A DNA stretch of 64,000 bases from Octopus vulgaris (taxonomy: Eukaryota), in contig OX597832.1 in NCBI GenBank assembly GCA_951406725.2, positions 62,434,001 to 62,498,000 on the forward strand. Reading direction: 5' to 3'. The notes under the pieces were generated by a model. It had not been told where the DNA came from, made no database searches, and saw nothing but the letters and a program-made list of their open reading frames with translations. Position numbers and translations under genes: made by a program. Below are positions 1-64,000 of this stretch, one piece after another (the first letter of the stretch is position 1; the number at the start of each line of letters is the position of its first letter).

Positions 1-52
1 ATAGGCAAGAGAGAAAGAAAATGACGACAATCGATCATACAATAAAAAGTCA

Positions 53-143
53 CCTACGGACGTACGTTTCGAAATCAAGTTTTAGGAAAGCATATGAATT
101 AGATAATCCTGTCTTACCCAACTTCTTTTCTCATCAGCGTAGG
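53..143 (-). ncRNA. Type I minimal hammerhead ribozyme, canonical core
   Basis: Minus strand reads cctacg-CTGATGA-[stem II gaaa...aagtt//aactt...tttc]-GAAA-cgtacg-TC-cgtagg. Stem I is a perfect 6 bp, stem III is palindromic, and the cleavage triplet is GUC. Confidence 0.85.
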
Positions 144-639
144 ATACTACAATTATGAATAATTGTATATTAAATTTCGCGGTACTAGAAGACATCATCT
201 CAACTGATAGTATCAGAGCGAGCTAAATCCGTTCCTAGTATCGCCAAATTCAAAGTGTGAATGAAAGTCTGTGTCACCAGCCCCTTCCTATCAGCGTGCA
301 GCCAAGACAAGATGTTGTGGTCATCTACCGAGATGAAATATGGTTATCAGTAATAATGTAGGGTGAAATTAATTAATTTGGAATAATTATCAATTTCACC
401 ATGTAGATTTCGGCATGTAAAAGCCCCATTTGGGGAAAGTTTAAGTAATACTAAGTAATTAAGGGTTTAGCAACAATTTGCCTCACCACACACCGAATTT
501 AGAAATAGCAGCCAAAGAGTTATAGCTATTCCTTTCTACTAAAAGGGAGATCTCAGTAAAACCACAGCACTTGAAAGGCAAACACAGACAGGCAAGAGAG
601 AAAGAAAATGACGACAATCGATCATACAATAAAAAGTCA

Positions 640-723
640 CCGTACGTTTCGAAATCAAGTTTTAGGAAAGCATAAGAATTAGATAATCCTGTCTTACCCA
701 ACTTCTTTTCTCATCAGCGTAGG
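640..723 (-). ncRNA. Second hammerhead copy, inactivated by a 7-nt deletion across the cleavage site
   Basis: Matches 53-143 except that ctacgga is missing (U16.1, C17 and most of the stem I 3' arm) and there is one substitution in stem II. Confidence 0.75.
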
Positions 724-774
724 ATACTACAATTATGAATAATTGAAATTCAGTGTGTGGTGAGGCAAATCGTT

Positions 775-821
775 GCTAAGAATTTCGCCCGTCGTGCTAA
801 TGATTCTGCCAGCTCGCCGCC
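775..821 (-). mobile_element. SINE family A, 5' head only
   Basis: Reverse complement GGCGGCGAGCTGGCAGAATCATTAGCACG matches the other family A heads. Confidence 0.75.
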
Positions 822-835
822 GTTACTTATATTTA

Positions 836-875
836 TGCATACATACATACATACATACATACATACATACATACA

Positions 876-944
<69 letters not shown>
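836..944. repeat. (CATA)n-(TA)n compound microsatellite, representative of dozens of TA/CA/CATA/GATA arrays in the window
   Basis: Directly visible. Confidence 0.98.
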
Positions 945-946
<2 letters not shown>

Positions 947-1489
947 CCAAAGTTGACGGACATTAAGCGATACAGAAAAGCGAATCTCTAGTAAGACTTT
1001 ATAATTATTATTTATTATTTTTATTTTTATTTCTTTATGTACCCGAAGAAACCCAGAACGGATCGAAGCATGTGCTGTACTCAAATCTTATTATCATGTA
1101 TTTTATTCATACCCTTGTATATATGTATATGCGTGTGTGAGTGTGTGTGTATGTGTGTGTGAGTGTGTATGTATGTATGTATAGTAACAAACCGAGGAAA
1201 AGTGTTCCTTCAAGCCGGTATATTAAACATCTAGTTCACTGGTAGGTCAGTAGAATACCATATAATTATGTGTGTAATGCAATTACAAATATAAATTAAG
1301 TAGAGAGGTACTATTAACAATCCAATTATTTATATTATATTATAATATTACAATATTACATAATATACTATGGATATTATATAACATAATATCATATAAC
1401 ATTAACAATTATATAAAAACCCAAAAAGGCTAGCAAATTGTTTCGACTTACATGTGTGCATTTTCGTGTGTATGTATATATATGTATAA

Positions 1490-1539
<50 letters not shown>

Positions 1540-2268
1540 CACACAAGCACGCACCTACAGACGCAAAGACACAGAACGCACGCACATATGCTTGAACACA
1601 CGTTTTTATGTGAATATAGAAGAGAAAGAAGGTTAGTTACTGAAAGCGAAGATGGAATGAATACATCGCATCAAATTACATCGCAAAAGAAATTTAATGA
1701 TTAAAATTTCAACATAATACCTAATAATACACGCTCCTCTATAGGTTAACGTGACATATCTCTGTGGATCATACACACACACACGCACACGCACATATGT
1801 ACATATATATACACGCATACATACTTACATACATACATACCTACATATACATTCATACGTACATATACATATATTCACATTCGTATATATGTGGTGTCTA
1901 TGTGTGTGTGTTTGCACTTGCGTGTGCATTTTTGTGTGTGTGTATGTATTTATATATGTGTATACATATATATATATATTTATACATAGATAAATGCAAA
2001 TCTGTATTCGTGTATTTGAGTATAATTACGCGGGTCTTAGTATATATATTGTATGAGTGTTTATCTATCTATCTGAATAGCTACACACACCCACACACAC
2101 CAACACGCACATGCACACAAACACACACATACACACACACACACATATATATATATATATGTGTGTATGCGTTTACACTTATATACATATATATATATAT
2201 GTGTGTGTATTTACACATATATGCATATATAAATAAATAAATAAATACATATATATATATATATATTT

Positions 2269-2300
<32 letters not shown>

Positions 2301-2410
2301 TTACACTTATGCATAAATATTTATCTATAGATATATGTGTATTCATATTTATATATATACATATATATATCCACATGTTTATTTCCATCTGTATGCGCGT
2401 CTGTTTCTCT

Positions 2411-2470
<60 letters not shown>

Positions 2471-2799
2471 GTGTGTGTGAGCAATTGCGCGCGCGTGCCT
2501 TTTCGTGCGTGCACCTTTTGTAACCTACTTAGTGTTTACATTTATGATTGAAAATTTGTCTTCGGGCGTTGTTCTGCTGTATGTTTGTACATATAAATAT
2601 CCAACTGATTCATTACATCTTATAAACATTTAATTGCAGGAAATATGTCATAGTTATTCTACCTTTGGAAACATGTTCAAAACTCTCGTAGAATACTGCA
2701 AAAATTATTTCTCATATCATTTGTGTGAGTTTTGTAACACGTAAACAAACAAACGTAGCGTAACCCGAACTTTATGAAGTCTATTTCGATGTTATTTAT

Positions 2800-2950
2800 G
2801 TCTTTCTAGATCGTTAAAGTGTTTACCACTTTTAGAAGTACGAGCGGGTGAGCCTTTACGAAAACAAAAATTGCAATATGGCGATGCACTGTGGAAAGTT
2901 ATAACGTATAAAATTCTTGTTCCGGTATTTTCAAAGTGGATGACGCTAAA
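2800..2950 (+). pseudogene. Possible highly decayed mariner transposase N-terminal HTH fragment
   Basis: Frameshifted translation resembles YGDA...(W)FRYFQSG, compared with mariner YG....V....C..WF.RFKSG. Confidence 0.3.
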
Positions 2951-3699
2951 CGGTATTGGCTATGTAATTGTGCCTGGCTCTATTACTCTGCATTTCACTT
3001 GGAGATGATTTTGTCGTCGAATAACACTCATATATTCTTGTTGGTTCCTATTGAAAATAGGTTGTAGGCATTCGCTAAGTGGTTGTGGTTTGGATCAATG
3101 TAAAATTGCATGCTTTATTGTCTAATTTTTCATCATCTCTTGTAGTTTTGCAGCTGCTCGCATTATTTGATATTATTACCAAACCCATCATTGCAGATGT
3201 TGATGCTATTGCGAGCGGGATCCAGTAGAACGTTTGATTTTGCTGTCAACAAGAGGGACTTCGAGAGTGACAAGCATTGCGAACTGATAGGCTCAGTTTT
3301 TAAATTAAAATCTCTTTTAGCTTAGGTGTTCCCAGTATACGAGTACATGAAGGGGCGTCTCAGCTTCTATTTAAAAGGGAATCTCGTGGATCAAGCTTAG
3401 CTGGATTATATAACATATCGAATTTAAATGAAAAATATCTGTTGCAATTAATCAACGTTATATCAACCCCTAACAATCTTAGATATAATCAATTAAATGC
3501 CTGGCATAAGCATTTCTTTTCGTCATTTTCTGATGTTCTTTAGCTTTATGACAATACGGTATGAGGGGAGGGGTATTTGGTTAGTATTTTTGGACAGTTG
3601 AATGATCTCGTAAGAACTGTTTTCATATCAGCCTTATCTACATAAAATCTGCTGTTATTGTTGTTGTTTTGGTCCCTGTTGTTATTTACCACCGGTGAA

Positions 3700-4150
3700 G
3701 GCGCGTGGCTCAGTGTTTAGGGTTATTCGGCTCACGATCATAAGATCGTGTGCTCGATCCTCTGCAGCGCATTGGGTCCTTCAGCAAGACTCGTTACTTC
3801 ACATTGCTCCGGAGTCAACTCAGCTGGCAAAAATGTGTTGTACCTGTAATTCAAAGGGCCATACTTGTCACACTCTGTGTCACGCTGAATCTCCCTGAGA
3901 ACTACGTTAAGAGTACACGTGCCTGTGGAGTACTCGGCCGCTTGCATGTTCATTTCACGAGCAGGCTGCTGTATCTGTGATTCAAAAGGCCAGCCTTGTT
4001 ACATTCTATTTATCCCGCTGAATCTAAATGAGAACTACTTTAAAGGTATACGTGTCTGTGAAAAACTCATCCACTTGGACGTTAATTACACGAACGGACT
4101 ATTCCGTTGATCCTATCAGCTGGAAGGCTCGTCGTTGTAACCGACAGAGT
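3700..4150 (+). mobile_element. tRNA-derived SINE family C with an internal ~125-bp tandem duplication
   Basis: Head GGCGCGTGGCTCAGTGTTTAGG...GCTCGATCC has A/B-box-like motifs, followed by a CORE-like gtccttcagcaagac...cacattgctcc segment. About 3845-3968 is repeated at about 3977-4105. Confidence 0.7.
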
Positions 4151-4547
4151 ACAAGTTATTTAACACCGAATCAACTCAAATTCCAATCATAGTTAAGATT
4201 CCAGCTATTCTGTATATCCACAACTATGGTTGCTCCCTAATTTGACGCTTTTTGTAGTTTGTTTTTGTTTTTTTATGGTGGGGCAGGATTTTAAAGAAAA
4301 TGTGTTAGATCAAGAGCGCCGTATCTAGCTTGCTGCATGATTAAGAGAATCCCTTACGCTGGCTCCTGAGTAATTGTTCGTATTTGTTGATGAAACTGGT
4401 ATAACATATGGTGGTGAGCTTCAGATATTAGTGGAGGACGATATGGCATGTTAGCAGCATAGGAAAACGATCTGTTTTGTACAAGGAGGAAACAAGAAAG
4501 TATGAAGACAGAATGAAAGAATATATACAATATAAATGATATATCAT

Positions 4548-4551
<4 letters not shown>

Positions 4552-4592
<41 letters not shown>

Positions 4593-4657
4593 ACAGATAA
4601 AGAAAAAGAAAGATCGAAGCCGTTGATGAAGAATGGAAACAAGAACAGGATGCATGA

Positions 4658-4720
<63 letters not shown>

Positions 4721-4750
4721 TAAGAAAGAAAGAAAGGAAAGAGAAGAGAA
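4552..4750. repeat. (AG)n and (GAAA)n purine microsatellites
   Basis: Directly visible. Confidence 0.95.
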
Positions 4751-5336
4751 GTAAATCAAACTAGGAAGGAAAAATTGCAAACTGGAAAGAACTGTTGAAG
4801 AATACTTTAAGGTTACCAAATCAGGAAATAAATGTTGATTTAAATTGATAGTTTTACATTGAAAGTGTTTTATTAACGAAAAACTAAAAAAACAAACTGA
4901 ATAAATAAATATGTGGAAGTTACTCTACGAGGGATTTAAAAAATTGGTCGAGCTTAAAGCATCAACGACAATGAAGGCCAGTTATGGTGTAGTCCATTGG
5001 ATAATCACTGTGATCACCGTAGCTATGTATTATCTGGAGGTGGTGTATGGAAATTTTCATGTGCTGACACACAAACTGGTAATTATGAAGAAAGAAAACA
5101 AAAAAAATATCTGATTTATATTCAGCAGAGATAGGGCGACAGGAAACGGTATTGACGTAGAATCTGGTTTTAAATGTTTTCAATTTGTTGTAGTGGAATT
5201 GATAAATATAGAGAAAGAGATGCGCAAGGAAGGAATCGCTTATGTGCGCCGAACTAGCTTCGTGCTCTTTAGGTGGAGCTTAAGCAGGAATAAGGGGGAC
5301 TGCAGGGAGTAATTTGTATACGTTATTATTATTATT

Positions 5337-5384
<48 letters not shown>

Positions 5385-5439
5385 GCTGTTGTTGTTGTTG
5401 TTGTTGCTGTTGTTGTTGTTGTTGTTGTTGTTGTTAGCA

Positions 5440-5900
5440 TCTTCTTTCAATTCTGTTTCCATTTCTGACCGAGTGCCTTCCCGACACCTAGGGCAGAGAA
5501 AACAAGCACACCAGATTGTTCATTTACAGAGTCATGTGACAGAGAAAAGGGGAAAAACAAAGAGAAAGACGAAAAAATAGTAAAGTAGACAAATAAAATA
5601 AAGGGGAAAAAGGAAAAAAATTTGCAGCGACAATGTTCTTCTCAATACGTGTGATGTACCAGCTAAGATAATCTTTTGCACTTCCTGCATCAATGGGAAG
5701 CCGCGGATCATTCCTAAATAATTTTCAGCTCCCTTTTTGTTCACTGGTGTTGTCACAATCTGGGGATGCCACATCTTTTCGATTTCGATTAGCAGACCTT
5801 TATCTTTTCTGAGCGTATCAAATTCTTTTTTCCGAGATATTATGGTCACAGGATATGCTCATGTTAATAAATAAACAGTTTTCATTGCTTTAGTCTTTCA
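5440..5900 (-). mobile_element. R4/Dong-like LINE 3' fragment (RLE C-terminus plus 3' UTR), degenerate
   Basis: ORF 5532-5849 contains IEIEKMWH...KKGAENYLGMIRGFPLMQEVQKIILAGTSHVLRRTLSL. The 3' end abuts (TTA/TTG)n. Confidence 0.8.
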
Positions 5901-5961
5901 CAACAATATCTGGCTTATTTGCCTTGATGGTCCCATCTGTACATACTGCGAAGTCCGAAAG

Positions 5962-5963
5962 AA

Positions 5964-6056
<93 letters not shown>

Positions 6057-6058
6057 CA

Positions 6059-6129
<71 letters not shown>

Positions 6130-6142
6130 GTTGTTGTTGTTG

Positions 6143-6199
<57 letters not shown>
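5962..6199. repeat. (ATT)n array
   Basis: Directly visible. Confidence 0.98.
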
Positions 6200-6200
<1 letters not shown>

Positions 6201-6552
6201 TGTATGTTTGACTTTTGCTTTATATTTGTACAAGTTGGCTCCAAGTCTCACCCGGAGACCTCAAGAGACAGCAGGTTGGAAGTTCACGTTGTTGTTATGC
6301 CTAGTGTGCCATATATTTGGTTGTTTTTTGTGTTGTACTAGTGGATGTCTAAAAAAAATGTTTGTTTTAAACCTTGAGATTACATAGAAAGTATTTTGCG
6401 TAGGATATGAGCAGTTCCCATGAGCACTATCTTTTGAATTTCTGCCATTTTTGGGTTTCCTGGTATCTGAGTTAGGTAGCTATCTGCCCCTTTTGCTATC
6501 ATTCCCAGGGCACCTATGACAACAGGTATTGTTTTAGTCTTCAGGTTCCACA

Positions 6553-6556
<4 letters not shown>
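6200..6556 (-). mobile_element. R4/Dong-like LINE 3' end, 5'-truncated, inserted in (ATT)n
   Basis: KMWNLKTKTIPVVIGALGMIAKGADSYLTQIPGNPKMAEIQKIVLMGTAHILRKILSM* followed by a ~180-nt UTR. (ATT)n lies on both sides. Confidence 0.88.
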
Positions 6557-6609
<53 letters not shown>

Positions 6610-6615
6610 CATTGT

Positions 6616-7681
6616 CATTTACTTTTAATCTGCATGTTTGATGCAATCACCTGCCGGGGCACACCCAGCGCCCTAGGGCAAGTGAAGGTTAAGAGTTGTT
6701 GAAATACAGCTGAAAGCTTGGGGAGGGGAAGTAGAGATATATCTCCATGTAATGCAAACACAGACATTTACATTGATAGGGTTTTTCTAAGGATGTGGGC
6801 AGTACTTGTTAGCACAATCTTTTGGATTTCCTTGAGACATGGTTTTCCAGGGATATTGTCTAGGTGTTTCTGACATCCCTTTTTTATCATACCTAGGGCA
6901 CCTACAATAACAGGAACAGTTTTTGTTTTAAGATTCCACATCCTCTGTATTTCGATTTCCAGGTCCTTATATTTACTAAGTTTGTCAAATTCCTTGACAG
7001 ATACATTTTTATCAGTGGGGACGCTTACTTCTATTAGTCTGCAGGTATTTTCTTCCCTGTCCTTAACAATTATGTCTGGTCGATTAGCCAGAGGATGGTG
7101 ACATCTTTACCTTCAACAACTGGCTGAGGATGGTGTTCGTACCAGTTAGCAGGAATGTCGGATTTGTAGTGTTTACATATCTTCCAATGTATATACTGTC
7201 CTACCCTATCGTGGCGATTTTTGTATTCGTTTGGTGTCAGCACAGGACATCCCGAAACGAGATGGTCTATCGTTTCGTCAAATGTGTCGCAGAATCTGCA
7301 TTTAGGGTCAGTACCGTTTCGGAGAACGTTAGCCTGGTAATTTCTGGTAAACAAGCTTTGATCTTGTGCTGCCATTATGAAACCTTCAGTCTCTGCTTTC
7401 AATCCAGAGCTCTTCAGCCACTGATGGGTTGTTGCTTGGTCTACATCAGCATTTTGGCTTCGGAGAATATATTGTCCATGCAGGGGCTTCTGGCTCCACC
7501 GCCTCTCAATTTGATTCTGCCCGTTCTTTTTTGCAGTCTGCTTGATTCGCTTTGCTTGCTTGGTAGCAGTGGTTTCCGGCTCTTCATCTGATTCAAGGTT
7601 AATGTCTAGTTCCCTTTCGAACTTATAAGCTTCCTGATTCAAGGTTAATGTCTAGTTCCCTTTCGAACTTATAAGCTTCCT
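6616..7681 (-). mobile_element. R4/Dong-like LINE 3' ~1 kb: post-RT region, CCHC zinc knuckle and restriction-like endonuclease, frameshifted
   Basis: KPLHGQY...LKAETEGFIMAAQDQ...CRFC...ETIDHLVSGC...RHDRV...VTILW, then after a deletion NRPDIIVKDREENTCRLIEVSVP...KLSKYKDLEIEIQRMW...ILRKTLSM* (stop ~6768). Flanked by (ATT)n. Confidence 0.92.
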
Positions 7682-7720
7682 TTATTATTATTATTATTAT
7701 TATTGTTGTTATTATTATTG

Positions 7721-7799
<79 letters not shown>

Positions 7800-7853
7800 C
7801 AGCAGCAGCACCATTATCCTCATCAGTACCATCATTGTTGTTGTTGTTGTTAA

Positions 7854-8066
7854 GGCGGTGAGCTGGCAGAATCGTTAGCAACCGGGCAAAATGTTTAGCG
7901 GTATTTCGTCCGTCTTCGCGTCCCGAGTTTATATTCCACCGAGGTTGACTTTGCCTTTCATCTTTCTGGGGTCGATAAATTAAGTACCAGTGAGACAGTA
8001 GCGTCGACGTAATCAACTAGTCACCTCTCCCTTAGAATTTCAGGCCGCGTGCCTTTAGTAGAAAGG
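7854..8066 (+). mobile_element. SINE family A (tRNA head, Nin/Deu-like core gcctttcatc...ggggtcgataaa..agtaccag), full length
   Basis: Starts GGCGGTGAGCTGGCAGAATCGTTAGC and ends gaaagg+(ATT)n. More than 15 related copies occur in the window. Confidence 0.9.
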
Positions 8067-8645
8067 ATTATTATTATTTCAGCTTTAGCTCAGAGAGCTG
8101 GAAGAATCATTTCCTGTGTTGACATAGGTTTAGCAGTATTTCTTCTGGCCCTTACTTTCTAAATTCAAATCCCATCGTGGTTGATTTTACTCTTCGTTCT
8201 TTCAGGGTCCGTAAAATAAATCCCAGTTTGTACTGTTATCTATGTAGCTGTCGCTGCAAGCTTTCGCCTTTATTGGAAACAATATTAAAAAGCAGGAAGC
8301 AGTTAGAATCTTTATTACATAAAATGACAATAGTTACATTCAGTTATTACCCAGCTTATTCATCTGACGATGGATTACATCGTTACTATGATATTAGCCG
8401 CCGAGAGTTTTCAGAGCAATGCACCGCCTACACAATCTACTTCCTTTCACTTCATTAACTATTGCCGTACAACCACACAATCTTTATGCTGAAATATATA
8501 CGTCATAATCTTACTTGATAGCGGTTAAAGAACTGTTTTTACCTTTAACATATAGAGTTGTAGTTGTAGATGTTAACAGAAGACTTAGATTTCAAATATT
8601 TCCAATACGGTCTATGAATTTGCCCGACTCAATCCAGCAGTCACC

Positions 8646-8707
<62 letters not shown>

Positions 8708-8905
8708 TTCGCGGATCAAAGTGACTTTGCATTGATGTGAAATCCTTAAAAAATATACCACGACGTCTACACATTTCTCACCTTGAACTTTCAACCTTGA
8801 ACTTGTTCGCATAAACTGTCCCGTTTGTTGTATTTTTATTTCTTCTTATATTACTGCACGCATTTTTTTTCTCTCCTTCTTTCTGTGTTTTTCTCTCTCT
8901 GTGTA

Positions 8906-8943
8906 TCTTTCTGTTGAAGAGCGTAGGCTCGAAACGTTAAAGA
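8906..8943 (+). ncRNA. Minimal hammerhead-like motif, variant core CUGUUGA
   Basis: tcttt-CTGTTGA-a-gagc(gtag)gctc-GAAA-cg-TT-aaaga. Confidence 0.6.
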
Positions 8944-9361
8944 CTTGTTTTATTTATATTTCCTGAGCGCCATACTAATACAATTGTTCGTTTGTTTTCC
9001 ACCTGCCTTCGTCTTTTGTTTATTTTCATAAAGCTTCCCGTTATATATTATGCGCTCACGTGGTCTCACTTTCATCCTATATTCTACCAATACCACTATC
9101 AACACTTACCTCTACCTTGGATTTTCTTTACCTCTTGGATACTTACCATTGGCTGCACCTCTCTTTCGCGGATCAAAGTGACTTTGCATTGATGTGAAAT
9201 CCTTAAAAAATATACCACGACGTCTACACATTTCTCACCTTGAACTTTCAACCTTGAACTTGTTCGCATAAACTGTCCCGTTTGTTGTATTTTTATTTCT
9301 TCTTATATTACTGCACGCATTTTTTTCTCTCCTTCTTTCTGTGTTTTTCTCTCTCTGTGTA

Positions 9362-9399
9362 TCTTTCTGTTGAAGAGCGTAGGCTCGAAACGTTAAAGA
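9362..9399 (+). ncRNA. Minimal hammerhead-like motif, second tandem copy
   Basis: Identical to 8906-8943. Confidence 0.6.
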
Positions 9400-9726
9400 C
9401 TTGTTTTATTTATATTTCCTGAGCGCCATACTAATACAATTGTTCGTTTGTTTTCCACCTGCCTTCGTCTTTTGTTTATTTTCATAAAGCTTCCCGTTAT
9501 ATATATATATATATATATATAATCATTTCTTAGAAACACGTGTCGTTATTCTACCAATTATATACGTTTTTATTATTTTTGCTATTTACTTAATCATTGG
9601 TATTTTATTGTTATTTTAATTTTAATATTTCTATTATATTTCTAGATGGTGTGAGTTAATTGTTTATTTTGAATTGATAAAAGGTGGTTATTCCTATATA
9701 TATATATTTATCTATTTATATATATC

Positions 9727-9774
<48 letters not shown>

Positions 9775-9778
<4 letters not shown>

Positions 9779-9965
9779 ATCCAAACAAGAAAGCACAAAA
9801 AAACACAACAACGCGAGGACGTGGAACAAATATAGTATTATTGGACGCTCAGGAAAGAAGGAAAGAAGGACGGTTTAACGTTTCGAGCGGAGCTCTTCGT
9901 CGGAATCATAGGAGAAGGAAAGATCCAGAGAAGGGAGGACATAGGAAAAATACACGCGGTCACAA
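9775..9965 (-). mobile_element. Penelope-like 3' end with hammerhead-like motif (9872-9907), ending in (TA)n
   Basis: Minus strand reads gatt-CCGACGA-a-gagc(tcc)gctc-GAAA-cg-TT-aaacc. Downstream ttcctgagcg is shared with the 8705-9504 family. Confidence 0.6.
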
Positions 9966-10061
9966 TGTATATACAGACAGAGGGGAAAGGTAGACAATGG
10001 CAGACAGACCGTTAGATAGATATATATACATATGTAAACTTATATATTATTCTTTTATTCT

Positions 10062-10540
10062 TTTTTACTTCTTTCACTCAGTTGACTGCGGCAATGCTGT
10101 ATCTGTTTCTTTACTACCCACAAGGGGCTACACACAGAGGGGACAAACAAGGACAGACAAACGGATTAAGTCGATTACATCGACCCCAGTGCGTAACTGG
10201 TACTTAATTTATCGACCCCGGAAGGATGAAAGGTAAAGTCGACCTCGGCGGAATTTGAACTCAGAAACGTAACGGCAGACGAAATACGGCTACGCATTTC
10301 GGCCGGCGTACTAACGGTTCTGTAACGGCCATGCTGTATCACCGCCATTAGTCGTACAAATCGACCACAGTACTTATTCTTTGTAAACCTAGTACTTATT
10401 CTATGTACCCTTTTGCCGAACCGCTAATTTACGGGAACGTGAACACACCAGCATCGGCTGTCAAGCGATGGTCGGGGACAAATACAGAAACACACATGTA
10501 CACACACACACATATATATACAACGGGCTTCTGTCAGTAT
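10062..10540 (-). mobile_element. SINE family B 3' half, interrupted by a family A2 SINE (10104-10325) with a ~15-bp target duplication
   Basis: cggc(a/c)atgctgtatc at 10089-10103 and 10326-10340 flanks the A2 copy. Confidence 0.82.
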
Positions 10541-11261
10541 ATATATATGTATATATACGTGCATATATATATATAGAGAGAGAGGGGGAAATAGGAATGG
10601 GAGAGGGATACAAAAGCAGATAGATACACATACACATGTAAATATATATTTATATATATATATATGTGGGGGTGTACCTATGTATGTATGTGCGTATGTA
10701 CGGATGGATAACGGAAGTATTGAGGGTTAGATGGATGGATGTGTGTGCATGTGCCTATATGCATTTATATTGGCATATATATATAGTGTGTTTGTGTATG
10801 CATCTGTGTGTGTATGTGTGTCTCTGTTAAAAACATATATATTAAATATATAGTGAGCTCACATGTAAAAATTTATACTCAAATAGAAATTCTCTTAGAA
10901 ATTTATCATGAACAAAGGAAAATAAATATTTCCATTGTTGTTAATTCACTTTAAAATAATCATTAAAACAATATAGTAGCATTTAATTAATTTTAATTTA
11001 ATTTTATTTTGTTTCCCACCATGAGTAAATCTTCTTTTAAAACAATTGAAACCGGTAGCATATTTTGATCAAATGATAAGTATGCTTTACCTTTTGTCTA
11101 TAGTAAAGATCTCAAACATTTTTTGCTTTCATTTAGACTTACATACATACACACATACATACAAAAATTATATACATATAGCATATACATACATGCATAC
11201 ATACATATAGCATATACATACATGCATAAATACATATAGCATATACATACATGCATATTTA

Positions 11262-11312
<51 letters not shown>

Positions 11313-11313
11313 G

Positions 11314-11315
<2 letters not shown>

Positions 11316-11395
<80 letters not shown>
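11316..11395. repeat. (GATA)n array; others at 19532-19623, 48008-48125 and 54430-54508
   Basis: Directly visible. Confidence 0.97.
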
Positions 11396-11879
11396 TATTT
11401 CAGAATCTATATCCATTTAGTCAGCAATATTGATCATTGTCACATGAAAATATTGTACATTTTCCATATTTTCCCATCTTCTTACTTCATGGGTAACACA
11501 CAAAGATGTTTTACAAATTATTAAGAGACTTTTTTCAAATATCTCACTTGTAATACAAAATTAGTAAATTAATAAGACCTCGATGTTATTAATAAACTTT
11601 TTTGATGTAGATGAAAATTTATACTTTGTACTTTATTGTCGTATATTGTTTTTTAGTTTGTTTTTTTTTACATGCGTCGATAGTTTCAATTGTATATTAT
11701 ATAGTTGGTGGTTGTGCAGTGATATTTTTGTTCCTCTAACTCAATATTTTTCTTTTTTGTACTTCAGTGTATATATGCATAAGAGTGTGTGTATGTATGC
11801 GTGTGTGTATACGTAATTGTGTGTATACTTATATGTATGTGTCTATACATATATATATATGTATTTGTGTATGCGCGTA

Positions 11880-11914
<35 letters not shown>

Positions 11915-12098
11915 GTGAGCGAATATGTTTACATGCATACGTATTCATATACACGTAAATGCATAAAACACACCCACACATACGCAACCCTACATACATG
12001 TATATATATATATATGCACACACATGCAAATGTATATAAATATATAATTCATTTTTTATTTTGCTTTCTATATATTATGCATCAACATATCGTATTTA

Positions 12099-12135
<37 letters not shown>

Positions 12136-12177
12136 GTTATTATTACTGTTGTTGGTGGTGTTGTTAATATTATTATA

Positions 12178-12456
12178 GAGTTAAAGAGTAGTACACGCCA
12201 TCAAAGTGACAGTGGATACAAATATACGAAGCTGAATATACCTATCCCTAGCACCCGTCTGATAAATGTACTCTAAGGGCATGCAGCCCGACCATGGTGA
12301 CCTGACATCAAGATAAACAGTGCATTGATCTTGCAGGTGGGTCTCAGTTAGAATGTTCTCCAGATCGAATAGCCCACTTTTTACAGGAACACAACACATT
12401 CATGGAAACACTTCCGACCAGTTAAGATCAGAAATCATGAGAGCCACTGCCAGGTA
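12178..12456 (-). mobile_element. (ATT)n-associated ~550-bp repeat family, internally deleted copy
   Basis: Homologous to both ends of 12490-13046. Confidence 0.7.
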
Positions 12457-12489
12457 TTTACATATAACAGAGTATTTATTATTATTATT

Positions 12490-13045
12490 GAGTGAATAGC
12501 AGTGCATGCCATCAAAGTGACAAAGGGGTAAAAATACACAAAGCCCAATATACCCACCATCACTACCCGTCTGATTAGGTTACACCAGGCATATGCATCA
12601 CAACCTTATGTGCGCAACATGGTGATCTCATATCAAGATAAACAGCACATGCCCTTGCAGGTGGAGCCCAGTTAGAATTTTCTTCAGGTTGGGTAGCCCA
12701 TCCCGCTCAAAAGATCACTGAATAGGCGTTCTTTAAGGATGTTGAACGAAACACCCATGTTTCCAATGGTGATTTATCCAAATCCCAAAGAATTCCTTTC
12801 AACACATGTCTATGATGCGCCCTCACTACTTCTGCTCATGACCAGAGATGCACATATCGTCAGCCTCAAAGGAACATGCTCAACTAGTTAAGTTTAAACA
12901 ACTGACAAGCAAATATGTGGTATTAAGCAGAATATTTGATGTAGCCCATGTTTTATACCAAGACAAAACAGTGTACGTAACACTTCCAGTCAGTTAAGTT
13001 CTGAAGCCATGAGAGCCACTGACTGACTGGTACTGCACCAGGGCA

Positions 13046-13046
<1 letters not shown>
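12490..13046 (-). mobile_element. (ATT)n-associated ~550-bp non-coding repeat (LINE 3' UTR or non-autonomous partner)
   Basis: Closely matches 30521-31018 and has (ATT)n on both sides. Strand is inferred from the (AAT)n tail. Confidence 0.75.
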
Positions 13047-13087
<41 letters not shown>

Positions 13088-13088
13088 G

Positions 13089-13178
<90 letters not shown>

Positions 13179-13184
13179 ATTATA

Positions 13185-13225
<41 letters not shown>

Positions 13226-13234
13226 CATTATTAA

Positions 13235-13437
13235 GGCGGTGAGCTGGTAGAATTGTTAGCAAGCCGAGCAACATGCTTAGCGGCATTTTGCCTATCTGAG
13301 TTCAAATTCCGCTGAAGTCGACTTTGCTTTTCAACTTTTCGGGGTTGATAAATTAATTACCGGTCAAGTACTGGAGTCCATGCAATCGACTATCCTACTC
13401 CCTATAAATTCCAGGCCTTGTGCCTTAAGAAGAAAGG
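13235..13437 (+). mobile_element. SINE family A in (ATT)n
   Basis: Same head, core and tail as 7854-8066. Confidence 0.88.
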
Positions 13438-13501
13438 ATTATTATTATTATTATTTTTTTTTTTTTTTTAATTATTATCATTATTATTATCATTATTAAT
13501 A

Positions 13502-13535
<34 letters not shown>

Positions 13536-13544
13536 TTTTTTGTT

Positions 13545-14262
<718 letters not shown>

Positions 14263-14677
14263 TAATATCTGAGAGTTTTTTACCTTTTTCTCTCGTCTAC
14301 TCTCAGCTCTCATAGATTTCATTTCTTTTTTTTATTATTTTCTTTCATCTATTTACGTTTAACGTCAGTTAAAATCTCATAACTCCTGTAAAAACCTCAC
14401 TATGATTAAAGAAATGATTATAGATGTATAATATTTTTCTTCTTTTATTAAAGATGAACAAACTAATCGAGAACTTAGTCACATGTTGTTTTATTTACTT
14501 TCTATTTTGTTTAGTTATTAGAAATATCCGAAACCTAAGCTACCTTACACAATGACTAATGTCAATACGGTTTTAATTAATTTTTTCCGTCCATGTAGAT
14601 TAATTTTCTGCGAAGATTACATTTAATTTCCTATCCTTTACTCAATCCAATTAAATGTTTTATTATTATCATTATTA

Positions 14678-14721
<44 letters not shown>

Positions 14722-14732
14722 GCTATTATTAA

Positions 14733-14825
<93 letters not shown>

Positions 14826-14833
14826 TGTGATTA

Positions 14834-14943
<110 letters not shown>

Positions 14944-14954
14944 GTTATTGCTAA

Positions 14955-15530
<576 letters not shown>

Positions 15531-15555
15531 CTTTATTATAAGATCGACAAAACAC

Positions 15556-15632
<77 letters not shown>

Positions 15633-16192
15633 ATATTGATATAATTTTTCTCTTTTTTATCTATTACAATTTTATTTCGTATTTATCTCTGTATGGATCG
15701 TATAAAAATGATTCTTGCCCTTCTTCATTCTTCCATATCTTTGCTCTCTTTCATTAACTCTTTCGATATCGGCTTCATTTTCTGATTCTCATTTGTTGAA
15801 CCTATTCAAAGAATTTGATTGGTCGAAAAAAGTATTAATATTCATAGAGTCTTTTAGATGGCTAACAAAGACAATATTGATAACAGATCAGTGTTACATT
15901 ACTCATCTCATTGATGATAGATATTTTCTTAACATTCCTGAGTCTGGTCAGGTCTTCTGTATTGAAGTGCACTGTTTTATGGAAGGCTGAACGTGCATCT
16001 ATCTACCTCAATAAATTTCGCAGCGTTTAGTACACCTGGTTGGTAGTTTGTACCGAACGACCGTTTCTTGATTCCAGTGTCGGTTTTAGTGGCATGCGAA
16101 CACAGACATGATCTAATTGTTGTCTTTAGAATATCCTGCATTTTACTGCTAGAGAGAGAGGGGGAGAGAGGAGCATATAAAAAGCGGAGAGA

Positions 16193-16239
<47 letters not shown>

Positions 16240-16589
16240 GTATTAGGACTTTTGCGTCTCGTCCGTCAGTAGTTCATAAATAAACAACCAGTTAAGCGCT
16301 CTAGTTGCGAGTATCGACTAAATCCCGTCCCTCAACTCAGCTGAATTCGTACCCAAACTGGAAACACTTCATTCTTAAGGCAACCACATGGAAGAATCGC
16401 TACTGTTTCAGAAAACAATATATGCATTGCGGTACCTATTTTTTTCAAGCTCTTTACGGTCTGAGTTCAAATGTCGCAGAGACCAACACAACTTTTCCTC
16501 TAGGTTCTTGTGGGTGGGGGTGATAAAATAAAGTTCCAGTCAAGTACCTAGCATATTGGTTATGAAGTTTAGAAAGAGACCTGCAATTT

Positions 16590-17476
16590 CGAGGCTTAGG
16601 GTGCTTACGGTGCTCAGTTTTTATTTGCTTTATCGAACCCGGAATAGTGAAAGGAGTCAACTCGGTGGACTTTAAACTCAACGTAAAAAGGATTTTGCCC
16701 GAAATGCTAATGGTTCTGCAAGTTCGCCGCCTTTAAGTACTCAAAACATTCTAATCCATTTGGGTTGTTAGATTGGCAGAATTGTTAAAATGGCGACCAG
16801 AATGCTTACTGATATTTCTCCACCCTCTCCATGCTTTAAACTTAATTCTGCCACGGTCAAGCTTGCCTTTTACATCGATGGAAATATCGGTCAAATACTG
16901 TTGTTGATTGTATCGAAGTAAACCCCTCTCTGTGCTTTCTGATTTCAAGTACCACCGAGGTGAAATTTATATAATCTATGGTTCTCTCATTTAACAATTT
17001 CTAATATTTTTTCTACTTAAAAATCAATACAATTCCAATATTTGCTGCAAATTTCGGAACAAAACCAGCAATTTTAATGCGAGCAGATTAGAGCGACCTA
17101 TATACTTGAGTGGTATTTAGATATGTCGACCCCGAAAATATAAAAATCAAAGTCGACTTCGACGGAAGTTGATTTGAAAACGTAATGAGCTAGAAGACAT
17201 TGTCTAAAGGATTTCTTTTGATTCTGCCAGCTCACCAGCTTTGGTTTAAAATATTGGGTGGAGACCAGTAATTTTCCTTTTTTTTTTTTTTGGTGGAGTA
17301 AAAGAGGACTAGTCGATTTATTTAGATCAGTGCATGACATATACTTAATTTATCGACGACGAATGAATGAAAGACGAAGCTGATCTTGGTGGAATTTGAA
17401 CACAGAAAGGCAAGGTCTGGGAGAGATGCTGCTAAGAAATTTGTCCGACGCGTTAACGATTCTGCCAGCTCGCCAG
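16590..17476 (-). mobile_element. Cluster of degenerate family A SINEs (~16590-16731, ~17050-17240, ~17300-17476)
   Basis: Reverse-complement heads ttctgccagctcgcc and core tttatcgac...gaaag...tcgac.tcgg.ggaatttgaa. Confidence 0.65.
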
Positions 17477-17846
17477 AATTCAATGTAATTACAGTAATGA
17501 TAAATGCTAAACGGAGTCAATAAAACATGAAAAATAATCAAATACTAAGATTAAGTGTTTAACCTTCCCTCAACATATATGAGTCTATGCGCCTAGGTAC
17601 AACATCAATATTATAATGATAATACTTATAAATATTAATGATTTAAGACCGACATAGGCAGAGACATCGATGAATGGTGTTAATAATTGAAAAATAAGGC
17701 ATTACTCTGAGACAAAAAGAGAATAATATATTGCGTACTTTCAACTTCATATATTAGTGTATGTATGTATATATATATATATATCAGTGTAAAGAACCCG
17801 ACGTTCTAACCAATGCGCCACGTGCATTCACACACAAATATTATAT

Positions 17847-17917
<71 letters not shown>

Positions 17918-17943
17918 ATATATTTTATATATGCGTACATATA

Positions 17944-17976
<33 letters not shown>

Positions 17977-19122
17977 ATGCATGTAACTTACACATACATA
18001 CTGATACGTATCCACACACAAGTTGCCTAGAGCAGGAATTTTAGTCTTTTAGTCTCAAATGAAATGTTAGTAAGCCATTTTACTCTAACATATCGATGTA
18101 AATAAATTCTTCAGATCTTCAGTTTTCCTATTATCTTTCTTTCTTCCTTTATTATTTAATGTAAAGATGGTGGACGTACATTTTAAACTATCGTTGTGTA
18201 TCGACGTGTATGTATGAATGCCTCTGTATATATATTTCTCGTAGCTGAATAGCAAAGATCATTTATTTAAATGTCTATGTTTTTTTGCTTAATATTTGTA
18301 CAAGTATGTCATTTCGTTTTATTTTATTATTATTGCTTTTCTCTGTATTAATGAAACAGATAATTCCAGAATCTCTACAGTACAGTTTTAATTTAAATTT
18401 TTTTTTTCGTCGTTACTCTAAGTATCTTAGCCACAAGACGACGAGAAATTTTGATATGTAAATTGCACATCGTAAAACGATTGCTTCTAATTTGAGAATA
18501 ATACCTATAATTTTCACCAATCTCAAGCTAAGAAGCTTAAGGCGTGACACATAATCTCACTTCTCACTTTTCAAGACAGCTTATCGACAATACGACTGTT
18601 GCCTTTTTTATTTTTTATTTAAGTTATTTTTCCTTTGATTTTATTTGATATTTAATTTTATTGAATTTTTTCTTCTCGTTTTTCCTTTAAAAATTTTCCC
18701 TTTTCTTTTATTTGGAATTATTTTGTACGAATTTCCGTGTGTTTTTAACAATTCTTCTTATCAGTAGTATTGTTATTGTAAGCAGTCGCAGTAGCATTCA
18801 CAACACTGGTATGAGAGGTGGTGGTCACATGTGTTGGTTTCTTTGTTTATATAGTCAAGAATGTATTTTATTCTATTTTATGATTTTTTAAAATTTTGTT
18901 TATATATTTTATATTTGTGTATTGTTTGTGTTTATGCATCTGGTTGTTTGTTTTGTTTCGAGCTTTGTTATTTTCTTATTTCGTGCTTTATTTCTTCACA
19001 CTTGCACAAAATCTGATCCATTTTACTTGTGTCCATTTATTAAAAGTTACTCAAGGATAAAACCGAAAGAAAAAAATAAAATTCACACATACACGTCACT
19101 CTCTCTCTTTCTCCTTCTCTTC

Positions 19123-19165
<43 letters not shown>

Positions 19166-19236
19166 TGTATGTATGTGTGTAGGTATATACATATACATAC
19201 ATATGTATGTATATACATATATATATTTATATACAT

Positions 19237-19270
<34 letters not shown>

Positions 19271-19366
19271 ACAAATACATAGAAATATATACATATACAT
19301 GCGTTCATATTATGCATATGCATATACTTACACACACATTCATAATGTACATACACAAATGCGTGA

Positions 19367-19432
<66 letters not shown>

Positions 19433-19529
19433 AGAGAGAGAAATATATACATATATATATGTACACACACATACATATATATGTATGTAGACATATATCC
19501 TTAAGTATATACGTATACGGATAACATGA

Positions 19530-19623
<94 letters not shown>

Positions 19624-20594
19624 GGAAAAATACTGAACTGTAATACAAACAATTTTATGTTAAAGACACGAGAATAATAAAGAAGAAAAGTCAAGAAAAC
19701 CGAATGAAAATACATGAAAATAGAAAAAAACGCTAACATAAAATTGTAATGGAAGAGAAAGCTAAATGAATAAATAAAACTCAAATTTTATATAAATTTA
19801 AGTGCAAATCTATGTTTTGTTTGTGTCTTTCTTCGGATATTTTGTTATTTGATGTGAATGTGAGTAGCAATAACGGGTAATTACTGGGCAATTCAACGGA
19901 ATAAAAAGGAATTGTTAACAGATAATTATGCAATGTTGGTCTTTCTTCGCTAAAATTGTGAAGAGAAGCTGAGACAGGAGGAGAGGGAGAGACAGGGCGA
20001 GTGGGAGAAAATAGGGATAAAGAGAAAAGAAAGAGAGAAGTACAGACGGAAGGGAAGAAAGAGGGACTGTGTGCGTGTGTTTGTGGGTGAGGGGCGTGTG
20101 AAGGTGTGACAGAGCGTTTGGTGTTATCTGTTATAATATAAGACGATAAGGACGCACCTAGCATTGATCGTTGTAGGTAGATTTTCTAGATTAACTCACA
20201 GCTGCTCCGCTTGCTGATACTATTCCCGCTTTTTCTTTTGCTTTTAATTCTTCATAGTTTATATGTCCATGTGTGCATGTATATATATATATATATATAC
20301 ATATATATACATATACATACATATATATGTGTATGTTTATATATACATGTATGTATATGTATATAAATACATATATATATATACATATATATATACATAT
20401 ATATACATATGTATATACGTATGTATGTATATATAAGTATGTATTCATAGGCATATATTGTCTTTATATATATATATATTTGTGGATATATATATATACA
20501 TATATACATACACACACACATTCACACACATACACACACGCATGAATATGCATATCTATTTATCTGTCTCTCTCTCTATATATATGTGTGTGCG

Positions 20595-20633
<39 letters not shown>

Positions 20634-21389
20634 ATGTATATATATGTATGTATACATATATATATGTATTTATTCATAGGTATATTTTATGCTTATGTAT
20701 ATATGTACACACATACTCATACGCACACACATATAAACGTATGTATATCAGATCGATATTTTCTTGTTTCAAAAAGAAGTGTAGACAATCTGTATGTGAG
20801 CGAAGATTATGAGTCACTTCCTGTTTCCGACCAATGTCATTATATATATACAACTAAATTATGGAATATATTTATCAAAAGATTTAGCCATCATGTAATG
20901 TAACGAGGTGAAATTTCTTAAGATAACATATGTCTTCATTATGTGTCAATAGAAGTAATTTATCTTCAGTTTATGAAGTTTTGATAACTTATGTGTATCT
21001 GGTTAAAAAGTTGACTTTGTGAGCATGAGCGTTTCATATACTTTGCCGTAGCCATCTTGTGTGAATCTTTTTCTAGTTTGAGGTCGAGATATACGTTATC
21101 AGTGCTTTCTAGCTTGGCGGGCAAAATGTTGGGAGAAGTCCGTCCTGTATGAGCACAGAAACTGTCACGGCCATCAATATTCTCCTTCTTTCTCATAGTA
21201 ACTCAATTGTACATATATACATATACAAAGGGCGCAATTGTAGTAAAAAAGACTTGCACACAGTCCGAAAGAAAACAGTCCGGACCACGCGGCGGGAAGG
21301 CAAACATACTATGCATATATAGTGCCATATACACATACACGCATGCACATATGCACAAACACATATATGTGCTCTTAGCATGGATTTTC

Positions 21390-21660
21390 CTTGGGGCTGG
21401 CCAGATTTGAGTAGTGTCGAGTATAACCAGCCGAAACTGCAAATATAATCTGGAACTCGACTGGCGAAAGAAAACTCTGAATGACCCGTACTCGTATTTT
21501 CTTGTCCCTTTTTGTATAATCTACCTGCCTGGATGTCTTGTCGCCTGTTGCGTTCTTGTCCCATTTTTTGTATTCTTTTTGTAGTTTTTTCACTTTTTTT
21601 ACTATTTTTACTATATTTTCTATATATTCAACCACGTGCTTTCACATACCAACATTCTTA

Positions 21661-21662
<2 letters not shown>
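21390..21662 (+). mobile_element. Repeat ending in (TA)n, homologous to 51945-52100, probable Penelope-like 3' end
   Basis: Shared ataatct.g.act.gactg..ga...gaatgacccgt...cctgtt.cgttcttgt..cattttttg. Confidence 0.6.
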
Positions 21663-21702
<40 letters not shown>

Positions 21703-23009
21703 CATACATACATACATACATACATACATACATACATACATACATGTGTGTCTGTCTGTCTGTCTCTGTGCACGTGTGTGGGTATATATATATATTTACA
21801 TATATATAGGTTTCATAAATTAAACAGGAACACGACAAATAAAAACAAGCGGAAAATTCACATACAAAGACATGAGCATGCGCTTTCTTCGTCAGTTATC
21901 GTCAACACGTCATTACTCTTTTATGCCCTTGTTATGTTTTGTGTGTGTGTATGTGTGTGTGTGTGTGCAAGTATATATACATACGTACACATTTACATAA
22001 CACATTCATACATAAATACATGCATAATTACATGCATACATACATAAACACATACATGGATATATTAATGATGGGTTTATATGTATAAAATGTGTGTTTA
22101 TGACCTTCTGATTAGAAATGCTTAGCGAAAAGTTTTCAGCTCTCCGTGTTGTGAAGAACATTAATTTGGGAGCCGTTGGTTTATGAGAGATTGCTTAATG
22201 AGTTATTGTTCAATGTTCATTTACTTTTGTTATTAATTACTTAGTAATAAATTAGACAGATATTGGTGAAGAAATGATGCATTCAGGTATACGTCATTAA
22301 ATATCGCGGTTTCAAATCATTTTTTTAGCAAATCATTCTTTCAGGAATTGTAAAATTGTGTCCTAATCAATTACACCGATCCCAAGTACATGACTGGTAT
22401 TTTATTTTCTGGGTGTAGAATAGATGAAAGAGGGAGTTGATCTGAATTCTGAATGTAAAGAGCCGGAAGGAATACAGTTCAGAATTTTCTACGACGCACA
22501 TATGTTTCAGAAATATCGAAATTATATCGCTAAGTCTGCACATGATATCAATAACATAGAATGCATTTAGCACTTCAAAAGTAGAAATTATATTCCTCTA
22601 TGCAAAGAAGGCGAAATGGCAAAATCGATGAAGCATTGGAAAAACTACCTTTCGCTGTTCATTCCAGATCTTTGCCTTTCGATTTCGAATCTCTGCTAAC
22701 AGTACTACGCGGTGTCTATTTTCTATCTTCTGATATAAACTCTACCAGCGAATGTAATTTTGGCAATTTAAGTAAGAGTTTTGACTGTTATTTCCAGCAG
22801 GTAGACATACTTAGTATGTGATTTGATAAATTTTAATCCTTCAGGTATTTAATGCTTTTCTTGGGCCTGCAATCGCCTGTATTATTGATTCTGTTATTAT
22901 CATTTTTTTTAAAATAGTTATACCAGCTATTAACAAAGTTAATAATATCTTAGCAATTTAATTTTTCGGGAATTATTTGTTCTCGTGAATTGTTTGTCCT
23001 TGTATAGAG

Positions 23010-23065
<56 letters not shown>

Positions 23066-23234
23066 TATATATTTGTTTTGTAAGATTCTTAATATGAAAT
23101 CGTGTGTTGATGCAGATGTTGTATTTAGGAATGGTTATGTTTCCAGTTTAGCCAATAAAAACAAACGCACTATATATTTGGTGTTAATTTGCTTCAGCTC
23201 TATTTATTTTTTTCATTAATCTTAATCTTATTTC

Positions 23235-23278
23235 GACCAGAATTCTTTCGTGACACTTCTGTGACCTCATCAGTGGTC
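23235..23278 (-). ncRNA. Type I minimal hammerhead ribozyme in an element (~23065-23365) whose 3' end abuts (TA)n
   Basis: gacca-CTGATGA-ggtcacagaagtgtcac-GAAA-gaat-TC-tggtc. Stem I is a perfect 5 bp, stem II is imperfect. Confidence 0.72.
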
Positions 23279-23389
23279 CTTTGATTTCTTCTTTCTTATT
23301 TGTGTGTCTCACCTTACTAACAGTCAGCCATTTCGTCTGGCTGACCGTTCCTAAATACAAAAATACAACACACACACACACACACACAC

Positions 23390-23442
<53 letters not shown>

Positions 23443-24085
23443 ATATATATATATATATCAATAGATAGATAGGTAGATCAACATATATATATAAACATAT
23501 CTATATCTATATATATATGTATATGTATATATACATACATATATATATATAAGCGTTCAGCAAAATTTAGTTTCAGATGAATATGGTACTTAAGTTATTT
23601 TGTATGGTATTATCCATATAAATCAAATGGGATGATTATAATCAAAATAAGCAACAAGGATATCCAATGTAGTGTAGTACAATCGTTTCATGCTACTTTA
23701 TTTTATTAAACACTGTGAGTATTACATCAGTTTTAAAATGTCGAGCAATCTTCACCCACATATAGAATTTTTTAATTAAACGGACAATGCACATTTTTAT
23801 ACTTATTTCATTTGCCAACATTACAAACAGTGTAGATATATAGACAGAGATGTTAATTTCATCATTAAGAACATGGTGGTAGTATGTTATTCTCCATCTG
23901 TAGATTTAATATATATATTTATATACACTCAGATATGTAGCTGTACATAAACAGACGTATACATATAGGCGTGGGGGTCCGTACATATCTCCCATTGTAT
24001 ATCGCTATGTATGTGTCTATGTGTGGGGAGGTGGAATGCTCACCGAAGAGAGAGACTTTTAGAGACAATGCGAGACAGAGCGATC

Positions 24086-24135
<50 letters not shown>

Positions 24136-24428
24136 AACGGATACACTGACACATACAAACATAAAACGATAAAGAAGAAGAACCGAAAGAAACGCTTGAA
24201 CTGTATTAACACAAAGATTCTATACACGATCGAATTATGTGAATTTAAATGACAATTCAGGATTCGAATATCTAACACAGAAAAAAAATATATTAATATA
24301 TACCTATGGTTATACATATGTATATACATGTATATATGTGCATATTTGAGTGTATATATATATATGTATACATATATATGCGTGTGTGTGAGTATACATA
24401 TTAATTTATATATATACATATAAATATT

Positions 24429-24493
<65 letters not shown>

Positions 24494-24689
24494 AGACATT
24501 TATGTGTGTATTTATATATACATACAAAAATGTATATAATACATATATGCGTACATATACATATACTTATATATATATATATATAATTCATGTGTATATA
24601 TGTACGCATATTCATACTTATACATACATCTATAGACGGATAGTTAGACCGATAGATAGATACACGTATATATATATAATTTACTAATT

Positions 24690-24726
<37 letters not shown>

Positions 24727-24994
24727 ATATCTACATATATAGATATACACATACATACATATAAACATGCATTTATGCGTAGATGCATATCTACATACAT
24801 GAGCACATACATGCATAACTACATGATACATATCTACATACTTACATACTTACATACATATATGCATACATGCATATATGCATATATACATATGCGTTAT
24901 GATATATATCTGCGAATAGAAAGCAAAGAATGATATAATCTATCTATAAACGATGTTGAGTTTATGTACAGAGGTTAATAACCACTGAATGACT

Positions 24995-25052
24995 CCATTG
25001 TTACTCGGAGTTTCACACACGTAAATTATACACGCTGTCTTTCATACAATAG
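24995..25052 (-). ncRNA. Degenerate hammerhead motif
   Basis: ctattgt-ATGAAAG-acagcgt...acgtgtgt-GAAA-ctccgag-TA-acaatgg. The 7-bp stem I and stem III are intact, but the CUGANGA box is mutated. Confidence 0.5.
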
Positions 25053-25260
25053 AAGTTACTGAATATAATTCCGAAGAATACATACACCTGATTTACGAGT
25101 GTCTTCGAGTATATACAGAATAAATCGGCAGCACTATATATGTGTTTGTATGTGTGCGTGTGTGTGTGTTTGTGCATGTTTGTCTCAGTACTTGCGTGTA
25201 TATGTGGTGCGCGTGTGTGTGTATTGTATATATGTGTGTATGTATTCACTATTACCATAT

Positions 25261-25310
<50 letters not shown>

Positions 25311-25861
25311 GTATATATATAAAACACTACACGAAAATAACTCCTACAAACGAAAAACAAAATGGAAGGTATATAGAAAGCGAGGTAGGTGAAGGAGTTA
25401 TCTTTTCTTGAAAAAGTACATGCATAGAATTATATTGTTCAATAAGAAACGCTACATTCTCGATTCATTTACATAAAATGAACGTTATATTTAGAAAATT
25501 GGTTACATGTTTCAATCTATCTGATTTGTTGTTTTCCAATATGTTTATTTTTGTAATTTATTTTATTTCATTCTATTTATTATTTATTTTTTGTACTGTC
25601 TAAAACGACTGTCTGTAAAGAATCGATTGAAGCAAATATATTCCACATTGCCGAAATTTATTGCATCTTTTTTTTTTCTTTACTTGGTTATGTTTTGGTT
25701 AGTGTGCGCGCGCGTGTGTCTTGTTTTAAATTTTGTTAAAAAATATAAAACAAAGAACACAAACATTCTGAAATAATTTTTAAAAAATTATTCTGAATAT
25801 TGATCTCTTTGACGTATTTAGTTTTGCAATGTTTTGCTTTAAATAATAATAATAGTCATGA

Positions 25862-25887
25862 AAATAATAATGATAATGATAATAATG

Positions 25888-25948
<61 letters not shown>

Positions 25949-26099
25949 TGATGATGATGATGAAGAAGAAGAAGAAGAAGAAGAAGAAGAAGCAGCAGGA
26001 GAAGAAGAAGAAGAAGAAGAAGAAGAAGAAGAAGAAGAATGACAACGATGATGATGATCACCATCATGATCATGATCATGACTGTGATGATGATGATGT

Positions 26100-26146
<47 letters not shown>

Positions 26147-26171
26147 TTGATGATGATGATGGTGATGATGA
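25862..26171. repeat. Compound trinucleotide array AAT-GAT-GAA-GAT/CAT
   Basis: Directly visible. Confidence 0.97.
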
Positions 26172-27519
26172 TTTCAAACCTGACATTTGAACATGAATAG
26201 AGACTTTTTAGTGTTTTGTTTTTTGTTTGTTTATTTTTTTGTTTTAGTTTCTGGGGTTTTTTTGTTGTTATTTTTTTGTTTTTATATTCTTTTAATTCTT
26301 TTCAATGCAAAAAATGTTCGCATTGTTGGATTTGAAACGTAAAACGGCATAACGTAAGACATATCCGACATCTTGGTTTTTCCTCTTTTGTAATTATTTG
26401 CAGAATAACTAACATTCTATAAAGTTTGAAGTAATAACACACTTCCTTAGTCTGTAAAGTATTCCTTTACTTACAAATTCACTATTTTCTTTATCTGTTT
26501 TCCTTCTCATTTTCATTTCATTACTATATTTTTTGTCAATTCAGTGGTTGTCGTTTCACTGTTGTGAACATTCGATACTATTGTGTTCAAAGACGGCGCT
26601 AATTCAGAGGAAATCGTAGAATACTGATTTAAATGTTTTCCTATGGTTGTGGTGAAGAGTTATATCAGTACTGTATATACTCCGATCTTACAAAGTTTTC
26701 ATAAGACTTATTCAGTTGTGACCAGATGCACTTTTAATCGCATAGTAATGTATAATTTCGTTTTTTTTTTATGTAGGATTTGACTGCTAAATTTTGCAAG
26801 ACGAATATTGTTGTAGGTAATGTGGTGATTGCATTTCCTTGGGCTTGCTAGATTTTGATAGGTTTTGTTTTGAAATCCCTTGGCAGACATGATTAATGAA
26901 ACTTGCGTCTAACATAGGCGGAAGACCAACAAGTTTTAGGGATGCACTTTCTTAATTGCATCGACTCCAGTACTTAACTAGTGCAGTATTTTATCGACGT
27001 GCAAAGATTAATCAAAGAAGAAATTTACCTCGTTGTGATTTGAAATCGAAAGCAAAGATCTAGAATGAAAAGCGAAAGGTACTCTTTCCGATGCTTCATC
27101 GAATTTGCCATTTAACCTTTAAAGCAAATCTTTGATCAAAAACATACCACAATATCTGCATTTTGCTATATTTAGGATATGCGAAACCGAATTATCGCAC
27201 ATATTCTTACATTTGTGTAAGAAAGTAGGGTGAACTTCGAGGCGGATTTTATTAATATTTCTAGCAGATCGTGCGGACCTCATCGATGGCCCCATTTGTA
27301 TTTACTATTCTATATACAGACTTGTATATATCTACTCTAATAAATTTACCATTCTGCTTTTCTTTCACGGTTCTTATTCAGTACTATTTCACTCTCTGTT
27401 GGAAAATGGAACTGGTAATTTCCATTATCCTTTGTTGCGAATTATTATCAAACATTCTCCTTTTGAACTACTAACAGACCTTATCACGGAACTATGTAAG
27501 GTATATACATTTCATTCTG

Positions 27520-27675
27520 GTGCTACATTCATTTTCGAGTTCAAATTTAACTGAGGTTGATTTTGCTTTTTATCGATCTTGGACTCTATAAAATAACTAC
27601 CAGTTGAGTACTGGGGTCGGTGTAATCGATTTACCTCCTGCCTCAATAATGCTGGCCGCGTGCTAAAATTTGAGT
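27520..27675 (+). mobile_element. SINE family A, degenerate 3' part
   Basis: gagttcaaattt...gttgattttgcttt...taccagttgagtactggggtcg. Confidence 0.65.
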
Positions 27676-28772
27676 CACCAGATCGAGTCAACCACTATGT
27701 ATGTGTGAATTGTGACTTATTGTTCTTATGGTTGATGATATTAATGTCGTCCTTTGACCCATGTTCCATCGAACTTACGGTTGACGATCAACGATATCGC
27801 CATTGTGACCATCTTATCTTTTAACAGACGCAATATTTTAACAGACACAATATTATTCAATTATATTTCTTTGTATAGACCGCAGGATGACCTGAGAGAG
27901 ATTTCGGTGACATTTCTAACAGATGACATAACACCAGAAAAGATACCATCATTGATAAATCGATATATTGTACGGCTGGGATTGAAACGTAGAACTTCGA
28001 ATGACAAATTGTACAAGAATAAAAAAAATTCTAGCCATCTTTCATTCAGCTACATCACACATACATACACAGAAGTACCGATATCGTGTTCATACTTATG
28101 AATACAGCGTATCAATTGCGTCAACGCAGAATCGATATCGTATCACAAACTCTACCGATGACATAGCATCGAGAATCTGATACACGTATATCACATGAGA
28201 ACTTAATCTTTCATTTATCAAACTCACGTATTTTTTATATGTATTTTTATTGCATTATTGATAATTGTATAAATGCTATATTGAGTGAGATATTTTTTTC
28301 TTTTGATTTCTAATTAAAATATGATTAAGTTAATGAATCTGTTAATTAGATATTACAACGTTATACACACGAAAGAGCTTCACTTTTATTAAGATATATA
28401 TATATATATATATATATATTTGTGTGTGTGAGTATGTGTGTATGAGTGTATATACATTTATATATACACATACATATAAATGTATGAATATGAGTGTAAA
28501 GATATATATAAATACACACATATATGTGTGTGTATGTGTCTGCGTGTGTTTATGTGGGTGTGTATGTATATGGATGTATATATATGTATGTATATACGTA
28601 CATTTATATATATACGTTTATATATGTACATATATACATACATATATATATATACATACATATTTATATCTATCTATCTACCTATCTATGTATATATATG
28701 TATTTATATCTATCTATCTATATATATATATTAATATATATATATATATTTATATCTGTCGGTCTGTCTCTG

Positions 28773-28837
<65 letters not shown>

Positions 28838-29177
28838 GTATATAAATGTGTGTAAGTATGTATCTCGAAAGCTATTCATCTATTGTGAGTCAGGGATTTT
28901 TTTTTTGATATTTCTATATTGTAATTGCCGTAAACTGAAACCGACTTTCATTACATCTCGCCCTATTTAAACCAATTTCTAATTCGATCCTATATTATAT
29001 GATCCCTATAAAAGGTATGTAATTATCTGTTCGCATTTCATCAGATAGATGCCCGGTTTAATAACTATAGATAATTACTTTTAATTCTCTCCACCACCTT
29101 CAGCAACACCACCACCATGAATATCGTCATCATAATCATCATCATAAATATCATCTTTATTATCATTATTATTATTA

Positions 29178-29251
<74 letters not shown>

Positions 29252-29498
29252 GTTATTATTATTATTTATTGTTGTTGTTGCTGCTGTTGTTATCGTTAAT
29301 GTTATGCCAATATTAATATTAGTATTAACACTATTATCATCATAATCAAAATCATCTCGTGTCCGTCTCATCTAATGCCCCTGAGGCAAATAAAATAAAT
29401 CGTCATCGTCTTTACCAACATCATCATCATCATCACCATTATCATCATCAGTAGCAGCAGAAATATTATCACTATTATTTTTATTATTATCATTATCT

Positions 29499-29552
<54 letters not shown>

Positions 29553-29638
29553 CTTGCATTATACTTATTTTCATTTCAGTATTTTCTGTATTTTTTGTTT
29601 TTTTTCTTGTTTTTTTGCAGGGGCTGGGATGAGGTGGT

Positions 29639-29703
<65 letters not shown>

Positions 29704-30003
29704 GAGGGCGATGAATGAGAAAAAGATTAATGGAAGCCAGATTTAATTGAATGTGCTGTAATATAGCTTGTGGTGATAGTTTTGGCTCTTTGTACCCCGA
29801 GTTCACTTCCTGCCGAAATCAGCTTTCCTTTTACAGTTTTACGGAATCGATAAAGTACCAATCAGGTACACGATCGATGCTATCGATAAACCACTTGATC
29901 CTAAAATTACTAGTTTTGGGTGAAAACTACAAGAAATTATTATTATTAATATCCTGATTATTATTACTATTATTATTATCATCATCATCATCATCATCAA
30001 GGA

Positions 30004-30448
30004 GGCAAGCTGGCAGCATCGATAGCACACCGGGCGAAATTCTTAGCGTTATTTCGTCTACTGCTTCATTCTGAGTTCAAATTCCACCAGGGTCGACTTT
30101 GCCTTTCATCCTTTTGGGGTCGATAAAATTAGTACCATTTGCGCACAGCGGTCGATGTAATCGATTTAATCCCTTCCCCACAATTTTGAGGCCTTGTGCT
30201 TCCAGTAGAAAGGATTATGATTATTATTACTCTTAAGTTGGTGAGCTGGTAGAATCGTTAGCAATCTGGACAAAATGCTTAGTGGTATTTCGCCCGTCGC
30301 TACGGTCTGAGTTGAAATTCCACCGAGGTCCAATTTGCCTTTCATTTTTTCGCGGTCGATAAATTAAGTACCAGTTACCCACTGGGGTCGACGTAATCAA
30401 ATACTCTCCTCTCTCCAAATTTTAGACCTTGTCCCTTTAGTAGAAAGG
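30004..30448 (+). mobile_element. Two adjacent SINE family A copies (30004-30212, 30237-30448) in (ATT/ATC)n
   Basis: Full head, core and gaaagg tail in both copies. Confidence 0.88.
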
Positions 30449-30458
30449 ATTGTTATTA

Positions 30459-30520
<62 letters not shown>

Positions 30521-31018
30521 GAGTGGGAGAGTAGTGCATGCCATGAAAGTGACAAAGGGATAAAATATACGAAGCCCAGTATACCCATCAGGACTACCTG
30601 TCTGATAAGGGTACACTAGGTACATGCATCACCACCATATGTGCCCGACATGGTAAACTCATATCACGATAAACAGCACATGGCCTTGCAGGTGTGGCCC
30701 AGTTAGAATTTTCTTCTGGTTGAGTAGCCCATCCAGGACAAAAGGTCCCTGAATAAGGATTGTTTAAGGATGTTGAATGAAACACCCATGTTTCCAAAGG
30801 TGACTTATCCAAAGCTCCAAGAATTCCTTTCAACATACAGGTATGACGCTCCCCCACTACTTCTGCTTTTGATCAGAGATGCACATATCGTCAGCCTCTA
30901 AGGGACATGCTCAATTGGTTAAGGTCAAGCAACTGACAAGCAAATCTGTGGTATTGTGACGAATATTTGCTGTAGCCCATCTTTTATACCAAGACAAAGC
31001 AATGTACATGATAACAAT
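30521..31018 (-). mobile_element. (ATT)n-associated ~550-bp repeat family copy
   Basis: Homologous to 12490-13046 and flanked by (ATT)n. Confidence 0.75.
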
Positions 31019-31061
31019 TCGAATTTATTATCATTATTATTATTATTATTAATATTATTAA

Positions 31062-31134
<73 letters not shown>

Positions 31135-31174
31135 ATTATTATTATTATTATTACTATTATTGATAATTTGAGTC

Positions 31175-31440
31175 AGGTTCGTTTTCATTCCTGGTAAAAT
31201 TATTATGGATAGTGAGCTACTACCTGTAACCTTAGGTATACACAGCCTTGCAATAGTCTTTCAATACTCTTGATAATCTTTCCTGTCCCTAAGAGGCAAA
31301 CTCTCTGTAGAAGCTCTACAGGAAATTCTATTCCAATCTCCTTCAACCATTGTTCTACTTACATTTCCCAAAGCACCAATTATTACAGGCACAACCCTTA
31401 CAGTTTTCATCCTCCAAATTCTTGCTCTTTCATATTTTAA
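31175..31440 (-). mobile_element. R4/Dong-like LINE 3' fragment, a different subfamily
   Basis: ARIWRMKTVRVVPVIIGALGNVS, then in another frame IPVELLQRVCLLGTGKIIKSI. The 3' end abuts (ATT)n. Confidence 0.72.
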
Positions 31441-31634
31441 GGGATTATGTTTTTGTTTGTTTTTCTTTCTTTCCTTCTTTCTATTTTTTCTTTTGCTTTT
31501 CATCCTCGTCCTTTATTTTCCTGAAGTCAAACGGAAATGGTGAATTTCGATGTACCTAACGTATTATCTTTACGTCAGGTCTATTATTTCCTAGTATCTT
31601 ATCCGTTTGAATAGAAAATTCCCTTAGAATCTTA

Positions 31635-31809
31635 CAGGAGTGTCTGTATGGTAAGTAGGTTGCTTACGAACAACATGGTTCCGGGTTCAGTCCCACTGGG
31701 TGGCACCTTGGGCAAGTGTCTTCGTGTCTTCTAGTATAACCTCAGGCCGACCAAAGCTTTGTGAGTGGATTTGGTAGACGGAAACTGAAAGAAGCCCGTC
31801 GTATATATG

Positions 31810-31850
<41 letters not shown>

Positions 31851-32077
31851 GTATGTTTCCGTGACTGTGTTTGTCCCCCCCAACATCGCTTGACAACCGA
31901 TGCTGGTGTGTTTACGTCCCCGTAACTCAGCGGTTCGGCAAAAGGGACCGATAAAATAAGTACTAGGCTTACAAAGAATAAGTCCTGGGGGTCGATTTGC
32001 TCGAATAAAGGCAGTGCTCCAGCATGGCCACAGTCAAATGACTGACACAAGTAAAAGGGTAAAGAGTAAGAGAGTAT
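31635..32077 (+). mobile_element. SINE family B (tRNA head, CORE-like ggcaccttgggcaagtgtctt, internal TA/TG microsatellite, gtaaaaga tail)
   Basis: B-box-like GGTTCAGTCCC. About eight copies occur in the window. Confidence 0.9.
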
Positions 32078-32089
32078 TCTCCAACTCCA

Positions 32090-32923
32090 GTCAGTTGTTA
32101 CCGCTTTCGTTTAACACAGCAACTCTGCAGGAACGTGCAACAAAAGACCAAGTGTCAACAACCAGTGACGTGAGATGAAATTTTTCACTAAGATCTCAAG
32201 ATACCATCGGTGAACTCATGGGATGCTGCGCAACACATTTTTCTATGGATGATGTACTTTCACATTTGTTCATATCTTTTCGTTCCTGTTTGTGAACTTC
32301 GTACTTATACAACCAAAATCTCAAAAACCTACAGGTACAACAGTTGCCGTCTCTTATGCCCACTGTCTTTACTTCCCACTTCAGATCAGGTTTCAACAGA
32401 ACATCAGGTTGTGTCTTTCATGGAATTCCAAGGATATTTTGCACTTTGAACTTGTCACAGATAGTCATACCGGGAACGCTAACCTTTATTCTCAACAACT
32501 TTAGTAAGTATATGGTGTTTTGAAAGCCCGCTACACAGCGCTGGTCACCCGAGAGTGTGCACACCTACAGCATAAAAAAAGTGCCAATGTGACCAAGCGC
32601 AAACTTATGTAACTTGAGGGCTGGAAGTGCTGCGTTGCCGTGCACACAGTCCAGATTACCATCTGATTACGTTTTTCGAGCCGTGGTTGATTTCTTACAT
32701 GGACAGAGGATCAACATTATGGATGAGATTGAAGATTAACACATGGATATTGTTTTGTCTCTAAGACGCAGGAGTGGCTGTGTGGTAAGTAGCTTGCTTA
32801 CTAACCACATGGTTCTGGGTTCAGTCCCACTACGTGGCACCTTAGACAAGTGTCTTCTACTATAGCCTCGGGCCGACCAAAGCCTTGTGAGTGGCAGACG
32901 GAAACTGAAAGAAGCCCGTCGTA

Positions 32924-32971
<48 letters not shown>

Positions 32972-33330
32972 CGTGCGTGTTTGCGTCTGTGTTTGCCCTT
33001 CCCAACATCGCTTCACAAACAATGCTGGTGTGTTTATGTCCACGTAACTTAGCGGTTCGGCAAAAGAGCTGACAGAACAAGTACTAGGCACACAGAGAAT
33101 AAGTCCTGGGGTCGATTTCCTCGACTAAAGGCGGTGCTCTAGCATGGCCGCAGTCAAATGACTGAAACAAGTAAAAGAGTAAAAGAGTAAACTGGCGTGG
33201 AATTGAACTTCTTGTACAAAGACGGCACGAGACGTTACAATATCCGATAGAATAAACAATTTTCATGAATAAACACATTGAACACATAATTAAATATTGA
33301 AATACAAAAAATAAAACTTTTAATTTCATT
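32090..33330 (+). pseudogene. Decayed mariner (Tc1/mariner) transposase interrupted by a SINE
   Basis: RLCLSWNSKDILHFELV...NANLYSQQL...LKARYTALVTRECAHLQH; EVL...AHSPD..PSDY.FR (YSPDLAPSD motif). After the SINE it continues GIELLVQR. Confidence 0.8.
32766..33189 (+). mobile_element. SINE family B, full length
   Basis: CGCAGGAGTGGCTGTGTGGTAAG ... gactgaaacaagtaaaagagtaaaagagta. Confidence 0.92.
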
Positions 33331-33900
33331 AATGCTCACACTTGGATGTCTGCCTAACCAGCTCAACCAACACACTAACTCAACCACCTATTTACGAACA
33401 TCGGGGCTTTATTAATTCAAAATGTCTTCTCACTTTGCTTGCGAGAGATTTGAGCTCTCTGAAGAAGAACTTAAATAAAACGCAAAGAAAAACATGCGCA
33501 TAAACATATATAGATACACATTTATATATATATATATATATATAATTGAAATCTTACCAGACAAAATCCGATATAGACACCTGACCTTTTCAATCTTTCG
33601 GGATTTTGGGTTTGTTATTTGTTGTTTTAAAATTATTTCTGATATTTGCAGAGAATTCTCCTGCATTCCTAAAATCTGCTCTGCATCTTATATTCTTGTA
33701 TAATCTGCAATTTTTTTTGTGTTGTTTAATAATTCACATGGAGAAATAAACAAAATATGTATCGTAACACATTCTTCTTCTCGATGTAGTTGCTCTCATC
33801 CTACTCGATCTTCTATTCTTCTTTTTCTTCTCCTTTTTCTTATACTAAATTTCTTCTCCTATCTCTTTCCTTCTTCTTACAGTTAGTTTTATTGCCATTA

Positions 33901-33961
<61 letters not shown>

Positions 33962-33966
33962 TCAGA

Positions 33967-34176
33967 GGCGGTGGGCTGGTAGAATCATTAGAATGCCGGA
34001 AGAAATGATTAGCAGTAATTCTCTCGCTTGCATGTTCTGAGTTCAAGTTCTGCCGAGGTCGAACGTGCATTTTATCCATTCGGGGTCGATAAATATAGTA
34101 CCAGCGAAAGTCTAGCGTCGATGTAATCGACTATCCCCTACCCCAGATTTCAGGCCTTGTGCCTATAATAGAAAGG

Positions 34177-34239
<63 letters not shown>

Positions 34240-34646
34240 TATATTAATATTAAGGCCGTGAGCTGACAGAATCGTTAGCAAGCCGGGCAAAATGCTTAGC
34301 GGCATTTCGTCCGTCCTTACGTTCTGAGTCCAAATTTCGACATTACATTTCATCTTTTCGGGGTCGATAAATTAAGTATCATTGAAACACTGGGTTGAAT
34401 GTGATCGAGAAGAACACTCCCCACCAAATTTCAGGCCATGTGCCTCTAATACAAAGAATTATTATTACCATTACTATTTTTATTAAGCCAATGAGCTGAC
34501 AGAGTCGTTAGCACGCAGGGCAAAATTCCGCTATGTCGATTTTACCTTTCATCCTTTCGGGGTGGATAAAATGAGTACCAGCTGAGCACTGGTAAAATCA
34601 ATTGTCTACCTACCACAAATTTTGAGGTCTTGTGCCAAAATTTGAA

Positions 34647-34648
<2 letters not shown>
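33967..34648 (+). mobile_element. Three SINE family A copies in (ATT)n (33967-34176, 34254-34457, 34487-34648)
   Basis: Recognisable heads and cores separated by ATT runs. Confidence 0.85.
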
Positions 34649-34699
<51 letters not shown>

Positions 34700-35032
34700 C
34701 ATTATTATTATTATTGTTATTATTAATATCACCATTATTATTATTGTTGTTTTTCTTGTTGGTGTTGTTCGCAGACTTGTTATGATTTTCTAATAATATG
34801 CCACCATAACAACACGGCAAAAATCACAAAGATTTTAATTAAAATGTTACGGAAAGCGAAAATACCCGTAGGGGTAAATGAGGAAATAAAAAACATTTTT
34901 CTCATAAATGTTAGAAACTGCTATAAAAAATGTAAGCATAATAAATATTAAAGATTACAAAATTACAATACCATCTATATATCTATCTGTTTATATATAC
35001 AAACACATATCAATATAAAAATATTTCTAAAT

Positions 35033-35470
<438 letters not shown>

Positions 35471-35819
35471 TGAGTGTGTGTGTATGTATGTGCGTACGTA
35501 TGTACATAGTGTGGTGTTCTGTGACGGTAAGATCAATAAAAAAGCACTCCATCTGCTGCATGATATTATTATTTAATATACACAATATGTGCTTCTATGT
35601 GCTCTTATTAGTTTCATGCGATGAAAGCATCTCAGGCAGTATTTTTTAACATGTCTGGTGTTTAAGCACAATCTTCAGACAATACCTAAATGGCATAAGA
35701 AGCTAAAAATAGGACAATAGGTTGTGCGGCGGGAAAAAGGGAAAAAGCAACACATAAGTAGATATAAAACGTGAAAGCTTGAAAAAGCCGGAAAACGAAA
35801 GGAAAAAGCTAAGTAAAGC

Positions 35820-35955
35820 TATAGTATAGTTCAAACTAACAGAAACAAAAAGATGAACAGAGGTGACGGAACAATAGGCAGGTGTATTAGTATGACGCTC
35901 TGGAAGAATTGAGAAGGTTCTTTACCTTTCAAACGCACGCACTTGGACAGAAATG
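35820..35955 (-). mobile_element. Degenerate copy of the CUGUNGA hammerhead family
   Basis: Minus strand reads ttt-ctgtccaagtgcgtgcgttt-gaaaggtaaaga...ttccagagcgtcatactaatac, compared with 8906-8980. Confidence 0.5.
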
Positions 35956-35980
35956 ATTGATATATATATACATATATATA

Positions 35981-36105
35981 CGCGCAGGAGTGGCTGTGTG
36001 ATAAGTAGCTTGCTTACCAAGCACAAGGTTTCGGATTCAGTCCCGCTACGTGGCACCTTGGCCCACCAAAGCCTTGTGAGTGGATTTGGTAGACGGAAAC
36101 TGTCG

Positions 36106-36186
<81 letters not shown>

Positions 36187-36280
36187 GTCTGTGTTTTCGT
36201 CCCCGTAAGCTAGCGGTTCGGCAAAAGAGACTTATAGAATAAGTACTAGGCTAACAAAGAATAAATCCTGGGGCCGATTT
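35981..36280 (+). mobile_element. SINE family B, with deletions
   Basis: Head, CORE-like segment and internal microsatellite are present. Confidence 0.85.
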
Positions 36281-36440
36281 CTGAAACAAGAAAAAGACCC
36301 GTGCTGCATGAAGTTTTGTAAGTGAACAGGTCGCGGTCTCAAAGCAACGAAAATATTTTGACAAATTAAATTTAAATGCTGAAGTGAATCTAACGGTTTT
36401 TGTGTGTTTCTTAAATGGCTTATAAACACCTTCCACGCTG

Positions 36441-36489
<49 letters not shown>

Positions 36490-37718
36490 TATGTCTGTGT
36501 GCATGGATGCATATCAGTTTCAAAATTTGAACAGGAAAACGACAAAGAAACGAACAGAAAATTCATACACAATGTATATGCGCGCGATCTTTCCTCGTTT
36601 GTTATCGACCAAAAAAGAAAAGAAAATCATTACAATTTCACGCCTTTAGTGATAATATTGTTCATTTATTGTAGCGTGAATAGCAAAAAGCTTCTCGAAA
36701 TGATGAGCGTGGGAGGAGATTGGTGACGTAAATAAACACAACTGGGGGCGGGTACGAATACAGATATACAGACGAAATGAAATATATAATATACCAAAAG
36801 AAAAAAGAAAGTCCTTACGGTTCTGAGACAAGGATAAGACAAGACTTGCGTATAAGCAAGACAATGGAAATGACGTCCCATGGGAATGGGAAAGAAAGCT
36901 TAGGGTATGAAAGGCTAGTAAGAAAATGGAAAAAGAAACGAATCCCGTTTCGAACGTAAAGGAAGAAGCGAGTGCCTAAGAGAAGCCTGACTGGACAAGT
37001 CAGCGGTCAAGCGAAAATGGTATTTGGAAAGAGATATGGGAATGGTCACGGGTCACGGGTCACATGGTAGTGGGAGGAGAAGGGAGAGAGAGAGAGAGAG
37101 ATAAAAAAATTAGTGAAGGGTAGAGAAAGATCAGAAGTGGGCAGACAGAAAGTAATGTAGTAGGAGACAGAAGGGATAGTTGAGATAAAGAAAGGGAATG
37201 AGTCAGGAATAGAGAGAAAGAGAGGAGGAGGGAGAATAGTAAAGTGAAGGGGTAGAGAAAAAAGGCAACGGAGTGAAGGAAGGAGAGAGAGAGGAAGAGA
37301 AAGGAGGAAGAACGAGACGTCGCCCCAAAGATCTCTGCTGTAGCAGTGACAATAAGAAAGGTGCGTGATATGTGTGTGTGACTATACACACACACACACA
37401 AACCCATATTTTAATGCATGAGAGACAAAGTGAGATGGCGTTCTCTCTAAGATTCCTGCTATGGAATTAAGTGCTTATTTCTTTTAATTGTCTAGCTCGT
37501 AAACATCTAGCGTATTGGTCGTTTGAGAACAGACTTTTCGTGGTAGGACGGTTTGACGTCTATTTTTAACATACAAGGGATCGACTTAGTGGTCTCTCCG
37601 CTTATTTATATTTGAATATAATTCTCGGTTCTCGGACGTTGTTTTACGTATACTTACCACTGGTTCAAATTGGTATTATTTAATAATATTAATTTTTACC
37701 CTTATTATTATTATATAT

Positions 37719-37889
37719 AGGCGAACGAGTGGCTGTGTGATAAGAAACTTGCTTCCCAACCACATGGTTACGGGTTCAGTCCCACTGCGTTGCAACTTGG
37801 ACAAATGTATTTTGCTATAACCTTGTACCGACCAAAGCCTTGTGAGTGGATTGGGTAGACGGAAACTGAAAGAAGCCCCTCGTATATAT

Positions 37890-37936
<47 letters not shown>

Positions 37937-37939
37937 CAT

Positions 37940-37978
<39 letters not shown>

Positions 37979-38187
37979 ATTGCCTGTGTTTGTTCCCTCA
38001 TCAGCGCTTGACAACCGAAGCTGCTGTGTTAACGTCCTGTAACTTAGTGGTTCTGCAAAAGTGACCGATAGAATAAGTACTAGGCTTACAAAGAATAAGT
38101 CCCAGGGCAGGTCGATTCGTTCGGCTAAAGGAGATGCCCCAACATGGCCGCAGTGAAATGACTCAAACAAGTAAAAGAATAAAAGTA
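37719..38187 (+). mobile_element. SINE family B
   Basis: As 32766-33189. Confidence 0.88.
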
Positions 38188-38189
38188 TA

Positions 38190-38365
38190 TGATTGACCGC
38201 TAAATCCACAAGTTCTTTTTATTCTCTCTCTGTTTATTTCCTCCTGTTCGTCTCTGTTGAGAGCGTAGGCTCGAAACGTAAAACACTTTCTCACCTTCCC
38301 GAGCATCAAAAGAATACGGATGTTCGTTGTATATACACCTGTCTTCGTCTTTTGTTTTTCTGTAA

Positions 38366-38371
<6 letters not shown>
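38190..38371 (+). mobile_element. Penelope-like 3' end with hammerhead-like motif at 38254-38280, ending in (TA)n
   Basis: CTGTTGA-gagc(gtag)gctc-GAAA-cg-TA. Downstream cacctgtcttcgtcttttgttt is shared with 8705-9504. Confidence 0.65.
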
Positions 38372-38440
<69 letters not shown>

Positions 38441-39304
38441 TTTTATGTATGTATGTATGTATCACTGCACCTGTACGTATAATCGCTGTTCTTTGGTGTT
38501 GAATAAGTCTCGTAGGCGACAGGTATTTCCCATCGGGTACTAGGTTCAGTAGATGTCGATCATTTCAGGCCGAACGTATGAGTAGTCTCCCCTTGCTAAT
38601 TTAGAGTTTCTAGTACTAAGAATTACGGCTAAGCCTTAAGAGTGTTTTAGCAACTAATGTTATACAGCTATACTCGATGGTAGAACTATCATGATATTTC
38701 ATTTCTAATGTAGCTGAAAACGTTGTATTGTGCATAAACTCTATAGATGAAGATCAACAGCTAATGGTATTTTTGATTAGCCAGAAAGTTCCTCGCTTTT
38801 AATTGTGACATATCAGTCCTGTTTCCGTTTTAAAGCGTACTGTCAGCTGTTACAATTAGTCTATTGTCTTGCAGAGAAAATACGACTGCCCTGTGCTCTC
38901 AGCAAGAAAATGTCATTGTACGGAATACAATAGAGAATGCTCATTATAAACACTTCAGTAACAGGGATCTCCACCGCTAATTTTCAATATACTTCTTCTC
39001 TAAGAAGGTATCCCATGTGTATTTTATACATACAACGCGAACAGTCTACTTTTGCATTTCAGATCGACCGCTATCATTAGAGAGGCATGAAAAAAAAAAA
39101 AAACGTGTATGAGGACTAGTAAATAGTAAAAACCTTCAGATTTATTCAGTAAAAAGATAGAGAAAAACCGACCCACAACAAAAGGAGTAACAACATCTGT
39201 GTAAATAAAGCAGATATCCGAAAGCCCAATAGGACTAGGACATGAAAAAGTAACAATGAAAAAAACCAACAATAATAACATAAAAAAACATGCGAAACAT
39301 GCCA

Positions 39305-39384
<80 letters not shown>

Positions 39385-39389
<5 letters not shown>

Positions 39390-39961
39390 AAATACTAAAT
39401 TTCTAAATCTCTCGAAGAAACATGTACGGTGGTGGGGCGATAGAATGGTTGTATACTGTCAATCTAACAAGAACGTGACAGTAGGGAGGGTACACCACCG
39501 CTGTATAGCCCTAGGAAGTATCGACGCCTCCTGATGGCTTTGACACATTTTTCCCTATGTCCTTATATACATTTACGAAGGGGAGACAAACACCCCCGGC
39601 CGCACCACCGTACATGTCTCTACGAGAGATTTAGAAATTTAGTATTTCTTATTTTGATAATCAGTGAATAGACTTCACTGAATTATAGATATATACAATA
39701 CGAAGTCGAGACAAATATCGCCAGCTGACCGGTGTCTGCTACTCTACGCCGATGAAGGACAATGATCCTGAAACACGTTACCCTAGATGCAGCTCCGGCA
39801 GCCGGGGGTGTTTGTCTCCCCTTCGTAAATGTATATAAGAACACAGGGAAAAATGTGTCAAAGCCATCAGGAGGCGTCGATGCTTCCTAGGGCTATACAG
39901 CGGTGGTGTACCCTCCCTACTGTCACGTTCGTGTTAGATTGACAGTATACAACGATTCTAT
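39385..39961 (+). mobile_element. ~363-nt hammerhead-like unit (39599-39961) preceded by an inverted end-to-start junction fragment, within (TA)n
   Basis: 39385-39438 is the reverse complement of 39599-39652, and 39440-39600 is the reverse complement of 39801-39961. The motif tctacg-CCGATGA-agga(caatga)tcct-GAAA-cacgttac-cctaga lies at 39743-39787. Confidence 0.75.
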
Positions 39962-39984
39962 ATATATATATATATATAAATAAG

Positions 39985-40139
39985 ATGGCGAGGTGGCAGA
40001 ATCGTTAGCACGCCAGGCGAAATGCGTAGCCGTATTTCGTCTGCTGTTACGGACTGGGGTCGATGTAATCGACTTAATCCGCTTGTATGTCCTTGTTTGT
40101 CCCCTCTATGTTTAGCCCCTGGTGGGTGATAAAGAAACA
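39985..40139 (+). mobile_element. SINE family A2 with internal deletion
   Basis: Family A head joined at gttacg to the A2 tail ttaatccg...tttagcccc...aaagaaa. Confidence 0.8.
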
Positions 40140-40466
40140 TATATATATATATATGTATATATGTGAGTGTGTGTGTGTGTGTGTGTGTGTAGAGAGAGAG
40201 AGAGGGAGAGAGAGATCTATAGATAGAAATAGATAGAGAGGTAAACAGATAGATAGATAGATAGATCTTTAAATTGTTTCAGCTTTAAACCTGTGATCAT
40301 GCTGCAGCGTATTATCACTTTCCTTTTTTTTTTCTTTCTGTTTGATTCAGTCCATGCTGGATCCAACTCTGAAGGATTTTATTTGCATAAATCGCCCCTC
40401 GTATTTATCGCTTTAAGTCTTGTAGTTATCGAATTGAATTACATACACATATTTATGCATGTATAT

Positions 40467-40511
<45 letters not shown>

Positions 40512-40512
<1 letters not shown>

Positions 40513-41095
40513 CTTTTACTCTTTTACTTGTTTCAGTCATTTGACTGCGGCCACGCTGGAGCACCGCCTTTAATCGAACAACTCGACCCCGGGACTTATT
40601 CTTTTGTAAGCTTAGTACTTATTCTATCGGTCTCTTTTGCCGAACCGCTAAGTAACGGGGACATAAACACACCGGCATCGGTTGTCAAGCAATGCGAGGG
40701 GGACAAACACAGACACACAAACACACACACAAACACACACACACACATGCATATATATATTTATATATATATAATTAGTGAATGGAAGAAATGGAGTTGA
40801 ACGAAGATTGTACAGAATTCATTTTATTACATTCTACACATGTTTCAAAGGCCACAATTTTCCAAATTCTGATTAAATGTAATAAAAGGAATTCTGTACA
40901 ATCTTCGTTCAACTCCATTTCTTCCATTCACTAATTATATTAAACTTCAATTATCCGCACTAACGCACGGTTGCAACACCATATGGTCTTATCTCCAACC
41001 GTGTTTTTTTCTGCTGTGATTTTTGCTACCCAGGTATCGGTTAAACTTTTGAATAATCTGTAACAAGAAAATTCATCTTTCCATTTCAACAAATA

Positions 41096-41187
<92 letters not shown>

Positions 41188-41337
41188 TACGATGGGCTTC
41201 TTTTCAGTTTCCGTCTACCAAATCCACTCACAAGGCTATAGTAGAAGACACTTGCCCAAGGTACCACGCAGTGGGACTGAACCCGGAACCATGTGGTTGG
41301 TAAACAAGCTACTTACCACACAGCCACTCCTGCGCCT
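40512..41337 (-). mobile_element. SINE family B split at its internal microsatellite by a ~320-bp insertion
   Basis: 3' half at 40512-40750, 5' half at ~41185-41337. Confidence 0.88.
40769..40940. repeat. 65-bp inverted repeat (1 mismatch, 42-nt loop), part of an insertion spanning 40769-41092
   Basis: 40769-40833 pairs with 40876-40940. Confidence 0.92.
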
Positions 41338-41358
41338 ATATATACATATATATGTGTG

Positions 41359-41396
<38 letters not shown>

Positions 41397-42098
41397 TGCA
41401 CACATTTAAGTATGTAAGAATATGTATGCATATGCTTACTTATTAATCACGTAACATTTCATATTTTGTTCACAACAAAATTGCCCCTATATTTAATTAA
41501 TAAACTCAATTCAATAACATTAATATTCATACACAACGTTTTTTACTAACACCCTCTCGCACAAATTTTCTTCACTTATTTTTCTTTCAGGAAAATTCCT
41601 CGCGTGAACTCGTATATATTTTATAATTAACGCCTTTACACGCAAACATGTTTAAAATATACATTACTTACATTTTAAATACATGTACACTTAATTCAAT
41701 AAAATTAATTACATTCGGGCGGAGGTTTTCTTTGTAAGCACAATTTTCTCTATTCTTGTATATAATGTTGTATTCATTGCCGTTAACCAGCGCAAACCCC
41801 ACCTCATATTGATGTTCCTTTTTAAGGGATTGTATTCAAATGAAGTTCTTTTAACAAAAAAGTTCTAACGCTGACTCTTTTCACCATATTTTTCTATGTG
41901 TCATCATGGTTCAATATTCCCCGGAAGTTCTGTTATTCATACTGTTTTTACCTTCTTTTATTTATCGCTTTGGCTGAAAACACGAGAGTAACACTTAGAG
42001 CGAGGTTTTTGAAAGCTTCTCCATTCGACGAAACAATATTAACATTGTGTTGATATGGCAGTGTGTAGCGTGAGTTTGAGTATATAAATATGATAATA

Positions 42099-42238
42099 TT
42101 AGGTTGTCCCAAAAGTTCGTAAACACTTGCGAAAATTGAATTTTTACTCGCCAAGTACTAACAAAAACAACAAAAATTATTCCTCAAAATAAAGACCATT
42201 ATTTTCCAAGACTTTCTACGAACTTTTGGGACAACTTA
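42099..42238. mobile_element. 140-bp mariner-type MITE
   Basis: TIRs ttaggttgtcccaaaagttcgta / tacgaacttttgggacaactta, flanked by TA. Confidence 0.85.
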
Positions 42239-42309
42239 TATTACACACACACAGGCAGACAGGAAGGCATATCTGTTCGTGTACCTATACACACATACAT
42301 ATTTACAGG

Positions 42310-44170
42310 CAGTGGTGGGCACAGCTAACCAAAAAGTTAGCTTCGATAACCGCTAATTCGCTAACCAAAAAAGTTAGCTTCGCAAACGCTAAACCGCTGA
42401 ACAGACAAAACAATTAGTGGAAGCTAATGCAAAATGATAGCCACTAACTTTTATCATATGAATTTAGCTTCGGTTTGGATTTTTGGTTCTAAAACTCCTA
42501 AAAACAGACCTAAAGAGCGGAAATTTTCATGTTGTAGCTTAAACGTAGAGCTTTCCATAATAGTAAGCATGCCAACGTCAGTTCATGATCAAGGTGTACG
42601 CAAATAATTAAATGAACAAATAAAACTAAACATTAGATTTTCAGACAACATACACATAATTTACTGTACAAAAGGTATTAAATAAATCAAAACGGAATAG
42701 TGTAGCATAGGCATCATTCCAAGATCAGATGATTAACGTGTACAACACTGGCTGGGCCTGCTCCATCGCTTCGACGTGATGTTGGTTGCCGTTCATAAAC
42801 ATCAGCCTCTCGAAGCTATCACCTGACAGGGTGGCTCTCTTGGCCATTAATTATCTAACTTATAAAAAATAGGCGCTCCACTGCAGCACTGGATGGGATA
42901 GCGGTCTTATACTTGGTAAACAAGTCGATCAAGGCTTACTCACCCAAAATGGTAACTTCAGTCAGGATCTCCTTCAAGACGGCCTCCAACCAGGTCTTCA
43001 GCAAGTTCTACGCCTTGGGTTTCAGTGATGTGTGGTTCCTGCTCGCCGGGAACCGAGTGATATTGCAGAAGAAATCATCTTCTTCATCCTCATTGCTAGT
43101 AGTGCTACTGCCCTCCTCATTTGTCTCCATTAGGGCTGTCCCTACGACAGTCACCATGGCGTTCGTTACTCTACTAACCTGGCTGTTATTCTACTGCACC
43201 AGCCAGAACAGCCAAAACATGGGGTGGAAGACAGCGGCCAACTGGTACTCCAGGTCTTCTAGGAAGAGCCCAACCCTTTTCGTTATGCCTGCCTGTATCG
43301 CGTCTACAAGAGGACTGCAGTACAGGGGATGTTTGATCTTGGTCTCCTTCAACTTCATAACAGTAGCCGCTACAGTTGGCAGAAGGCTCCCGTGATAGGC
43401 CTGGAACCCCCACTTCTTATTTTATCCAAGGTCTCGGCAATATTAAACATCACCTGGGCGTACTCCGTCAGGAAGCCGACATCAGAATCAGAGAAGGTCT
43501 GCAGCTTCAGCAGTGCCATCATCCTGTGGACAGCTCCTCTGTCCTTCTTCGGCAACTTGTTGTGGACAACAACAGAGTCATAGTGAGAATTTCATCTGGT
43601 ACTCTTGGGGACAAACATCCATCTCTGCAACGCGTCCAGAATGCTGCCAGCCTCCACCGTACTGCGGCTCTGCAGATTCCACAGCCTCTGTGCCTTGAAC
43701 CTGGCCTTCCTGTAGAGTGACTTGAACGAAGCCTGTCAAGTGCGTTGTCGGCATCCACGCTGGCTACCAAGTTGAAGGTATGAGGTGCGCACTTCATGTG
43801 CACTGGTAGGTTTAGGCCCAGATGTATTCGGTATCCGCGTCCAGGTTCACACCCTCGATGCCCTCCACGTCCGGATCGGCAGTAGATTCAGGAATGTATA
43901 GCATGAGTTCAACTTCTGTACCAAACTGTATAAATGCCTTAACAGAGTTTTACCGTTGTCCGTCGTGGTCCTTATCACCAAGTCTTGCAGAAGGAACTGG
44001 GCGAGAACGTCAAAGATGTGGTGTTCTCTGAGCCGAGAGCAGGACGGCGTATTATCTCGTGCGGGACTTGGAACACAGCTAGTGTGTCGTCATCCCCAGG
44101 TAGGACGTGTTGTGGGCCGATCAACAGTCCTCGCTGATCGCCATGCAGGGGACATCCTTGAGCAAACTGT
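42310..44170 (-). mobile_element. hAT DNA transposon remnant: 3' terminus plus frameshifted transposase
   Basis: Terminus cagtggtgggcaca with gctaac/gttagc subterminal repeats. Motifs KCAPHTFNLVA (CxxH), LAAVFHP, KYKTAIPSSAAVERLF (dimerization domain) and KRATLSGDSFERLMF. The other terminus was not found. Confidence 0.88.
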
Positions 44171-44575
44171 AATTAAAAATGTTAAATTGTAGTTACATAA
44201 GCTGTAAAGTTAAAAACTTAAATATTTGTGTGGGTGTAAGTGTGCGTGTGCGTGCATATACATGCATATATATATATATATTGGTAAAAACGGTAAGATA
44301 ATAGATATATATATGATAATCAAGGTGTCTAGCAGCAGTTTGAAACCAACAAGGAAATAATTCACCACAGTCACTATATATAAACTGATGCAGAAGATTA
44401 TCAACACCTACAAAAAGAAAAGACAAAAGAAATCCTAGCCGCCCATCCGCACCTCCATGCAAGTCGCAATGGTTTTTCTAAGTACCTGGTCTGTTCAATT
44501 TTTCGCGGGTAGGAAGGAGGCAGGACATTTGATGTCAGTATCTTATAACCATATTTTGGTTCGAAATTTCCCCAA

Positions 44576-44621
44576 GACACCTGATGAAGGCTGGAGAGTA
44601 CATCAGTCGAAACGTTGTGTT
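44576..44621 (+). ncRNA. Type I minimal hammerhead ribozyme in a Penelope-like fragment (~44290-44672)
   Basis: gacac-CTGATGA-a-ggctg(gagagtacat)cagtc-GAAA-cg-TT-gtgtt, with palindromic ACGT in place of stem III. Confidence 0.78.
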
Positions 44622-45535
44622 AACAACAAGCAAGATGAAGACAGATATCCGTCAAATGTAAATAATGTAAACAGAGTCTGCAAATCTTTACAAATGGAGG
44701 CTATCTGAATATATATGTAAAATTTTAATGAATTTCTATTATTCAAAATCACAGATTTTTCTCCTCCTTGCTGAGAAGCAAGTTATGACAGATGTATTTT
44801 ATAATAACCACGAAGAAATTCAATGTTGTTTTAAGAAACATTATGCTGTATGCTTAATTACAGAAACCTACCATGAGCAAACAGTTGACGCATGTCATCA
44901 TTCGTATGTTTTACATAAATCTGTTAATCCATCAGGTCACTCCCACAGCGCTTTAAACCTGTTTCTTCGTCATAGTTTCGTGTCGTCTGCAACATGATTG
45001 CTTGGTAAATTCACATCCACGCATAAATTATTATATGTTGGATGATGAGGGTGGTTGTGGTGGTGGTGGTGGTGGTGGTGGTGGTTTGTGCGGTGGTGGA
45101 AGTGGTGACAGCGATAGTTGCGGTGTTGCCGGTGTTGCCGGTGTTGCCGGTGGTGCTGGTGTGCTGGTGTGCTGGCTCTTAGATCGGTTTCGTATGCAGG
45201 CTAAATACAGAGAAAGTTGGTGATACGCGAGTTAGCAAGAAGCTGCTAGACTCTAATGATATTTCTCGCTTGGTAAATCCGAGTGTCCTACTCAGAAATG
45301 TATAGTTTCCGTACTGTAAATAATATCATTTATAATAATCAGGAGAATGGAGATTTTTCACATCTAGAATTTTATTAAACAGTTATTTACAGCATTCTTT
45401 CGTGATTCTACGCACGTATTAATACTACACACACACACACACATACACACACACACAAACACACACACACATACACACACGCATACATACATACATACAT
45501 ACATACATACATACATACATACATACATACATACA

Positions 45536-45571
<36 letters not shown>

Positions 45572-45607
45572 TATATAAATATATATATTTACATATATAT
45601 ATATATA

Positions 45608-45780
45608 CAGGTTGAAAAAGATTAGAGATCTATAAAAATCAAATTTTTATATATAAAAGATGGAGGTGAAAATAGCACAGAAGTAAGTCCAAGAGGGAAT
45701 TTAATAAAAATGATTATAAAATGATATAAAGAAAATATTACCGGTTTCGATATATCTCATCATATCAAATATCAGTAAAG
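45608..45780 (-). mobile_element. Probable Penelope-like 3' end with degenerate hammerhead, abutting (TA)n
   Basis: Minus strand reads TGATGA-gatatatc-GAAA-ccgg-TA (~45739-45763). Stem I is poor. Confidence 0.45.
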
Positions 45781-45789
45781 AATTTATAA

Positions 45790-46995
45790 GAATTTGAAGT
45801 AAAAGTAGTTTATCTTCCATGTGGGATATATTAGCCCATGGTAGCGAAGTTGTGAAGGAATTTATTAACTGTGATCCTTTAAATCATAAGAAAGTCTTGC
45901 AGATTTTTATAGTCCTTGATATCGCGATCATTTGTAGTGCATGCCTTGCGAAGAACTCGCACCTGCAAGTGCTGCCAGTCGATAACTCCGCATACGGGAA
46001 GCCAGCAAGTGTATGGCATCATCAGGAGAGAATGCACGCCGTTACGGGGCCTACGTTTCGACGGCATCAATGTGCACCGCCTCCACCCATCTCACTGATG
46101 AGACCCCGCTTGCTAGATCAGCTGGTTATCAAATATAGCTCAATATTTCTCTAGCCATTGCTCATCGTCTCTTTTTAACCAAATCCAGTGGCTAGCCTTC
46201 TCCACTGTAGTTTGGATATCGATTATGGTGGTATTTACCTAACGATAACAACAGTCGTCTCATACTGTGTCCAACAAACCCTCTACATCCGACTTCGATT
46301 GGAAAATACTCCGCTTTCCAGCCTGCGTCTTGACACTCCTCAAGGAGGTTTACATAACTGTCAATCTTTCAAGCCCGAACGGCGTCTATGTTATTTTCAT
46401 GAGGAACCGTTAATTCGACTAGATTTACAACTTTCTTTCCTTCACATCACATTAAAATGTCCGATTTTTTCGTTACTAGGATGGGAATGAGTCCCTGGCA
46501 CCCCGGTAAATCTGCAGTCACCTCCCAATAGCCGTTCCACTTTTCATCTCTCACAGGAAGTTTCTTGGTCTTCTTGAAACGGATCCGCTGACCTGAGCGC
46601 ACGAAGGTGATGAAATCTCTAGTTGGCACTTACAACGAGTTTTTCTCACTGATGCTGAGATCAATTTGGATCTTAATAGAATTGAAGATAACCTTAAGGA
46701 CCAGGTTGTGTCTCCATGTATACCTGTTCAATGCTAATGAACAGCTGGAAAGAATACGTTTCAGTATTCCGATCTTTCCGCATTTGTATATGTCCTTGAT
46801 ATCGCGATCATTTGTAGTGTGAGTGTATGAATGAAGAATTTGTATTCTTTCCCCCCAACGTCCCAAGTTGAGGCATACTTTGCTGCAAATGGATTTAGGG
46901 AAAACCCTGTTGCACCAATAATAACAGGTGTGAAGATGAATGTATATCTTGGGAAATGGATTTGCAAACTCCTTATAAAAGTTCATAGATGTCGT
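45790..46995 (-). mobile_element. R4-like RLE LINE 3' fragment, host of a nested insertion
   Basis: QIHFPRYTFIFTPVIIGATGF...FIHTL.LQMIAISRT on the right resumes as IKICKTF left of 45912. Confidence 0.7.
45940..46791 (-). mobile_element. HERO-like RLE LINE 3' fragment with 28-bp target-site duplication
   Basis: CGKIGILKRILSSCSLALNRYTWRHNLVL...WEVTADL...SDILM...LVELTVPHENNI...ECQDAGWKAEYFPIEVGCRGFVG...KASHWIWLKRDD. The direct repeat 45912-45939 equals 46792-46819. Confidence 0.85.
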
Positions 46996-47109
46996 CTTTC
47001 TCTTACATGTATGTTTATATGTATGTCTGTACGTATGTATGTATGCATGCCATTATTCAGTTTTATTTCAAGATTTCTTGTCAAGATAGAATGGGCTGGT
47101 TTCTAATCA

Positions 47110-47570
47110 AGATCCAAAGCTCGTTCCGTGTTTGTTGGACACCCGGCGGGATGAAAAACAAAACCCGTCAAAGGGCGGAGGAACTCTTGAGAGTCAACGG
47201 TAATCCAATAAATATCTTAAGGCTGTATCATGCGCGGGACATAGAAATAATAGGACTGAATACCCGATTGCGCGGTTAAACCATTGGGAGTGAAGGACTC
47301 CTAGCCTATGTTAGGGCATCCTTCTAGGAGAAGGTAACTCAGGTAACTGGGATAACTCCAACATAAAATCTGCGGGTTAGTGGTTACCGATGATGTTAAC
47401 TTGTTCTTCTTTTCGGATTATGGCTGCTGTTGCTTAGTGAGTGAGATTGACTCAGTGCACAGCCTTTCCTCACTTTAAAAAAATGTTCTTGCACAGGCAT
47501 TGCACAATAACAACATTGATTAAGTTTCGTGCAATGGCCATACTCGATAACGAGGGGGCAGCCACCATGT
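47110..47570 (+). repeat. Unclassified GC-richer interspersed repeat, possibly an RTE-type LINE 5' UTR
   Basis: gggcatccttctaggagaaggtaactc resembles RTE 5' UTR sequence from memory. No coding support. Confidence 0.3.
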
Positions 47571-48023
47571 ATGGCTAGACAAGCATTTATACATTGTCGA
47601 TCACTTTGCTTAAGTTACTAGCAACGTGCTAGTGAGTCAGTCACATTAAGAAAAGAAGTCTATAACGAGCCTGGGATATCATATATAATTAAAATTAGAC
47701 TAGCCAGATCAATTCAAGCAGCAACATTGCACAAAATAACAAAACGAATGTACTTGCAGCCTGCACACAGCTACATATAGGGGTGCAGTATATATGTATT
47801 CATGTATGTATGTATATATGTATGCATGTATGTATATATGTATAAATATATATATATTGGAAAATGAGTGAAATACTTGGTATATTTGAAGAAGGAAAAG
47901 AATTACTTCACTGATAGTTCCAATCAATTTAATCTTATCATAAGACAATTTAACAGTCTGATTTGTTAGAACTAGCAGTGAAGTCATACTCTTCTTTAGT
48001 CAAATGTATATCTATCTATCTAA

Positions 48024-48073
<50 letters not shown>

Positions 48074-48140
48074 CTCTATCTATCTATCTATATATATATA
48101 TATCTATCTATCTATCTATCTATCTATATCTCTCTCTCTA

Positions 48141-48210
<70 letters not shown>

Positions 48211-48332
48211 TGTATATATATGTATGTATCTATATATATATACACTTCTATAAGCATATATACGTATATACACACATGTATCTCCGCATTAACACTCAAA
48301 AATATACACACACATACATATATATTTAAATG

Positions 48333-48390
<58 letters not shown>

Positions 48391-48808
48391 TGTGGCGGGT
48401 TGCGTAGGTGAGTGGGTAGGAATAGTCTGTGTCTATATGCGTATATTTATTCCTCATCATGCATTTCTGATTCACTCCGAAAATGATTCATAATCTCTCA
48501 AAAAAAATAAAACTACGAATATTAGAATGCGATGCAACTTGTCTGTATGTGTGTATGTATGTGTATGTGTATGCGCGTGAGCGCGTGTACAGAAAATTTC
48601 TCTTCTCATTTTTTTTATTCAATTTCTATCTTCCTAGTTTTCGTCGCAATGCATTATGGACCGCCTACCTCTTCTCTTAGGTGTCATTTGGCTGTGCTTC
48701 ATATTTTTTATACACAACATACATATGCAAATGCATATCACTGAAATATATATATGTGTGTGTGTAAGTGTATATTTATATGTGTGTATACACATATATA
48801 CGTATATA

Positions 48809-48867
<59 letters not shown>

Positions 48868-48919
48868 ATGTGTGTGTATGCATATATGTATATATGTATA
48901 CATATATATATATATACAC

Positions 48920-48989
<70 letters not shown>

Positions 48990-49304
48990 GTGTGTATATA
49001 TATATATATATTAATAAACGTGGAGTTTGTATTCGAAATATGTCGACCCGAAAGTGACAGCTGGTTTATTACAATTTTCTCACACATTTTCCCGATCGGA
49101 CAAAATTGATGAATATTTAATTAATAAGAACTCGAAGTTCCTAAAAGTGATTGAAAATGTCGAAAAGAACAGCTGTTTCCCTTATTCGCTTTCTTCGACT
49201 TCCATGTGGCCATCCATACTTTTTTGTGTATACACACACACACACATACATATATATATACGTACACACATGCACACAGGCATTATATATGTATGTGCGT
49301 GAGC

Positions 49305-49346
<42 letters not shown>

Positions 49347-50310
49347 GTATGTCTTAATATAGTTATACATTATTATTTTTAACACGTTCATCGTCATCAT
49401 CAGTTTCTCTCTCATTCGTCATTATTTATATCAGCATCATCATCATCATCATCATCAACAGCATCTCTGTAATTTTCGTCTGTATGCTATTCTAGTTATT
49501 TAAAAAAATTTTTTTTTGTAGTTTTAATTCTATTTTATTTTCATTTATTAATTGTATTTTCTACTTCTGATTCACAGGTTGTTAACTGAATTAAAAACGG
49601 ACAAAGCCATGCTTTAGCTCTCTCTGTGTATCTCTCCCCCGCTCTCTCTCAATTTCTTTGTTTCCTTTCTCTTTTTCTTTTTTTTCTTTTTTTTTTTGGT
49701 ATTTCCTTCTTTGAAATATCCTCTTCATATTCTTCTTTCCATTTATGAAATATTTAAGAAAAGCGGGAATTACTCAATCTTTGTGATATTTCTGTCGCCT
49801 TTTCAGCATAAGACGAAGGAATATTCTAAAAATAATCGTAAATAGCTAAATAAGAATCTTTGCAGTCTCTACCGTATATACTTTCGTCTGATGTGTAGTG
49901 TTCCATTAATGGTAAACCTTGCTCTCATTCAGGTCCTACCAGACAGGTTCAATTTCCTTATGTATCGTAGCACAAGGTTAATTTATACATATAAAACAAT
50001 AACTAATATTCCAAAACCATTCCTACGTTGTTCTTCCTTCATCTTCTGAATGGGTAGTGAATGATAACCAATTTCTTGATCCCTTCAATTAGGTTTCAAT
50101 TTTAGGGACATGGTCAGCATTTAGGAGACAAAGATTAAGTTGATCATATTGTTCCTAGTGTTCAACAGATATTATTTTATCGATCCAAAATAATGACAGG
50201 TAAAATCAAGCGTCGAGGTGATCGAACTCAGACGTGTTTTGCTGCAGAACGCAATGCACTACATCCTCCTGGAATCGACACCATGGTCTTTTTTCTTTTC
50301 TTCTCTAGGC

Positions 50311-51536
50311 ACAAGGTCCGAAATTTTGGGGAGAAGGCCAGTCGATTAGAACGACCCAAGTATGAAACTGGTACTTTATTTATCAACCCTGAAAGGATGA
50401 ATTTGATCTCGTAACATAGCGGCAGACGAAATACCTATTTCTTTACTACCCACAAGGAACTAAACACAGAGAGGAAAAACAAGGACAGAGAAACGGATTA
50501 AGTCGATTATATCGACCCCAGTGCGTAACTGGTACTTATTTAATCTACCCGAAAAGAATGAAAGGCGAAGTCGACCTCGGCGGAATTTGAACTCATAACG
50601 TAGCGGTAGACGAAATACCTATTTCTTTACTACCCACAAGGTGCTAAACACAGAGAGGACAAACAAGGACAGACAAACGGATTAAGTCGATTATATCGAC
50701 CCCAGTGCGTAACTGGTATTTATTTAATCGACCCCGAAAGGATGATAGGCAAAGGCGACCTCGGCGGAATTGAACTCAGAACGTAACAGCAGACGAAATA
50801 TGGCTACGCATTTCGCCCGGCGTGCTAACGTTTCTTATTTCTTTACTGCCCACAAGGGGCTAAACATAGAGGAGATAAGCAAAGACAGACAAATAAATTA
50901 AGTCGATTACATTGACCCCAGTGCGTACTTGGTGCTTAATTTATCGACTCCGAAAGGATGAATGTCAAAGTCGACCTCGGCGGAATTTCAACTCGGAACG
51001 TAGCGGCAGACGAAATGCCTATTTCTTTACTACTCACAAGGGGCTAAACGCAGAAGGGATAAACAAGGACAGAAAAACGGATTAAGTCGACCTCGGCGGA
51101 ATTTGAACTCAGAACGTAACAGCAGACGAAATACGACTACACATTTCGCCCGGCGTGCTAAAGTTTCTGCCAAGCTCGCCGCCTTCCATATTTCTTTACT
51201 ACCCACAAAGTGCTAAACACAGAGGGGACAAACAAGGACAGACAAACTGATTAAGTCGATTACATCTTCCCAAGTGCATAACTGGTACTTACTTTATCGA
51301 CCCCGAAAGGATGAAAGGCAAAGTTGACCTCGGCGGAATTTGAACTCGGAACGTAGCGACAGACGAAATAGATATTTCTTTACTACCCGTAGGGGGCTAA
51401 ACACAGAAGGGGCAAACAAGGACAGACAAACGGATTAAGTCGATTATATCGACCCTAGTGCGTAACTGGTACTTAATTTATTGACCCCGAAAGGATGAAA
51501 GGCTAAGCATTTCGCCCGGCGTGCTAACGTTTCTGC
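50311..51536 (-). repeat. Head-to-tail array of about seven SINE family A/A2 units (~170-215 bp each)
   Basis: The marker tatttctttact.cccacaag recurs at about 50437, 50620, 50836, 51020, 51190 and 51373. Confidence 0.92.
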
Positions 51537-51944
51537 ATGCACACTGCCTTCGACACAACGGTCTTGCGATAGTGAGAGAAACGCTCTAACTACTAGACTA
51601 CTAATATCACAGACCTCTAAAAACCACGGGATTAATATTTTCCCTAGCAAGAGGCCACAGAAAATGCAATGGTGACTAGAAGAGTATCGTACAAGAGCGT
51701 TGCTTTAAGGAAAGTACAGTAGGGTTTAACAAATTCTCCCGCTACGGTTGCTCTGCCAACTACTTAAACATGAGTCTATGACTATTCTATACGAAATAAT
51801 CAACAAAGATGATTTTGAATTCTCTTACATCTGCGGCGAAGTGTGTTATTAAGCTACGTACTCTGTGTATACACTTAAATGGTTTTTATATATACACGTT
51901 ATACACGCATATACACACCACAGATTCATATAAAGACATACATA

Positions 51945-52100
51945 CACCGAACCTGCTAAGATAATCTAGGACTTGACTGAGGATAGGAAGCTTCGAATGA
52001 CCCGTCTTGGTTTTATCCTGTTCTTTTTGTATCCTCTAACTGTCCTGATGTTTTGTTGTCACCTGTTACGTTCTTGTGGCATTTTTTGTTTTCTTTGACA
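51945..52100 (+). mobile_element. Repeat ending in (TA)n, homologous to 21390-21662
   Basis: Alignment by eye. Contains CTGAGGA...GAAtgacccGTC. Confidence 0.6.
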
Positions 52101-52147
52101 TATATATATAAGTGTATATATATATATATGCATGTATGCATGTGTGC

Positions 52148-52193
<46 letters not shown>

Positions 52194-53134
52194 GCACACA
52201 TATATATAGTGAGAGAGAGAGACATACACACATAGACAGTTAGATAGATAGAGAGAGAGAGAAGTAGAGAGATACATACATGCATACATACACACATATA
52301 TAACTGCTTATATATATATATATACATGTGGTGCCGTTGTGTTCGTCATGGCCTGGGCCGATACTGGCCGAAACCGTTCTAAGTTATCTAAGTTATACAT
52401 ACATACATGTATGAATGTGTTTATGTATATCAATGTATCATATATCGTATATCATATATCGATACATACAGATTACGAAACGGCTGTAAACACATGGACG
52501 AACTACTTCTTTTACATGTCACTTCTACTGAATTCTATATTAATTGTTCTTCACCAGAGTGATTACTTGATTTTCAGACACACGATCAAAATAGATTTCA
52601 TGAACTTATCTACTGAATTACTTGAGAGCCGCTCCCCTGCAGAGTACTTAGTATGACCCCATTCGATTCTTTTCATCCCTATTATTCCTATTTTGTGTGT
52701 GTATATAAATACACACACACATATATATTATATATTTATGTAGATATATTTATATATATATATAATGTATATAGGTATATGTAAATGATACATAAATATA
52801 TATGTTTTATATGGGTACGTGTATATGTGAGTCAGTGTACCCGTCTATATGGCTTTAGAATCATAAACGACGGCAAATTACAATGCCTTCCGAAGAGAAA
52901 TTAAACCAGACCAGCCGTCTCATCGGACTTCATAAAAAAACATAATAGAGAAAGTCCTCCCTAATTTGTAATCGATTAAGGAGATTTCAATCATCAATAT
53001 CCGAACCCTTTTATTATGAAAATATCTTTAACACGTATTGGAAACAAAACAACACAAATACAAAAACCCCAAGAAAGCTTAGCACCACTCTCTTCAAGCT
53101 ACAAATCACACACATACACACATGCGCATATATA

Positions 53135-53170
<36 letters not shown>

Positions 53171-53332
53171 CATAGATACATATGTATATAAATGCAGACA
53201 CGTATATAGATAAAGTATATACGTATACGTTTATTGCCATTTTTATATATACGTAAAAAATTGTATACTTATATATGCATACATTTATGTATATACATAG
53301 ATATGAACTTATCTATCTGCATATGTCTATAT

Positions 53333-53437
<105 letters not shown>

Positions 53438-53463
53438 CATGCATATATATATATCTATATCTA

Positions 53464-53514
<51 letters not shown>

Positions 53515-54065
53515 GTGTATATTTATGGACACTTTCAAAGGTCCAACAAAATTGAACCGGAATGAAAGCAAATTGTCATATAATGCCATTTGATAATGGC
53601 GGAAATATCGTCTTTCGATTTTCCCAGTATATTTTTTATAGACCTTTTTTTGTTGTATTTTATTTACTTATATATTATTTCTTTCTTTTATTGTTGTTTT
53701 GTTATTGTTTTGTTTCTAAGTCTCTTATGAATAACACATTTCCACATCAAAGTAACCTGATAAAATAGACGAGTGGGTGCGTTTTGTCTGGACCAACGAA
53801 CAGACAGTAAAGACAATAAAAAAATAATGAAAACAATACAGAACAAACAAACAAACAAGCACACAAATAGACCCTACCAAAAAAAAAAAGAAACAAACTG
53901 TTTCTTTTGTTTACGTTGTGTGGTTTACACAGAATACGAGTGAACCATTACCTAGACATTTTTAGAGATCATATGATATGCGTATGAATGTGCGTGTGTG
54001 TTTGTATGTGTTTGTGTGTGTACGTATGTGTGTGCGTGTGTGTGTGTGTCTAGACATCCACGAGA

Positions 54066-54099
<34 letters not shown>

Positions 54100-54136
54100 G
54101 CGCGCGTATGTTAGTGTATATGTATCCGTATATCTG

Positions 54137-54187
<51 letters not shown>

Positions 54188-54337
54188 CATACCGATGTTT
54201 CACTGCTTATATATATATATATATATATATATACCTATATTTATGTTCGTATATATATTGAAACAATTTACGTATGTATGTGTGTGTGTGCATACATATA
54301 TATATATGTATGTATATGTATATGTATATATGTTTGT

Positions 54338-54386
<49 letters not shown>

Positions 54387-54456
54387 CAATATGTATATAT
54401 GTATATGTATTATATGGGCCTATAATAATGATAGATAGATAGACAGACAGACAGAC

Positions 54457-54509
<53 letters not shown>

Positions 54510-54551
54510 CTTAGACAGAGAAACACAATGACAGAAAGGGAGAGATAAATC

Positions 54552-54596
<45 letters not shown>

Positions 54597-55482
54597 TGAG
54601 AGAGACGGGCTGAGGACGAAACCAAGAAAGCAAAATATATTGCTGAATTTGACTTGTTTAAGACTCGCCTGTTTGTACTAAACGAATTAAAATTCATGAA
54701 TTTTATTAAACTTCGAATTCCGGCCAACGCTTTTATTGCCTTATAACTAACTTCTCTTTCAATATTACTAAACGTTACTGACATATTATTTTATGTATAA
54801 AAATTTATATGAAATATTTACGAAAACTGATCTCTGCCTTTTCTCGTCTGGAAAGGAAATCATTACTTCACTTCTAACGAAATCGTAAAATTATAAGAGA
54901 TAAAGGTTCGAAGAAATATTGTGTAGGGCATTGGTGCTTAACCTTGTTTCTTTTTTTTTTTTTCCTTTCTTCTTTTCTTTTGTACCGCTTTTTATACAAA
55001 TTTTACTCTACTGGCTTTCCATAGCCATTCGACGTTCACAAAAGACCGCTATTGCAATTTTATAATTAAACATTATCAGGAACTGTATAAAAATTGTAAA
55101 AAGGTTTTGCATATTGCAGAAATATAACCAATGAATAAGCAGATAAACCTTAACAATAAAATTTTAGATGGAGCCTCAAGGTTCATGTTGATTGCAGTTG
55201 GAAATTGTTTGGTTGGAGGTCTCATAGATTCTTAAATTTTTGTGAACCTTTAAACAATAATTTTTCTGTTGTGGGCAAGTAAAAGACTAAAGTCCGCCAA
55301 GATTACGGTCAGAGGGAGATAGAGATAGAGAGAGAGAGAGAGAGAGAGGCAAAACTTCGTGAAATAAAATGTTTTGTGCCACAAGCTGTAGTGCTTCGTT
55401 TTATTTTGAGCAGACGACTGGACTCATACCCACACACAACCACACACATGCATGCACATATATATATATACATATGTATATG

Positions 55483-55515
<33 letters not shown>

Positions 55516-55552
55516 ATGTGAGTGTGTGTGTGTGTCTATGTATATGTATGTA

Positions 55553-55598
<46 letters not shown>

Positions 55599-56393
55599 AT
55601 TGAGAAAGAAGATGGAGAAACTGACGTATAGACATATTCAAATTCAATTCTTTACATCAAATTCCTTGCTCCTAAAGTTGTTTTCCGGCCCAATTAATTC
55701 GATTTGAGGAATAAAATTAAATTAAATTAATTCAAATTTTCATATCGAATATCGTTAATTGGTTATTTCTTCAGGGGAAGAATTCGATAAAAATAAAGGA
55801 ATTACACTCAATGTTTGTTGACCCTTAATTGACTTAGGTATCTTGGATGCTGTCATCCCTTTAAGAGGGTTTTATATCCTTGATTCTATTGTGTATATAC
55901 ACACTCATAGACACACATATACATGTGTGTGTGTGTTTATGTGTGTGTGCATGCGAGTATTTGCTGTTCGAAGGTCAACCAAAATTCTTATGCATGTAGT
56001 TTAAACCTCCCTTTACGGCAAACATCGATTCATTTCATGAAGTCAAATACACTGTGCAGGACTGTGAAATTTAAGTGTTCGTTTGTTAATACCTGTGTAT
56101 GTGTCTCTATATTTCTCTATGTATGTATGTAGCTATGTATGAATGTATGTATGTGTGCGTGTATGTATGAAAGCACGTGTCAGCCCGTTTGTATCTTTAT
56201 ATTTTGGGCCACCTCAAAAGTGCACAGCGAAAGAAGGACAACTTACACCGCAATATTTCAAAATGCAATCTCTGTATACGGACATGACTGAGAGAGAGGG
56301 GGGATACATATATACAAGTATTATATATATATATGTGTGTGTATGTATATTTATATGTGTGTATATATATATATGTGTGTGTGTGTATTTATA

Positions 56394-56430
<37 letters not shown>

Positions 56431-56433
<3 letters not shown>

Positions 56434-56551
56434 CCATGACAGATCGCTAGCCACCACACATTCTTTTATCTCCTTCTTTCTTTCTGTGTTCCTGTCTGTG
56501 GAAGAGCGTAGGCTCGAAACGTTAAATACTTTTTCACTTCCCGAGCGTTAT
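56431..56551 (+). mobile_element. CUGUNGA hammerhead family fragment (motif 56496-56525)
   Basis: CTGTGGA-a-gagc(gtag)gctc-GAAA-cg-TT-aaata...ttcccgagcg. Confidence 0.62.
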
Positions 56552-56554
56552 ACT

Positions 56555-56773
56555 TATTTCTTTACTATCCACAAGGGGCTAAACACAGAGGGGACAAACA
56601 AGGACAGACAAACGGATTAAGTAGATTCCATCGACCCCAGTGAGTAAATGATACTTATTTAATCGATCCCGAAAGGATGAAAGGCAAAGTCGAACTCGGC
56701 GGAATTTGAACTCAGAACGTAAAGGCAGACGAATTACTGACAAGCATTCCGCCTGGCGTGCTAGCGTTTCTGC
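56555..56773 (-). mobile_element. SINE family A2
   Basis: Matches the array unit at 50311-51536. Confidence 0.88.
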
Positions 56774-57006
56774 ACATGTTGGATGTGTAGGTATATTCGA
56801 TGTTCATATACACAATATTGTAGCTGAATAATAATTAATTTGGTCACATTGTTCGGCGTTAATGTTTCTTGTTACTCTGGTCTTTTAAGATTCCCAGATG
56901 CATATACAGGCATCTCCCTCCCTCTCTCTCTCTCACACCCACGTATACACACACTCTCAGTCTATTCCTCCCTCTCCCTCTCCACTCTCTCTCTCTCTCT
57001 CTCTCT

Positions 57007-57046
<40 letters not shown>

Positions 57047-57127
57047 TGTATATATATATACAAGCGAGTGTATGTTTGTGTATATATATATATATATATA
57101 TATATAATACATGTCCATCTATATGTG

Positions 57128-57165
<38 letters not shown>

Positions 57166-57253
57166 TATATATATACATATATATATGCATATATGTATAC
57201 ACACACACATATATATATATAAATATATATAATATATATATAGAGAGAGAGAC

Positions 57254-57286
<33 letters not shown>

Positions 57287-57578
57287 GACATAGAGAGTGA
57301 GAGACAGAGAGAGAGAATTTTAATACACATTACTATTTGCACATTCGTGCCTCTATGTTAGACGTTCGTTTCATTTACGCATTTATTATATGACATTTTT
57401 TCCCGTGTGTCTACAAAATGTCCACGCATCATCTTATCAAAAAGCTTATCAATACCGTCAAAGTATTGCTAATTGTCTCACTGGTGTTTCTGTTTAATAA
57501 TCTGGTCAAAGAGAGAATCGCCTTATTAAACTCACATTATATGCTAACAAATCACTTCTTTTATACGTGGTACACCTT

Positions 57579-57975
57579 AGGCAGCGAGCAAGCAGAACCG
57601 TTAGCACGCCGGGCGAAATGCGTAGCAGTATTCCGTCTGCCGCTACGTATTGAGTTCAAATTCCGCCGTGGTCGACTTTACTTTCATTCTTTTGGGGTCG
57701 ATAAATTAAGTACCAGTTACGCACTAGGGTCGATATAATCGACTTAATCCGTTTGTCTGTCCTTGTTTGCCCTCTCAATATTTAGCCCCTTGTGGGTAAT
57801 AAAGAAATAGGTATTTCGTCTGCCTTTACGTTCTGAGTACAAATTCCGCCGAGGTCGACTTTGCCTTTCATTCTTTCGGGGTCGATAAATTAAGTACAAG
57901 TTGCGTACTATGTTCAATGTAATCGACTGGCCCCGTCCCCAAAAATTTCGGGCCTTGAGCCTAGAGTAGAAAAGA
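57579..57975 (+). mobile_element. SINE A2 + headless SINE A dimer
   Basis: Junction aaagaaatag|gtatttcgtc at 57810 is the same as in the 50.3-51.5 kb array. Confidence 0.88.
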
Positions 57976-58028
57976 ATATGTAGTACAACTTTGTACGCAA
58001 TAGAATTATGTTCGTAGTTCGCTACATC

Positions 58029-58675
58029 ATTTACTTGCATACTCTTTTACATGTTTCAGTCATTTGACTGCGGCCATGCTGGAGCACTGCCTATTGGTCG
58101 ATAAATCGCCCGCAGTAGTTATTCTTTGTATGCCTAGTACTTATTCTAATATATATATATGTATGTGTGCGTGAGTGTGTATGTGTGTCTGTGTGTGCGA
58201 TGGGATTCTTTCAGTTTCTGTCTGCCAAATCCGCTCACACAGCTTTGATAGGCCCTAGGAGGCTATAGTCGAACGTGCCGCGCAGTGGGACTGAGCCCGG
58301 AATCATGTGGTTGGGAAGCAAGCTTCTTACCACACAACCACTACTTTTCGTTATTTATTTATGAATTCTTACTGATTATAATCAGTTTTGAGTGCGGCCA
58401 TGCTGAAGCAGCATCTTGATGTATCCGGGCTGAACATATCGCACGCAGTGCGTTGTGGTCTTTTTATTTATTTATTATTTTTTTTTTTTTTGATGTTACA
58501 TGTTCAATCGGTTAATTTTGCTGAACGGCACCGCTAAGCTAAGGAGACGTAAACAAACCACACCAGTTGTCAAACAATGTAGAGGTGACAAACACAAAGA
58601 GAAGGTCACACACATACATACACAAACACACGCATAAACACATACATATAAACACGCTCACACAGACACACACTG

Positions 58676-58708
<33 letters not shown>

Positions 58709-58868
58709 TACTCCCACAGAGTTTCCGTCTAACAAGTTCACTTACGAAACGCTGATAAACATGTGTCTATAGGACAAGATTCTTCCTCGAGGTGCCTCGC
58801 AGTGGGACTGAACATGAAACCATGTGATTGCAAAACAAGATTCTTAACCACACGCACATAACTGCACC
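58029..58868 (-). mobile_element. Two family B SINEs (58029-58342, and an older one at ~58372-58868)
   Basis: cagtcatttgactgcggccatgct...cgcagtgggactga.c...aagcttcttaccacac. Confidence 0.8.
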
Positions 58869-58989
58869 TATATCCATCCACATTATTGAATATAAGTTAA
58901 TAACAGCAATATGTTATAAATGGATGTACGCATTATTTAATATTAAATAGATCAGTAGCGATCTTTCGCTTGTATCGTTAAAGGCACGA

Positions 58990-59445
58990 AATAGCGAATG
59001 ACTAGCACCATTATTCCGTCAAGAAATACTTTCCCATCAAGGACACATAACAGTGGACATGATTACATAACAGCTGTAGAAGTAGCATTAGTCTTAGATC
59101 TGCTAATTGGGAATTTCTTACACTTGCTAGAAGGTAATCGTAAAAAACCCTTCTGGTCATTAATAGCCATGAGAATGCGGTTAGAAAGTTCTCCTCCGAG
59201 GCATAAATCCAAGCAAGATTGTTTTATGGAAGACCAGCAGTTGTACATGCATACAACCTCTCTCTCCACGCTACTGGTGTTATCCAAGGGAAAGACAAAG
59301 GGGCCGATACAGACTTGGCACCTGTGACGTCGCAACTCATTTCTACAGCTGAATGAACTGGAGCAACGTGGAATAAAGTGTCTTGCTCAAGAACACAACA
59401 CACAGCCCAGTCCGGGAATTGAGCTCACTACCTCACTACCACTGA
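58990..59445 (-). mobile_element. tRNA-derived CORE-like SINE (family D)
   Basis: Minus strand reads gagctcaattcccggactgggctgtgtgttgtgttcttgagcaagacactttattccacgttgctccagttcattcagctg. Confidence 0.7.
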
Positions 59446-61096
59446 GTTATGCACCTCTACTGCTAGAAAGAAGGGCCAATTTTACTGAAACCAATCCATC
59501 CATCTTCTGCACCCACTATTCTAGGGCGGATGGTAGGGCTAGCGTTCTCATGGACCTCCTCGTTAGGGACATTAGACTTTCCTGTTCCACTCCCAAGCGT
59601 AACCAACTGGGACTATGTATGTTCCCAGCCATCTCTTTTGTTTGCCTGCATGTTTGCTCAGCTTGAATAATCCATCTGGCGATATTATAATCACATGTCT
59701 GTAGTGTTCTAATCTTCTCTGCGATATTCTAATTACATATCCGTAATAACGGAACTGTGATTCTTCAATGCGTTCAAATAGCAGCTACACCTGGAGTGAC
59801 TCCCTGATCTTCGAGCTACTCAATAAGCCTTCAGCTTGCTCGGTGGGAGGGAAGGGACATGATTTCGGAACACAAAGGATGCGTGACCCAAGACGCTGGA
59901 TCAGATCGAGAAGGGAAAATCGTTAAGAACTTTACTGATATTTTATCCTTATTTCGAAAACATAGATTTTTATTTTAATGTGACACATGTTCACTCATTT
60001 GTAAGCAAAATGTTGCACCAATCACCGCCTTATCTGACAAGATACTGGATGTCTATCGCGATTAGTTGGATACCGGATGCTCCGTTTTTAGCCAATAGAA
60101 GGACTTTAGAATCAGATCGCAATGTCACAGAACAAAAGCCAGAATGAGTTGTCGAATTTGCTTCTCAACTAAGATTCAACAGAGTATTCTAATTGCATCG
60201 TAATTACGAATGACCGAAGAGATTAACATCTGTCCAGCGGAGCTACCTTGGTACAAACCTATTGCTCTGATGAGGGACCATCTATTTTGTTCCAGTAGCG
60301 AAGAGTAGGACTGAAATATAGCATTACAATTTTTTTAACACCAGTCGAACAGATGAAAAATTACAAATTCCTTTGTAAAGTATTTGCTGACAAACTCACC
60401 AACAAAGCATTCTATATGTGGAGAGGTAGAAAAAGAAGAGAAGGCGACAGAGAGATAGACAGATGGGGAGAGAGAGGTAGAGAGTGATGGAGAGCATCGC
60501 ACGAGACTATATATAAAGAAATACAGCAAGAATCTAAATTATCATGTTATGCTGAATGTACATGTTTTATAGATACAGGCTCAAATTATTCTATACGGCC
60601 ATATATATATATATGAATACATAGGAAAGAAATACACCAGAGAAAATATCCGAACGTATCAGGTTATTCATTCAAAATACACAGGCTATTATATGAATGA
60701 AGAAACGAGAAAAATTGTTAACAATCATAAACAAATATGCAAATATGAAGCTAATATACATAAATATCACACAACACAAAATAATAAAACCAGATTCGCT
60801 CTCACGCAAACATACAAAATTGGCACGTAAATACATAAACACGTATGTATATGTATGTATGTATATATATATAATGCTATGAACACTTACTTGACTAAAG
60901 ATAGAGGTACAATCACGCAGAGACAGTTATAAATGTCCTACACACGAAAGCATGGAAGGCACACACGTAAATAGGAGCGTCACCTCACGCATGAACACAA
61001 TGCTACACTCGCACTTAATTATATCTATATTATATTTTGTTTACACGTAATAACATACAAACAAACATACAGTCGTACAATACATATGATATGAGC

Positions 61097-61175
<79 letters not shown>

Positions 61176-61579
61176 TGTGTTTGTGTGTGTATGTATGTAT
61201 AAATGCATATAGCTCTTTGTATGTGAGTGTCTGTGCGTTAATTTATAGGTGTGTTGTGCCTGCGTGCGTTTTACAGAAGATATTTACTTGGTCATACATT
61301 GATAGAGTGATTTTCATATATAAAGAGGATTCTGTTTCGTTGAATAAAAACTTATTTGCTATCAACCCCTTTCCTGCAAAATTATGCTCTATAATATAAT
61401 AAACCACAAATTATTACGCATAGCATATGCATACGCAGACATTTATATATATACGTGTGTGTGTGTGTGTGAGTGTGTGTGTATACATATACATATATAT
61501 ATACATAATTATATACATATATATATATATACTTATATATATATATATAAATATATATACATATATATGTATACATATA

Positions 61580-61622
<43 letters not shown>

Positions 61623-62468
61623 GCATATATAGCTAGTATGAATACATACATATATATGTATGTTTGTATATATGTATACATTCATATATATGCATATATA
61701 TACATATATAATAAAAAATATATATACACTTACTCATGTGTATGTGCATATGGATATGTATATATATATATATAAATATATATATATATATTTAACTATC
61801 AATGTACACATATGAATATAAACATACATATATATATATATACACGTATATATACATATGTATATACACGTATATAGTCAGTTAGACTTAAATGGCGTGT
61901 GTATTGAATTATGAACGTGCGTACGCATGTACATGCATGGATATGCATGGTTGTATGTCTATGTGGAAATAAGCATGCATGGTGATGAGTTTAGTGTTTG
62001 CTTTTATTTACTTCCTATAGAGTGTACGTACGTACGTACGAACTTACGTACATATCTGCAGGAGCCTGTGTTTGTACATGCATGTATGGGCGTGTATTTG
62101 TCCCCGCTTAATATAATCGCCCATTTAGGGAATATGTTTACTGCTGAAAGCAAATAATTGTTTGATAGAATTACATTTAGGGATAGGATTCTGAAATCAC
62201 TTGATAATTGAAAAAAAATATTCCACATGAAATAGAAAATATATTTAAAAAACACGCAAAATTATCAGATTGCATATCTTTCTCCTTCTCTATCTCTCTC
62301 TTATTATGTATCTCCCTCACTATCTCTCTATCTCCCTCTCACTCTTTCTCTCTCTCCCTCTCACTCTTTCTCTCTCTCTCTCTATTTGTGTCTCGACCCT
62401 ACTCTTTCCTTGTCGGCATGTATACATACATACATACATATTCATACATACATACATACATACATACA

Positions 62469-62499
<31 letters not shown>

Positions 62500-62680
62500 G
62501 TATAACTGTATATAAATCTGTATAAACGCTGGACGGACGCATTGATATATAACAATTTAATTATGTATTTTATATATTACATATTATGTACATGTATTTA
62601 ATACAATTATATGCATTGGAGTTAAACACACCTGCAACCACAAAGACACACATACACATGAATTGACAATGAAACACACA

Positions 62681-62735
<55 letters not shown>

Positions 62736-62782
62736 TCTGAACTTTTGTGTAATTACATACATACATATGAATATGTATACAG

Positions 62783-62839
<57 letters not shown>

Positions 62840-62908
62840 CATGTATGTATGTACGTATATATATATATATATATTTATATGTATCTATGTATGTATATAT
62901 ATATATAC

Positions 62909-63561
<653 letters not shown>

Positions 63562-63659
63562 ACATACATACATGTATATATATAAGTATATACATATCTG
63601 TTTACACATATATATATATATATATGTATGTAATTACACATACACACGTACAAATGCAA

Positions 63660-63714
<55 letters not shown>

Positions 63715-63956
63715 ATATGTGCTTTATTGTCAATTCTTGCGTCTGTGTGTCTTTGTGGTTGCAGGTTTGTTTGACTCTAATGCACATAATTGCATTAAAT
63801 ACATGTACATAATATATAATATATAAAATACATAATTAAATTGTTATCTATGAATTCGTCCATGCAGCGTTTATACAGATTTGTATATATATCTATATAT
63901 ACATATCTATATTTAACTAGATATATTTATATATTTATATAGATAGACAGACATAC

Positions 63957-64000
<44 letters not shown>

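Follow-up and report, generated by a model that had tools for sequence, protein, structure and literature searches.

Metazoan non-LTR retrozymes are built on a non-coding unit of 170-400 nt (350-390 nt in mussels) that carries a type I hammerhead; they occur as head-to-tail copies with longer target duplications, in genomes that also contain Penelope-like elements (PLEs). In the accessible parts of the sources they are proposed to be passengers of PLEs (PMC7229834; bioRxiv 10.64898/2026.07.22.740005). The repeat of Octopus vulgaris described here shares the unit size, the hammerhead, the head-to-tail copies, the longer target duplications and the presence of PLEs in the genome. It also shares those of EN+ PLE insertions, namely partial tandems, an inverted 5'-truncated copy, a tail at one end and a bias towards (TA)n; the target duplications of EN+ PLEs are reported at 8-10 bp in the available sections of PMC8557442 and PMC3846280.

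A third point of comparison is PAc, the protein of an Anolis Poseidon PLE studied in vitro. According to the available text of PMC11167929, its reverse transcriptase (RT) has two internal start sites, one on either side of the tail, both strands of an AT-rich target are cut and extended, no strand preference is seen for the start sites, and the protein is predicted to be a dimer. The octopus insertions likewise have a tail bounded by two ends and an AT-rich target, as would fit two such starts and extension of both strands. In the portions available of PMC8557442, PMC7229834 and PMC11167929, the origin of tandem and inverted PLE insertions and of their tail is named as an open question, as is the mobilisation of animal retrozymes by PLEs. 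The octopus family bears on both, and its two-armed insertions are likely the trace of a Penelope-type enzyme that used both DNA strands to copy a single RNA, uncut and possibly circular.

Layout of the locus

The window, that is, the whole stretch of DNA analysed (64,000 nt), is located on C19 of a 2.8-Gb genome. An earlier note had described an insertion within it as (TA)n, inverted A and inverted B, followed by A, C and B in forward orientation and again (TA)n, and self-comparison of the locus bore this layout out. The inverted A (39385-39438) matches the forward A (39599-39652) over 54 nt at 94.4% identity; the inverted B (39440-39603) matches the forward B (39798-39961) over 164 nt at 96.3% (E 2e-74). 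In the minus-strand reading, a single base (39439) separates the end of B from A, a junction absent from the forward copy. The unit is numbered here from the start of A, its positions being window positions minus 39598, and one less after 39914.

The minus-strand or T arm has as its outer end the 54-nt tail A, which stops at unit position 54, as most family copies do too; its B segment covers unit ~200-362 and enters A across 39439. The tail-less or P arm (39604-39961, plus strand) runs through A, C and B, unit ~5-362, and ends at the upstream of two start sites. The arms lie head-to-head and overlap by 5 nt with one mismatch (39599-39603), so that the forward arm begins at about unit position 5. 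The flanking (TA)n target spans 39306-39387 on the left (period 2, 41 copies) and 39958-39978 on the right. No frame of 120 aa is present, and the locus is an ordinary, dead copy of a hammerhead-bearing repeat; the hairpin predicted from its two arms would form if the locus were transcribed. The inversion on integration that had been proposed is thus present, but it marks no special event, two-armed insertion being the normal form of the family.

Two neighbouring features were observed in the window. A stretch directly after the right TA run (39984-40135) is presumably SINE-like, and a second, unrelated inverted repeat adjoins a TA run at 40775-40945; the latter, for which Rfam gives a weak microRNA match, may be another two-armed PLE stub.

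A young repeat family with a hammerhead

The unit is non-coding, has a period of 363 nt and occurs head-to-tail, in keeping with the retrozyme-sized, hammerhead-bearing unit that the earlier note had postulated. A first look at the genome gave 2114 candidates, the best copies at 95-98% identity, and 32 full-length copies taken from the best matches had a mean identity of 98.5% to their majority. Exact genome matches numbered 1921 for a 21-mer at the B end, 984 for the B-A junction and 751 for a motif in the tail, with none for the reversed control of each. The adjacency of B and A, expected to recur elsewhere, is therefore ordinary sequence of the family. The family is young and high-copy (over a thousand copies); its members are scattered, for the most part truncated, and often have two arms.

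Related units at 59-83% identity were also observed (L270, L274, L278, L285, L287, L288, L290-L296), and in several of them the core has the canonical U4 and the stems covary; by their sequences they represent a superfamily of retrozymes in this genome. A literature search over openly accessible main texts found no octopus retrozyme. The family is new, retrozyme-like and of PLE type.

A decayed hammerhead had been reported in C, and the motif is real. It is a type I hammerhead on the plus strand (39743-39787), composed of stem I (39743-39748 with 39782-39787), the core (39749-39755), stem II (39756-39769) and a short palindromic helix III. The family majority has a 6-bp stem I, C at core position 4, a 4-bp stem II and a GUC triplet, and its cut site follows 39781, that is, unit position 183. 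Relative to this majority, the locus copy is damaged at one stem I base (39747) and two cleavage-triplet bases (39779-39780), leaving it without one stem I pair and without the triplet. The full majority core was found in 68 of 92 copies that cover the hammerhead. The U4C core, present throughout the family, is a family trait rather than decay; in the available sections of PMC3088659, U4C is reported to reduce hammerhead activity in vitro.

In a hand-picked set of 13 related hammerheads, drawn from the family and from its relatives, 92.8% of cells were paired, and two-sided changes occurred at 8 of 13 pairs as compared to at most 2 in slid-partner controls. An intact family copy scored 14.3 bits against Rfam RF00163, below the cut-off of 34. 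Over positions 38000-41500 Rfam returned microRNA matches only, microsatellite-driven, and no hammerhead, and the fold of 39715-39800 on its own was unremarkable (z -0.69). A cut at unit 183 would yield a self-cleaved monomer that runs from 184 to 183 with B-A internal. This rules out B-A as the end-to-start joint of the monomer, as had been supposed; the forward arm, not the arm with B-A, crosses that joint.

Fixed ends and their pairing

Copies end at unit ~362 (P) or unit ~54 (T), scored here as 340-3 and 40-63, respectively, and 151 of 233 such canonical ends abut a TA run. In a first, similarity-chosen set of 85 insertions, 51 of the 56 two-armed members had one end of each kind (P/T). 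To avoid similarity bias, chromosome C1 was then searched for the B-end 21-mer and all 98 exact matches were retrieved; they gave 72 insertions, 39 of them two-armed. Thirty-two of the 39 were P/T (27 of these new relative to the first set), none was T/T or P/P, and seven had one or both ends non-canonical. The one-armed insertions on C1 ended at P in 19 cases, at T in 13 and elsewhere in one. Free choice of ends would yield about half P/T, as compared to the 32 of 32 observed (binomial p 5e-10).

Altogether, the 156 insertions included 93 two-armed ones, of which 81 were P/T, one P/P (with one end at 343), none T/T and 11 other. Where both ends are canonical, 81 of 82 insertions thus have the tail on one arm and not on the other. 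Three relatives, 66-73% identical, are likewise P/T. Loss of palindromes would not explain this pairing, since P/T insertions are palindromic as well. Our search of openly accessible main texts likewise found no statement of strict P/T pairing.

When insertions scored as pure (TA)n are set aside, 38 two-armed ones remain, and 20 of these had a direct repeat of 11-15 nt at both ends, lengths that include a few bases common with the element; such repeats argue that both arms came from one event. The arms overlap at their junction by at least 2 nt in 49 of 88 insertions, against 16% for random exact matches, a figure that is indicative only because BLAST ends can contain mismatches.

Evidence for one uncut template

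Comparison of the two arms across the 93 two-armed insertions found 185 variants in common and 311 differences (37% shared), whereas 1000 shufflings of the arm pairings gave a mean of 4.9% and a maximum of 12%. At 30 non-CpG markers the arms were all-variant 175 times and mixed 42 times, against 366 mixed expected if independent. At the locus, a 1-nt insertion at 39914 recurs in the other arm at 39487 and is private, with one carrier among the 122 insertions covering the site; the remaining arm-arm differences are also all private. Both arms were likely copied from one template, although gene conversion between arms could raise the sharing of variants.

This template was uncut. Among 102 arms on C1, 33 cross the hammerhead cut, whereas 3 have their end no more than 5 nt away from it; 13 are longer than one unit, and the longest arm seen measures 1252 nt, or 3.4 units. 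A cut linear monomer was considered as template and rejected, there being no pile-up of arm ends at the cut. The tandem units within an arm share 91 markers and do not share 41, with five rare variants also shared, which argues against tandems built from separate insertions.

The earlier note had called for a circle or a head-to-tail multimer. The locus alone needs neither, a linear RNA of ~413 nt (~1.14 units) being enough; the case for a circle or multimer comes from other copies. We lean slightly towards a ligated circle that was traversed more than once, rather than an uncut linear read-through or multimer, and regard it as an even bet. That the template was always a linear uncut RNA, either a terminally redundant copy or a multimer transcribed from a genomic locus, with the same priming and no circle, is a serious contender, though its odds fall short of even. 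Genomic copies of 2-3.4 units occur, the U4C core is one with reduced activity (PMC3088659, in the sections available), and the accessible text of PMC11167929 describes unprocessed RNA as the main substrate of the anole PLE in vitro. Four two-armed insertions moreover contain pieces of an ORF1-only element (L310, L312, L315, L316), and L310, L312 and L316 are again P/T; composite RNAs were thus copied by the same route, making long linear templates plausible.

Against an exclusively linear template stand several observations. The B-A junctions and tandem arrays that the note proposed to search for gave different results: the junctions were plentiful, as counted above, but no long array was present among 40 scored of 2573 candidates, although arrays may have been collapsed or lie among the unscored ones. 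Public contigs from runs presumed to be RNA are broken up by the repeat and give no information on strand, circles, expression or the junction of this locus. Most copies are truncated, so arrays would need regenerating. Tandem units share their markers and a few insertion-private variants, 63 5' flanks have no common host sequence except the ORF1-only element and one 45-nt match, and the hammerhead stems covary across relatives.

Proposed priming from both target strands

Our preferred reading, to which we assign a probability of roughly three in four, is that the locus is a non-coding hammerhead repeat, likely a non-autonomous passenger of a PLE, and that both arms likely arose in one event primed from both nicked strands of (TA)n. 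The family, its ends, the pairing rule, the shared variants and the target duplications in other copies are direct observations, and the order of events behind them would be as follows. A PLE protein, probably a dimer, would nick both target strands ~11-15 nt apart. One 3' end would start reverse transcription at site P (unit 362), while the second would use site T (unit 54) of the same RNA, 55 nt downstream. The two cDNAs would extend upstream through the hammerhead site without stopping, and their 3' ends would then be fused in head-to-head orientation, in many cases at a short stretch of identical bases. Tail A, as the stretch between the two starts, would in consequence be found on exactly one arm. 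Counting against this reading are the 42 mixed marker observations, the lack of a strand preference in the PAc assay, the many arm pairs of nearly equal reach and the failure to match the unit to a mobilising PLE in the loci searched.

A single cDNA primed at the tail end might instead fold on itself and be copied back, giving a second arm that ends at P. Such self-priming is proposed for PLE palindromic junctions in the available part of PMC3846280, it accounts for the shared variants, and the two arms reach nearly equally far in 36 of 76 simple P/T pairs (17.5 expected), and in 20 of 31 on C1. In 23 of the 76 pairs, however, the P arm is more than 30 nt longer than the T arm, and at the locus it is longer by ~199 nt. 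The T arm of the locus, moreover, contains the B-A junction and the P arm does not, so that copying one from the other, in either direction, would also require a large deletion. We consider fold-back improbable.

Still less credible is a common start of both arms at the tail end, followed by trimming of the tail from one arm by an endonuclease or by repair during resolution. It predicts the same P/T pattern, site P resembles the AT-rich target, and the tail is ascribed to EN-mediated resolution in the sections available of PMC8557442. Purified PLE protein nevertheless starts at both sites directly (PMC11167929, in its accessible text), direct repeats abut both ends, and not one T/T survivor was seen among the 93 two-armed insertions.

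Candidate PLE partners

The priming from both strands that we prefer would require a PLE enzyme, and the genome carries PLEs that combine an RT with a C-terminal GIY-YIG domain. Frames of this kind, 781 aa in length, are present in many copies; this family ends in (TA)n, has two 3' ends ~36 nt apart and, among 22 loci, includes one copy with an inverted P arm and a sense T arm. The 781-aa frames (L136-L149) represent a young autonomous family with a CxxxxCxxC linker, a type that is Neptune-like by the available text of PMC8557442. The tail of the unit shows a weak motif likeness to the tail of the 781-aa family (shuffle p 0.006, with scoring chosen post hoc). The unit had no blastn match in 45 GIY-YIG loci and no match of note in a second, C-rich PLE family; a search for an autonomous partner in four further stretches was likewise negative.

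It is very unlikely that the unit is a mere terminal repeat (pLTR) of an autonomous PLE, with its copies as truncated ends. In its favour, the architecture is identical, only 150 of 6136 GIY-YIG candidates were scored, and L336 has a T end adjoining a 5'-truncated PLE frame. Yet successive turns of the unit, as many as 3.4, run directly into one another (A-C-B-A) and leave no frame in between, and no RT and GIY-YIG frame was found within the element; none of the 63 5' flanks leads into a shared PLE frame, and the PLE 3' regions examined do not match the unit. No autonomous PLE containing the unit was found in the candidates scored. The joint in L336 (6629 and below), where the tailed arm meets directly a 5'-truncated C-rich PLE frame ending in (TA)n, may reflect a template switch or a nested insertion.

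An assembly artefact or later rearrangement can be set aside: inverted repeats in microsatellites are difficult to assemble and no public contig was shown to bridge the junction, but the locus arms differ at several private sites, and the two-armed form, complete with fixed ends and direct repeats, recurs in 93 of 156 insertions.

An ORF1-only element at the hammerheads

Outside the window, copies of the unit are interrupted at ~116-135 by an element of 1.6-1.8 kb with a single frame of 410-480 aa, an ORF1-only element whose insertions carry 10-17-nt duplications. Copies were observed on C1 and elsewhere (L242:1673-3200, L264, L266, L267, L268, L217, L303-L308, L326), and others are found in arrays without the 363-nt unit (L330-L334). 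The frame has a weak zf-CCHC match (E 0.007), its look-alikes in the Atlas are CCHC/RRM and ZCCHC3-like proteins at 0.90-0.93, and one homologue was found, a CCHC protein of Octopus bimaculoides. The 3'-end motif has 132 exact matches. Among the first 30 of these, a hammerhead core follows within 55 nt in 19, against a background of 1.4%; 4 are followed by a target remnant and another element, and 7 by other sequence.

The element looks site-specific and HAL1/Tx1-like, a label that draws in part on PMC4494074. No RT partner was found, and the search of openly accessible main texts returned no Tx1-like element that targets hammerheads. Tentatively, and with more doubt than confidence, we suggest a three-tier chain of PLE, retrozyme and hitchhiker. 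A PLE dimer would always match each of the two target strands with its own start site, both sites lying on one circular retrozyme RNA that is read round, with the family as the fossil record of this step; an ORF1-only retroelement would insert specifically at the hammerheads and then be carried along in the retrozyme RNA.

Comparison with known systems

The octopus family differs from metazoan retrozymes in its scattered, largely truncated and frequently two-armed copies, in a maximum of 3.4 units observed and in its U4C core; its circles and self-cleavage are putative. As far as their accessible text goes, the retrozyme papers infer mobilisation by PLEs from co-occurrence and pLTR homology; the octopus insertions carry a PLE signature at their ends.

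In twin priming of L1, the second target strand primes on the RNA, and the inverted 5' part is joined by microhomology. The second primer of L1 lands at variable internal sites, while the second site of the octopus family is fixed, 55 nt from the first. Unlike in L1 twin priming, both octopus arms copy the same stretch.

For PAc, no per-target pairing of sites is reported in the available text of PMC11167929, where the start site is not homologous to the cut DNA; in the octopus family, the end of the element often matches the target over a short stretch. Non-autonomous PLEs of Chlamys such as MRC1 resemble the octopus unit in being non-autonomous, in their pLTRs and in their head-to-tail insertions (PMC8557442, in the sections available). 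They share 3' sequence with an autonomous partner, whereas none was found for the octopus unit, which has a hammerhead. Compared with EN+ PLEs, the octopus unit has no ORF and its tail is 54-55 nt in length rather than 30-40.

The value of these data lies in the family-wide pairing rule and the evidence for a single template, not in the single locus: both arms are traced to one uncut template, the rule is a direct prediction for the existing in vitro PLE assay, and the unit is a small natural substrate. Tandems, an inverted arm and a tail at one end are published PLE architecture, in which the tail is called optional or often at one end by the accessible parts of the EN+ PLE sources; what the octopus family adds is a strict pairing that turns this qualitative description into a rule.
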